This document shows positions 1 through 64,000 of a stretch of 64,000 nucleotides of DNA, in pieces. The translations under genes and the position numbers were made by a program. Every line of letters starts with the position of its first letter. Position 1 is the stretch's first letter. The DNA comes from Callorhinchus milii (Eukaryota). Location of the stretch: NCBI RefSeq assembly GCF_018977255.1, contig NW_024704742.1, positions 55,368,001-55,432,000 on the forward strand, in the 5' to 3' direction. The notes below the pieces were generated by a model that saw only the letters and a list, made by a program, of their open reading frames with translations, did not search any database and was not told the origin of the DNA.

Positions 1-584
1 ACATTTTAGCTGCATTGTTATTTGATTTGTACTTTAAACAAAGAAAATTTGGTGTTAAAATTTTATTCAAAATAGAGCCATCTAGACGTTGCACCCCAAA
101 GAAGAGTTAATTATTGATACTGATTCAAAAAGTATTTGAGTCATTATTTACATTTATGTTTAGCTGTGAATCCAAATGATGATTTATTATGGTTTAGCAC
201 AAAGAAAAAAAAGTTAATTTTAGATCAGTTTACATATTCCTAGCAATAACAGAGCATTGATTCACATGCGTTTGTCTCTTGTACTTCATCATAATTTGCT
301 GGATTTAATGTTCTTTTGTCCAAGGTGAACATGATCCCTTATCCAGCAGCAAGGTCATGTAAGACAACAGACAAAATGTGGCGAACTTTCTGAGAGCTAA
401 AATGCATTGCATCTCTAAAACAGTCAAAGACCATAAATTAACAGGCAAAGAATGAACATACATTTTATAGTGCCTCACATGTCAATACAGCTCAGTGATT
501 ATTGTCACAGGAAGTGATTTTGTTTTGTAGAAAACAGGATAACCATTTGGCAGAAAATAAGGTCCCATAAAAAGCCAAGAGGTG

Positions 585-940
585 AATAATAATAATAATA
601 ATCCTTGCATTTGATATAATGCCTTATCACGTCATTTGAGAGTATACTGTAAAGTGAATTGACTGTATATTTTGTGGGTGAAATGCGGCAGCCAATTACG
701 CACAGCAATATCTCACAAACAGTTGTGGATTAGAGTGACCAATTATTCTTTTTTTTGAAGGAATTATTACCCCCAGAAAAGCGATCCACCAATCGACTAA
801 CAACTGGATTTCTTTTTACTGCCAGGTGAAGAGAGGCGTGTGGAGCAAGGAAACTTGCCTAACATTTCACTCTGCCTGGGAATCAAACCTGGACTCTTGC
901 TTGCGAGGCGAATGCTCCAACCGCTAAGCTATAGGACTCC
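585..940 (-). mobile_element. tRNA-Ala-derived SINE (family A, long form)
   Basis: Reverse complement has the GGAGTCCT.TAGCT..G.GG head, TTGGGCAAGTTTCCT core, the 65-bp internal segment, a Deu-like 3' part and an AAATGCAAGG(ATT)n tail. Confidence 0.9.
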
Positions 941-1561
941 ACAAGGGAAGAAATCCTTTTCAACGTATCCAGAGAATTGTTGACCAGGTCACTTGGAGAA
1001 CCTCTGTTCTTTTTCCAAATAGTGTCATAGGATTTTTAATATTCACCCGAGGACAGGCAGAAAGAATGAGGATCTTTTGATAGCCTAGAATTCCTCATTA
1101 TATAACTTTCAGATCTAAAAGATAAACATGTTCTTTGTTACCGTACTTTTGATTGTGCATCCCTCCCCAGCTTCCCCATCCCTAGCTCCGTCTAGGACTT
1201 TGTGATGTGCTCCCAATGTGTGTATGAATGTAAAATTGTTGTAACATTTTGTTTCAGTCCAACACTATATATGGGATAATATTTGTAGTATTCCTTAAGG
1301 AATGTGTTAAGGAACATTACAAATTTTACCCCAATATTCCTTATAATCCTTCTCTCGGGGTACTGACTTTTTAGTTTTGTCCTAATTGCAGTTGGCAATG
1401 GTTCAAATATAATTGTAGACAACAGACATCATTGCCTTTTCTCTCTTCCCAATCTAACAATGCTATTTCAATGTGACTGATGTTAATAGAATTGTGAACA
1501 ATAGTCTTTCTTAAAAATAATGTTTGAACTAAGATTACATTTCTCCAAGCTTGCTGAGTAG

Positions 1562-1812
1562 TTCAGCCACTCTGCCCCCAACCTCTGGAAATCCATCCCC
1601 CAATCACTCCACCTCACCCCCTCTTTAGCCTCCTTCAAGTCCCGCCTCAAGACCCTCCTCTTCGACCATGCCATTGGCCACCCCCCTTCCCCTCCCCTCC
1701 CTTCACCCCCCCCAACCCCAGCTTGGGTCTGAAATGCTGTACTCTGTCCAGCGCCTTGGGATGTCCTCCCGACATGAAAGGGGCTATACAAATGTAATCT
1801 TGTTGTTGTTGT
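1562..1812 (+). mobile_element. L2 LINE 3' end (family L2-A)
   Basis: ORF2 C-terminus (APNLWKSIP..FKSRLKTLLF), C-rich 3' UTR, CTTGGGATGTCCTCCCGACATGAAAGG stem-loop and (TTG)n tail. Confidence 0.9.
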
Positions 1813-3344
1813 AGTTACCCCCACTCACTGAAGACCTTTTCTAAACTTTATGGAATCACGAGTGTCGGGTGACAAATGTGTAACGCATTCAAAACATTTA
1901 CAGAGTGTGAAGAGGACATCATGCCTTTCACAAATCCCAGCTATCTCTCATTAATAATATTTGAGAAAACCTTCTGGCCATAATCCTGTAGTCCTCATTC
2001 AGCAGGTATATGGATCTTTAGTTGCTGCACAGTGTTAGTTTGGCTTGGTTTGTAGCATTGTCACCTCTGGGTCAGAAGGTGGTTGGTTGAAACCCCACAA
2101 CATGATTTAAATTGTGTATGTCCTACAAAATTGAGCTTCTGCCTGAGATGTTGATCTATATAGAGATTTATAACCTTACAGATAATGCATTAATAAAGTG
2201 CTATATATGTTGAATCTGCTAAAAAAAAGTTTAATTTTGAACTTCAAGGATAAAAGTTGCAGCACTGCCTTTTTCCCAGCTGAATGACCACTATTGTTTC
2301 AGTCTTATCCCCATCAACATAATGTTTCTGCTAAACCATAATTGGAATTAGTTTTGCTTGCTTTTTGAAAAGAGCATTTGGAACATATCATCAAGTATTG
2401 GATTCCATGTAAATTGCTAGAGTACATAGTTATTTATTTCCCTGACACAAAATTAACTTAAAAATATATCTTGAGGCTATTCTGGAACAAAATATACTGC
2501 ACTCTAGTTTAGACTTTTCCTGTGTTCATTTCCAGTGTGTAGGTAAGGGTCGGCTATGGTTTTGGCTGCTGACAAAAGTCATTTCCACAGAACCTTCCAG
2601 TCAGTCACATGGTTTATATTACATGCTTTAGGTGACTTTTAAATTGTTACACAGCACTAATTCATTTTTAACAGCACAAACTGCTCTTTTCTCTTACAAA
2701 TACCCTTGTCTAATATAATTTTACCTGTTATTTTGTCTCATTATTTCCTGTATAAGACAAAGCCAATTACCTGCCTTATTAGTACCTTTTTAAGCACTTC
2801 CCAGTCTACGGTCACCTTAATATCTGCCAAACATTCATCCACCATTGCGCATCCTTTCTGAATTTTGCTAATGATGTAGAGTTTGAGATAGAGGCATGAA
2901 CCGAGTTGATAATCTATCACCCAGGCAGTAATCTTGTGATTTGAAACAGAGTCAGGCACAGCACCAATGGAAATCTAAGTCTTTAAGTTGAAAGAAATGA
3001 AGAAAACTTATAGAGGTTCAACCTCAGGCCATATCTCAGTGCTCTGCTTGCTTACCACAGGATAGCTTTGCAGAAGGTCATGTTGCTGTCTTCTCAGAGC
3101 CTTGAGGGTACTGTCCGGGGTAGTTATAAAATGGGAATACAAGCAAAACCTTTGATATGATTTACTCCATAAAATCAGGTGAAATGATCGTGATTACAAT
3201 TACAAATAATGTTTAAACAGCATTTGCAAGTCAGAAGAATGTCTCAAAGTGCTTCAAACGGCTGACTGGGAGAGTCCAAACAGTCTGCAGAATTTTAGAT
3301 AGTTTGGAGCTTTTGGATTTGTTACAGCACCTTTCAAGTTGAGT

Positions 3345-3723
3345 GGATGTCTCAAAACATTTCACAGGATTTACTGTAAAGTGGAGTGTGTTTTGTAGGT
3401 GAATGGGACAGCCAATTTTGCACACAGCAATGTCGCACAAACAGTCATGAAATGAATGATAATTTTTTTATTTGGAGGATTGTTGACCATGTGCTGTGAG
3501 AAATTCCCTTATCTATTTGAATAGTGCCATGGGATCTTTAACATCCATTTAACAGGAAGATGGGACCTGCTTTATTGTCTCAGCTGAAGGATGCTACCTC
3601 TGATAATGCGGTATTCCCTTGGCACTGCATTGCGGTGTCAGCCTAGACTATGAGGTCATGGGGCTTGTACCCACAACCTTCTGACTCAGAAGTGAGAGTG
3701 TTGCCAACTGAGCCTGGCTGACA
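3345..3723 (-). mobile_element. Deu-domain SINE (SacSINE1/AmnSINE1-like), near full length
   Basis: Reverse complement has GGCTCAGTTGG A-box, CTGAGTCAGAAGGTTGTGGG, TCTAGGCTGACAC, TAAAGATCCCATGGCACTATT and TTGCTGTGTGCAAAATTGGCTG. Confidence 0.85.
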
Positions 3724-5515
3724 CACCTTGCTGGGTTTAGGCACTAACTTCTACAAAAAATAATGCAGACAGGAGAGTTGCACCTTGGACCTGTAATAGT
3801 TCGCTCCTCTGCTCAAACTGTAATTGTATTGTATGTATTACGACTCCAACTTCATTTAAGGCTTTGGGGTGTTGTCAAAATATATGCATGTGTCAACTAA
3901 ATATTTCAAACGTATTTTGAGAAGTGTGCATTTTAAATTTGTTAATATAACCGGAATAAATTTTGTCCTCCCGACTCGGAAAGCACCGACTCTAATCACT
4001 GAAGTATAAAATACCAAGCTCCGTGACAGCAGCAATTTAGTAACAGGAGCATTCAATACAACAACCCAAATGGACCTTAGATCCATATTACAGACAGATA
4101 ACTGTTGGAAGAGAACAGGCAAAAATGTACACACGGGTACATTCACTGAATAATTAGTAAGGTTCAAGGACAATTTTTCAATATTTCTTAATGAAAAAAT
4201 AGGAAAACAGGAACGGAAGGATACCATTCAACCCATCAGGGTGTTCTACCAGTTTATTAAATCTTGGTCATTCCTTTAATCCCAATGCCACCACCTCTTC
4301 TGCACAATGTGAAAGTCTGGGTAACAGGGCACCACTACCTGGTCATTTGATGCCATTCCTTCTGGTAACCAGAGGTCCATCACAAACATCATGTTGACCC
4401 TGCCCCAAACATTGATCAAGTTGCAGTGATATTCCCTTGAGTCACTGTCATGGACTTGTAGATATCTGAATTGAAAAATCCCAATGAGAGAAGTAACAGT
4501 ACTTGGGTAAGAGATGTATTTCATTCCATCTGTAGATTGAAATTGTTTTCTTCTACAATGCCCCACTTTCCTTTGATATGAAAAATGACCTTCTTCAATA
4601 ACGTGTTAAACATCTGAACGGAACAAACAAATTGATTTAAGAGGAATATTATTTTGTGGAGAACATCATGTAACATGGTATAACTAAACTTTCACATTGT
4701 ACTTTCATTATGTACTTTAGGACAAAATAACATTCAAATTGGGCTGAACATTCAATACAATGTGAAATTGAAACTATTGGTCCACTCTATTGGAGACTCA
4801 GTTTTGTATCATTTTCTATAGGAGATCTAGGAGAAAATCCCAGGAGAGAAAACAGTGTAATGGGTCTGAATTCTGTGTGTGTGTAGCAGGCCTATCAGCA
4901 GGTAGAACATGTAATAACAATAATAATAAACATGATATCTTTGCCAACTTTTCCAGGATTTCTGTTTTGAGAACTGTGGCTTTCATGTAATTGAGGCATC
5001 TCAAAACGCAACACAGAATATATTTTAAAGTGGATTGGCTGTATCATATTATATTAAATGTGCTGGTCCATTATATTGTGACATTGGCTAGGAGACTTCC
5101 TTCTTCAAACTGTTCCCCCTTCCCACCAATTGGGAGGTCCAGGTGTTTGAGGAATTAATTGGGGGTGATATAAAACTGAGCCTCTCATATGGCTATTAAG
5201 CTATTTACTACCTCCCACCCATTCTCTCTTGTTCTCTCTGGGCTCCAGGTAGGAAGACCTATCCCAGGGCCAGAGAACAAAGAGCTCTAAAGTCTAGGTC
5301 ACAATATTGACCAGGCGGTGGCAGACAACACAGTTGAGACTGCCCATGGCAGACTTGTGAAGGTGAATGGATGTAAGAGGTATTGCAGGAATCTGACTGA
5401 GTGTCAGCCTAGACTATACAATTTAAATAGAGGGAGGCAAATGATTTATATGAATATGAAAAATAATTTGAGATGCTATCCCTCAAGGAACAGCATAGCG
5501 ATTTTTGCTTCTGAA

Positions 5516-5725
5516 ATAGAATTACATAGAAAAATATAGCATGGAAACAGGGCATTTGGCCCAACTAGTCCACGATGATGTTTATACTCCACACAAGTCA
5601 TGATCCCTCTATACATCCCACTCCTATACCACTCCATATCCTTCCTCCTCATGTATACATCAAGTTTCCTCTTAATTAAGTTGATGCATTTTGCTTCAAA
5701 CACAGCTCCTGTCAGTGAGTACGTT
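5516..5725 (-). mobile_element. CR1 LINE 3' end
   Basis: ORF 5476-5703 contains KRKLDVYM; 3' UTR TTGGGCCAAATGCCCTGTTTCC and an ATTCTAT-type tail. Confidence 0.8.
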
Positions 5726-8700
5726 CTCCAGTTCTGTAAGTAGGTCTGACACTTAGAACTACTTCATACTTGCAGTCTAGAGTGAGGGTAAATCGATTTT
5801 CTTTTTTGTTTTTTTTTCACTTCAAATTACAAGAAAGCAATAACATTTTCATCACCTTAGAGCAACAAAGAAGAACAAAAATCATTGTAAATCTAATGTG
5901 CCTCACCTGAGCCTTTGTACAGCGTTTGTCAGAATCAGTATTGAACAGCCTTTTGCTTTTGGTTTAATTTTGAAGTTACCAGTGTTGAGATCAAAAGTAC
6001 AATATTTTCAAATGAGATTTTTTGATAAGGACTCTGAGTTGTAAATGGATATGCCTTCTGGTAACAGGAGGTATGTGACTTAGACCCAGAGGAGCAACAT
6101 TCTGATCTACTTTTGGAATTTTTTGAAGAGGGACCTTTTTCCAGTTATTGGCAGAAATGCTCATTTGCAACTCAAAGTGCATGTTAAAGAAAGCCTGTTT
6201 GAAATCGATGCCAATAGAAAGAGTCATCATTTCCTGAGTTTGAATCAATAGCCCCTGAGCTAACAACAACAAGTTGCACGTATATAATACCCTTCATGTG
6301 GAGAGGGGAAAGCCATAGACATGGACTGAATTAGTTCTAAAGGTGGGACTGAAAGACAGATAAAGAAGTGGAGGGAGACAGAGCTGTCAAGGGAGGGAGT
6401 TCCAGAGGTTAGGGACATAGATTTGAACATTGAATATAAAAAACATATTGCGTTCCCCTGAAGAGACACTGTTCACTGAAGTACCAGAGGCTTGAAACGT
6501 CACCTGATTGTTAGCATGTAAAACCATTTTTTTTGTAGTCTTAAACTGTACGACCATGCAGAATTGTGTAAATTGTTAAATTGAGTCTTAATTTAGAAGA
6601 CAGTTTTCTGCAGTTTGTTAAAAAAATCTGCATCTAAATTAAAACGGAATTAGAGAATTTTCTGAAATTCTGTGCCATCTTAAATTTTAAGCCCAAATGA
6701 TTTTACATAAGACTAGGTAGAATTCAAGTTTCGGGTAGCTGACTGAATGGCTCTTCTTCAGAGAAAAAACGGTAGATCTTCAATATCTTCTTAACTGAGC
6801 CACTTTGATGATTTAAAGGAATACGTGATTGGGAATAAATGTCTTTTTCTGCCTGTCAAATTACTTGCATTGTTCTTTGGTTATTGTATAAGGAACACAC
6901 AAATGTCTTGGACCTGAGTAGACAATTGTGGTTCATCTGCCTGTTTCCAGGGTGAAAAATAATCCTACATTGCTCTATGTATCCCACCCAGCAATCAATT
7001 TCTTCGTCAAATAACTATCTAATTCTCTCTTGAATTTGTAAAACACAATATGTTTGGTTTATGAACATTAAATGGCTGGGATCATTTTGAGCTAGATATG
7101 GCTTGCCATTCTCAGCATTTCAACCGGCTTAAAGTCTCAATTTTGTTACATACTGTAATGGATCCTGCTTTAGATCACCTGATAAAAATGTGGCAATAAA
7201 ATAGCTGTTGAATGACCATTTTATTGTATTCTTCTCGCTGGTTTATTGAACCATCTAAACAAATCATGTAAACAACATCAGGAGAACTTTTATTGTTGTA
7301 TGAAGGGAAAGAAAGCCATTCTGGGGTTTGTTACTTTCACTTGTTTTTTAGGTGGCTACAAGTCAACTGCTCATTCACAGAGAGACCTGGCGAGGGCAGC
7401 AATAACATTTGATTTAAAAAAAGGTGGGTGGGGGGAAATCCTTTTATTTTTTGGCTCTTTTATACTCTTGACTAACATTTTATCAAGGGGTACGTTCACA
7501 ACTAATATCATGCTCCGGAATGCTCAACATAGAGTGGTAGGATCCTGGATTGAGATTATTCACACAGTGAATTCTCTCTATGTCACCATAGGAAGTTGCC
7601 AAGTGAAGCCAGGCACGTATCAGCAGGAAGACCAAGAATTCCATTAAATATTTTAATATAGCGACTTCCCTTATTTATCGGAGCTGGGTCATTTAAGCCT
7701 CCTAATAACATTCCTTAGCTTTATGCTGCAGAAAAAGAGGAGTAATAAATGAAAGAACAACTTTTATAAGCAATTTTATAATTTTTTTATCGAAATGTGT
7801 CAAACAGCTTCCTTCACAGGTAATTATTGTCAAGTATAGTGACGGGTAGACAACTATAATCTCAGGTCTGAGGTCTCAGGCAATCACCGTCTGTATCTGA
7901 ATGCTAAGGGATGTTAGAACATGGCTGCAAATGCCTCATTCTCTCATTTTTCATTTTTCCCCTCTCCTTTGGGAGTATTTGCCCTCTACTTGATGCCTCC
8001 TTCTGATGCTTCAGTCAAGATCGTGAACTCAACTGCACAAATAATCACAGATATGAATACATGTGTTCCCGGTCATGGTGCATGAATGATTACTTCTTCA
8101 GTTGAAAACACTTTCTAAAAACAGACACTGCACTTGAAAGTAATTACTTGGGATGTACGTTGAAACATTCCAACATGATGAAATGCTATAAAAATGTGCA
8201 CATTCTTTCTTTCTTTGAAAGCTTTATATGTTTGATCAAAATGCAGTATCATCTGGGACTATCACAGAGTCTTTGCTGTTTTCTTGATACCATGTGTGAT
8301 CTTGAATCAGATGGCTAATGCCTTGAACTCCTAGATCCAAGGAAGATGCAGAGAGAAAATACTATAAAGTATTTGCTGAAAATCTCTGGATATATAAAGA
8401 TAGCTAGGTTTATGTGTGAACCTATGAAATTTGTTAAATTGATAATTGATAGCTACCATTATTAAAGAGGGAGTGAAATTTACAGACTTTTAACTCACAT
8501 AGTCTAGGCTGACACTTCATACAATACTGATGGTGCTTTGCATTGTTGGAGGCGACATCGTATAGATCTCACCTCCAACCAAAGCATGGTTTAAGCAGGT
8601 TCTCCTTTGGGCTGAACTGGCTCCAAGGTGACATACTCTACAATGTAACGTCAGAATCGAGCCAGCCCTCTGTGGTGGTCTCGGTGGTTCGGTTCCTGAG

Positions 8701-8872
8701 CCAGGTCGGTCTGTAGTATTCTAGGTACGGAGTACATGTGGTGGGGAAAAGGGAAGTTATCAACTGGAACATCTCTAGGAGCAGGGTGTCTCATGATGTG
8801 ATAATTCATACCAGTAATATTCATCATATCACACACTGTATTACTGTATTTCTATGTATGGTAAGTGAGTTA

Positions 8873-8898
8873 TGTGTGCGTGTGTGTGTGTGTGTGTG
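8873..8898. repeat. (TG)n microsatellite
   Basis: Seen directly. Confidence 0.95.
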
Positions 8899-9294
8899 AT
8901 TACATCCAAGGAAAGATTTCCTGTAAACACAATGTTGTGCAACATGTGCAATATTATGAAATCGTATTAAATCCAAAATATATGTGAAAGTATTTTCTGC
9001 TCTTTACACTTAACTGTTATTTAAGGTTTGTATGTGCCAAGTAATGTAAATCAGTCACTTTTTATGAGTTTTTTTATATAAACCTCTCAGCTTCGGGGGG
9101 AAGAATAAATGTAATAATAAAACATTTTACAATCCCATTGTAGATTTTATTGATTTCCTGCTTGTTTTGTCCCTCTGCTGCTGCATTCGGCTACCAACCC
9201 TTCTCCTGCTGGCTCGGCACATTGTTCATACACATATCCCACCACACTGCCACAGCTTGTCAACAATTTCTGATTGTCTTATCTTTTATCGAAT

Positions 9295-9368
9295 GACCTC
9301 CAGATCGCTACCCTGCATGAGGGGCACTAGGATTACTATTATATAAATGCAAGTTGTTGTTGTTGTTG
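9295..9368 (+). mobile_element. L2-B 3' tail with a short internal insertion
   Basis: CGCTACCCTGCATGAGGGGCACTA...TATAAATGCAAGTTGTTG matches the tail at 56270-56333. Confidence 0.75.
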
Positions 9369-11109
9369 ATCTAATAAGCAGTGACACAGTTAATTTTTAG
9401 GCCATTTTATTTGGTGTCTGCCAAGCGTCAAATATAAATGAAGTGGTTAAGATTTTAATGAAAGGAATGTGAAATAAAGGGATAGATTTCTCTCCCTATT
9501 AAGTGTTTACAATATCTGGGCAATTACTTGCAAAGTATTGATGACAGCGGCAATGAATTTGCCTCATTTTCACCGATTTATTTTCCCTGCATTTGATTTA
9601 TTTTCCCCAACGTTATGATCAGTGAATCTTACATGTCTGTTCACAGCATCTGAAAATTCTCCCTGAGTCACCCTGGGGCATGCCACTAACCAGCCACAGC
9701 ATATTAACTGGGTATAATAATAATTGTCTGATGGATGGATCACAATTGTTTGTCATGCAGGGCCCGCTGCATAAATAAAGTAATACAATGACACTTACAG
9801 CTCTCTAACAGCTGCCATCAGAGAAAATACACATCATGTACTGTCAGCCTGGAACCATCCACAATTAAGGGTCACTGATGCTTCTTCTTATGCACTGCTG
9901 TGACTGGGAAGAGATCACAGCACAATTTGATCATTCAAAATGATGCCTATTTAAAGTGTCATCCCCCTTTATAATGACTCCCCTTTTTCATGCACTCCAA
10001 TCCAAACTGATTTATTGTGTTCATTTGTTCTATTTTCACTGTGTAACTGAATGGAGCTTGACACAGAGGGTTAGCCCCATTTAAATGATAGTCCATTCCT
10101 CTGATCATTTAAACTACATTCTTATGATATCTATCTGGAATGCCCAGAGGGTCGCTTTCATTAACGCTGTTTGCCTGTGATGTTTTCATTGCATGGAGCT
10201 CTACAGGTTCTTTTCACATAAAAGGCAACTGGCTGAAACTCTGTGCAATAGGATAATAGGATCTAAAGTATATCATATGATACGGTTTAGGTTCAGAGTA
10301 CTTGTCACTCAGCGGAACACTGCAGACACAATTCCCTCATTAAATGTTTAAACCCTTCTCCTAATACATATATAAAAGAAAAAGCAATCTGTTTCACCAA
10401 ATTTTCAGTCAATGTTTGTAGCGCATATCATTAAATTCTATTGTAATGTGCTTGGGCTATAGGATTGTTTGTGTTGTAACAATCATCACATACATTTTTG
10501 ATGCTTTCTTTGATGTTTGCTAAGGTTCAATGTAAATTAGGTGGTTTGAGATTGTAATATCTGGAGACACTCACATTTACAAGAACATAAGAAGGAACAA
10601 GGATTCCATAACCCCCTCAGCCTTCTGATGGAAACAATCTTCAAGAAGATGTATCTCTAAGAAATGTCTCCTTGTATTCCAAAGATAGACAAGTGAAGCA
10701 CCAGAGGGATATTAATCCACCCTATAACTTATATCTGCAACAACATTTATGGAATGCCTTTCACATGGGAAGGCATTTCAAAGCACTTCACACAGTTTAC
10801 TGAGACCACCTTAAATCCCACACTTACAACAAGGACCAGTTGTATTTCACAGAATCACAGATATTGCTTCCATGGTCCCAGTGGCACAGGAACGATTGTG
10901 TTTCAAAGGGTATTTAATCACCTGTGTCTACTCTTATCAACTCCAATACCATGCTAAATATTGCTTTTCTTTTAAAAGAGTTCATAGCTCAAATGGCCAA
11001 CAGCTGCAGCAATGGTCATGCCAGTGACAGAAAGTCAAGTTTACTGTCTGAATTAGAAACTTTATCCATTTGAATGCACCATGTGTAAGCTTGACATGTG
11101 TGTTTAAAA

Positions 11110-11465
11110 TAATGTTTTAAATAAAGGAAGATGTTGATATCTGTTACAGATACGGGATGACTCCTCCCTAAGGCAGAGAGATCTAAATCAAGGGAACATA
11201 ATGGTCTTCAAATTAGAGCTAAACTGTTTATAAATCAGAAACAGTTCTTTACCCAATGGTTTGTAGGATTGCAATGCTCAGTAGATTCAGAATCAATCGG
11301 GTTGTGTACTTGGATAGTAATGCAATTATACAAGGGAGGACAAGTTTGCAGGGCTACAGGAAGAGAGCGGAGGAGTGGGATTGATTTGGATAGCTCTTTT
11401 GAAAGAGCCGGCACAGACATGATGGGCCAAATGGCCTCCTTCTGTGCTGTATAATTCTATGATAG
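11110..11465 (+). mobile_element. CR1 LINE 3' end
   Basis: GAGCCGGCACAGACATGATGGGCCAAATGGCCTCCTTCTGTGCTG followed by an ATTCTATGAT tail; same family as 25149-25537. Confidence 0.85.
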
Positions 11466-11593
11466 AATATGGAGAAAAGAATGAAAATGTGATTAAAGAT
11501 TTGGCATGATGTAATAAAATGGCAGAATCGCCTCAACAGGCTGCATATCATTTTTTTAAAAAAATAATAATTTTTATGTGATATAGCATCTTT

Positions 11594-12088
11594 CAACAAC
11601 AACAACAAAATTACATTTGTATAGCGCCTTTCACGTGGGGAAGATAATAATAATACTAATAATCCTTGCATTTGATATAGCGCTTTTCACGTCGGGAGGA
11701 TGTCCCAAAGCGCTTCACAGAACACACTGTAAAGTGAATTGACTATATTTGTGGGCGAACGCGGCAGCCAATTGCGCAGAGCAATGACCCACAAACAGTC
11801 GTAGATTGAAAATAACCAATTTTTATTATTGTTTTTGGTTTTGGAGGGACTATTATTAGGCGCGTGGAGTAAGGAAACTTGCCCATGGTTTCGCCCTGCC
11901 TGGAATTGAACTCAGGTTGTCCCAAGACGCTGGACAATCAGAATCAGTGTTTCGGACCTAAGCTGGGGTTTGGGATTGGGGAGAGTGGAGGGCAGGGGGG
12001 GAAGGAGTGTGACCGAAGGTACGGTCAAAGAGTAGGGTCATGAGACGGGTCTTGAAGGATGCAAGGGAGGGGGTGAGGTGAAGGGACT
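11594..12088 (-). mobile_element. L2-A 3' end interrupted by a SINE
   Basis: Tail at 11594-11645 and body at 11918-12088 rejoin into one L2 3' stem-loop. Confidence 0.85.
11646..11917 (-). mobile_element. SINE family A, short form, 5'-truncated, with L2-type loop
   Basis: B-box through (ATT)n tail; lacks the 65-bp segment; hairpin reads GGGACATCCTCCCGACGTG. Confidence 0.9.
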
Positions 12089-13024
12089 ACACTGCAATGT
12101 CCAAAGGTGCACCCAGACTCATTCAAAAAATACTGTGCACCAGTAGAGGGGCTAGAGTTTGTATGGAAGGTAGGGGAGGGGGGCAGAGTTTACCCAAGAA
12201 CTGCCGGTGTAATTTTCCGAGATGCTTTGGCTAGAATTTACTTAGGAATCTCAGGCACTGGTGCATGAGGCGAAAATACTAGTGCCAGTTCATAATTGGT
12301 CTAGTCTTCAAAATGGGATGTGGATGGGATAAGCATGTATGTGGGGTACGAGGGGGGAAGGGTGTTTGCATGTATGTAAATAGACCCCTGGGGTGTCTCT
12401 CATAAAATCAAGACCTCTATTTTATTATGGAAGATGTGCACTTTATTACTACCCTCGTGGTATCCAATCCATCACACCATTAATGGTTACTTTTGGAGAT
12501 TTGACAATTCGTCCCAGTTTCACAATACATCCCGTATGACCTCCAAAGGGGACAAAGACATTAGATGAAAAGAAAACAGACATCAAACAGAAGCCTTGAT
12601 AGTCTTACCAGTTGTCAACCAGAGCCAATTCTCCTTTTATCAGCTTACTAGCAAGTCTGGAACTGACAAGAATAGAATAGTTGCAGATGCTTTACCAAGG
12701 ATATTTGCACACACATCCGTGATGATTATTCTGTCATCAATGAATAGGTAATAAAATGGAAGCTCTTCTGTTAAGACTGAAGTTCACATGAACGTATACA
12801 CAGGGCAAGCCTCCTAGGGGGAATATGGCACTTGCTCGGAAGCCACACACTGTGCAATATGGATTTAAATGTGCCGCAGAACACAAACTATGTCAAAACC
12901 CAGTGGTATTGAATCTAACCTATAAATAACACACAGAAGCAAAGGACTGATTATATATTCATAAGTGACCCTTTTACCTTTTTATTCACTTTTTGTTTCT
13001 TTATCAGAAATTCGTACAAACCAC

Positions 13025-13140
13025 TTTAGTAAGAATAACAATCCTTGCATTTGATATAGCATCTTATCACTTCACTGAGAAGCCTCAAAACGCTTCACAG
13101 AATATATATTGTAAAGTGGTTTGACTGTGTGTTTTGTGAG
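13025..13140 (-). mobile_element. SINE 3' tail fragment
   Basis: AATCCTTGCATTTGATATAGC...CGCTTCACAGAATAT. Confidence 0.8.
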
Positions 13141-13397
13141 GGGAACCCCATTCAAGTTCAATGGATCTGCTGTATAGATTATGGATAAACTATCCTCCAT
13201 CAAAGAGAAGTAAATTTGGCCTCCGCACAAAAATAAAACAATCTCCATTTAATTCCTATTTTCTTTCCTCCAGCAAGATTAAAAAGTAATGTTACCACTT
13301 TGTCAGGTCATTTTATACTTTCAGAGTTGTGTAGTCATACCATTTTAAATTTCCATGTAATATTTTCTTCTGATTCATTTGAATCAATATGAACTGC

Positions 13398-13518
13398 TTA
13401 GAGAAAGAGTCAGTATGGTTTTGTGAAAGGTAGGTCACGCCTGACTAACCTAATAGAATTCTTCGACAAAACCACTGAGGTGATAGATAAAGGAGAATCA
13501 ATGGGTGTAATTTATATA
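13398..13518 (+). mobile_element. CR1 reverse transcriptase fragment
   Basis: Translates to SQYGFVKGRSRLTNLIEFFDKTTEVIDKGESMGVIY, matching the QxGFxxGRS..TNL RT motif. Confidence 0.85.
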
Positions 13519-13774
13519 GGGATGGAAATTGCAAGCTGTGATGTGATAATTATCATATTGATGATAAATGCAGCCCAGCCAGTCAATAACTAAAGGCAGG
13601 ACAAGGGTGTGACCTTCCCCTCCCCCCAACTCTGTCAAATAATTGGGAGATCAGTGCACTTGGGGGTTACTGGCTTAACTCGTTTTCTTTAGTGAGTTGA
13701 ATCAGTATCCCGCTGATCTACATTCCAAATCATGTTCCTCATGTGTCTACATTTTGGTAATATTTTCTTAATGG

Positions 13775-14440
13775 ATTGGTTCAGTAGTTTGTGCTCTTGC
13801 TTTTGGTTCAGAAGGTTGTTGGTTCTAAACCATATGATTGGACTTAAGGTTACAGTTTAGGTTGACACTGCAGTGAGGTACTGAGGGAGCATTGTCAGAA
13901 GTGTCATCTTTCAGATAAGACTTTTAAAATGGTATCAATTGATACCATTTGAAAAGCAGAAACTGTTTGTCCCAGTGTTCTGACTAACATTCCTGCACCT
14001 TCTGGAGTCTGTAGCTCAGTGGTTAGAGCACTTGCCTTGCAAGCGAGAGACCTTGATTCAATTCCCGGTAGGGTGAAACTTTGGGCAAGTTTCCTTACTC
14101 TACACGCCTGATAGCAATCCCTCAAGAAAAAAAACAATAATAAAATTGGTCACTTCAATCCACGACTGTTTGTGGGACACTGCTGTACACAATTGGCTGT
14201 CGTGGTTTGCCCATAAATATATAGTCAATTCACGTCACGGTATCTTCTGTGAAGCGCTTTGAGACGTTTAGAAGAGGTGAAAAACGCTATATCAAATGCA
14301 AGGATTATTATTATTATTTTGCATCTTCTTAGTTGCTACAACTGTGCACAAAACAGTAACTATATTTGACTTTAATTACTTGTGAAGCATGTTGAGATGT
14401 TTTGATGTGATGAAATGCTATGAAAATGAATGTTCTTTAC
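13775..14440 (+). mobile_element. Old Deu-domain SINE interrupted by a family A SINE
   Basis: Head (CAGAAGGTTG..TAGGTTGACACTGCAGTG..CTGAGGGAG) lies before 14004 and a degenerate tail follows 14330. Confidence 0.6.
14004..14318 (+). mobile_element. SINE family A, short form, full length with TSD
   Basis: A-box TAGCTCAGTGG; anticodon arm CTTGC-CTTGCAA-GCGAG (TGC, Ala); flanked by TGCACCTTCT (13994-14003) and TGCATCTTCT (14320-14329). Confidence 0.92.
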
Positions 14441-15184
14441 TTCAAATGATTCAGTCCTTCTCCATTTGTTCTTTAATATTCTTGATTCAAAAAAGATTTT
14501 TGCAAAGTTTGTCACAGTCGACAAGGGTTCCAAACTTATACGAAGATTTATTAGTCTTTTCAAATCAACTCTAAGTTCTGTTCAATCCTAAAATCATTTT
14601 ATCCCTTTCAGAACTATATTTTGGTTCCTAGAAGTGATAAACAGCCCAATAGGTAATTTTGTCTAAGAAAGATGCTTATTTCAATTACTTAACTTATTTT
14701 TACCAGTGAAGCAATTAAAAAGCATTCTTCAAGTGCAAATCACCTTCTGTTTCATGAAGAGCAACTCTAAATCCTGGTCTATAACTAAATTCACGTCAGG
14801 GTGAAAAAGTATTCCAAATTATTTTATGTCTTTCTTATGGGCTTCTGGAATACACATTCTTGGTAAAGAAATTGATTCTCGTGCTGGCCATGACAAGTTA
14901 TCCATTTGATAATTCCCTCAAATAGTTCAGCATTTCCAGGAGCCGCTGAGCAGACACACTAGGAACAGATAAAAAATAGAATATAATCCACGCAAAGGGA
15001 TCTTTTGAGGACCTTGGGCTTGATATTGCCCCTTTTAATTTGAGATGATTCTAAGGACACCCACCAATCATGTCTCTTTCAAGTGCCTTTCTACGATATA
15101 ACAGACTATAAGGAATAAAATCAACCATGAGCTATCCTGAAACATATTTATTGAATTTGAAAGTAAAATATAATAATTCCTGGA

Positions 15185-15560
15185 AGATAATAATAATCCT
15201 TGCATTTTGGTATAGCACCTCTCATATCTGGAGGCTTTATCAAAACACATCCCAGGATATTCCGTACAGTACTGTCACAAACAGCCATCAAATGAATGAC
15301 CAGTTTTATTTTGTGGATTGTTGGACACCGGGTGAAACTCTCTTCTCTTTTTGAAGAGAGCCATGGGATCTTTAACATACACCTGATGTGGTGGACGGGA
15401 CCTCGGTTTAATGTTTCATCCGAAGGACGACATCTCCGACATGCCCAACCCTGCAATGGAGTGTCAGCCTAGACTTTATGAGTTATAAGTCCTGATGTGA
15501 AGGTTGAACCCACAACCTTCTAACTCAGTGGTGAGAGTGCTTCGAACTGAGCCAGGCGGT
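15185..15560 (-). mobile_element. Deu-domain SINE
   Basis: GCCATGGGATCTTTAAC, CCTCGGTTTAATGTTTCATCCGAAGGACGG, GTGTCAGCCTAGA and AACTGAGCCAGGC. Confidence 0.85.
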
Positions 15561-15894
15561 CAGACAAAATGTAAGTATTATATTGGTGATAATAACATAA
15601 TCAGTTTAACTCATGTGCGCTGCAGTTTCAAAACTTCAACTTATTACTACATTAACCTGATAATTGTTAGCTAGTATCAGGAACTGATTAGTTTTGTAAG
15701 TTTTCAGCTCACAGCTTTCACAATAACATTGAAACAGCAGAAACATTACAGTTCTAATACTACATCTTGGATCAATTTTATTACTGTAATCTTAACCTTA
15801 ATTGACAACTAAAACATGAAAAATAACTTGAGTTAATTTAAATAATTTCTTCACTTGAGCCTTGTACCCTCTGTTATTTCCTTTCAAACTCACT

Positions 15895-16443
15895 GCTTGT
15901 CAGCCTCCCCAACTTCTCCCTCCACAGGCTGCAGATCATCCAGAACTCTGCAGCCTGTGTCCTCTCTCACACCAGGCTCCTCAACCCTATCACCCCTATC
16001 CTTGCCCAACTCCACTGGCTTCCCATCACACAGAGGATACAGTTCAAGATCCTGGTCCTCACCTTCAATGCCCTCCACGGTCTTGCTCCCCCTACCTCTC
16101 CGACTTTCTATCCCCTACCACCCTGTTTGCTCCCTCCGGTTAGCGGGCTCCGACTTGCTTCATGTCTCCCGCCTTGCTTGCCCCACTATTGGCAGATGGG
16201 CCTTCCGCTACTCTGCGCTCAGCATCTGGAACTCCATCCCACAGTCCCTCTGCCTTGCCCCCTCCCTCACCACCTTCCAGGCCCACCTCAAGACCCCCCT
16301 CTTCGACCGTGCTTTTGATCTCCCTGCTTCCCCCCTTCCCAGCCCCAACCCCCAGCTCGGGTCTGTAACTCTGTCTGTCCAGTGTCTTGGGACAGCTTCC
16401 TGACGTGAAAGGCGCTATACAAATGTAATTTTGTTGTTGTTGT
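15895..16443 (+). mobile_element. L2-A LINE 3' portion
   Basis: LQIIQNSA..LHWLPI..IQFKIL motifs across frameshifts; (TTG)n tail. Confidence 0.92.
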
Positions 16444-16904
16444 TTCATGAACCTGGACTCCAGATATCGCCTTTCATCAGCGGTCATTGATAATGTCACA
16501 ACACTTCACAATAAGTCCTGTGAACTGTTTTGAAACTGATGTAAAAGGAACAAAATCAAATGTATAGATTATTGTTATTGTTATTATCATCCACCTTCCA
16601 TTAGTGAGGGCTCAAATATACTCTTGTCAGATGTTAAATGACCTACTAATGACTATCCTCCTTGGAGGTGGTAAGCTTGGAGTTGAACTGGCTCAAGCTG
16701 ATGTGCAGCAGAATGTTGAAATCGAGTCTCCCTCTTTGCAGTCTTAGTAGTTTGTTTTCTGAGCCAGTTGGTTCCGCAGTAGTCCAAGAACCTCTGATGA
16801 CAGACCAGCCAGCCTGGCTCAGCAGCAGGAATTGGAGGGGATAAAACAGTCACTGGGAGCAGTGCTGTTCAACTCATGCTAACCCTGCAGGCCAAAACGT
16901 TAAT

Positions 16905-17083
16905 TGGTAGGGTGGTCCTAGCTGAAAAAGCAGCAGGAAGCTTGCCAGACAGTGGTCTCAATGGTATGCTATGCAGTTTTAGTGGATTCAAACCCAGTAG
17001 CATCACAAGTCTTCAAACCTTGGTTCTTGCCAACCTGCACTGAATACTCTCCAGAATTACGTAAGCAGGATGTGTCCCTCTAG
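16905..17083 (+). repeat. Unclassified ancient interspersed repeat, copy 1
   Basis: Aligns to 36435-36618, including the identical 22-mer GCAGGAAGCTTGCCAGACAGTG. Confidence 0.75.
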
Positions 17084-18639
17084 GTGCAAACTCTTCACTA
17101 TCCATCGCCTTGGGACATCCCCCACAATGTGAAAGGTGCTATATAAATGCAACTTCTCGTCGTTGTTCAAAGTGTGCATTCCACTTAAGACACAGGGAAA
17201 TTTCTATGTCTAGGTGAGGAAATCTCAGTTTGTTTTAGATACTCAAGCGTAGTAATGGGTTTCCGCATGTATCAGACATCCAGCTGATCAAAATAAAATC
17301 TTGTCTGTCTCCCATTCTATCCCTGTCCTATTTTGTTTCATTTTATTGTTTCCTTTGCCCCTGCCCCCATCTAATCTTCTATAATTTCTCTTTACTAAAT
17401 TTAATTTATTTCAAAACCTAACCGTGAATTCTATTCAGTTACCTTTCCCTTTTGCTATTCTAGCAGCCACTGTCCATTCATAATCCTAACTTCATATACG
17501 GAGGTTCTGCTCCTGAAATGTCTCAAGAGAAGCTGTTTCTGTTTGGGATCAGCTGTCTGGGTGTACAGAATCTTTAAGCAGTAGTTCACCTCCCTTGGGA
17601 CTGCTAAAGCTGTGGGAGTGTTTCCCATCAAAAGCTTAAACTTTGCTGACTACAGTGAAGAGCACTTCAATTTTCTTTCCATAGTTTGAGATTTATTTAA
17701 AATTTTTGATCCTATTTTGTGACAACTGCACAGAATAACCAGCTGGGGTGGGGGTGAGGAGGGGAGAGAAAATCATGACCTTGCTCCCTCATGTCAAATT
17801 TCTCTCTTTTTCCTACACTGCATCAAAATAGAGCATATCCGAATTACAGCGTCTTGACAATGATTGCTGCACAAAGTCATTGGAGCCTAATTCCTTTTGT
17901 GAGAGCACATGTACCCTTTCAAGCTCCATGTCTTCATGAGGATCAAAAAGCTTGTGTGAAAGCTTTTTTTAAAATTAATTTCTGAGACCAATTCCCTCCA
18001 GTCCCTCTGGTAAGCCAATTAATCTTACATTATTACTCCTACTTTTGTTCTCCTGATCATTAATTTTGCTGCAGTGTTTTTGCCTGTTCCCTTGAGGTCC
18101 CACAGCTACTGATTCATCACCAATGTTAGCCCCTCAGATTGCAACTGACTGCACAGAGTACCTGGTCCTGGAGAAAGTTAAATCTGTGTTTCATCGAACC
18201 CATCAATCTTTGTGCAGAAAGTACTCAGCTTGTCATGAATTCTTTCCAATATTTCTGCTCTTTCGACAATATCTCTTGATCACTACGTCCTCATTCTTCT
18301 CTCAATTCACTGCTGTAGCCTTGTCTGCCTACCTCTCCCCTTTTTCTATCCATTTTACTTTCTCTGTTCTGGAAAGTATTTCACTTGTTCTCTGACACCA
18401 AGGGCTGAACATTTCTTATGGTCTTTGACTTTAAATTTGAGATTGTGCTGAATTCAGGAAAATGGTCCTAAATTTCAAATTCCTTTGCATGTTACTTTCT
18501 GGAGATTCAAATTACATTCTGCATAAAGAAAATCTGATTAACGTATGTCTAAACTATTTTTGTGTAAAACAAAAGCATAGAATACAAAGTAACATGACAG
18601 AAAGTGAAATACATCAGAATGCTTTTGCTAAAGAATTTA

Positions 18640-18840
18640 ACCCAGGACAAAAGAGAATTTTATTTGGGAGAATGTTGACAGGGCACTGGGAGAAACTCCT
18701 TTCTTTTTTCGAATAGTGCAATGGGATCTTTAATGTCCACCCGAACAGGCAGATGGGGACAAGGTTTAATGTCTGATTTGAAAGACGGTACCTCCGACAA
18801 TGCAATGCAGCCCAGGCACTGAACTGAAGTATCATCCTAG
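18640..18840 (-). mobile_element. Deu-domain SINE, internal fragment
   Basis: GAATAGTGCAATGGGATCTTTAATGTCCACCCGAACAGGCAG. Confidence 0.8.
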
Positions 18841-19525
18841 TCCGTCTGTAAACCCAATGTTCAAAATAGAGGATTGAAAAAATCTATTTAATCCGAGAAT
18901 AAATTTGGGACTTTTTATTCTCTCCCTTGGCCTTTATTAACTCACACTATTTACCATAGAATATCAATCATGCATATTACTCCCAGACCTCTGTTGGTGC
19001 GAGCTTAACTCCCCGCCACCAGTAACTTTCTCTCTGATTTGCCTACTTTCCACCTGACAGATTGAACCCACATCTCACTATTCTTTATGACAGAGTCTTT
19101 GTGTCTTTGTGTCATTAATACAATAGAGTAGCTGCCTGTGACAACCATAGAAAAGCATCACCTCTACAATCATATGATGGTGTAACAGCAATTTATATAA
19201 CTACCAAGACTTTCATCACTTGTCCAACTCGTTTGGTGACAGAGGTGTCATGTTATTTTATCTCCTTTTTGACAAGACAACTTCCAATTAAATCTTGTGT
19301 TATTTTAATGATATTTTAAAAGCAATCCATGTTTGTTGAATAACCAGTTGTGAGTGGGGTTTCAGCAGTGATCCAAATGGGGTTAGTGAACAGGTTGGAT
19401 CTTTATTAGGCTAATCCCTTTATGTTGTCTCTTTAATTGTTTCTTTTTTTTATTATGACCATCATGTTAACAGTTTAACTTCAGTTTTTTGGTCCATTCT
19501 TTTTTTTTCCTATCCATTTATTCAA

Positions 19526-19850
19526 CCCTTCCGTTCTGGAGGCATTTGATTCTTTTTATACTGCAACCAGGAGTCAGAGGGCTTTCAATATTTTGCCCAA
19601 GATGCCATTCTTCATGTTTAATCTGTGACCTCTGGCAGGCTATTCAACTGCTGGATGCAACAAAGCCCACTTCAATCCTGCAATAATAAATCATTTATCC
19701 AGGTACGCTGATGCCAATTGTAGTGCCCCACTTGTTGCACCCACTGAGATCAGCTCATTCTTGCACAGCCCATGAATTAAATGTGCAACCTTGTGGTCTT
19801 AATGGCTTAGTGCTACACTGGATGGAGGCTTTACTCGCTGAGACATAAGA
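19526..19850 (-). mobile_element. AmnSINE2-like ancient SINE
   Basis: Reverse complement has AGCTGATCTCAG, GGGGCACTACAATTGGCATCAGC, GAATAGCCTGCC and ACATGAAGAATGGC..CTTGGGC in the order recalled for AmnSINE2. Confidence 0.65.
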
Positions 19851-20916
19851 TTTTTTTCCTTCACTCTGCCAATTAGATAAAATGTTTCATGGTGCGCATG
19901 TCAATTTGCCAAAGCTCGTCATATGAGGACCTGGATTAAGCAGTTGATATTGCATAGATGTGATACGCAGCATTGGACTTGTTCCTCCTGAAAATCAAGG
20001 TTGTTGGCATGTCACAATCTGTCTTGTATAGCTGTCCTTCACAATGCTGAACAAAAAAACAAACAAAATTACATTTGTATTACGCCTTTCAAGTCGGGAG
20101 GACGTCCCAAGCCCCAATGTCTGTTGAACAGCAGAGGAAAGAACACTATGGGGTTGACAGCTTCTAGAAGGCATTGCCTGGATGAGGAGTGGGAGGCTGG
20201 GTTCATGATCATATACTCCTATGTCCATGGCTTGGTACCCACCTTGAGTGGTATGCAGAGAGGGAAACAGTTGCTGCTCAAGCTCGCTGCCTCCAACTAT
20301 AGTGGCTATGTGCGTTGCTCACCAGAAAGCTCACATGGGTACGTCAAATGATGAATTGGTGACTGTCCTTCTTGTGGATGAGGTAAGTGGGCTTTCATTC
20401 CAGCTGAGCTCCAGATAGAGCCCACACAACATCTCAGACCGGAAAAAATTTGCATGCATGCTTGGAACTCTCAGTCTTGTATTGATACTCTTAAAAGCAA
20501 TATGATGGATTTCTGCTTGTGTCAGACACTTGGCTGACTCAAACAAGAAAAGAGTAAAACAATCATCTAATGACAACATCAAAAGCTATTCCTTTGAGAT
20601 CAACTCAAATCAATATGACCATCCTATCCCGAGGCGATGCTACTTTCCAGGATTTATTCAATCTTCCCATTTTCCACAAGATGAAAATGATGCAAACATA
20701 GAGATGAAGAAAGAAAACTACAATACTAAACTGCTGAAAGAACGTTACAGTGGAGATTATGTAAAATGAACTCAGATAAGTTTAAATCCTCTTGGATTCA
20801 TAATAACCTAACCATTATTTTCCCAGAGTAAAGACTTATAATGGGAAAAACTATACCAGCCTGAATATTGGATTTCAAGTGTGGGTAATTTCAAGTCTGT
20901 TTTTATTTATTTATTT

Positions 20917-21195
20917 AATAATAATAATAATCCTTGCATTTGATATAGTGCTTTTTTACGTTTTCTCAATGTCTCAAAGCGCTTCTCAGAATAGACTGTA
21001 AAGTGAATTGACTGCATATTTGTGGGCGAAACGTGGCACAGCAGTGTCCCACAAACAGTCGTGGATTGAAAATGACCAATTTATTATTGTTTTGTTTTGG
21101 AGGGATTATTATAAGGTGTGTGGAGTAAGGAAACTTGCCCAAGGTTTCACCCTAGGAATTGAACCCAGGTGTCTTATTTGCAAGGCGAGTGCTCT
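20917..21195 (-). mobile_element. SINE family A, short form
   Basis: Similar to 35138-35463. Confidence 0.88.
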
Positions 21196-21894
21196 TATTT
21201 GTTTGGGTTCCAAACAGGAAGCATGCTTTGTGTACCTTTCAATTCTGCTTTTCATTCCCAGTTTCAACCAGTTTCTGCCAATTTAAAGAACAACTTCTTT
21301 TTCTAGCTTAGTGGCTTTGCAGTTGTGAATCATAAGAAATTCTAAAACGTGTGCCTGACTGTTCAAAATATCGAGTAACGATTTGAATGACACAAAGAAT
21401 CAGGCAATCGTTGCTATTATTTCAGTTATAATCCTGATAATAATAGTCCTTACACATAACAAAGCACTGTATCATGTTATTGAAATGTCTCAAAGAACTT
21501 CAAGGTTTTTTTTTAGTACAAAGTGTGGTGACAGAGTATTTGTAGGTGAATGTTGCAGCCACTTTGCGCACAGCAATGTCTTACTAAAAGCGATGAAATG
21601 AATGATCAATTTTATCTGAACAATTGTTAGCTAGGACACCAGGAGGTACTTGCTTCTATTATAATGGTTGGGCTTGAGGCCCGTCACTGAACGTGCAATA
21701 TCAATATTGAAATTATTGTAAAACTTTGTCCTTAAGGAGCATAAATGTGCTATGGGTTGCAGCAGATACCATAATAGTGGCAGATATCCTTTAATAGATC
21801 GTGATACCTTATTGCATCTCAACTTAAAGTTCATGCTGTGAATTATTATGGTTGGTAAATTGATTGGATTAGGTTTGTATCCTCCAACTCCTCT

Positions 21895-22015
21895 AACAAC
21901 AACAACTTGCATTTATATAAGCCTCTCACGCAGCGTACCGGAGAGCCTAACAGTGTGGAGCATGACACTGAGCCAGAAGTAGGGGGAAGGTGACCATAGG
22001 CAACGGTCGAAGAGT
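21895..22015 (-). mobile_element. L2 3' end with (GTT)n tail, L2-B-like
   Basis: Reverse complement CTCTTCGACC...TATATAAATGCAAGTTGTTGTTG. Confidence 0.7.
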
Positions 22016-22204
22016 AATTATATCTAATAATAATATATCATCCTCTTCATGTGCTAAGTTTATAACACATATTGAGTAAGTAGTTGAAACAACAGTAATT
22101 AAAGTTTTAGAACAATGAGACATTGGTACCTTGGCTCTGGGGATTTGTTAAAGTCCTTTTCATACTATCCATCCTGAACATCCATCACAATGAAGAGATA
22201 AACT

Positions 22205-22435
22205 TGGTTCTGTTGGTAGCATTCTCAGAGAAATTATCCTTCAGATGAGACATTAAACCAAGATCTGTTCAGGTGGATGTTAAAAATCCCATGACAGTAT
22301 TCAAAAAGATGTTCCTGGTGCAGATTAGCTGCTGTGTTTGCATACCTAGCTACAGTCCTTACCTGCACTTTGAGACGTCTAGAGAACGTGAAAAGCGCTA
22401 TATCAAATGCAAGGATTATTATTAGTAGTAGTATT
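22205..22435 (+). mobile_element. Deleted Deu-SINE plus family A tail
   Basis: TTCAGATGAGACATTAAACC..GTTCAGGTGGATGTTAAAAATCCCATG; tail GACGTCTAGAGAACGTGAAAAGCGCT. Confidence 0.7.
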
Positions 22436-22779
22436 CAGAATAACCCATTGCACTTTGAGATGTTTCAATGTGATTAGGTGCTTTATCAAACACAATTATT
22501 AATATCTAACTTTGTATTTTTAGTTTGCGAATCACTTATAATTTTATAATTAATAATTATAATAAGAACTACAAGAAAAATGGTCTTAAAAAAAACACTG
22601 AAGTGGTCAACGATCATTTTTGGATGGCTACAATTCTGAAGCCTAAAGTGGGAGGTAGCATTTGTTGAAAGAGAACCCAGGCATCAAAGACATGTAACTG
22701 AGTCCCTACTGTGCAAAGTGATTAATGAAAGGAGATCAAAGTTACTTCACCTTTATATCCTCAAATCCCATCATCGCAG

Positions 22780-23481
22780 CCTGCTTTTCTGACTGGAGGG
22801 AAGTGTACAATGCCATCCCCCCAGGGATCGGTATTAGGACCACTGCTCTTCTTAATATATATAAATGATCTGGACTTGGGTATAGCAAGTACCATTTCCA
22901 AGTTTGCGGATGACACAAAGTTAGGTAGGGTAGTAAACAGTGAGAAGGATAGTAGCCAACTGCAGGAAGACATAGACAGAATGGTAAAATGGGCAGACAC
23001 ATGGCAGATGAATTTCAATGTGGAGAAATGTGAGGTAATGATTTTGGAAGAAAGAATGAGGGGAGGCAATATAGGCTGGTAATACAATCTTAAGGGGGGT
23101 GAAGGAACAGAGAGACCTGGGGGTGCAGGTAAATGAATCCTTAAAGGTTGCAGGACAGGTAGATAAAGCTGTATTATTATTATTATTAATATTATTATTA
23201 TAATAAGCGCATATGGGATACTAGGCTTTATAAATAGGGGCATAGAGTACAAGAGTCAGGAGGTTATGATTAACCTATATAAAACACTGGTTAGGCCTCA
23301 GTTAGAATATTGCACCCAATTCTGGGCACCACACTATAGGAAGGATGTTAAAGCATTGGAAAGGGTGCAGAGGAGATTTACAAGGATGGTACCAGGAATG
23401 AGTGACCTTGATTATGAGGAAAGGATAAAGAGGCTGGGATTATTCTCATTGGAGCAGGGAAGGTTACGAGGAGACCTATTA
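22780..23481 (+). mobile_element. CR1 LINE (host), RT C-terminal part, 5' piece
   Basis: PQGSVLGPLLFLIYINDL, FADD catalytic motif, LVRPQLEYC, VQRRFTRM; frameshifted. Confidence 0.95.
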
Positions 23482-25148
23482 AGAACATAACATAAGAACA
23501 TAAAAATTAGGAGGAGTAGACCATTCGGCCCCTCTAGCCTGCCCCGCCATTCAATAAGATCGTGGCTGATCTATTCTACCTCCACCTACCCGCCTTATCC
23601 CCATATCCCTTAATCCCTTTATCCACAAGAAATCTATCAATCTCCATCTTGAATATGTTCAAGGACTGAGCATCTTCAACCTTTTGGGGTAGAGAATTCC
23701 ATAAATTCACTACCTTCTGAGTGAAGAAGTTTTTCCTCAACTCAGTGCGAAAAGGTTTATCCCTAATTTTAAGACTCTGACCCCTGGTTATAGTTTCTCC
23801 AACCAGGGGAAAAAGTCTCCCACTATCTATTCTGCTGTGCCCCTTAATAATCTTATAGGTTTCCATAAGATCACCTCTCATTCTTCTATATTCTAAAGAA
23901 TATAGGCTTAAATTGCTCAACCTCTCCTCATAACTCATCCCCCTCATCTCTGGTACCAACCTATTGAATCTACGTTGTACCCCTTCCTAGACGAGTACAT
24001 CCTTTCTTAAATAAGGAGACCAAAACTGCACACAATACTCTAGGTGATGTCTCACAAGGGCCCTATACAGTTGCAACAAGACTTCCCTACTCTTATATTC
24101 TAACCCTTTTGTAACAAATGCCAACATACCGTTAGCCTTCCTAATTGCTTGCTGTACCTGCAAACTAACTTCTTGTGACTGGTGTACAAGGACACCCAAG
24201 TCCCTCTGAACTCTAACACTATCTAGTCTCTCTCCTTCTAAAAAATAATCTGCTCTACTGTTCTTGCCACCTAAGTGGATGACCTCACATCCCACGCTAG
24301 GATGCAAACCATCAGGTCCAGGGGACTTGTCACTTTTTAATGCCAACAATTTGCCTAGAACCAATTCTTTGCTAATGTAAATTTCCCTAAGTTGCTCCCT
24401 ATCATTAACCCCTTGGTTCATCTCTATTTCTGGTAAACTTCTTGTGTCTTCTAACGTGAAGACAGAAGCAAAGTATTTATTTAGGGATTCTGCCATATCC
24501 TTATCCCCCATTCTAATTCCTCCTGCCTCTGCCTGTAATGGACCCACATTTACTTTTGCTAGCCTATTCCTCTTAATGTATTTATGAAAACTCCTACAAT
24601 CTGTCTTAATGTTCCTAGCTAACTTGCCCTCATAATCCATTTTCTCACTCTTAATGAGCTTTTTGGTTTTCCTTTGTTGATCCCTAAAACACTCCCAGTC
24701 CTCAGGTTTGCTATTCTTTTTGGCAGTTTTATAGGACTTTTCTTTTAGTTTTATACTTTCTCTAACTGCTCTAGTTAGCCACGGATGAACTGCTTTCCCT
24801 GTGGTATTCTTATTCCTCAAGGGAATATGTGACCACTGAGAATTTTGCACTACATCTTTAAATGTTTGCCATTGTTGGTCTATTGTCATATCCATTAATC
24901 TAATTCCCCAGTCTATTTTAACTAATTCTTCCCTCATACTTGCAAAATTAGCTTTATTTAAATTTAAGACCCTTACTTCAGATTTGACTACATCGCTCTC
25001 TAACTTAATACTAAATTCTATCATGTTATGATCACTCTGCCCCAGAGGAGCCTCAATAGCTATATTATTGACTAGTCCTGTTTCATTACACAAAACAAGG
25101 TCTAGGATGGCCTGTCCCCTAGTTGGTTTCTCAACATACTGCTCCAGA
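23482..25148 (-). mobile_element. CR1 LINE (guest), young, RT domain deleted in frame
   Basis: ORFs 23987-25093 and 23576-23959 share a frame and are separated by one TAG; SDHN (EN end) and SPGPDGLHP join directly to CEVIHLG; (TTATGTTC)n tail. Confidence 0.95.
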
Positions 25149-25537
25149 AGAGGTTTTCAAAATCATGAGGGGATTTGATAGGTTAGAAAGAGAAAAAATG
25201 GTTCCACTGGTGGGTGTGTCGGTGACTCGAGGTCACAGATTTAAAATAGTCTCTAAAAGAGGCAGGTGGGAGGTGAGAAGAATTTTTTTCCCACAGCGAA
25301 TTGTTCGAATCTGGAACGCACTGCCTGAAAGGGTGGTGGAGGCCGATTTGATAACAACTTTTAAAAATGCAATGGATGGGTATTTGAGGAGGACGGGTTT
25401 GCAGGGTTATGGGGAAATGGCTGGGGAGTGGGATTGACATTACATTGCTCTTTTCAAAGAGCCGACACAGACTCGATGGGCCGAATGGCCTCTTTTTGTG
25501 CTGTACGATTCTATGATTCTATGATCTATGATTCTAT
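25149..25537 (+). mobile_element. CR1 LINE (host), 3' piece
   Basis: EVFKIMRGFD..RIWNALP continues the 22780-23481 frame; tail (ATTCTATG)n. Confidence 0.95.
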
Positions 25538-25769
25538 CAATACATCTACAAAGCATATGTCTTGGGAAGCAAGATTTCTTCAAAGAAAAGAAGCCATACA
25601 AGACAAGCTGAATCACAATACATTGAGTTCCAGGATTGTTAATTACGTCTTAATTGCAAATTGTTGTTGCAAATAAACAAAAGCTGGCACTAAATTTACT
25701 AATGTTTCAAAAGCTGCCATTGTCTTGTGTGCAAGGGTATAGCACCCAACAAGACAATGGCAGCTCTTC

Positions 25770-26205
25770 CATGCCATGACCCATTCTACCTTCCCCCAGC
25801 TCCGCAACATCGCCTGGCTCCTTCACTGCCTCACCCTTCAGGCCGCTGAAACCCTCATCCATGCATTGCTCCTTCCTACCTCTGTGAACCTGGTAACCCC
25901 ATATCAACTTGTCTGGTCCCTCTGCTCAGCAAGAGCAGCAGCAGCAGCCTTCTCCATGTCCGCCGCCCGGCCCACCCACCATCGACGGTCAGGTCTTCAG
26001 CCTCTCTACTCCCAACCTTTGGAACTCCATCCCATATTCCCTGTGCCTCGTTCACTCCATCCTTTTTGACAACACCTTTGGGCGCCCTCCTACCCTCCCA
26101 GACCCCAATTCTCATGCTTGGGTCCAAATCCCTGACTGTCCAGCACCTTGTGATGTCCTCCTGATGTGAAAGGCACTATACAAATGTTATTTTGTATTGC
26201 ATTGT
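25770..26205 (+). mobile_element. L2-A, internally deleted
   Basis: LRNIA..AAETLIHA, then PNLWNSIP and the 3' stem-loop; short (CAG)n near the deletion. Confidence 0.85.
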
Positions 26206-27083
26206 GTAGCATTTCACTACCAGTCACAGAAAGGCTGCTTCAGACACTGCCTCAATCATGCCATTGGTCAGATTAGCATCAAGTAGTCTTTGATGTGCTA
26301 TTTCAGAACAATGTACTGCACAGACATAAAGCTCCTCCTCCCATTTATTACAATAGGAAATGAAGGAGCCTTAATTTGGGATCATTTGTTGATAGTTGAA
26401 GTTAGCGAGTTTGGCTCAATTGCCTAACTTTCTCCTCATTGCCTAACCAACAATTTATTTCTGCATAGCTGGTTGTGGGAACTTGTTTGTGCAAATGACT
26501 GCTGCATGTGTCCACAAAAAAACACAATATCTTTTGAGATATTTATATGCTCTAAAATATTGCAAAACTGCATTTTTAAAAAAAATCCAATTATCTTACC
26601 ATGTTGCCTCAAATGAGTTTAATTGGAGTTTGGGGAGTATGATTATTATTTGGACAATAAATAGTTATGCTGCTGTGGGCTAGTATCCAAAATTATATTA
26701 TAAAGCTCACTGAAAGCTGCTTATATCTGTCTGAGAGACTTGTTTTATTGGCATCCAGTAAATGAATAAGCAGGATACAATTCATCAGTTTATAAACTTA
26801 TTGAATTAGATTGTAAAACCATTGGCAATGGTTAGTCTTCTTCTATCTATCTTCTTCTATACTAATAAAACAATAATGTCTGTCTGCGCTTCAAGAAGGA
26901 TCTCAATAACTGATTGTCGTAGAGACATGATTTACATCTCATCGGAAAGGTCTTGCATCTGGGATTGACATGGGTATGTTTGTTTTGGGGTATCTCTTAT
27001 TGTTCATGAGTTATTTGCAGTTTTGTATTTTTTGCTGCAGTTACACCTGGTGGCCGCTGAGTCAAAGTGTCACTGTGGCATTT

Positions 27084-27418
27084 GGAGTCCTGTAGCTCAG
27101 TGGTTGGAGCACTCACCTTACAAGCGAGACACCTGGGTTCAATTCCAGGCAGAGGGCGAAACCTTGGGCAAGTTTCCTTACTCCACACGCCTAATAATAA
27201 TCCCTCCAAAACCAAAAACAATAATAAATTGGTCATTTTCAATCCACGACTTTTTGTGGGACACTGCTGTGTGCAATTGGCTGCCGCATTTTGTCCACAA
27301 AATATACAGTCAATTCACTTTACAGCATATTCTGTGAAGCGTTTTGAGATGCCTAGAAGATGTGAACAGCGCTATATCAAATGCAAGGATTGTTATTGTT
27401 AGCATTATTATTATTATT
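27084..27418 (+). mobile_element. SINE family A, short form, full length
   Basis: GGAGTCCTGTAGCTCAGTGG head, GGTTCAATTCC B-box, (ATT)n tail. Confidence 0.92.
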
Positions 27419-27859
27419 GTGCGTCACAGAAGACCTACGTATGCATACATTGCAGTTACACCTGGTGGCCGTCACAGAACATGCATGTAGCCAAGCGATG
27501 GGAACAAATAAAGAACACAGACGAAGCTAAGCCACAGCATCAACAACAAAATTACATTTTTAAAGCACCGAGTGCTCCCACTCAGTCCTCCAAGATGAAT
27601 ACAGATGAAATATCTGTCTGTGTGTCTGTCTGTGTGTCAATCTACATTCCATATTGGATCCTTTGGTTGCAAGCATAGCTGCAATGGGTACAGCTAGTTT
27701 AATATAAAGTACTTCCTACTTCTTTTAAAACTCTGACTAACTTCCATTACATACAATACCATTTTTTATCTCATTTTAGTAGAGACCCCAGGAAATACCT
27801 GAGTATTCAGGTTGTTTGAATTTCGATTGATTTGTTATGGAGCTCGTAACAGTGACAAG

Positions 27860-28205
27860 CAGAGTGAATAATTTTGCTGTTTTTGGCAATGGGTTAGAGC
27901 CAAAGGGGGGAATAGGATGAATAAGAACAGGCAGTAAAATTACAGTGCAGTCTCCTTGTATTTCATCCAAGTTTTCAGTGGAAGGAATGGAATATATGGA
28001 ACTGTCTCCCTAGGGAGACAGTGGAAGCAGAAAGTGTTCATTCTTCAAAAGCAAATTAGATAGATTTCTTTTAGGAAATAATATCTTGGGATATGGTATA
28101 TAGTTTGGGACATGACATGTGCATTCGACCTCCAAGATGGTGAAACTCAAACTGGATGGACCTTGGTCTTCTTTCATCTAGCAATTCTTATGTTCTTATG
28201 TTCTT
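27860..28205 (+). mobile_element. CR1 LINE 3' end, older family
   Basis: TTCAAAAGCAAATTAGATAGATTTC; GATGGACCTTGGTC; (TTCTTATG)n tail. Confidence 0.75.
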
Positions 28206-28369
28206 GAGGATTCAGATTTTTGTTTCAGTATCCCTTGTGTTCCAGCAGCATTTTGTCTCTACTGGGGGGGTCAAACAGTATTGGAAACAAAAAAAATGTT
28301 TACTCTTTGTTTATTTTGGGGATGAAGGCAATGCTCTTTCAAAGTATAAGCCAAACCAATTGGATCGCC

Positions 28370-28600
28370 CCCCCTTCATGATCAACACCTCTGATCTCAT
28401 CATCCCTTGTCCTTCACCTATTTTTTTCCTTAGTCTTTCTTTCCCTGTCCACTTCTCTGCTTGTCCTTATAAACTGCTCCCTTCCAACATCCCTCAGGTT
28501 CTGACAAAAGGTCATCGATCTGAAATGTTAACTCATTTTCCTTTCTTTATAGATGCTGCCTGACCTGCTGTGTGTTCCGAGTGCCTTCTGTTTTCAGTTT
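28370..28600 (+). mobile_element. Penelope-like element terminal repeat remnant
   Basis: CTGACAAAAGGTCATCGATCTGAAATGTTAAC..AGATGCTGCCTGACCTGCTG resembles the chondrichthyan PLE terminal repeat as recalled; second copy at 32035-32125. Confidence 0.65.
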
Positions 28601-29486
28601 TGAATTAACCACGTTCTCGTTGGAATGCCCCCTTTGGAATACCCCCCACCATAACACACATTTGAGTGTAGACTTGCTTAGAGATGTGGATACCAGTGAT
28701 GACTTAGATGGCTTCCTGCACTAAAAAATGTTCGACTTCCAGGTTGTCAGCTTGCCATGGACACCACTTCCTGTGCATTGTGTTTGGGTGATGTCCCAAT
28801 CAATAAGGCCCTTCCTGGATTTGGGTTTTAAAGCTATTTGTAATAGCCAGTGAACTCCATTGTGAAAACTATCTGGAGAAGTGTCTTCAGGGAGACCTTC
28901 AGGAGAAAACACTCCTGCACAGCATTAATACAGAGGGTGCAAATCACACACAACCCATTTTCCCCATGCTCCGTTCAAAGCTTTGAACAAACCATTTTTT
29001 AACAGTAAGATGAAGGTAGTCATGTGATGGTAAATTAGTAACATTCAAAACCATTCCATTTTAATGTGTTTGTGTTGCACTGAAGAATTTCAAAATCAGA
29101 TGATCTTTTTTGGGGGGCCCCATTAGATGCAGTAAGCCTACATTTTGCTACTCACTCTCCTTTGCTGTACTGTCAGCTGTGAAGAAATAGAAAAGCAGGT
29201 TAAGAAATGTTTCCAGATGATGTACAAGCGGTTTCTCATTTTTTGTGTCTGTGATTTATTTTCCCCTGAGGCAAAGGATGTTCACCTAGAAGTAAATAAG
29301 AACACGGTAGTTAGTCGATTGGTTGATTGCTTTTCCGGGGATAATAATTCCTTCAAAAAAAATATTGATAACCCCACTGCCCTAGCCCAAGTGTTGAGTT
29401 GAAGACAATCTCTACCATTAATGAGAGCCAAAATCTAGCATATTGCTTCAGTTTAAAGTGCCAGCTTGTCTGATATTCTAATTCAT

Positions 29487-29848
29487 GGAGTCCTGTAGCT
29501 CAGTGGTTAGAGCACTTGCCTTCCAAGCGAGAGGACCTGTGTTTGATTCCTGGCAGGTCAAAATGTTGGCCAAGTTTCCTTACTCCACACGCCTCTGTTC
29601 ACCTAGCAGTAAATAAGAGCCCGGTAGTTAGTCGATTGGCGGATTGCTTTTCCGGGGGTAATAATCCCTTGAAAAAAAATAATAATGATAATTTGTTCAC
29701 TTAATCCATGCTGTTTGCAATTGGCTGCTGCTTTTCGCCCACAAAATATAGTCAATTCACTTTACAGTGTATTCTGTGAAGTGCTTTGAGACGTCTTAAA
29801 GACATGATAAAATGTGATTGCTACATCAACTGCAAGGATTATTATTAT
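29487..29848 (+). mobile_element. SINE family A, long form, full length
   Basis: tRNA head, core, 65-bp segment at 29594-29658, and tail. Confidence 0.92.
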
Positions 29849-30179
29849 ATGGCTGTAGAAATAGATGAAGCAAGTGCTTGCCAATAGCTGACTGTACTAT
29901 TGCCTTGTTTATACTGCTGGAGGAGTAGTGTTATTCCTTACAGCAGTAAAGTGATTACGAGCTACAAATTCTGCTTTCAATTCTTAATTACATTGGTCAA
30001 TGTTGAGGTGAGTTCTGCTGTTATTCAGGGTGCCTAAGCATTTGATCAGAATACTATCAACTTTTATTTTTTTAAATGTTACTAAAGAGCCAGCATTAAA
30101 ATAATGGCCTTTTCAAATTTGGGAGGTAAAAATAATCCTGTGTTAATAATGTTCCATATGCTTCCAAGGCAATTGTTGT

Positions 30180-30545
30180 CAAGTGTAATGATTGTGCATT
30201 TGTAGGCAAAAGTTGTCCACAAGGTGAGATCTCACAAACAACCATAGCCTATTTTTTCTGGAGGATTGTTGGTCAAGAAACTCCCTTTTCTCTTCTCTTT
30301 GTTGATCAAGAAACTCCCTTCTCTTTTCAAACACTGACATGGGATCTTTAACATCACACATTGACACAATGGGCAGAATTGTCTTCTTCTGTGCTGTAAG
30401 TTTTTACAAAAAGGGAGAAGGGCTTTTGGTTTCAAATGTCTTCTAAAGAAATTGCATCTCTGATAATGCAGCTCTGGACTGTGAACTTACATCCTGACAT
30501 GAGGGCTCGAATTCACAACCTTCTCATTCAAAGGTGAGATTGCTA
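30180..30545 (-). mobile_element. Deu-domain SINE, old, with internal duplication
   Basis: CATGGGATCTTTAACAT and CACAACCTTCT; TCAAGAAACTCCCTT is duplicated. Confidence 0.7.
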
Positions 30546-30625
30546 TCAAGATGATATCTAATTGTAATTCAGAAGTACATTTCAGAATGGAGCAGAAATT
30601 CATTCATACTGGCTTTGCATATGCG

Positions 30626-30724
30626 CAGGGATAGCCGACTTGTGGCCTGCGGGCTGCATTATGCACGCATACAATAGTCACGTGGACCACATGAGGCTCA
30701 TGGCCCGCAAGTTGTCCATCCCTG
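30626..30724. mobile_element. hAT-Charlie-like MITE
   Basis: Imperfect TIRs CAGGGATAGCCGACTTGTGGCC and reverse complement CAGGGATGGACAACTTGCGGGCC; no 8-bp TSD visible. Confidence 0.7.
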
Positions 30725-31059
30725 TACTGAAGCAGTTGATTTGCTGCCAAGCCAAGGTGTTCTCAGGAGCCAGACTATAATGGTGACAATACAAACTATA
30801 TAAACAGCATAGTATAAACAAGTGTTTTAGTGACCAGATGTTTATTTTCCACACATCCAATGTTTCACCTTTAGTTCCCAGTGTTATCACACAGAGTGTT
30901 TCTTCTTCCTTCAATTAGGAGAGTGAGATGATCTTGTCAGCTGATCTCAGGAAGGTCTGACATCTTGTTAGCCTCCTCCAATTCCTGAAGGCACACTCGC
31001 TATTCAGCAAGTTTTGTGAAATGCTCCAGAAATTCATCAGAGATTTGGAGGTATTCAAC

Positions 31060-31550
31060 AAAAACAACAATAACAAGATACATTTATACAGTGCCTTTCA
31101 TTCCAGGAGGTCACTTAAGTGCTTCATTCAGGTGATTGGATACCTGAGTTGAGTTACAGAGGAAAGATGACCAAAAGCAAGGTTGGAAAGAAAGGAAACA
31201 TCTTAAGGGAGGCTTTAAAAGTGCGAACGGAGGCATCGAGGCACAGAAATTCCAGGCTGGAGTTCCAGATAATGGGGACAGAATGATTAGAAGCTTGTCC
31301 ACTGATGGTGTGGCAGATCGAGTGGAAGAAATGAAGCAGTTCGCTAATTGCTGAGCAGAGGGAAAAGCTGCTTTGGTAAGGTGTAGGAGGCCGCAAAGGT
31401 ATTGTGGGGTGAGGCACTGGGGAATTTGAACGTGAGGATAAGAATCTTGAATTCAATGAGAGAATAGGGAGCCAGAGGAGCTAAATGAGAATGAAGGATA
31501 ATAGGCTCCAGTGCGCGACAGGACACGGGTTGCAGAGTTTTGAATGGTAT
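31060..31550 (-). mobile_element. Old L2 3' portion
   Basis: IEFKILILTFK, IWNSSL and FKASLK remnants; (TTG)n tail. Confidence 0.75.
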
Positions 31551-31624
31551 TCATTCAGTGAAGTTAGGTGAGTAGCAGATGGGAGCTGAACTTGAGCTCT
31601 CTCTAATTGGAATCTTATGAAGGC

Positions 31625-31737
31625 TTAGTTGAGGAAGGGCAGGAGGAGGCTCATGTGGAGCATACCACCGGCATAGACCAGTTGGGCCGAATGTCCTGTT
31701 TCTGTGGTATATATTCTAATGTATTCTAATGTATTCT
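31625..31737 (+). mobile_element. CR1 3' UTR
   Basis: GGCTCATGTGGAGCATA..GTTGGGCCGAATG; (ATTCTAATGT)n tail. Confidence 0.8.
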
Positions 31738-32034
31738 GTGATAGTTTCTTCTGGAACCAATGACCCACCTTTTATTGTTTGCTTTCAAATCAGTGCTTTC
31801 TCCACCTGCGTATCTTCTCACAAGTTTAATCGCTTGGATCAAGCTTTGTGATTAATCTGAAGGTGAAGTGCAACAACACCTCAAAGATAATGTTTCCTCT
31901 CTTGGGTCCAATCCTAATGGCCAGTCTCATATCTTTATTCTACACCCCCCTTATCTCATGCATGTGACTGATGAGCAGGATGGTTCTCATCAAAAATTTG
32001 CTAGATAAAGATGAAAAAGGAAAACTTTAAATTA

Positions 32035-32125
32035 AAAATAGAGAATGCTGGTAATTCACAACAGATCGATCAGCATCTGAGAGGTAAACAAGTTAACGTT
32101 TCAACCATGACCCTTGATCAGACCT
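32035..32125 (-). mobile_element. Penelope-like terminal repeat remnant
   Basis: Reverse complement CTGATCAAGGGTCATGGTTGAAACGTTAAC..CAGATGCTG..CCAGCATT, homologous to 28501-28595. Confidence 0.65.
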
Positions 32126-32864
32126 GTCAAAAATTGGCCTATGTTTCTCATTTAATTGTTGAATGGGCTGACATGCACTGCCAGCATCTCGAGATTTTAT
32201 TTCTCCCACTCATTGTTTTCTGTCTGATGCATTCCCCAATTCCTATCTACCTGGTGCAGTTTGAATAGGTGCAGAGCAGACTGCAAAGTTCAGTAGTTGA
32301 ATTACATTGTTATGTAGAGCCAGCAAGAGAAATAGAAGAAAGGAAGGCAGTTGATGTGATGGACAAGGCAATTAAAAAACAAACACAGCATTGTTCTGAA
32401 CTTTAAATGGGATATCTAAATCAGAGTCACATCAGAGCAAATCCTGAGCCAGGGAAACCAGTTATTATATATTATTTCTTCTGGAGACAAGCTTGCCTAA
32501 AACAATGTAAAAGTGGAATAAATCTGTATCTTCAACAGATCCATAATCCATCTACAATTTGTTCAACATAAGAGTGTAAGAAGAGTTAAGAATGATTAAA
32601 AGACATTTGGCCCACAAAGACTCTTTATTTTAAATCTATCCCTATCTCCTCCATCTATCTTAAACAGATAGATCTTTCAGAGAGCTGGCACAGGTACAAT
32701 GAGCCAAATGGTCTCCTTCTGTGCTATAAATTTCTGTGGTTTTATCTTGTTCAATCTCCTGGGGCAAGGTGCTGTTAAATATCTCTTTAACCTGCAGAGT
32801 AATCAAGCAGAACTCCCGAAGATCAGTCGAACCTTCTGTTATTCAGCCTTGACCATACAATATG

Positions 32865-34510
32865 ATATTACATTTGAAAAGCGCCTTTCACGTCAGGAGG
32901 ACATCCCAAGACACTGATCAGTCAGGGATTAGGACCTGAGTGGGGGGCAGGGGGCTGGGGGTTGGGATCTGGAAGGATGGAAGGCAGAGAGTATAGGAGG
33001 GTGGCTGAAGTCATGGTCGAAGAGGAGGATCTTGAGACGTGCCTTGAAGGAGGCAAGGGAGGGAACGAGGAGAAGGGAATGTGAGATGGAGTTCCAGAGG
33101 GTGGGGACAGGGAGGCTGAAGGCTCAACTGCCCTATGGTGGGGTGGGCCGGGTGGGGGACATGAAGCAGGCTGGAGCTTGCTGAGCGGCCGGAGCGGAAA
33201 GGTTGATAAGGGGTTAGCAGTTTGGAGAGGTAGAAAGGGACAAGGTCATGGAGGGATTTGAAGGTGAGGATGACAAATTTGAAGTCGATCCTCTGAGGCA
33301 TGGGGAGCTAGTGGAGCCTGGTGAGGGTGGGTATGAAGAGGTCACAGAACCTGGTGTGAAAGAGGACACAAGCTACAGAGTTCTGGATGATCTGCAGCTT
33401 GTGAAGGGAAGAGTTAGAAAGGCAGACAAACATAGCTAAGCCTGGTTGTAATGAAGGCACGCATGAGGGTTTCGGCAGCCTGAGGGGTGAGGCAGTGGTG
33501 GGGTCGGGTAATGTTGCGGCGGTGGGGAAGGCAGCTTGGGTCATGGAAGAGATGTGGGGGAGAAAGAATAGTTGAGGGTCGAAAAAGATGCTTAGGTTCT
33601 TGACTGGCTCGGTGAGGTGGAGTGTGGAAATGTGGATGCTGATGCTGCCAGTGCCTAAGATATGGAGATGCTGGCGCGAGCCAATCAGGAGTTCCTCGGT
33701 CTTGCTGACGTTCAATGTAGAAGGTTGGTTCTCATCCAGGGCTTGATGTCCGACAGACAGTCTGTCAGACATCAGTGGTCCTGGGGTACAGGGTGGCGGC
33801 AGAGAGATAGAGTTGGATGTCATCCGTATACATGTGGAAGTTGACCCATGTCTCTGAGTGATTTTACCAAGAGGGATCATGTACAGGTTGAAGAGGATAG
33901 AGTCAAGGACAGAGCCCTGAGGAACCCTGAGGAATTTCGAATCAAGAAAAAAAAATTGGTTACTTCAATCCACGACTGTTTGTGGGACATTGCTGTGCGC
34001 AATTGGCTGCCGCGTTTCACCCACAAATATACAGTCAATTCACTTTACAGTATATTCTGTGAAGCGCTTTGAGAAGTCTAGAAGACGTGAAAAGTGTTAT
34101 ATCAAATGCAAGGATGTGGGGTATAGCGGTTAGGATGTGGGGTATGGTGGAAGGTACAGCTGGGTGGTGTGGTCTCAGTCAGGTAGAAGGTGTCGCCTGG
34201 GGTGATTCAGGTTTCAGTGAGGGTCAGGATATCAATATTTTCATCAACAATGATGTGGTTGATGGTGAGAGCTTGTTAGAAAGAAAGCGGACATCCCCAT
34301 AGGGATGGGGGTATTTTGGGGGAAAAGCAGCTCAGGTCGGGGCGGCAGCCAAGATGTGCACACTGAGGCAGGCCATTAGTGCATGCAGATTGGGGGGTGG
34401 GGAAGTGGGCTAGAGGTAGCGCAGATCAGGGATTGGTGGCAGGGCACCAGGTTGCCCAGCCTGGGAGATAACTGAACAGCCTGTAGGGAAAGGCAGAGGA
34501 GAGGAAGAAG
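32865..34510 (-). mobile_element. L2-A with 3' end, RT C-terminal half, endonuclease N-terminus and 5' region; internally deleted
   Basis: PQGSVL and YTDD near 33820-33930; 34190-34295 translates to (N)VRFLSNK..TINHIIVDENIDILTLTET (APE endonuclease start). Confidence 0.85.
33950..34115 (+). mobile_element. SINE family A 3' half, located at the L2 deletion breakpoint
   Basis: AATCCACGACTGTTTGTGGGAC through ATCAAATGCAAGGAT. Confidence 0.9.
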
Positions 34511-34558
34511 GTAAAATAAACTATACTATATCTGATTCCAGGGATTCAAACCTGGTGG

Positions 34559-34609
34559 GCGGAAGTGACGTCACACGGGGAGTTAGGCAGTAAATTGTGA
34601 AATGGCGGC
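34559..34609 (+). promoter_or_regulatory. ETS-CRE composite motif plus YY1 motif
   Basis: GCGGAAGTGACGTCAC at 34559-34574 and AAATGGCGGC at 34600-34609, heading a CpG-rich block of about 390 bp. Confidence 0.55.
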
Positions 34610-35137
34610 TCCACCTGAACCCAATAATGGCCACCACTCGGCCCCTGAGACCTCAGCCCTGCCTATCGCTACTTGCTGGCTCCTGCCGTCCTTGCTCCTG
34701 GAGGCCTCACTACTTCTACTCACCTCTCACACTGACCCGCTCCCGCACTGACCTCGCGAGGGAACAGCTCAGTTTGTCCCCCTGCCACCGCCCCTGGTTA
34801 CCTTCTGCCAACTGAATCTGCTCCGGCCGCTCTACCCGAGTTTCTCTTCTTCTCCCGCTGTTGTTCTCCGAACCTTCAACCCTCACACCCGTCACTGCCG
34901 GCTCGTTCAACCACGTTCTCAGCTCTCGCTCCTCGCGTCCGCTCATAGATAACAAGGTTTTAATACCACTGGAATCATTTTCCGACGCAGACTATTTGAT
35001 CATTTTTCATCTTGTTCTCATTCTGAGATTTGTTGGAAATATCAAATACAAGGAATATTATTTGTTGAGTTTTTGTTCAAGGAGTTAATTGATATGTTGC
35101 TTTCATTTCATGCTTATTCGACATAGGCACAATTCTG

Positions 35138-35463
35138 TAATAATAATAATAATAATAATCCTTGCATTTGATATAGCGCTTTTCACGTCAGGAGGACGTC
35201 CCAAAGCGCTTCACAGAACACACTGTAAAGTGAATTGACTGTATATTTGTGGGCGAACGCGGCAGCCATTTGCGCACAGCAATGTCCCACAAACAGTCAT
35301 AGATTGAAAATGACCAATTTAATTATTGTTTGGGGCTTTTTGGAGGGATTATTATTAGGCGTGTGGAGTAAGGAAACTTGCCCAAGGTTTCGCCCTGCCT
35401 GGAATTGAACTCAGGTCTCTCACTTGCAAAGCAAGTGCTCTAACCACTGAGCTACAGGACTCC
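35138..35463 (-). mobile_element. SINE family A, short form, full length, L2-type loop; young
   Basis: Many intact CpGs; hairpin AGCGCTTTGGGACGTCCTCCTGACGTGAAAAGCGCT; pure (ATT)n tail. Confidence 0.95.
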
Positions 35464-35884
35464 AGGACTACAGGACTGTAGTGCTGGTTGTGGCGAGAAA
35501 TACTTTATCTGATCTTTTGTCTTGTTTGAAGCTTGTCAATGTTACATTGATGGCCTCAGCTCTTATACAAGTTAATTAACCTGGTTACATCAACATTATC
35601 CCTGTGCCTCAGAATTTTAAACACCAGGGCAACAACATCATTACATACCAATCATTCAATAGCAACTTTTCTTTCTGCCTTTCATATTGGTTCACCTAAA
35701 AAATAAAACCCAGTAAATTTGTTCTTTTTAGTGATTGTGATATGAAAGATCCTATGTTGCCATTGAGTATTTTTTCTCCATTGAAGACATGTTCAGTTCC
35801 GTATGTCTTTCATCATGACTTAAACCCAAATTCCTAGACTTGTCCTAGTTAATCTTTGAATTCTTACCAATCCATCAATGTCCT

Positions 35885-36050
35885 TGTAAAAAGAAGGCCA
35901 TTCGGCCCATCATACCTGTGTCGGCTCTTTGAAAAGAAATATCCAAATCAATCCCATTCCCCCACGCTCTCCTCATAACTCTGCAAACTTGTCCTCCCCA
36001 AATAATTATCTACTTCTCTCTTAAAAGTTGTTATCGAATCGACTTGATGA
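35885..36050 (-). mobile_element. CR1 3' end
   Basis: TTFKREVDNYL..GEWD* and GATGGGCCGAATGGCC. Confidence 0.85.
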
Positions 36051-36434
36051 GTTTCCTTTTGAGATAACTGATAGCAAGAAAACAAACAGTAAAACCTAAA
36101 AAAAAGGAAAATATTTTTAAGAGGAGAACGGTGATGACCATTTACCACAATTGGTTGTAAAAGACATATTTCATAACAGATTTGTTGCGCTATGTGTTAA
36201 CATTGAAATTTTAGTTGTTAATTATTGACTGGTCTCTGGTGTGAACAATGTTCATCAGTTTGTCTCAGTTTGTGGCACTCTTGTTTCTGGATCAGAAAGT
36301 CATAAGTTTAAGCCCCATGTTGAGACTTTAAGTTCACAGGTTAGGCTGACATTAAAGATAACATGACTGTTCAAAATGAGAATTAAGTTTCTCTGGCATT
36401 CAGTTCATAGTCGTTTGTGCAAGCCAACTTCCTA

Positions 36435-36618
36435 ATGGGAAGCATGGTCTAATCTGGACAAATCGCAGGAAGCTTGCCAGACAGTGCTCTTAACTAAACT
36501 TTCAGCTGGTTAAACTCCAGCTGTATCGCAACGCTCACTCCGTATCCCCAAGCCTTGGCTCTCACCAACCTGCACCTAATACATTCAGGAACTAAGTATG
36601 CAGGATTCATCCCTCCAG
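36435..36618 (+). repeat. Unclassified ancient repeat, copy 2, lying inside a Deu-SINE (about 36255-36890)
   Basis: Homologous to 16905-17083; Deu-SINE head upstream and Deu 3' part downstream. Confidence 0.7.
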
Positions 36619-36644
36619 AGAGAGAGAGTCTGCATACCATTGCA

Positions 36645-36682
36645 GAAATTGCCATATAAATAGGAAATTGCCATATAAATAG
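36645..36682. repeat. 19-bp perfect tandem duplication
   Basis: GAAATTGCCATATAAATAG twice. Confidence 0.95.
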
Positions 36683-37055
36683 GAATTCTCAGTTCGGTTT
36701 GAATACTCGTAAGCATAGTGATGAGTTTTTGCATGTGTCAGATACTCGGCTAACCACAAAAAATGGGACTTTGCTGTGCATACATTGGCTGCCACTTTTG
36801 TCTTCAAATTGCTGGGCAATACATTTTACACAAAACTCTGAGACCTTTTGATGTGATAAGGTACTGCATCAAACACAATGATTATTATTGATAGCAGTTA
36901 CCTGTGAAGTGCTTTGTGATGTTTGGATATTAGAGGCGCTCAATCAAATGCAGTTACTACGATTACAAATCATTCTTGCAATGCTGCCAGGTCTGAAGTA
37001 CAAAAGAGGCACTGGATGACTAAATTTTAAAACACTTTCTAGCTTGGGTTATCAG

Positions 37056-37093
37056 ATTGAGACTGATTCAGACCATTCTGAATCAGTCTCAAT
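37056..37093. repeat. Perfect 17-bp inverted repeat with 4-nt loop
   Basis: ATTGAGACTGATTCAGA-CCAT-TCTGAATCAGTCTCAAT. Confidence 0.95.
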
Positions 37094-37178
37094 AAATTCT
37101 GACCATTATGAATGGGAAGTGGGTGGTGGTGGGGGAGGGATGGGGGAATGGAGTTCAGTTTATCAGATGGCTGCACCA

Positions 37179-37231
37179 TTTGAGTTACTGTCAAAGACAA
37201 ATGACTGATTTGTCATTGACAGTAACTCAAA
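37179..37231. repeat. 24-bp inverted repeat (one mismatch) with 5-nt loop
   Basis: TTTGAGTTACTGTCAAAGACAAAT-GACTG-ATTTGTCATTGACAGTAACTCAAA. Confidence 0.95.
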
Positions 37232-37235
37232 ATAC

Positions 37236-37632
37236 AATTTGGTCACTCAATGCACAACTGTTTGTGGGACACTGCTGTGTGCAATTGGCAGCCGCATTTC
37301 ACCCACAAAATATACAGTCAATTAATTTTACAGTATATTCTGTGAAACGCTTTGAGACGTCTCGAAGATGTGATGAGGCACTATATCAAATGCACGGATT
37401 ATTGTTATTGTCAGCGGAAGCTGGTTATACTGATCCCTCACCCTGGCATTCATGCATTGAATTACTGGCACTGCAATAAAATAATGAATCATATATAATG
37501 ATATAATAACTAGAATTTCTTCCACGAAATGCACAGACAATTCACTTTACAGTATATTCTGTGAAGCTCTTTGAGACGTCTCGAAGATGTGATAAGTCTC
37601 TATATCAAATGCAAAGATTATTATTATTATTA
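37236..37632 (+). mobile_element. Two tandem SINE family A 3' fragments (37236-37410 and 37535-37632)
   Basis: Both carry GAGACGTCTCGAAGATGTGAT and ATT-type tails. Confidence 0.85.
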
Positions 37633-37849
37633 GAATGACATTTGCCACATTACAATTATAGAGTTGACGTGACTTACCATTGAATTTAAGAATTTTTTTC
37701 CCACTTTGCATGTGATCTTAAATTTTAAGACAATGGGTGTGTGTGCGAAATATATGATATGCGATGTGATAATTGTTTCTCGCTAGAATTTTTGTCTTTG
37801 TCAATGTCTGGCAGTAGGTATGAATGCTCCTTTGACAATTGTTAAAAAC

Positions 37850-38262
37850 TAATCATTTGATAAAGCATTTTTCATGTCAGGGAAACATTTCAAAGCGCTT
37901 CAAGGGATATGCTGTAAAGTGTATTTTGTAGACGAACATGACAGTCAATTTGTACACAGCAATGTTCCAGAAACAGCCATGAAGTGAATTACCAATATTA
38001 TCTGGGGTATTGTTGACCAGGAGAAACTCCATTCTCTTTTTAAATAGTGCCATGGGATCTTTAACATCCACCTGAACAGGCAGACAGGACCTTGGTTTTA
38101 ATGTTTCATTTGAAAGATGGCACCTCCATCAATACAGCACATCCCAGACACTGCACAGGAATTTCAGCTCAGACTATATGAATTTAAAGTCCCAAAGTGG
38201 AACTTGAACCCACAACCTTCTGGTGTAAAGGCAAGAGTAACTACCAACTGAACCAGGCTGAT
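37850..38262 (-). mobile_element. Deu-domain SINE, near full length
   Basis: AATAGTGCCATGGGATCTTTAACATCCACCTGAACAGGCAGAC; TTGAACCCACAACCTTCTG. Confidence 0.85.
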
Positions 38263-38974
38263 ATACCAGGGTTTCAGCCAGGGTTTGAATTTACTGCATA
38301 ATCTAATCCTTTACAAGACGTTTTTTTTAATTAATTTTTTTTATCACTATCAGCTTATCGTACTGGCAATATTATTGCTGTCACTCCCTAATGTTCCTCC
38401 AGGTGGCAGTTGAATATTTTCCGTACATGAATTTCTGTGCATTCTGTGCAGCATAAAACAGAGGAGTAGAATTTCTGCTAGTAAACTGGGCAGTGGAACT
38501 TGTACTGCTCACACAGGAGAAAATAACACTCTTTACCTCTGTAAAGGGGCATACAATGACTAAAATTTATGAATGTTTAATTTGCAAAAGACGGCTATGG
38601 ATTCATCAGGAGATATAGTGATAACAGTTGCTCTATTGGCTTATCTCTGATGCACGTTAGCGTGACTGGAGGTTGCACAACATGAGGGAAAAAGGCAAAA
38701 TACTTGATGGGTTGTCAACACTGCCAACATGGATACTTGCAAGACTGTTGCCTGACTGTTGCTGATACTTTGTAATTGGCCTCCAGGCTCCAGACTGCAA
38801 TTATAAATATTACTTAATTGCATTTTTAAATAGAAATAGATAAGACACATTTTTATCTTGCCTTTGCTACATTGTCAATAAACATGAATAATAATAATAA
38901 ACTGTCTATTCTGTGGCACGACTTAATAATGGTGGGGGAATGTTGTTGATTGTGTTGTTATATTATACACACTA

Positions 38975-39990
38975 TAATTTGGATTTATATAACACCTTTC
39001 TACAAAAGAAAACTTCTCACAATAATTACATACGCTGAGTGGAAACCTGAACACAGTGGGAAATGGGGGAGATTGGGTTACAAAAGAGCTGATTGAAGGC
39101 GTGGTCAAAGAGGTTATAAAGAAGCACAATAAAAGCAAAGAGAGAGACTGGTAGATGGAGAGATTTTCCCAGAGAGTTCCAATGGGCATAGTGGCCAAAG
39201 ACTTGGCTGCCAATGTGGGGCAGAGGAAATGCATCAAGCCCAAGCTTGCGGAATGGAGTAGGTGGGAGAGTGGGTGGGGGGGGGGGGGGGGGAGGGGGTG
39301 GAAGCAGATTGCAGACGTAGGTGCTCTGGTCTGCTCCACGTCCCCCGCCCCAACTGCCCTACCATTGGTGGTCGGGCCTTCAGCCTCTCAGCCCCCAGGC
39401 TCTGGAACTCCATCCCCCAGTGCCTTCGTCGCCTCCTCCCTTTCCTCCTTCAAGGCCGGTCTCAAAACCTTTCTCTTTGACCGAGCCTTCAGCTCCCCTC
39501 TCGACTCTCTTCCCCTCCTCGCTCCCTCCCTTCCCTCCCCTCACCCTGACCATTTCCCCCTCCTTGCTCCCTCCCTTTCCTCCCCTCACCCTGACCATTT
39601 CCCCCCTGCTCGGGTCATGACCCAACTGTGCAGCACCTTGGGACGTCCTCCTGACGTGAAAGGCGCTTTATAAATGGAATCTTGTTGTTGTTGTTGTAGG
39701 TGGGGCAAAGGCGTAGAAGGATGTGAAGGTCAGAACAAGAATCTTGATGTTGATTCAGTAGAACCAGATGAGGATGGTGGTGATGGTCTTGAGGAATCTA
39801 ATTTGGGAGAAGATATGAGCAGGGAGCTCTGGATGAGTTGGAACTTATGGAAGGTTGAGTAGGAGAGAGTCTGAGAGGTTGTTTGTGGAGATGACTAAAG
39901 AATGAATGAGAGTTTGGCTGCACTGGGATTGAGATGCAGACATAGGTGAGCGATATTCTTCAGGTAGAGAAAAGTGGTCTTGGTCAAGGA
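38975..39990 (-). mobile_element. Old L2, interrupted by a young L2-A
   Basis: Degenerate 3' end at 38975-39250; LHKFQLIQSS-like remnant on the minus strand at 39820-39855. Confidence 0.6.
39321..39697 (+). mobile_element. L2-A 3' end with a 45-bp tandem duplication in the 3' UTR
   Basis: SGLLHVPR..GGRAFSLSAPRLWNSIP; duplication at about 39515-39604; (TTG)n tail. Confidence 0.92.
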
Positions 39991-40011
39991 TCAGATATAA
40001 TATTATGTATG

Positions 40012-40305
40012 AATCATAAAATCACAGAAATTTACAAAACAGAAGGAGGCCATTTGTCCATTGAGTCTGCACCAGCTCTGGGAGCTGGGTTCATTCAATC
40101 CCAGTACCCTACCTTATCCCCATACACCTATCCAGCCTCTATTCTCCATATTTTGAAGCGCTTTGGGACGTCCTCCCGACGTGAAAAGCGCTATATCAAA
40201 TACAAGGATTATTATTATTATTATTATTACTTCCCTCTTGAAACAATGGACTCTGCCTCTACCACTTTGTTTGGTAGGGCAGTCCACATTGCAACAGTCT
40301 GCAGT
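40012..40305 (-). mobile_element. CR1 3' end carrying a plus-strand SINE tail insertion (40155-40229)
   Basis: ATCACAGAAATTTACAAAACAGAAGGAGGCCATT; insert AAGCGCTTTGGGACGTCCTCCCGACGTGAAAAGCGCT..(ATT)n. Confidence 0.8.
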
Positions 40306-41208
40306 TGTTGCCCTTTCTACTGATTGGAGAAACACCTTGGATGAATATTCATATAATATGTAGTAATATGTATTCGTTTAATTTAAAGCATTTAAATGAA
40401 TGCTTTTAAACGAAAATGTTTTTGGAAGGTTTGAAAGGGTGGGGGGCATTGATATTGTATGGGTGAAACAGCCATATATACCAGTCAGCTAAAATGCCTC
40501 TTGAGCAAACCGAGAGAGCTTTTGAGACTAGTAATGAGTGCTTGTTAGTTGCCCTGTAGTTTCACTTCAAACTAACTACACTCCAAAAGATAACCTTGTG
40601 TTGTTAATTTTGTCATATATTTATCCCACAGATTTCAAATGAGTGTAGGAATTTTCAACTGAGACCATTTAACTTGATTCTCAAATTATCTTTATGAGTC
40701 TGGCACAAATCTCCTATTAGCTTGCTCTGTGTGTTCTCTGATTACAATATGTGCTGCTGAGGGTCTCCACATTTGTTAAAAAAAACATTTTTTCATAAAA
40801 AAATCTACTTTGGGCTGCTCCAGTCCTTTTCACTGAAAAACCGTCTATTAAAAGTCCACTTTATAATAGTGTGTCATGTGCAGGTTTCAAATTTAAAAAA
40901 AGGCTATTAATCCACTTCAATAAAAACCCAAATGTTGCAGGAAGTAATTTTGAATTGATACCAATCTCCACGAAGAAAAAGAGATTGTGTTGAAGTGGAG
41001 TGAAATTTACAGGACAGACACATTTGAATTTGTCTATAAAGAACTTGTATACTGCTGATTGATCCAAATGAATCCAGATAAGGATGATAAATTGGAATAA
41101 TTAGTGTAAAATAAACATAGAAATATAGGGGTCTAAATCATGTCAGTGTTGAAAAGTAGGAAAAAAGTGATTTGATGATAATTCATGCATCGACTGGTCT
41201 CTGGAAAT

Positions 41209-41584
41209 GGAGTCTTGTAGTGTATTGGTTAGAACACTCAGCTTGCAAGCGAGAGGACCTGGGTTTGATTCCCAGGCAGGGCAAAAACTTAGGCAAGTTT
41301 CCTTACTCCTGCTTACCTAGCAGTAAATAGGAACCCGGTTGTTATTCAATTGTAGATCACTATTCCGGGGTAATAACCTCCTAAAAAAATATTAAAAATA
41401 AATGAATGATAATTTGGTCACTCAATCCATGACTGCTTGTCGGACACTGCTGTGTGCAATTGGCTTCCCTGTTTCGCCCACAAAATATATAATCAATTCA
41501 CTTTTATATTTTGTGAAGTGCTTTGAGGTGTTTCAATGACATGTTAAGGCTCTATATCAAATGGAAGGATTATTCTTATTATTA
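41209..41584 (+). mobile_element. SINE family A, long form
   Basis: Head, CCTAGCAGTAAATAGGAACCCGG segment and tail. Confidence 0.9.
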
Positions 41585-42022
41585 GGTGCTGAAGACGAAC
41601 AAACCCATTATGCCTTTTCAATGATTGAATTCAGAGGTCAGCTGTGCATTGCAATTTTGGCTAACTCATATTATATTTTAGCGGGACTCTGCCTTAACTC
41701 TGAATTTGTTTTGCATAGTTACCTGCCTAAATCTTTAACAAACTCCGAAAAACATATTTCTTCGATTGTGTCTTTAGGTAAACATCTTTAAATCTGTTTA
41801 AAACATTTTATTTCTGTGCTCGTCCACTATATTTGTCATGTGCTTTGACCCACTCTTTTCAATAAGAGCTACTGTATAAATGTAAACTGCTGTATTCCAT
41901 GTTGAAGTATTTAAAGTACTTTCCACTGAGAAGCTTCCACACTCAAAAGTCATTTTGTAAAAAACAAGAATTGATCTTGTATTTTATGAGTGTTCATGTG
42001 CCTTAGGCTAAATGTTTTTCTT

Positions 42023-43030
42023 ACAACAACAACAAGATTACATTTGTATAGCACCTTTCACGTTGGGAGGACATCCCAAGGCGCTGGACAGTGTACAGCA
42101 TTTCAGACACGAGCTGGGATCAGGGGGGAAAAGGGAGGGGATGGGAAGGGGGTTGGCTGATGGCATGTTCGAAGAGGAGGGTCTTCAGGTGGGACTTGAA
42201 AGAGGCTAAGGAAGGGGCGAGGCGGAGTGACTGGAGGATGGAGTTTCAGAGGTTGGGGGCAGAGTGACTGAAGACTCTCCTGTCAATGGTGGGGCGGGTG
42301 GGTTGGGGGACGTGGAGCAGGCCAGAGCCGACTGAGTGGAGGGAGCAGGCGGGTTGGTAGGGGGTTAGGAGGTTGCAGAGGTAGGGTGGGGTGAGGCCAT
42401 GGAGGGCTTTGTAGGTGAGAACCAGGATCTTGAACTGGATCCTCTGAAGGATAGGGAGCCAATGGAGTCGGACGAAAATGGGGGAGATGGGGTCACAGAG
42501 TTTTGTGCGGGAGAGGACACGGGCTGCAGAGTTCTGGATTATCTGCAGCCTGTGGAGGGAGGAGTTGGGAAGGGCATAGTCGAGGCTGGAGGTGATGAAG
42601 GCATGAACAAGAGTTTCAGCGGAATGAGGGGTGAGGTAATGGCGGAGTCGGGCGATGTTACGGAGGTGAGGGAAGGCAGAGCGGGTCATGGCTTGGATGT
42701 GGGGAAGAAAAGACAGTTGAGGGTCGAACAAGACACCGGGGTTCCTGACTGGCTGGTGAGTTGTAGTGAGCAACCGTGGAGGTTGATGTTGCCAGAGGCT
42801 GAGGTGCAGAGACGCTGGTGTGAGCCAATCAGGAGGACCTCAGTCTTGTTCACATTCAACTGTAGGAAATTTGCCCTCATCCGGGACTTGATGTCCGACA
42901 GACAGTCTGTCAGGACAGCAGCGGTCCTTGAGGGTGGAGGCAGAAAGATGGAGTTGGGTGTCATCCGCATACATGTGGAAGTTGATCCCATGTCTGCGGA
43001 TGATGTTACCAAGTGGGAGCATGTAGATAT
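42023..43030 (-). mobile_element. L2-A, about 1 kb of 3' portion including RT YADD
   Basis: [50 protein letters not shown]. Confidence 0.95.
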
Positions 43031-43399
43031 TAAAGAGATTGTGATTATGGAGATTGTGGGGACTAACTTCATGACTCAGCTATTTTTCTTGTGAGAATTC
43101 TCTGTCAGTCGGTATGTTTAGTAGCTGTTGTATAAATTTGAAACATTGTTATTAGAATTTTGTTGCATTTACAGTGATCTGTGAGTTCTATGTAACGTTG
43201 CAGTCATCTTTTATTGCCTCTGATGAAAGGTTCCTAAAGGAAAAAGATAAGTAATAATAATCCTTGCATTTTATATTTAACCGTTCATGTCAGGAGGATC
43301 ACTCAAAGAACTTCACAGAATATACTGTGAAGTTCAGTGACTGTGTATTTTGGTAAGCGAACAAGATTCCTAATAAGGTTCACAAAGGATCTCTGCATA

Positions 43400-43807
43400 T
43401 CAGTCTGGCTCAGTTGGTTTGTTGCATTCATGTTTCTGAGTTCAAAGGTTGGGGGTTTAAGCCCCATCTTGGGACTTTGAGCTCATAATCTATGGTGACA
43501 CTCAGGGAAGCACTGCACTGCTGGAGGTGCTGTCCTTCAGATGAGACATTATAGTAATATAATAATCCTTGCATTTGATATGGCGCCTTTCATGTCATTG
43601 AGACGTCTCAAAGCGCTTCACAGGCTATACTATGAAATGAATTGACTGTATATTTTGTGAGTGAAATGCAGCAGCCTGTTGTGCACAGCATGTTCCACAA
43701 ACAGCCATGGAGTGAATAATCAATCTTTTGTACGTTAAATCAAAGTCCACTCTACATTTTTAGGTGGGCGTTAAAGATCATATTAAAAAAGAGAAGTTTC
43801 TCCCTGT
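43400..43807 (+). mobile_element. Deu-SINE interrupted by an antisense SINE 3' half (43553-43731)
   Basis: The Deu motif GATGAGAC.TTAAA is split, with ACATTA/ACGTTA repeated on each side of the insert. Confidence 0.8.
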
Positions 43808-44500
43808 GTCATGACCCGCTCTGCCTTTCCCCACCTCTGCAACGTTGCGTAGTTCTGCCACTGTCTCACACTGAAGGCTGCTGAAACCCTCATACACGCT
43901 TTCATTACATCGAGGCTCGACTATGCAAACTCATTGCTTGTCGTCCTCCCCAACTCCTCCCTCCATAGGTGCAGATCATCTAGAACTCTGCTGCCCGTGT
44001 CCTCTCCTGCACTAGGCTCCGTAACCCTATCACCCCCATCCTCGCCCAACTCCACTGGCTTCCCATCCCACAGAGGATACAGTTCACGATCCTGGTTCTC
44101 ACCTTCAAAGCCCTCCACGGTCTTGCTCCCCCTTACCTCTGCGACCTCCTGACTTTCTACCATCCTATTCGCTACCTCCGCTCAGCGGATTCTGGCCTGC
44201 TTCATGTCCCCTGGCTTATTTGCCCCACTATTGGCGGATGGGCCTTCCGCCGCTCTGCCCCCACCCTCTGGAACTCCATCCCGCAGTCCCTCCATCTCGC
44301 CCCCTCCCTTGCCACCTTCAAGGCCCATCTCAAGACCCTCCTCTTCAACAATGCTTTCGATCTCTCTGCTTCCCCCATTGCCCTCCACCCTCCCCGAACC
44401 CTATCCCCAGCCTGGGTCCATAACTCTGTCTGTCCAGTGCCTTGGGTCGTCCTCCAGACGTGAAAGGCCCTATACAAATGTAATTTTGTTGTTGTTGTTG
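43808..44500 (+). mobile_element. L2-A 3' portion
   Basis: SRLDYANSLL, LHWLPI; stem-loop and (TTG)n tail. Confidence 0.93.
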
Positions 44501-45604
44501 CATATCTGAAAAATTTGCAAATCTGATATCTCTGGTCCCGAATATTTCTGATCTGCAGAAATTCACTGTAATTACCTTTTTTTTAAAACAAGCCTAAACT
44601 TGGACAGTTGTTTGTCATCATTTTTCCTTCAATGTCAGAAAACTGTTTCAAGACACATTATAGCATAAGAAAGATATGAAAGAATGGGACAAGGAAAGGC
44701 GTTTAGTCCATCAATCCTGCTTCTTTCACAATTTATTCACGATTTATCCTATCATGGATTTTACCTTACTGCCTTAATCTCCTGAGAGAAAGTTCTGCAA
44801 AATTTCTAACCAACTTTAAAAGGGAATCAGGCAAACTTCAAAATATCTATCTACTTTTTCACCTTCATTATTCAATCCTGGCTGATTGCTTTCCACAGAT
44901 GACATTTTCATGGTCTCACAAGCACAAGCACCATCATATTGTATGGAGTATTTGATCATCCATTCTATACGTATCCCTATAACCTTCAAACTCATTCTGC
45001 TGTCTCGTAAAAATTCTGACTATTGAACCAGGCATTGTGAATAGTCTCAAGCATCCCGAGTTGAATTCATCGCTGCTCATACCTTCTGTAAGCCCAATAC
45101 CAGAGCTGTTCAATATAAATTTATTCAAAAGAAGTGTCAACTAATGTCTTCCTGGTACTTCAGTATTCATTACTCCTGGTATCCTGGCCAACAATCCTCC
45201 AGATAAAAATTAGTCATTCACTGCATGGTTGTTTGTGAGACATTGCTGTGTCAAAAGTGACTGCAGCTTTCTCCTACAAAATATACACTTACTGCACTTA
45301 GCAATTAATCCTGCTTTGAGGCATCTCAATGACATGATAAGACATTGTACTAAATGTAAGGATTATTATTTCTCCCTTATCCAAGCTGTCACTGAATGCT
45401 CCTGTAATTTTTCCTTTTTACTAATGTTCAGTTGTCATGATTATTCACTTGTTTGGTCTCTAAAAGGAACATACAGTTGCAGAAAAAGTTGACTTCTTTG
45501 GTTCAATTTTCTTTTTTTAACTACTATTTCTGATCTTGCAAAGAACCTTCCTCTATCCAAAGGTCTATTGTGTTTGTCTCATATAACCTCCACAAGGCTC
45601 AACA

Positions 45605-45960
45605 TTTAATAATAAATAATAATCTTTGCATGTTATATATATCCCTATAATGTCCAGAACATCTCAAAGCACTTCACAAAGTTTCAATAAAGTGCAGTGG
45701 CTGGGTATTTGTAGTTGAACATGGCAGTTTGCACACCATAATAATAATAATAATCCTTGCATTTGATACAGAGCCTTATCAAGTCTTCGAGACATCTCAA
45801 AGTGCTTCATTGAATATGCTGTAAATTGACTGCATATTTTGTGGGCAAATGTACCACAAACAGTCATGAAATGAATGATCAATTTTACCTGGAAGATTAT
45901 TCGCCAGAAGAAACTCCCTTCTCTTTTCAAATAGCGCCAATGGGATTTTTTACGTCCAGC
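45605..45960 (-). mobile_element. Nested Deu/SINE 3' fragments
   Basis: Two (AAT)n-ATC.TTGCAT tails; AAACTCCCTTCTCTTTTCAAATAG. Confidence 0.75.
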
Positions 45961-46619
45961 TGAAGAAGCAGATGACCCACCACATTCAGACTTTGTTTTC
46001 CTCTCCCCCAACCATACGCTTTTAAAACTCAAGTTTGGTGTCAGCTAATGATTTATCTCATCCTCTCTCCTTTTTTTTGAATTTTAAATAAATCCCCATT
46101 CCTAGTTAGATATTTATCTAATTTGGTTTTAGAGTTAATTTATACAGTATTAATTCCTTGTGTTGAAAGAGCATGTCCCACATACTGAATCTATCGCTCT
46201 GTGGGTAAGATTTCATTCCGATCTTTGCTTCAGGCTTGTTCGTGCTATATTGGTATCTTCTATGTCTATGCTCAGTAACAGTTAAATAACATGTTTATAT
46301 TGACATCATCTTTGCCTCTTCACATTTGAAATCCCAAGATCATGCATTGATGGATAATGTCTCGGAGCGCTTCTCAGGGATGGTGTTGGATGCAGAGTAA
46401 GTGAGGAGGGATAGGGAGGAAGAGGACGAGGATGAGGTGGAGGTAATTATAGGCACAGTCAAAAAGGTGGGATTTCAAGACAGATAGAGATAGAGTGGTA
46501 GTGGGATGTAGTTCCAAAGGGTGGGGCATGTGTCCCATGGCAGTATTTTTAATTTAAGCTTCATAAAAAGAACATTATTTCCTTCTGTGAAATACTTGAA
46601 GCAAAAAATAGTCTCCTTA

Positions 46620-46715
46620 GACAACAACAACTTGCATTTATATATCATCCCTCAAGCAGGTCAGCATCGCAGAGCGCTGACAGTGGCTGAGCATGACTTG
46701 GAGCTGCGGGGAGGG
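46620..46715 (-). mobile_element. L2-B 3' tail
   Basis: Reverse complement CAGCGCTCTGCGATGCTGACCTGCTTGAGGG..TATAAATGCAAGTTGTTG. Confidence 0.7.
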
Positions 46716-47527
46716 GGAATATAAATAATGTATTACAATATATGATGTAGTAATATATTGCAATTGTTGCAATGAGCTTGAAAAAAAATGTTTCCAATTC
46801 CCCAAACTCTCTGTATTTCTACCTTGCTAATAGTTTTAATAGTTCAGTAAACTAGAGCTATTTCATGTGCAGCAGAAAATGACTCAATTTGTGAATAAGC
46901 ATTCCTACAGAGATGAGGCATTAAATCCTACCTCAAACAATGTACATCTGCAATTAATTCCCAGTGTAAGATTTGATTTGGCAATAACCAGGCCAAAGTT
47001 ACTATTAACTCCCTAAAAACTATTTTATGATAATCCTTCATGATGCTAAGGCTCCTGCAGATGGAATAATTCTACTTTGATTTCACTTTCACTTCGAACC
47101 TGAACTGCTGACACAAGCTGTTCAGGGAGATGGAAGAAATTGCCTCACCTCCAATCAAATATGGTTTATCTGACCCTGAAGTATGTGAAGTATAAAAGCA
47201 AACACCTCATTATCTCCTGGATTTATAGAATATTCAATATGTCGGAAAGGATATTGGTTGTATATACTAGTCAGCTCAGAATCTCTTCTAACAGCATCTC
47301 TACGCTTAACCCACATCCTCCTACTACCCTAGCTAAGATCAGTTAACACAGCTACATATTTAAGACTGCAATACAGTAATTCTGCTCTCATATCTAAGAG
47401 ACTTTTTAATATGGATCTTGATCATGTGTCTGAATAGTTGTACTGATAGTTGTACTGAAACTCAGGAGCGATTTAAAGATGGCGCCATTCGGTATTTGTG
47501 GTCTCCCAAAACCAGCATTACAGGCAA

Positions 47528-47915
47528 AGCTTGGCTTAGTTGGTAGTTATTGCTCCTCTGAGATATAAGATTGTGAATTGAAGCCCTATATCAGGACTAT
47601 ATGGGTGTGCCGCATTGTCACAGGTGGTATCCTTCTCACGAGACATCATACAGTCCTGTCTGCCTGTTCTGGTGAACATTAAAGATCCCATGGCACTACA
47701 GTATTTGAAAAAGAAGGGAGTTTTCCCCAGTGTCATTGCCAATAATCCTTGAGATAAAAATAGTCGTTCACTTCATGACTGTTTGTGGGACTTCGCTGTG
47801 CATACATTAGCTGCTGCGTTCACCTACAAAATTCAGTCAAGAAATCAGTGAAACACTTTGAGATGTTTCAATGATGTGGTGAGACACTGTATCAAATATA
47901 AGGATTATTATTATA
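47528..47915 (+). mobile_element. Deu-domain SINE
   Basis: TTGGCTTAGTTGGTAG head; TAAAGATCCCATGGCACTA; tail. Confidence 0.85.
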
Positions 47916-49499
47916 TGCACTATTTTGAATGAATAAGAAATCCAAGGGTGATGTAGTCATGTACAGAACCTGCTTGGTTTGAAGATTCTCGGAAGATTGT
48001 GTTGAGGACATTTCTTGCTACGTGGATATTTAGGAAAAGATAACCTATTATGATTGATGTAATTCATCAGATTGGTTGACAGCCGAGGTATCTCAATAGA
48101 GGTTCAGTCAACCACATGCAGTCATCTGGGAAATTCACCAAAAGCCTAAAATGTTTGCTTTGTCGTCCACTACGTCTTTGTGCTTTTAGAGGAATGGATG
48201 AACCTGTCAGGCCTATGGATCAGTGCATCTGTCATCTCCTTTATGTGGGTGGATGTGGCGCCTTGTCTGATTTCACTTTAATCTCCTCCAGGTGCCAAGT
48301 AAGTCGACTGAATTACAACCGATTGCAGTGGTGGCTTTCACAGCCACAGGCAGAGCAAGAAGCATCAGCTGTACACCATCCCGATTGGGTGCCAGCATGC
48401 AGGTCAAGTAGACTCTAAGCTTAAGAAGTATCAGACCAGGCAGGTGATATTTTCCTACTGTACCTCAGGCAAAAGTAGGGTCTCAGTCCTTTCTGAAGAA
48501 ATCACAGTTGGCAGAAAATAAGCTACACAGAGGTCTCGGGGATGCTCATTAAAGCATACTTCAGTTTGAGCCTCAGGTGTTTCAAGACAAAAAAACATGG
48601 CTGTCGTTCAAAATTGCCACATCTTTCACAATTTTTTTTAATTGATTGCATTAAGTTTTTGGATCCGCTTTAAATTTACTTTCCTTCTCTCTTGCTCCAA
48701 TTTATTTTGCCTGCTCTCACGCCCACCTGCCTGCATGCCTATCGAATTTTATCTGCAGCATCCAAAACCTCTGACAAAGAGGATGTCCTCCAGCATTGCA
48801 TTGACAGCCTGAACTATGATCTAAAGCAAAGTAACGTTGCTGCTGGCATTTGACATGGGGCTAATAGGGAGAATAGGGAGCATTTGTGTGATCAGGCATT
48901 AAATTGCTCACATTCTCCTTGGAACGAGTAACTTGTTCCCTCCCATCCCCCTCCCACACCACTACCTCCACAGTGATTGTCAAGTAGTTAACTAAACACA
49001 CAAGGGCTTCAGTTTTGATCAGGGTATCTTTCATGTTGCATTGCTCCTGGTTTTGCTGGCATCACTGTGTAGAATACAATCCACAAGTGAACACCACTTT
49101 TTGAATGGACAGACGAGTGATTGCATTAGCTGTAGGCCATGAAAAGGAAACAAATAGCTATAATTATAGTCATATTAATGCCCATACCAGCATCTTTGAA
49201 CTACATCTCATACACTAGGGTAGCAATAAGTTCAAGCTTGCAAAGACTTGGAAGACAGATGAATCTCCAGCCAATAAACAAACATCTTTCCAAGCAGTAA
49301 TAGAATCAAAGAATAAGAATGGGCCTGAGGTGCTGATATCTGCTTTGCCAGGGGCACTGCTGGGACCAAACATGCTAAGTTTATTCTGTCCTAGATTCTT
49401 CAAGGCACCACCTGCACATCAATCTGTGTTGAGTATGTCAGCCACATATTATAACATTGTCCTACTCCATCCATCCTCCTGGCAAATAATGTATATATA

Positions 49500-50022
49500 T
49501 CACAAAGTTATGGGTTGAAGCCCCATATTGGGACTTGGAGCTTATAGTCAAGGTTGACACTTCAGTGCAGTGCTGGGAGAGTGCTGCATTGTCAGTGGAG
49601 GCGTCCTTCGGATGTAATGTTAAACCAAGGTCCCTTCTGCCTGTTTGGGTGGATCTTAAAGATCCTATGACACTATTTAAAAATAGAAGGGAGTTTCTCC
49701 TGGTGTCCTTGCCAAAAATCCCCAAGATAAGATTGATTGTTTGTGGAACATTGTTCTGTGCAAACCCGCATTTGCCTATAAATAGGCAGTCAATACACTT
49801 CACAGTAAATCCTAAAGTAAAAGAAGTTTGAGACGTTGCATTGATGTGATGCTGATGCTATATCAAAAGCAAGGATTATTATTGTTATTATTATACTATC
49901 AAACCTATTTCGCCCAGTCAATTCACTTTACAGAATATTCCGTGAAGTGCTTTGAGATATCTCAACGACGTGATAAGGCGCTATATCAAACGCAAGGATT
50001 ATTATTGTTATTATTATTATTT
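49500..50022 (+). mobile_element. Deu-domain SINE followed by a second SINE tail
   Basis: GGTTGACACTTCAGTGCAGTGCTGGGAGAGTGCTGCATTGTC; two ATT tails. Confidence 0.85.
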
Positions 50023-50224
50023 CTACGTAAGTGTAAGCACTTACTGTCCTAAAGTAAATACTATAGCTTACGTGAACACCAAGGTTTTGTATTCCCTTAC
50101 TGCCCAGGTATTCTGTGACAGCAGAAAGCAAGTCTTTAATATCAATGCCAATTGTACTTGTGCAGACCAGGCTGCTTTCATTCTGCTGTGACCAGTCTTT
50201 AAGAAAGACCCAATCACTGCAGTA

Positions 50225-50438
50225 AAATCCCACCTGGGTCTAGATTTAGTCTATTAATGTAGCATTTTAGAGTATCCAAAATTTGTCTAATTGTTGAATT
50301 CAATTATAACTTTGAACCCCGTTTCCTGAAAAAACATAAGAAAACTGGTTTCAAAAAGGCTGTGTTTAATAATCTGACGAATTCTGAAAGTTCTGAAATG
50401 CTATGTTAATAGAGTAAATCTACACCAAGGTGGAATTT
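50225..50438. repeat. Long imperfect palindrome (arms about 100 bp)
   Basis: AAATCCCACCTGGGTCTAGATTTAGTCTATTAATGTAGCATTTTAGA versus reverse complement AAATTCCACCTTGGTGTAGATTTACTCTATTAACATAGCATTTCAGA. Confidence 0.85.
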
Positions 50439-51194
50439 ATACCCACACATGGAGGATTTAGATACTTGATCATATTGAATATAGTGTAAAGCCATAGTAC
50501 ATTGGCCGAGCTGAGACAAACTCTTGATAAATCAGGGAGCAAAGAGATGCAAAAGATGTCTTCACTGGGAGTTAATTCCTTCAGGTTGTTGTTCAAGTCA
50601 CAACCAGTAATTGCGGGCTATTCTCTTAAGATGGATTCCAGCCTGGAGCCAGGAAATGGCGTTAATGCTGAGTTTGTTGATACCGTATATCATAATAACA
50701 GGTATTGATTTTCAATTATGGTTCTCTCAGACATCTTCACAACCTGCTGCAGGTCAGAGACAATATCCAGATAGTCCCAAGAGCAGCCTATCAATCAGCA
50801 TTATCGTAACATATTAAAAAATTCCCATCAGTTGTGAAGTTTCACTGAATGTGATGCATCCCACGCAACACTTCCAAAAACACAGGTGAGCCTCTAAGTG
50901 ACCCATCTATACTGCACCAAGGACGGACACTCTCTTGGCACACAACCTTGGCCTCCTCCTTAAGCGCTCTGAGATGCTACCCTGCATTAAGGGCGCCACT
51001 ATATAAATCTAAGTTATTGTTGTTGCCCATTCTTATCACTGAACCTCAATACCTCTCAGAAGATGTTTCCAAAAACTAGCCCATCAGGAACCATATTGTA
51101 GGCAGATCACACTTTTTCTGAGGGCTGTCCCTCCTCTAAAGCCCCACCTTCCTCCACCTACATCTAGATTGAGCAGAAAGTGTACATTGCTGTC

Positions 51195-51440
51195 AATAAA
51201 GATCCCATGGCACTATTCAAAAACAGAAAGTGGTTTCACCCAGTGTCCTGCTCAACAATCAGAAAAAATGGTCATTCACTTCATGTCTGTTTGTGGGACA
51301 TTGCTGTGCACAAATTGGCAGCTGCATTTACCTACAAAAATACATAATCACTACACTTTACAGTGAAACCTGTGAAATGCTTTGAAACATGCTCCTAATG
51401 TGAAAGGTGCTAAATTATATCCAAGGACTATTAATTATTA
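51195..51440 (+). mobile_element. Deu-domain SINE, 3' half
   Basis: TAAAGATCCCATGGCACTATT..TGGGACATTGCTGTGCACAAATTGGC. Confidence 0.85.
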
Positions 51441-52414
51441 GAATTTCAGTCTGGATTTCATGTCAATCACTCATGAAATCACCATGTTTCCTTTGGCAGC
51501 TGTTTGGCAGGGTACACATGAGTGCATCACCTCAGGAGGCCTGGCAGGTGGCAGAGGAGAAAGCATGGAGAGCAGCTGGTGTGATCAGGTCTATATGGAT
51601 TAGTGCTCAGTGGACTATATGCCCATTTTCATATTGGACTGGGAATAAAACCTCACATCTTCTCTATCGGGCACGGTAATACGATTTGTCTTAGTGTTGA
51701 CATAACTCTTATGGAGATTGAAGAGTTTACTGCTTTAATCTCAGGATAGACCCATGGATTCAATGAATTTTTATGAGAAAGTTTGTAAATAACATTTCAA
51801 CTTTGTTGGACTGTGACTCAGTATTTCCTAAGGAGTTTAGTAATTTCATTTGCCTTATTATTCATGACCTGCACATTCGCAGAGGTGTAAAAGCACCTTT
51901 ATTGTTGGTTGTTGTGCTCATGGCTGTGAGAGTATTGTCTATAGCTCTCAGATGTTAGGGAATCCAGCAATCCCATCATTGTTGACAACCAGCAGAAATC
52001 CAGTATATTTAACTTGTCCATTTGACTGAAGTAGCTGTCAGTTGTGCAACATACGTGGGAATAGAAAATTCATGTGTACCTGAATGTCTGTTTGTATCTG
52101 AAAGGTTCCTAGAACACAGAATGTTAATACTGCAGGCAATTTCCCTATGATTGACGCTGTATAGAAATGGCACAGGAGGAAAAGCCAACCAGAACCAGTC
52201 ACAGCCATTGCGCTTTTGGGTCATTTATCTATCTGAAAAAAGCCTGAAAGTCCACCACAAAGTTAGAAGGCAAAATACTTTCTGCAGAATTTAATTTGTT
52301 TCCCTACTTCTCAGCATATTTCAGTGGGAATCGAGCACTTACATTCATAATCTGAGAGTTCATATTAGAACTTCTAGTTTGCATGTACCACATTTGCAGC
52401 CCCAGTATCAAATA

Positions 52415-53545
52415 TTAATAATCCTTGCATTTGATATTACGTCTTCTCATGTTAGTGAGATGTTTCAAAGGGCTTCACAGTATTTACTGTAAAGTGTAGC
52501 GACTGTGTATTTGTTGGCAAACATGCAGCCAATTTACATACAGCAGTGTTCCACAAACAGTCATGAAGTGAATGAATAACCAAATTTATTGGGGGCAGGG
52601 AGTGTAGGGGTAGAAGAGTGGCCAAAGGTGTGGTCGAAGAGGAGAGTCTTAAGACATGCTTTGAGGGAAGCAAGGGAGGGAGCGAGGTGAAGGGAATGTG
52701 AGATGGAGTTCCAGAGGGTGGGGGCAGAGAGGCTGTAGGCCTGACCACCGATGGTGGGGCGGTCCAGGTGGGGGAAGTGGAGCAGGCCGGAGTCCGCTGA
52801 GTGGAAGGAGCGAACAGGTTGATATGGCATTACCAAGTCACAGAAATAGGAAAGGCTTTGAAGGCGAGGATGAGGATTTTGAACTATATTCTCTAGGGAA
52901 TGGGAAGCCAGTGGAGCCAGGCGAGGGTGGGGGTGATAGGGCCTGGTGCGGGAGAGGACACGAGCAGCAGAGTTCTGGATGATCTGCAGCTTGTGGAGGG
53001 AAGAGATGGGAATGCTAACAAGCTTAGTTAGCTTAGTTAGTTAGTTGAGCTTAGTTAGCTTAGTTGAGCCTGAATGTAATACAATACAACACAAATTAAA
53101 TTTGTATAGCGCCTTTGACATCGGGAGGATGTCCCAAGGCACTGGACAGTCAGGGATTTGAATGCGTGGATGAGGGTTACGGTGGCCTGAGAGTGAGACA
53201 GTGGCGGAAACTGGGTGATGTTGCGAAGGTGGGGGAAGGCAGAGCGGGTCATGGCACAGATGTGGGGTAGAAAGAACAGCTGAGGGTCAAACAAGATGCC
53301 AAGGTTCCGGACTGGCTCAGTGAGGTGGAGTGTGCATCCTTGGATGGTAATGTTACCAGTGCCTAAGGTGTGGAGGCGCTGATGGGAGCCAATGAGGAGG
53401 CCCTCGTTCTTGTTGAGATTCAGTGCAGCACTCCCCTAGCACTGAAGTACCAGCCTAGACAGTGAAGTCAAAGTACTAATCTAAAGCTTGAAACATCACT
53501 TTCTGATTTAGAGGCGAGAATGCTACCAACTGAGCCAGGCTGACT
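52415..53545 (-). mobile_element. Deu-SINE split by L2-A (52590-53420), which itself holds a second L2 tail and an (AGCTT/AGTT)n repeat
   Basis: Deu 3' part at 52415-52590 and head at 53420-53545; L2 ORF2 remnants between; extra tail at 53077-53160; simple repeat at 53020-53069. Confidence 0.8.
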
Positions 53546-53589
53546 AAATTACTAAATTATTAAATATTCTTGAATTAACAAATGCGAAT

Positions 53590-53825
53590 TGTAATAATAG
53601 ATAATAGTCCTTGTATTTGATATAGGACCTTATCACATCGTCAAGACGTCTCAAAGCCCTTGACAGGATATGCGGTAAAATGGATTGATTGTGTGTTTTG
53701 TCGGCAAAATGTGGCAGTCAGTTTGCACATGGCAGTATCCCACAAATGGCCATGAAGTGAGGGACCAATTTTATTTGGGGATTGGTGGCCAGAACACTGG
53801 AAGAAACTCACTTCTCTTTTCGAAT
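53590..53825 (-). mobile_element. Deu-SINE 3' half
   Basis: Similar to 37850-38050. Confidence 0.8.
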
Positions 53826-54945
53826 GTCCTGTTTCTGTGTTGTACAATGCTGTTTGTAACCACTTTGTTGATGGAATTATTTTTGTTAGATGTAATGTAT
53901 ATTTGTTGACGGATGAAATATATATTCTCCTTGGTCCACATATATTCTTTAAGAGTTTATCAGATTAAAATACTTATTCTGAGGTTGTTATTGAGGAAAA
54001 TGCTGTGATCCTGTTTAACTGATAGTCAGATGCCGTAAGCAAATGAATGTGAGACCTGACTTTGCAGATGTTAATATTGAGAAGTGTGCCGGGATGGGTG
54101 AGGGAGCATTTTTCTGGGGTACATCAGAGCAATGTGCATTCAAAACATAAAACATTTCTAAATTTAAACCACAAGTTAGATCCCAATGTTCAGTTAATGG
54201 TATAACTCCTATCAGTCATTTCCACTAGATATAGTATTCCAGAGATTACTATTTTAAATGGTTGCAATGCAACATCAACAAAGACCTTGATGTTTGCATC
54301 CTTGAAGAGATAGATATGAAACAAAGCACTTCAATTTGTTTCAATCAAAGACCTAATTTAAGGCAGCACATCTGGGATATGGCTATTTCCCCTCTTTCAA
54401 TTAAGCAGTTTACCAATAACAGAGTCCCTCTGTGTTATATCTATCTCCTACAGCTGACATTCAAATCCTCCCAGGTCAACAGGGCTGTACAGGCTTGCAA
54501 ATGTAACACCATTACTACAATTCTTTTATTTCTAAAGTGACAAGGCCATGCATCCTTCATAATTGTGCTGCTCCAAAATCTGACAGGCAGACATTTTTTA
54601 CGTATAGGCTGCCCTTGGAGGCCTTAGGCATTTGACATTTTCGATACAAATTTACCTAGTTGACAATCCTCCCGAGGACGGAGGCTAAGGCACTTGATGG
54701 CATTCCTAATGTCTTCAATCAAAGTTTAATTTTTAGCCCAAACCTCAAGGGACTTGATAGGAAAAAGGGTGCAAATTGAAAACATCATGCAAGAACTATT
54801 GGATTTTTTCTATTACAAGTTGTAAACACTCTCCCATTTTTTTCTTGGTAATGCAGGATGCAATAGTTTTACAACAGAAATGGGCCAAATGGAGAGTTTG
54901 AATGAGAAGTTTCAGGTTAGTAGTCACACTGTAAAATGTTGCAAG

Positions 54946-55272
54946 TTATAATAATAGTAAAATAATAATAATCCTTGCATTTGATATAGCACTTTTCACG
55001 TCTTTTAGAATATTCTGCATATATAGAATATATTCACAGAATATACTGCAAAATGAATTGACTGTATATTTGTGGGCAAAACGCGGCAGCCAATTAGGCA
55101 CAGCAGTGTCCCACAAACAGTTGTGAATTGAAGTGACCAATTTTATTATTATTGTTTCTTTTTGAGGGATTATTATCAGGTGTGTGGAGTAAAGAAACTT
55201 GCCCAAGGTTTCGCTCTGCCGAGAATCAAACCCAGGTCTCTTGCTTGCGGGGCGAGTGTTCTAACCACTGAG
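54946..55272 (-). mobile_element. SINE family A, short form
   Basis: Similar to 14004-14318. Confidence 0.9.
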
Positions 55273-55640
55273 TCAACATGTTGTCGATATCCTAGCCACA
55301 TTTATTCAGGTATTTATTGAAACCCCTCAAAGTAGTCACCGAGCTATTTTCCCTTGGAGTGACAAGGTATCAGGATTAAATTGCTCTCTTGTATGAGATT
55401 TCAGCTCACACAGGTACTATGTATAAAATTAGCATAGTATAAGCCAATCTTTTAACAGTCTAGAGTAGACTGGGTGTAATCAATACTTAGGCCCAGCAGC
55501 ATTTTTTATTTTCTTGTACAACCTTTACATTATTAAAACTCCTGCAGATTTAGTTTACAAAGGCTGCCAAATAGGAAATCAGATACCCAGTGTTTTGTTA
55601 TGACTACCTGTTACCTATTCTGTCTAACTAACAGAAACAT

Positions 55641-55888
55641 GCTCTGCCCCCACCTTCTGCAACTCTATCCTGCAGTCCCTCTGCCCCGCACCCTCCCTAG
55701 CCCCCTCCAAGACCTGTTTCAAGACCCTCCTCTTCGACCGTGCTTTTGATCTCCCTGCTTCCCCCCACACCCTCCACCCTCCCCGATTCTGACCACCCTC
55801 CTCAGGTCAAAAACACTGACTGTCCAGTGCCTTGGGATGTCCTCCCGACATGTAAGGCGCTATACACATGTCATTTTGTTGTTGTTGT
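55641..55888 (+). mobile_element. L2-A 3' end
   Basis: AAGACCCTCCTCTTCGACCG; CTTGGGATGTCCTCCCGACATG; (TTG)n. Confidence 0.9.
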
Positions 55889-55931
55889 AACATATTGTTG
55901 CTGTATTCTGTATTAAAGTTGTAATAAAGTT

Positions 55932-56333
55932 CCTATTCGACTTCAAGATCCTCACACCCATGTTCAAGTCCCTTCACTCCCTGGCATCTCCCTACCTCTC
56001 TGACCTCCTCACTCGCCAATCCACCACTCAGCGCCTCCACTCGACTGGCACTGGCCTCCTGCTCATCCCTTGCACCCTCCGCCCCACCATCGGAAGTCGT
56101 GCTTTCAGCCACTACGCCCCAAAACTCTGGAACAGTCTCCCTCAATCCCTCCGCCTTGCACCCCCCTCTCTCTTCTTTCAAGTCCCGCCTAAAAACTTTC
56201 ATCTTTGACCGTGCTTACAGCCACCTCCCCTCTCCATCTCCCCCCAGCTCGGAGTAAGGCTCCGCCACTGTTAAGCACTCTAAGACGCTACCCTTTGTGG
56301 AGGGCGCTATATAAGTGTAAGTTGTTGTTGTTG
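55932..56333 (+). mobile_element. L2-B 3' portion
   Basis: IDFKILT..GSRAFSHYAPKLWNSLP; tail GACGCTACCCTTTGTGGAGGGCGCT..(GTT)n. Confidence 0.9.
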
Positions 56334-56402
56334 TAATAGACTTGAATATTGAATATTCAGCTTGCTTAGAAGCTACCCTGTGTGAAAGGCACTATATAAA
56401 TC

Positions 56403-56550
56403 ATCACAGAATCATAGAATTATACAGCACAGAAGGAGGCCATTCGGCCCATTGTGTCTGTGCCAGCTTTTTGAAAAGAGCTGTCCAATTGAATCCCAAT
56501 ATCCCTTACTCTCGCCATAGCCCTGCAAAGTTGTCCTCCCCAAATAATTA
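56403..56550 (-). mobile_element. CR1 3' end
   Basis: ATCATAGAATTATACAGCACAGAAGGAGGCCATTCGGCCCAT. Confidence 0.88.
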
Positions 56551-58334
56551 CCTAATTAAATGCCAGTTATTGTTGATTAATGCTAGGTAATTTGAAGCGC
56601 TCGGGGACACTACCCTGGGTGAAGGGCGCTATATAAATGCAAGTTGTTGTTGCACTTCTAAGAACTGGACTACACTTTACATAATAGATACGTGTAAAGA
56701 ACCATTGAAGTCATTTTTACCGAATTTCACTGAAAAATACTTGCTTTTATTAGGCAAGTAAACTGGTAAAAATGTTTTTCTCTCTAATTTGAACGCCAAA
56801 AAAACAAATTAACCAATCTATTTACAGTGATCTGGATGGTGGGCACACATCATTTCCTGGCAATGCAAACACTCTGATTTGTGAATCCAGTTGTGTGATC
56901 ATACGTGAGGTGACGCACAAAGTTTTGAGAGAAATGGTGTGTCAATACTGACCTTCGCACATTTGGATCTTCTAAAAGAATGTCTGTAGTACAATACAAA
57001 CTTGTGCACAATGTATTGTTAGAATTAGAGATCGAAAAAATAACAGACAGAAGACAGAAAATTGGAGATTCAGCGGCAGAGATGGTAAAATACAATTTAC
57101 ATTTATATTAGAGACAGAGAAAAAGAGACTCAGAGAGTGAGAGTGAGTGAGCGAGAGAGCCACAGAAAGATTTTTATCAAACTTACGCAAGGTTTTATGC
57201 AAATTCCCTGCCCCTTTCATTTTCTCCCATTTGTGTCCAGCAAAAAATGACCCTCTTATTTTGTGGATAAAAAGGACTTTAATAGCCTTTAGATTGTTGT
57301 CATCACATGTAATGCTGTCAGAGATCACCAGAGGTTAGGTTGAAGAAGGCCCTCATTGTTCCAATATAAATGAAGCCACCCAGAGATCATCATGACCTTC
57401 ATCTGTTCATACATAAATTGGTAGGAAACATGTACAACCGAGAACAATTCTGCTCTAGTTTCCTTTTTTGTTTACAATGTCATCTTATTTAGCTTTAATT
57501 TTTTGAGCAACAAATTGCCATTAAACATGAAACTATTCATGATTTTTATTGCAAAGCAGATTCTGTAATTGATTTTTTTGCTACGTATTCTAAAGTGGAC
57601 ATCAAATTCACATCATCGGTAAATTATTTTCAATACACTGTAAATATTTCCTTGAAGTACATGGATCATCGTACGAAGACTGAATAAGAAACAAGCTGCA
57701 TATATATTTGAATGCCTTTCGTACTTGATATGTAATGTTTTATCCTATCACTTTATGCTTATTTTAAATTGTTTTCTTAAACTGGTTTTGCATTGGTATT
57801 TGAGATTGCACTTTTCAGGATGTGCTTGCATTATTTTTAAAAATAAATTATATCAATGCACAAAAAAAGAAAGTAACAGAAGAATAGATGAATCCTTTAT
57901 TAACCTGCTTTCCGTATAGACTGAAACTTGTCAATATTTTAAGTAATATGGAATCACTATGGTATTCCTAAATATATTTCATTCCTTAATCATCTCCATA
58001 ATAATAAGAAATGGTACAGAAATGTGGTAATAACACATTTAGAACTGAACACCCCTTTCTTTAACCTTCGCCTCCCCCACCACCATTCACAGTTTCAGGA
58101 GAGTTTTTTGCTCCAAATTTTTCAGAATGGGAAAGGTGCCATTTAGTTTTTTTAATAGAGTAAACAAATAGATGTTTGGATTTCTTGCTGTTTTTTTTAC
58201 TTTAAATTTTTACTTTTCTATTGTAAGGCAATCCTGTTGTAGTACAGTTGTCCAGGGAACAATATCTCAGATGCTGCATTAGAAGGCAGCATGAAAAANT
58301 AACTGATTTCTGGCTTGTCAGATCACTGCAGCTG

Positions 58335-58460
58335 TTACTTCCTGCGTGTTGTCTGCACGCGCGCTATGAGCAAAACATGCTGCTGACATTACTTCTATGA
58401 CAAAGTGATGTTAGCAGGGCTTTCTGCACGCAGTCTGTGTGGGAGTGACGTCAGCAGCAA
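58335..58460. promoter_or_regulatory. Candidate enhancer/promoter motif cluster
   Basis: TGACGTCA(GCA) at 58446-58456, TGCTGAC at 58381, TGCACGC at 58354 and 58425, GCGTG at 58344; CpGs retained in non-repeat DNA. Confidence 0.4.
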
Positions 58461-60324
58461 CCTGATAACTTGGAAGTCAGAAATTTTTTAATGCGGGAAT
58501 CTTGATGGTCTGAACCAGAAATGAGAAGTGCACCACCCTTCCTGTAACCATGTAACAGGGCACACATGTTAACAGTGGACCTGCCTCTAAAGAAGCGCTT
58601 AATAATGGGATTTCCTGCTCTTTCAGGTCACTCTCTCGTGATAAAGCACGAGATCCGTGTGAGGATTGAGAATGTTTTTAATTGGATGGATTTTGTATAA
58701 CTTTGCCAGGTAGTGGATAATAAAATATACATTCTTAAAAGTATTAAAAACAAAGATGATGGAAATTCGATTCTGAAAGGAGGAGAAAAGTCTGGCTGAT
58801 GTGTTTTGTAGCCCAGGGGCACTAAGGCTAATTGTAGAAGCCTAACTGGTTGAGATCAGCTAACCCAGAAGAAAACAGTCTGGTATTCTAAACTGAAATT
58901 TTCCAATCTATACGAGAGATCTGAAGTCAGTGAGCTCCTGCCACCAACTCTTATCAAAAGCTCTGACCCCACAAGATGAACACCCCTTGGAACACACTTT
59001 GTAAAGTGAAAGCTGTTGATTACTTACTGCCTGTTAAATGCTCCATTTTGATCACAAAGTTCCGCGATGTAATAAGAAAACTTACTGTGTAGCTAATATT
59101 GAACTGAAAGCTTTTTTTAAAAGAAATCTACTTAAAGGATGAAACGATGTTTCAGAATGCCCCTCTAGAAATGTTATCAACACAATGCATCATGTTGTAG
59201 AAAAATCAACACATTAGTTTATGTTGTACCCGATTTGTGGACACCTCTGACTTGACCTCTATATTGTTTTATAGGATATTCTGCCATGTCGCAAAGCAGC
59301 AAAAGTGTTTGATGTCAAGTGTATTGATCTGTATTGCAGTGCTATTGACTTTAGCGTAAACCTATTACTAGTCGTACCACATAGCACATTTATCAAAGAG
59401 AATACATTTGGAAGAATAGTTGTGTTCCACTTATTTTCTATAAAAACCTGTATTGAGAAAGTAGTTTTAACAAATACATGCAGTTTCTTCCATTTTTATG
59501 TATTCTGGCAATTTGATGGCCATCAAATATGTCCTTTAAAGTGGTAGTTACTTCAGACTCGATAGAGCGGGGGACACAACAGAATATAATCACACAACTT
59601 ACAGCAGGTTCAGGAGTGAACTGTTAACACCTGACAAGAATTTTAAAATCCAAACAGTGCCAAGCTTCTAATTGAAAAAAAGAGTAGTGTGGAGCGAAAA
59701 AGAAAGTTTAAAAGAGGGTGTGAAACAAACGAAAGTTTTACAATAGCAAAGATGCAATTTCTATTTATATGTACGTATATATTGAATTACATAGAGCGAT
59801 GTGAAAGAGATAGGCCTTTCGGACTGTGAATTTGGTAGGCAAACACAGCAGCTCATTTAGCGTGAAAAAGCAAACTGGACTTCGGTTTAATGTCTCATCC
59901 ACAAGACAATGTGTTACTTTCTCAGTGCAGTTTGGAGTGTCAGCAAGATTATGAATGAATCAATAATGCTGATTCTTGGTCAACTATTTAGAAAATATTA
60001 ATATTCTAGTCCATTTAAATGTACCACAAAGATGTCAGAACCTTAAAACTGGGGTCCTGATCCCTGACCGTTCAGCGCCTTGAAAGGCACTTTACAAATG
60101 TAATTTTGTTGTTGTTATTGTTGTTAAACAATTCCAGAGTTTGCAAACAGAATATATACATCAAACTAAAGAACTCAAAAAAAAGATATGTCATCATGTT
60201 CAAGCTACCTTGGGCCATTACATTACATAATCCAGTAACTGAGTCAAAATACCCAAACCAGTTTGTCAGTTGATGGAAATTTTTTTTTGCTGCAGATCAA
60301 CTTCATGTTAATATGGTGAGAAGA

Positions 60325-60660
60325 CATAGAATGACAGAAATTTGCAGCACAGAAAACCCTTTAATCCATCGTATCTGTGCTGTCTCTTTGAAAGAACAAT
60401 CCATTTAGTCCTGCGTTTTGAACAACAGCAACAACTTGCATTTATATGACACTCTTCATATGGGGTAGTGACTCGACTCACTTTTTGGAGTGCTTTTCCC
60501 TAAGGCCCTCCAGAATATTCCTCTTCAGATATCTATCTAGTTTCCTCTTGAAAGCTAATATGGATTCTGCCTCAACCACCACACCCGCTAGAGCATTCCA
60601 GATCCTAATAATTCTCTGTTTTAAAAAAAATTCTCCTAATCTCCCCCTTTGCTCTTTTGG
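60325..60660 (-). mobile_element. CR1 3' end with an L2-type tail inserted (60422-60480)
   Basis: GCATTCCAGATCCTAATAATTCTCTG and CATAGAATGACAGAA tail; CAACAACTTGCATTTATATG insert. Confidence 0.75.
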
Positions 60661-60796
60661 TAACTAGCCTTATTATTACACCTAATGGGCATTTTGCCCA
60701 CAAATACACAGTCAATCCACTTTACAATATTACCTGTGAAACGCTTTGAGATGTCTCGATGATGTAGTGCTATCTGACCGTACCTTACCCCAAAGG

Positions 60797-61175
60797 CAAC
60801 AACAACAATAAAATTATATTTATAGAGCGGCTTTCACATCGGGAGGATGGCCCAAAGCGCTGAACAGTCAGATGTCGGAGCCTGAGCATGGGGGAGAGGT
60901 GGTGTAGGAGGGAGGGAAGGCAGAGAGATGGGAGGGAGACCAAAGGGTCGAAGAGAAGGGTCTTGAGACCGGCCTTGAAGGAGGCAAGGGAGGAAGCGAG
61001 GCGAAGGGACCGTGGGATGGAGTTCCAGAGTGTGGGGGCAGAGAGCCTGAAAGCGCGGCCACCGATGGTAGGGCGGGTTAGGCGGGAGACATGGAGCAGC
61101 CCGGAGCCCGATGCATGGAGGGAGCGGGCAGGTTGGTAGGGAGTCAGCAGGTCAGAAAGGTAGGAGGCCCTTAAA
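60797..61175 (-). mobile_element. L2-A 3' end
   Basis: GGRAFRLSAPTLWNSIP..FKAGLKTLLFD. Confidence 0.92.
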
Positions 61176-61194
61176 GGTGACCAAACCAACCAAA

Positions 61195-61750
61195 AAGCCT
61201 TGTGCATGCATTTGTCACCTCCCACCTAGATTACTCAAAAACACTCCTTGCTGGTCTCCCCAGCTCAATTATTCAAAAGATCCAGCTCACTCAGAACTCT
61301 GTCACCCGTATATTTACCAGGACCAAACTCTGTACCCACATCTCACCAGTTCTGGCCAGGCTCCACTGGCTCCCCATCACCGAATGGATTGACTTCAAGA
61401 TCCTCACACTTGCGTTCAAATCCATTCACACCCTGGCACCTCCCTACCTCTCCAACCTCCTCACTCCCCAATCCACCACCCAGCGCCTCCACTCGACCTG
61501 CACCAGCCTCCTGCTCATCCCTCGCCCTCTCCGCCCCACCGTCGGAGTTCGTTCTTTCAGCCACTATGCCACAAAACTCTGGAACACTCTTCCTTGCCTT
61601 GCCCCCCCTCTCCCCTTTTTCAAGTCCCGCCTGAAAACCTTTGTGCTTATGGCCACCTCCCATCCATCCCCCGCCCGGCTCAGAGTCAGGTTCTGCCACT
61701 GTTAAGTGCTCTTGAGTTGCTACCCTGCATGGAAGTCATTGTTGTTGTAT
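61195..61750 (+). mobile_element. L2-B 3' portion
   Basis: 167-aa ORF HAFVTSHLDY..LHWLPI..LWNTLP; GCTACCCTGCATG tail. Confidence 0.92.
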
Positions 61751-62367
61751 AATAAATGCAAGAATTATTATTATTTATAATAATAACTTACATTGGCATT
61801 TGCAGGCATTTTGCTTTTCATATCATACAACTGGTTCCTTACTTATTTTAGAAGCATAAGCTTCATGTTGCTGCAGATTAACTCCAATGGGATCTCATTT
61901 CTCACACGCAATAACTTGGATCTCATTGCAATTCCTCTAAAAGCCTTGCAAATTTAGGCTTTACACACATTTTTGGTGACCAGAGGTATCTTCCACCCAA
62001 TGTGTTTTCAATTGTAAAATTACTTTACGTACAAAGGCACCATCATGTGACTTTCAGCACGGACTTCATATATAAAGCTGTAACCCTAACTGCAGCTGGA
62101 CCAAAGCCAGCATAGACTCTTTGAACCCTGATGGAATCCTGTTTTTATCTGTTACCAGATCAATGAGTCAAAGCCCTAGGCCTCTCTATTTAACACCATT
62201 GTGGGAGCACCATATCCTCGAGGACTGAATTTTAATTCTTGTTGGAAATCGGCACAATTATATATGTGAGGATTATGATATTTAATGTTGATTTTATGGC
62301 AGTAAAAGGAGAAGGCCTACATGGGAACTAGGGATGGACAATAAATGCAGGTCAATGTAACTCTGTC

Positions 62368-62526
62368 AATTTGGTCACTCAATCCACGACGGTTTGTGGG
62401 ACACAGCTATGCACAATTGGTTGCCATGTATCATGCACAAAACACACAGTCATTCCACTTTACAATTTGAGATGTCTCAATCATGTGATAAGATACTATA
62501 TTAAATGTAGGTATTATTATTATTAT
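62368..62526 (+). mobile_element. SINE family A 3' half
   Basis: TTGGTCACTCAATCCACGACGGTTTGTGGGACAC; (TAT)n tail. Confidence 0.82.
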
Positions 62527-63447
62527 GCCACCCACATTTCGAGAAAGAATGGAAAAAAACACTCAAATTCCCTATGTTTTAAATTAAGGTTTTATAATTA
62601 ATTTGCACCTTGCAACAGGATATGGGTTTATGTTAACCATCATAGAAGGCAACAAAATGCTGTTATACATGGGTCTGACCCAAGGCATCTGGGGAGCCAA
62701 GTAATTCCATGTTAAAAATAACAAATCTTCCAATCCTCCAAGCATTTCAGAACTAAGTTATTCAGTTGCAAGGAGACGTCAGGTGGAATTCTGATAGCAT
62801 TTTCAAAGAAAACTTGATAAGTAAGATCGCTGACCCTTTCTCCCTCAGGTATATCATTGTTTTTTTGAAAAAGAAAAAAATAATGCTCACTCTGCTGCTC
62901 TCAGTATATTGTAATAGTTTCAGCTGGTGCCTACAAATGTTTACACATCAATCTTGCAAGCCTTATTTCTGGTCACTATCTGACCAGGTTATTACTAATG
63001 ATGAAGAAACCATTTTATCCAACAGTGTGAAATACTGGACCAGTTGAATTCTTCAGACCCTACCAGTTGTGATGAATGGTTTCCAAAATAACCAAGCTTA
63101 AACAATTTCCATTGTTTTCTGGGAGAATTCACAGGCTTTGTTATTTTTAAAAAGAAGTGAAATTTCTGAAGTAGGTGAAATTTATGATGCTTCGAAATGC
63201 ATTTGATGTGATATCATATCATATCCATTATGAAATGCCATAAATGTGGGGCTATTCCACAGCTATTGTCAGGCACTAAACATCCACCAACTCCCACGCG
63301 TTTTTTTTGCTGTTTTAAAAAGAATCGTCCGCCATCATTATTTTTGTTTTCTGGAACGCCAGCTATATTTGGATTTAGATCCTGGAGGCACAGTGTTTGA
63401 GGACTACTTCCCAGGATACTGACTGAATTACCATATTAAATGTATTA

Positions 63448-63772
63448 GTAATAATCCTCGCATTTGATATAGCACCTTATCACTTCTCAAAGTGCTTCAC
63501 AGAATATACTGTAAAGTGAATTGATTGTATATTTTGTGAGCAAAATGTGGCAGCCAACTGTGCACAGCAGTGTCCCACACACTGTTGTGGATTATGTGAC
63601 CAAATTCTTCTTTTTTTTGAAGGGATTATTATCCCGGGAAAAAGCGATCTGCCAATCGACTACCAACTGGGTAAACAGAGGCATATGGAGTAAGGAAACT
63701 TGCCCAATGTTTTGCCCCCCCCCCCCCCGGAAATTGAACCAAGCTCCTCTCGCTTGCAAAGCGAATGCTCTA
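63448..63772 (-). mobile_element. SINE family A, long form, partly deleted
   Basis: AAAAGCGATCTGCCAATCGACTA segment present; poly-C expansion near the head. Confidence 0.88.
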
Positions 63773-64000
63773 TTAGTGTAAATTGGGAAGGGACATGGAA
63801 TGGAGAAACTCCATAAAAGTGAATAACTTACTATAACTTACACAGAGTTCTCTAGACTCCAGCAAACTCAAATATAGTCACTCACAGTTTTATCCAAACA
63901 ACTTTCTCTTATGCTCTTTCACATAGAACAATGTTTCGAAGCAATTAAGATAGGGAGCACTGATCAGGGGGAAGGTGGAGTTTGGTGAGGGAGCAAATGT

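What the first reader, a model, noticed from the sequence alone, without database searches (positions are those of the whole stretch)
34550..34950. Housekeeping-style promoter module (exact ETS-CRE, YY1, CpG-rich) back-to-back with an L2 5' end
Seen: GCGGAAGTGACGTCAC, then AAATGGCGGC 25 bp later, then about 350 bp of C-rich, CpG-retaining DNA. It diverges from a minus-strand L2 that retains its EN start and upstream region. Known: ETS-CRE (GABP/CREB) and YY1 motifs mark proximal promoters, and YY1 positions L1 initiation. Inference: either the L2's own 5' internal promoter flipped by a twin-priming-type inversion (the geometry fits, with the 5'-most point at the junction), or a host or exapted promoter. 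L2 5' ends are rarely preserved.
Basis: partly seen in the sequence, partly recalled or inferred. Interest (0 to 1): 0.7.

Follow-up and report, generated by a model that had tools for sequence, protein, structure and literature searches.

The report
Outward-facing promoter motifs in L2 leader
The promoter-like stretch is the ordinary built-in front end of a family of L2 jumping genes in a cartilaginous fish, not an accidental flip or a host gene's promoter, and its outward-facing layout recalls the two-way promoter of human LINE-1, though no transcription was measured.

Summary
The motifs are real: ETS-CRE 16-mer at 34559-34574, YY1-type AAATGGCGGC at 34600-34609, and the CpG-richest 401 bases of the window. 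They face away from a minus-strand LINE endonuclease start at about 34300. Public contigs laid at 80% likeness show paralogous copies that run straight across the supposed inversion point in the same orientation (5 listed records, at least 3 distinct paralogues), with no strand-changing joint among 11 listed; repeat signal ends near 34935. So the module is multi-copy and native to the family's roughly 650-base leader, 340-390 bases inside its apparent 5' end. Its 45-base core is shared with another subfamily. [quoted passage not shown] Two weaker leads: a strong splice acceptor and donor would put the module in a 243-base leader intron, and a short antisense frame starts at the YY1 ATG. This copy is dead (about 570 codons of ORF2 missing, SINE at the gap). 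New variant of a known kind.

The parts
32867..33930 (-). 3' part of L2-type ORF2 (RT from the PQGSVL motif on) and 3' tail, frameshifted
   Evidence: tblastn of fetched ORF2 proteins; 70-75% DNA identity to other truncated copies in the window; phmmer
33944..34115 (+). 5'-truncated SINE (abundant family with tRNA head in other copies) sitting at the ORF2 gap
   Evidence: self-BLAST; tRNA heads of sister copies; Deu-type label is recalled
34116..34305 (-). start of the APE-type endonuclease of ORF2, with one stop and small indels
   Evidence: highest repeat depth
34306..34480 (-). C-rich N-terminal extension / proximal leader in front of the endonuclease
   Evidence: sequence; joints from 34342-34367 to 34445-34540 in other copies
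34481..34512 (-). polypyrimidine tract ending in CAG|G: candidate splice acceptor
   Evidence: only YAG|G with at least 88% pyrimidine in the 26 bases before it on both strands of the window; other copies mostly keep pyrimidines
34528..34574 (+). conserved core of the leader: GC box overlapping the ETS-CRE 16-mer (34559-34574)
   Evidence: depth peak outside the endonuclease and shared loose end behind 34574
34586..34594 (+). decayed E2F-type site (other copies read GGCGGGAAA; motif identity recalled)
   Evidence: differences at 34589 and 34591 in 8 contigs of X1 and 12 of X4
34600..34609 (+). YY1-type motif AAATGGCGGC; its ATG (34602) opens a 49-codon frame antisense to ORF2 (116 codons with one internal stop)
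34716..34726 (-). donor-like GAG|GTGAGT (intron would start at 34723); a second, AAG|GTAACC, at 34801
   Evidence: 5 such consensus donors on both strands of the window
34751..34947 (-). distal CpG-dense leader, apparent 5' end of the element near 34935-34950
   Evidence: CpG o/e 1.07; depth above single copy up to the 34902-34935 bin, single copy from 34936

Best explanation
34300-34945 is the native 5' leader of an L2-type LINE family, read on the minus strand. SHOWN: the layout (endonuclease start - pyrimidine tract - GC box/ETS-CRE - YY1 motif - CpG-rich distal part) is repeated collinearly in other genomic copies, and the 45-base core is shared with at least one other subfamily. INFERRED: the element RNA starts near the CpG-dense distal end (about 34940), because a LINE copies only what it transcribes and copies reach that far; the motif cluster 340-390 bases inside is the internal polymerase II promoter, bound by GABP/CREB, Sp1, E2F and YY1; GABP-type sites drive both directions, and the YY1 motif lies in the orientation that host genes show just downstream of their start, so a second, outward (antisense) start between about 34575 and 34600 is likely, as at the human L1 antisense promoter. 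This copy is a dead, once full-length insertion whose ORF2 later lost about 1.7 kb; its proximal CpGs are decaying, its distal ones are not.
For:: X1 record 6 and X4 record 21 (34489-34672, 26 differences), X4 record 20 (34445-34617, 28 differences), X7 record 32 and X12 record 16 (34515-34630, 18 differences) bridge 34552 by more than 31 bases each side: 5 of 32 listed records (930 not shown), at least 3 distinct paralogues; 11 of 11 listed joints are same-strand skips, five linking 34342-34367 to 34445-34540 and two linking 34663/34737 to 34823/34876; depth peak at 34528-34595; loose end behind 34574 in 13 (X1) and 12 (X4) contigs shares one consensus that again holds ATGGCGG and GGCGGGAAA; motifs and CpG. 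Papers: ETS-CRE 11-mer lies mostly in regulatory DNA (PMC3464117, section 17 and passages); GABP directs bidirectional transcription (PMC2077898, abstract); downstream YY1/TISU motif has one orientation (PMC2518114, passages); L1HS has a YY1 peak at about 450 next to its antisense promoter at about 400 (PMC4908685, section 7).
Against: No transcription start, strand or factor binding was measured. The same paper on TISU says most functional YY1 sites occur in either orientation, so orientation is a weak guide; the YY1 motif alone is not beyond chance in this window. No listed contig spans the whole leader, and none was seen linking the endonuclease proper to the module; the links start 40-70 bases upstream of it. 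The 5' end is placed from depth bins only, and the copy may be truncated there. Tables were cut (124 differences, 362 loose ends, 930 pieces hidden). 8 of 16 well-supported differences in 34550-34720 are CpGs lost in this copy, so this copy's module is decaying. That the endonuclease and RT pieces are one insertion is assumed.
Confidence: 0.72

Rival explanations
1. Head-to-head composite: 34575-34945 (+) is the 5' end of a second element, or a captured host first exon, that became fused to the L2 in a master copy and was amplified with it.
For: The + strand is C-rich like LINE sense strands in the window and opens with a good-context ATG; subfamilies differ right behind 34574.
Against: Loose ends left of the core share a purine-rich consensus (7 contigs in X4, agreement 0.77; also X12), not random flanks; repeat signal stops near 34935 rather than running on to the right; no protein relative for the + frame and none of 229 fetched proteins hits upstream of 34330.
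Confidence: 0.13
2. The module is family-derived, but this copy has been kept or co-opted as an unmethylated host promoter or enhancer.
For: Distal 200 bases show no CpG decay (o/e 1.07, TG/CA 0.99); the 16-mer is perfect; 7 of 9 listed differences in the + frame are synonymous (p 0.008 before correction).
Against: Three CpGs flanking the 16-mer and the E2F-type site are lost in this copy; no host domain above Pfam cut-off in 213 non-repeat ORFs of 55 aa or more; the 9 differences are a cut, post-hoc sample.
Confidence: 0.08
3. Twin-priming (or later) inversion flipped the L2's 5' UTR at this locus.
For: Geometry, and an imperfect 26-base inverted repeat at the two borders (34529-34552 and about 34952-34977; 22 matches; 0.17% of 20,000 equally spaced window pairs score as high).
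Against: Paralogues are collinear across the junction and the right arm is single-copy; no direct repeat of 6 or more bases between the element's flanks in the stretches searched; the L2-clade ZfL2-1 gave no 5' inversion in HeLa or DT40 cells (PMC4245944, passages); the repeat was picked after looking.
Confidence: 0.03
4. The core is conserved for another reason (RNA structure, splicing or translation signal, or coding on the minus strand) and the promoter look is incidental.
For: The depth peak is centred just left of the 16-mer (34528-34561) on a short hairpin-like stretch next to the acceptor-like tract.
Against: An exact 16-mer with adjoining GC box, E2F-type and YY1-type motifs in two subfamilies; no coding similarity in any frame.
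Confidence: 0.04

Closest known systems
Human L1 5' UTR with sense promoter, antisense promoter and ORF0 (PMC4908685; sections and passages read)
   Same: Internal CpG-rich leader; YY1 motif several hundred bases inside; outward-facing initiation predicted; short antisense frame
   Different: Different LINE clade, no sequence relation tested or expected; ETS-CRE composite instead of the L1 sites; activity and peptide not shown here
ETS-CRE (GABP/CREB) housekeeping promoters with downstream YY1/TISU motif (PMC3464117, PMC2518114; passages read)
   Same: Exact 16-mer; ATGGCGGC 25 bases on; CpG-rich context
   Different: Multi-copy part of a retroelement, no host exon found next to it; only the core of TISU matches
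Single-ORF L2 sub-clades (ZfL2-2/UnaL2 type; bioRxiv 10.1101/788562 section 6 read)
   Same: No ORF1 detected; C/T-rich sense strand; endonuclease near the 5' end
   Different: About 650-base leader with a G-rich CpG part, promoter cluster and acceptor-like tract; sub-clade placement not tested
Chicken CR1-B 5' UTR promoter (PMC2734521, passages read)
   Same: Internal promoter in the sister clade, with Sp1-type sites
   Different: About 240 bases, E-box based, and no antisense small RNA was detected there
L1 intra-5'UTR splicing and SpIREs (PMC5860796, passages read)
   Same: Donor and acceptor inside a LINE leader that would excise factor-binding sites
   Different: No spliced copy or spliced RNA joint was listed here

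Membership tests
L2/CR1-group LINE | N-terminal APE endonuclease | tested here: met
   34275-34135 aligns to endonuclease starts of full-length ORF2 proteins
L2/CR1-group LINE | RT domain and C-terminal region on the same strand | tested here: met
   33925-32891, E 9e-69 to P0003 in a local search; same insertion as the endonuclease is assumed
L2 clade proper | 3' tail shared with a partner SINE | tested here: met
   32868-32909 matches SINE tail 35162-35204 at 88%
L2 clade proper | Placement in an RT tree with labelled L2 and CR1 references | not tested
   No labelled references fetched; the L2 label rests on recalled C-terminal motifs
Twin-priming 5' inversion | Other copies carry the piece in the opposite orientation | tested here: not met
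   Collinear paralogues, 0 of 11 listed joints change strand
Twin-priming 5' inversion | Target-site duplication around the whole insert | tested here: not met
   No shared 6-mer or longer between 32821-32870 and 34926-35010; old copies can lose it
Twin-priming 5' inversion | Short overlap or deletion at the inversion point | tested here: inconclusive
   Imperfect 26-base inverted repeat; right arm not shared by other copies
Unique host housekeeping promoter | Single copy | tested here: not met
   26 and 25 contigs share a difference at 34556
Unique host housekeeping promoter | Adjacent host exon | tested here: inconclusive
   No host Pfam family above cut-off in 213 of 372 ORFs of 55 aa or more; shorter exons not scanned
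Unique host housekeeping promoter | CAGE or ATAC signal | not testable with these tools
   Only contigs were available
L1-type bidirectional leader (works like) | Promoter motifs several hundred bases inside the element's 5' end | tested here: met
   340-390 bases inside the apparent end
L1-type bidirectional leader (works like) | Antisense transcripts start there | not testable with these tools
   Contigs show neither strand nor start
L1-type bidirectional leader (works like) | Antisense ORF kept open across the family | tested here: inconclusive
   7 of 9 listed differences synonymous, but an open frame of this length is expected in 36% of shuffles; no relatives

The most novel reading that the evidence does not exclude
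This L2 family is built like a host housekeeping gene: a CpG-island first exon, a 243-base intron (34723-34481) that carries a bidirectional GABP/CREB-E2F-YY1 promoter, and ORF2 as second exon. Unspliced RNA would be the transposition template that keeps the promoter, spliced RNA the ORF2 message, and the outward start would make an ORF0-like peptide or drive neighbouring host genes: an independent origin, in a non-L1 clade, of the primate L1 antisense-promoter design.
Probability: 0.13. Interest if true: 0.75.

Novelty: new variant of a known kind. Interest (0 to 1): 0.42.

Why it matters
L2 is among the oldest vertebrate retrotransposon groups, and my paper searches found no description of an L2 internal promoter. 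A family leader with an exact, subfamily-conserved housekeeping motif cluster gives a concrete, mutable candidate. If it fires outward, full-length L2 copies could seed antisense or chimeric transcripts as primate L1 does, which would make bidirectional LINE leaders a repeated invention. If it only drives the element, it is a tidy annotation of a dead copy.

Tried and rejected
No whole genome was held, so the genome-wide BLASTN was replaced by one laying of contigs. No RNA holder listed for this locus: not evidence either way. One paralogue crosses the module unspliced in two runs guessed to be RNA from two studies (X7 record 32, X12 record 16); RNA status, strand and start are unknown, and that copy's CRE has a change, so it is not used as evidence of expression. 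The RNA-guessed runs have no cover at 34358-34493 or beyond 34697, so splicing could not be tested there; in the two genomic runs no joint from about 34480 to 34724 or 34802 is among 11 listed. Twin priming, a MITE bounded by the 26-base inverted repeat, and a unique host promoter were rejected. Protein searches: + frame, 112 candidates, none at E 0.01; endonuclease piece, 2 candidates, none; a language-model look-alike search of the + frame was not done, so remote similarity stays open. A 76-codon minus-strand frame from 34946 ends just past the donor, but one of three frames is open that long in 14% of shuffles and Pfam finds nothing. As a control, the true endonuclease frame shows only 4 of 11 listed differences at third positions, so the 7 of 9 in the + frame is not the pattern of a plain dead coding copy and is left unexplained. 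Rfam: only 4 SINE tRNA heads. Metagenome scans: 0 loci for a 32-base pattern; 21 loci for a 20-base pattern, none similar beyond the motif, 1 of 21 beside a LINE ORF2 and there behind its 3' tail. Earlier notes: no look-alike stretch.

Full report
Setting. The window is repeat-rich animal DNA (about 30% self-matching). The three best named or closest hits of a LINE frame from the window include proteins labelled Callorhinchus milii at 63-66% identity, so the host is a cartilaginous fish, most likely the elephant shark. No whole genome was held. Of 372 ORFs of 55 aa or more, the 213 mostly outside repeats were scanned with Pfam; the only hit above cut-off was a reverse transcriptase at 22729-23079. 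No host gene is evident, though short exons would be missed.

The ETS-CRE 16-mer lies at 34559-34574 and AAATGGCGGC at 34600-34609, both on +, 25 bases apart. The ETS-CRE core is well beyond chance (2 matches with up to 2 mismatches against 0.07); the YY1-type motif alone is not (3 against 1.88). The 401 bases hold 25 CpG, the maximum in the window. Retention is strong only distally: o/e 1.07 and no TG/CA excess at 34751-34950, against 0.52 at 34551-34750 and 0.22-0.39 in the LINE body. On the minus strand 34275-34135 aligns with the endonuclease start of full-length ORF2 proteins. It breaks at 34116; a 5'-truncated SINE fills 33944-34115; the RT part resumes at about 33925. Against P0015 the gap runs from residue 54 to 627. 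The copy is dead. The L2 label rests on a 3' tail shared with the SINE and on recalled C-terminal motifs; no labelled tree was built.

Four public runs hold 84-90% of the stretch's words. I laid two of them (X1, X4; one study) and two runs guessed to be RNA (X7, X12; two other studies) on 34120-35130 at 80% likeness. 449 and 421 contigs were laid from X1 and X4, most under 90% alike, beside near-identical contigs of the locus itself, so the diverged ones are paralogues. Of 32 listed pieces (930 not shown), five cross the supposed inversion point at 34552 in one strand with more than 31 bases on each side: 34489-34672 in X1 and X4, 34445-34617 in X4, 34515-34630 in X7 and X12, that is at least three distinct paralogues. 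All 11 listed joints are same-strand skips; five link 34342-34367 to 34445-34540, two link 34663 or 34737 to 34823 or 34876. None changes strand. Depth is above single copy up to the 34902-34935 bin and equals it from 34936 to 35003. An inversion predicts the opposite on each point. A unique promoter is excluded by 26 contigs in X1 and 25 in X4 that share a difference at 34556; 13 and 11 do so at 34624, 3-5 at 34709-34715. Depth is no copy number, so I give no family size. One result favoured the inversion: an imperfect 26-base inverted repeat at the two borders, matched by 0.17% of 20,000 control pairs. It was chosen after looking, its right arm is not shared by other copies, and I leave it as probable chance. 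No target-site duplication was found, and the L2-clade ZfL2-1 produced no 5' inversions in cell assays (PMC4245944, passages).

What the family shows. Outside the endonuclease, depth peaks at 34528-34595, far above its neighbours. Behind 34574, 13 contigs in X1 and 12 in X4 leave the alignment with one consensus, another subfamily, which again contains ATGGCGG and GGCGGGAAA. Left of 34516, loose ends are purine-rich on +, a pyrimidine tract on the element strand. In the present subfamily, differences at 34589 and 34591 (8 and 12 contigs) give GGCGGGAAA, which I recall as an E2F-type site; it has decayed in this copy. A GC box overlaps the ETS half. Of 16 well-supported differences in 34550-34720, 8 are CpGs lost here. 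So the cluster is older than this copy, shared between subfamilies, and decaying at this locus.

Mechanism. Shown: layout, multi-copy state, shared core. Inferred from how LINEs copy themselves (established knowledge): since copies reach about 34935, the element RNA starts there or further out, and the cluster is internal, 340-390 bases inside. Inferred from motifs: it is a polymerase II promoter. The ETS-CRE 11-mer lies in known regulatory regions in 83% of its human occurrences (PMC3464117, section 17); GABP sites make promoters bidirectional (PMC2077898, abstract only); the downstream YY1/TISU motif has one orientation relative to the start, although YY1 sites in general do not (PMC2518114, passages). 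Read that way the cluster faces outward, antisense to ORF2. Human L1 offers the parallel: a YY1 peak at about 450 beside the antisense promoter at about 400, with ORF0 downstream (PMC4908685, section 7 and passages). It may work like the L1 leader; it is not an L1.

Two weaker leads. First, 34512-34481 on the element strand is a pyrimidine tract ending in CAG|G, the only such site at 88% pyrimidine or more on both strands of the window, and a consensus donor lies at 34724/34723 (5 such in the window). They would enclose the module in a 243-base intron. Against: the element strand is pyrimidine-rich anyway, no spliced joint is among the 11 listed, and L1 leader splicing gives promoter-poor dead copies (PMC5860796, passages). 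Second, the YY1 ATG opens 49 codons (116 with one stop). Seven of nine listed differences in it are synonymous (p 0.008, uncorrected, cut table), but 36% of shuffles are as open, and no relatives were found.

Literature. Eight searches of the open library on L2 or CR1 promoters, antisense promoters, splicing and inversions (listings, with passages read only for the papers cited) returned no description of an L2 internal or antisense promoter; the nearest was chicken CR1-B, where no antisense small RNA was detected (PMC2734521, passages). Single-ORF, C/T-rich L2 sub-clades are known (10.1101/788562, section 6; its supplements were not seen). Subscription papers and Repbase or Dfam entries were not searched and may already hold this leader. 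Earlier notes of this scan report another LINE in this genome with 88-base leader monomers and a one-off internally deleted L2; I did not check them.

Verdict. Observation confirmed; interpretation partly supported; native outward-facing promoter cluster in an L2-type leader, confidence 0.72; new variant of a known kind; interest 0.42.

Noticed in passing
window 22700-25156: Tail-to-tail pair of CR1-type LINE fragments (+ at about 22700-23600, - at 23579-25156); the minus copy has a 389-aa frame that jumps over the RT core.
   Followed up: partly
window 58350-58460: Second CRE (GGGAGTGACGTCAG at about 58441) in non-repeat DNA with a CGCGCG run upstream, close to the single N at 58299; possible regulatory site.
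   Followed up: no
window 34111-34150: Two 19-base direct repeats 21 bases apart where the SINE tail meets the broken endonuclease; one near-identical contig of X4 over 34132-34538 carries 21 gap letters.
   Followed up: no
window 34529-34552 and 34952-34977: Imperfect inverted repeat bounding the CpG-rich block; right arm lies just outside the repeat signal; unexplained.
   Followed up: yes
L006 2930-3070: In an unrelated metagenome contig the same GC box/ETS-CRE motif with a YY1-type motif lies about 70 bases behind the 3' tail of a LINE with an open 945-aa ORF2.
   Followed up: partly
L001, L002, L004, L011, L014, L016, L017, L018, L021: Nine related metagenome loci share a repeat around the motif; in five a YY1-type motif abuts or overlaps it, suggesting the cluster recurs in other animals' repeats.
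   Followed up: no

Follow-up and report, generated by a model that had tools for sequence, protein, structure and literature searches.

The window analysed here, a 64,000-nucleotide stretch of Callorhinchus milii DNA, is repeat-rich (40% GC), and blast with the element at 35138 finds about 34 related SINE copies or fragments in it, to which copy 15207 was added later. The reference copy, its parts and two further copies with the same type of 3' hairpin are laid out as follows.

35138..35460, minus strand: young CTCC-subfamily SINE, full-length, short form, the reference copy
35391..35460, minus: tRNA-Ala-like head, Pol III promoter region (ARAGORN tRNA-Ala(TGC); Rfam RF00005, 45.9 bits)
35225..35320, minus: central conserved segment, where most old copies align
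35175..35210, minus: 3' stem-loop with an outer stem of 8 bp, a 3x2 hinge, an inner stem of 5 bp and a loop of 5 nt (RNAfold, -17.8 kcal/mol)
35203-35210/35175-35182, minus: outer stem; hinge GGG at 35200-35202
35195-35199/35185-35189, minus: inner stem; loop CTCCT at 35190-35194
35160-35174, minus: terminus, followed by (ATT)n at 35138-35159; a SINE-type, not an L2-A-type, end
35190..35201, minus: shortest tract matching L2-A, from hinge G through the five loop bases, by the informative-site table; longest tract 35181-35204
11644..11917, minus: second young copy, 5'-truncated, within the hairpin of an L2-A tail
40154..40229, plus: third young copy, a 3' stub only, with SINE outer stem and terminus and GGG/CTCCC

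Copies 11644 and 40154 both combine the GGG hinge with a CTCCC loop, and the inner stem of 11644 carries one CpG-type change. The diagnostics AACACACTGT, GGCGAACGCGG and TGAACTCAGG, which the first-pass annotation had assigned to 35138 and 11644, occur exactly twice each in the window, in these two copies. Head, conserved middle and L2-type tail fit the published description of SacSINE1 (PMC5499810), to which the SINE likely belongs; its central segment (35225..35320) may be Deu-like, as its place as the conserved middle suggests. Nine bases of the start of the head are repeated in the 5' flank of 35138 (35456-35481) together with a small inverted repeat, possibly a by-product of the 5' junction of this copy.

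The same DNA holds the 3' ends of two L2 families.

39300..39696, plus: L2-A 3' end, inner hairpin 39643-39657, (TTG)n tail
42022..43037, minus: L2-A with a C-terminal ORF2 remnant (tblastn), one member of the closest L2-A pair, the other copy of which ends near 1813 (88.5% over 252 bp)
11594..12090, minus: L2-A 3' end that hosts SINE 11644 and is split by it (halves 11594-11643 and 11918-12090)
50950..51020, plus: L2-B tail, GAG hinge, TACCCT loop
Near 9342, 21917, 46642, 56310, 56632, 60446, 61754 and 6286: ends of other L2-B tails

ORF2 ends directly upstream of the L2-A tails (tblastn), and L2-A has a two-part 3' stem-loop followed by a short tandem repeat. Pfam gave no RT family for any of seven ORF fragments; homologues of the ORF2 remnants carry PF00078 with PF03372/PF14529, and a LINE remnant is 63-66% identical to Callorhinchus milii RT-domain proteins over 84-86% of the query, compared with about 50-55% for teleost proteins. 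The pyrimidine-rich 3' UTR of the L2-A at 39300..39696 contains a tandem duplication of about 42 bp (39524-39607). Another type of LINE, with long open frames at 22761-25156 (minus strand) and weak similarity to an L2-type protein, is one that we take to be CR1-like by its motifs.

The inner hairpin of the L2-A at 39643-39657 is that of SINE 35138, and the motif shared by SINE and L2-A tails was confirmed there and at 35138, 11644 and 40154. Tail segment 35162-35216 matches L2-A tails (best 87% over 55 bp), and the CTCC loop is exact in 10 of 12 L2-A tails, though the L2-A copies are only 68-88% alike. The L2-B hairpin is homologous to that of L2-A, with a TACCCT-like loop across nine tails. 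It had been described as a different hairpin, CCCT-GCATG-AGGG, and its loop does differ; that sequence, however, is found once (9311), and CCCT most likely lies in the loop, so that the hairpin was probably first read out of register, although two of four folded copies (9342 and 56310) prefer the register first proposed. An L2-B copy at 61181-61775 (plus strand) has a fairly long open ORF2 end and a tail of ATT type rather than TTG type; we considered its terminus, 61754, as a third L2 family carrying the SINE's tail and rejected this, the loop being of L2-B type.

The hairpin fold is common to SINE and L2-A tails, with 84.8% of cells pairing versus 36-62% when the partners are slid. One outer-stem pair, 35205/35180, changes between groups of tails (C-G in 10, U-G in 14 and U-A in 10 of the 35 tails aligned), and stem covariation in this 35-tail alignment is not clearly above a shuffle control (27 of 500). 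A short DNA palindrome spans the hinge, the 5' inner arm and the first loop base (35193-35202 and equivalents), whether the form is the young one (G...C) or the T-loop one (A...T); the hinge base and the first loop base change together. The hairpin carries deletions in SINEs 585 and 63443 and in L2-A 60093 (625-645, 63470-63490 and 60075-60095) and is rearranged in SINE 54952 (54995-55030); such hairpins may be mutation hot spots. Damage of this kind (deletions, rearrangement, an insertion at 11621) is common in the window and would offer a non-adaptive route to loop change.

Our tail alignment comprises 23 of 35 SINE copies and 12 of 15 L2-A ends. SINE copies with deleted, rearranged or truncated hairpins were excluded, as were 15207, five readable tails (45207, 49734, 62368, 60693 and 4999, all with hinge A) and the L2-A ends 20079, 11621 and 60093. 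At the sites that separate TAGAA-loop SINEs from L2-A, the phased young copies (three, one of them the stub 40154) all have the SINE state at 35212, 35211 and 35205, then the L2-A state at hinge site 35201 and throughout the five-base loop (35190-35194); the SINE state returns at 35180 and in the terminus (one CpG column ignored). Because the nearest informative sites on either side are in the SINE state, the L2-A-like patch is at least 12 bp and at most 24 bp long, which bears out the earlier proposals that only the hairpin had been swapped and that these copies keep the SINE terminus and (ATT)n. In the middle of the hinge, 3/3 young SINE tails and 10/12 L2-A tails have G, whereas all 20 other SINE tails have A. 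All six differences between the young hairpin and its TAGAA-loop relatives match L2-A; under a simple independent-site model that allows for 25 windows, the chance of six such changes within 12 bp is about 1e-8 at a background divergence of 2.5% and 3e-5 at 10%. The young hinge and loop thus likely came by templated replacement and not by point mutation. In the comparison of tails L2-A is the best candidate donor, because the G hinge is found in no other SINE tail examined; the preference for L2-A over an old CTCC SINE comes down to hinge G alone, one transition. In organism A of the public contigs described below, T at 35190 reaches 41%, while the two neighbouring CpG sites are 8% changed, so that CTCCT is probably a real variant beside CTCCC and not mere CpG decay of it, though L2-A contigs add to the signal at 35190.

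The CTCC loop is also found in the oldest SINE layer; copies of that layer and of the TAGAA group are as follows.

27083..27410, plus: short-form GAG/TAGAA SINE, standing for the inferred parent group
14002, 20916, 22365, 33953 and 54952: further TAGAA-group copies, the last with a rearranged hairpin
51265..51440, plus: old SINE, CTCCT loop, hinge A, 25.6% from the short-form majority
43247-43362 (CTCCT) and 15187-15260 (copy 15207, CTCCA): further old CTCC-loop copies, hinge A

Two more old copies, 37854 and 3313, have an ambiguous, perhaps CTCC, loop and hinge A. The majority of SINE tails have loops TCAAT, TCGAA or TAGAA. Among the 23 aligned SINE tails, the loop equals that of L2-A in the three young and two clear old ones, and does not, or does so ambiguously, in 18. 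The first-pass annotation had held that the CTCC loop sets 35138, 11644 and 40154 apart, and this is true of the loop in combination with the GGG hinge but not of the loop itself, which recurs in 43247, 51265 and 15207. The monophyly of all CTCC-loop SINEs, a test set beforehand, is rejected on a body-only tree (AU p = 0.0015 and 0.0004; the constraints joined the young pair to 51265 or to three old copies, and the groups were named after the first tree had been seen). As the old CTCC copies do not group with the young pair, the loop was either lost and then regained or gained twice. Judging from the tails compared, the young subfamily appears to have re-acquired a CTCC loop that the oldest SINE layer already had, and the loop would have been regained rather than, as earlier proposed, adopted.

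Copies 35138 and 11644 belong to a subfamily that is both young and derived. No other two long repeats in the window are as close to each other (93.2% over 278 bp); the two copies differ at 14 of 246 body sites (5.7%), whereas TAGAA copies are 12-19% apart. The young-pair states at 35411, 35301, 35221 and 35219, which serve as markers together with a one-base deletion near 35257, are missing from most short-form and long-form copies. Young and TAGAA copies have in common a body deletion of about 62 bp (six full-length or near full-length copies lack the segment, which is present in 585, 29483 and 63443 and in variant form in 41208) and an A at 35180 (young 3/3, TAGAA 5/5), where G is found in 8/9 middle SINEs, 5/6 old SINEs and 12/12 L2-A tails. 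The nesting of the young copies in the TAGAA group rests on these shared characters, because the body-only tree (24 SINE copies, 43247 and 15207 being too short for inclusion) is weak and does not settle the branching within the short-form group (support of 77/85 for the young pair and 45/0 for the TAGAA group; no starred branch). TAGAA is one change away from TCGAA, a loop of middle-aged copies, which suggests, on the tails compared, that the ancestor of short-form SINEs carried a T-type loop.

Copy 11644 interrupts the inner stem of an L2-A tail that runs in its own direction, and at most 1-2 bases are shared at the junction; this nesting makes the host L2-A older than the SINE copy, and it could be a single case of hairpin-directed insertion. 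A TCGAA-loop SINE at 45738-45849 is apparently nested in an older SINE (45607-45885, minus strand) and provides an extra relative-age marker, and an 86-bp long-form body segment is duplicated upstream of copy 29483 (29279-29364 and 29596-29681, 91% identity).

Contigs of four public runs were aligned to the SINE, with X1 representing organism A, which may be the one that the window itself comes from, and X11 organism B of one study; run X21 was excluded for sparse cover and a strong C-to-T excess. Read as summed, unphased depths and not as copy numbers, and with a clipping bias towards reference copy 35138, the young markers reach 29% (35219), 46% (35221) and 44% (35301) in organism A and, by cover ratio, 29% (the one-base deletion) and 42% (35411); the corresponding figures in organism B are 6%, 16%, 11%, 1% and 2%. 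Loop cover relative to body cover is 60% in A versus 22% in B, with some contig differences uncounted and L2-A contigs also aligning on the hairpin, and the loose-end consensus of B reads GAG/TAGAA. The young subfamily is large in organism A and small or absent in B. The depth of GGG-type SINEs in B could nonetheless reach about 12%, so the swap may predate the A/B split. An exact-pattern scan gave no match in viral contigs and three in metagenomes, of which the one examined (L001) is unrelated coding-like DNA; related-locus scans found no L2 relatives.

The reading that we prefer, at a probability of roughly 60%, is a templated loop swap in a SINE source gene whose partner L2 tolerates different loops. 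The SINE would have taken its 3' tail from an L2 long ago, starting with a CTCC loop, and later source genes would have changed the loop (TCAAT, TCGAA, TAGAA), kept the stem and continued to amplify. Given the range of loops that it would have had to tolerate, the mobilising L2 protein most likely reads mainly the stem and hinge. In a short-form TAGAA source gene, 12-24 bp would then have been overwritten from an L2-A tail with SINE bases kept on both sides, and the overwritten gene would have founded the youngest large subfamily. The putative route is a double template switch at the hairpin, with entry via nine identical bases of the stem's 3' arm, or alternatively short templated repair of a break at the hairpin; ordinary gene conversion would have had little identity to work with between a TAGAA tail and L2-A, and the hinge site is separated from the next informative one by just 3 identical bases.

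The same templated swap could also have been adaptive, which is a difference in cause, and the two readings are not exclusive. If L2-A recognised its loop strictly and earlier SINE loops had been served by L2 families that have since faded, the swap would have been selected for linking the SINE to the family that stayed active, in line with mobilisation and binding assays in which the loop of zebrafish L2 sets specificity (PMC4176376), with a loop conserved across diverged L2-A copies and with the swapped subfamily being the youngest and, in organism A, a large one. We consider this possible but clearly the less probable cause. The loops TCAAT, TCGAA and TAGAA are found in 0/14 readable L2-A and 0/9 L2-B tails in the window, and the spread of SINE subfamilies with such loops and no matching L2 tail (0/23) points to loop tolerance of the L2 protein. 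Moreover, the proposal that the SINE swapped its hairpin to track the active LINE sits poorly with the ages: the closest L2-A pair is 11.5% apart, like TAGAA SINEs and unlike the younger CTCC pair, single copies of other L2-A lineages not being datable by pairwise distance. Several body changes, including some in the head, could also explain the success of the subfamily.

A low-copy SINE lineage might instead have kept CTCC throughout, with the TAGAA loop derived from TCGAA copies and hinge G arising by point change. The three old CTCC copies (43247, 51265 and 15207) and the unresolved short-form group agree with such a history, and a G hinge, which keeps the palindrome over hinge, stem and first loop base, could have been favoured. 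The lineage would have to be a hidden one, as none of the 35 copies in the window is of intermediate age, and hinge A is found in 5/5 CTCC-like old copies; a tract transfer into the TAGAA group and a change that coincidentally matches L2-A would still be needed, which makes retention unlikely.

Replacement of the whole tail by that of an unsampled L2 with the SINE outer stem, a CTCC loop, the SINE terminus and (ATT)n would take one crossover, simpler than two, and the hinge, outer arm and terminus of the SINE are indeed closer to L2-B than to L2-A, with L2-B 61754 ending in an ATT-type tail. We regard this as improbable: no such L2 is among the termini listed in the window, the donor states stop before 35180 and the terminus where exchange of a whole module would have carried them on, and outside the patch no non-CpG informative site sets the young tail apart from the TAGAA tail. 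Point mutations clustered in a fast-changing loop, or GC-biased conversion there, with a chance match to L2-A, are least probable, for although SINE loops vary widely between subfamilies and four of the six changes run from A/T to G/C, GC bias does not account for the other two (A to T and G to C), none of 8 short-form tails has a loop part-way from TAGAA to CTCCY, and the probabilities given above are very small.

SacSINE1/SacSINE1-CM and the CmiSINEs, with partner L2-2_CM, combine a tRNA head, a central domain and an L2 tail in cartilaginous fishes, and SINE families are thought by the authors to have exchanged some 160 bp at the 3' end (Luchetti et al. 2017, PMC5499810). The SINE described here shares with SacSINE1 the tRNA-related head, the L2-related tail and probably the central conserved domain; the published exchange involved a whole 3' end and a SINE donor, whereas here an internal 12-24 bp changed, the donor is likely a LINE and both the terminus and the tail repeat stayed SINE-type. 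Loop variants among SacSINE1/CmiSINE subfamilies are not discussed in the portion of PMC5499810 considered here. In eel and zebrafish, recognition by L2 proteins is general for the stem and specific for the loop, and the 3' repeat is where reverse transcription begins (PMC4176376, PMC1636434); UnaL2 is strict for its own loop, GGAUA, and the ZfL2s are likewise loop-strict (Nomura et al. 2006, PMC1636434; Hayashi et al. 2014, PMC4176376). As those accounts describe them, UnaL2/UnaSINE1-2 and ZfL2-1/ZfL2-2 resemble the present tails in their two-part stem with hinge, short loop and short 3' repeat. In contrast to their strictness, abundant SINE subfamilies here have loops that are unlike those of both sampled L2 families in most or all bases, suggesting either looser reading or unsampled partners.

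Template switching has been put forward as a way for a SINE to come under the dominant LINE (Nishihara et al. 2016, PMC4824008; Tong et al. 2009, PMC2653535). The tail replacements described in those reports concern whole tails exchanged between LINE types, while here, within one family, just the hinge and loop of the partner appear to be regained. Short-tract gene conversion between Alu subfamilies likewise leaves internal patches with the diagnostic bases of another repeat; here the likely donor is a LINE, and the patch, presumably the site that the protein recognises, would have become fixed in a source gene. A loop-only swap from LINE to SINE was not found in the literature searched (titles and the starts of abstracts, with few subscription journals). 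Tails common to SINEs and L2s, recognition of the loop and exchange of whole tails are thus known; the loop-only LINE-to-SINE patch, which works like the known tail exchange, appears to be new.

What is known of the loop stringency of L2 elements comes from cell assays on a small number of elements from eel and zebrafish. A natural, age-ordered series of SINE loops on one conserved stem, with one return, makes both this stringency and its bearing on SINE success testable, and points to tail exchange at a much finer scale than published whole-tail swaps. Should loop identity prove irrelevant, the patch would be a neutral micro-conversion in a source gene and mainly a subfamily marker. We also offer, as a tentative and rather doubtful idea, that SINEs re-synchronise with their helper LINE by copying loop and hinge only, and that the advantage so gained made one source gene the founder of the young subfamily that dominates in one lineage. 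If this is true, the TCAAT, TCGAA and TAGAA waves would be escapes of a parasite's loop from the LINE protein and the return to CTCC its recapture, a series provided by nature.
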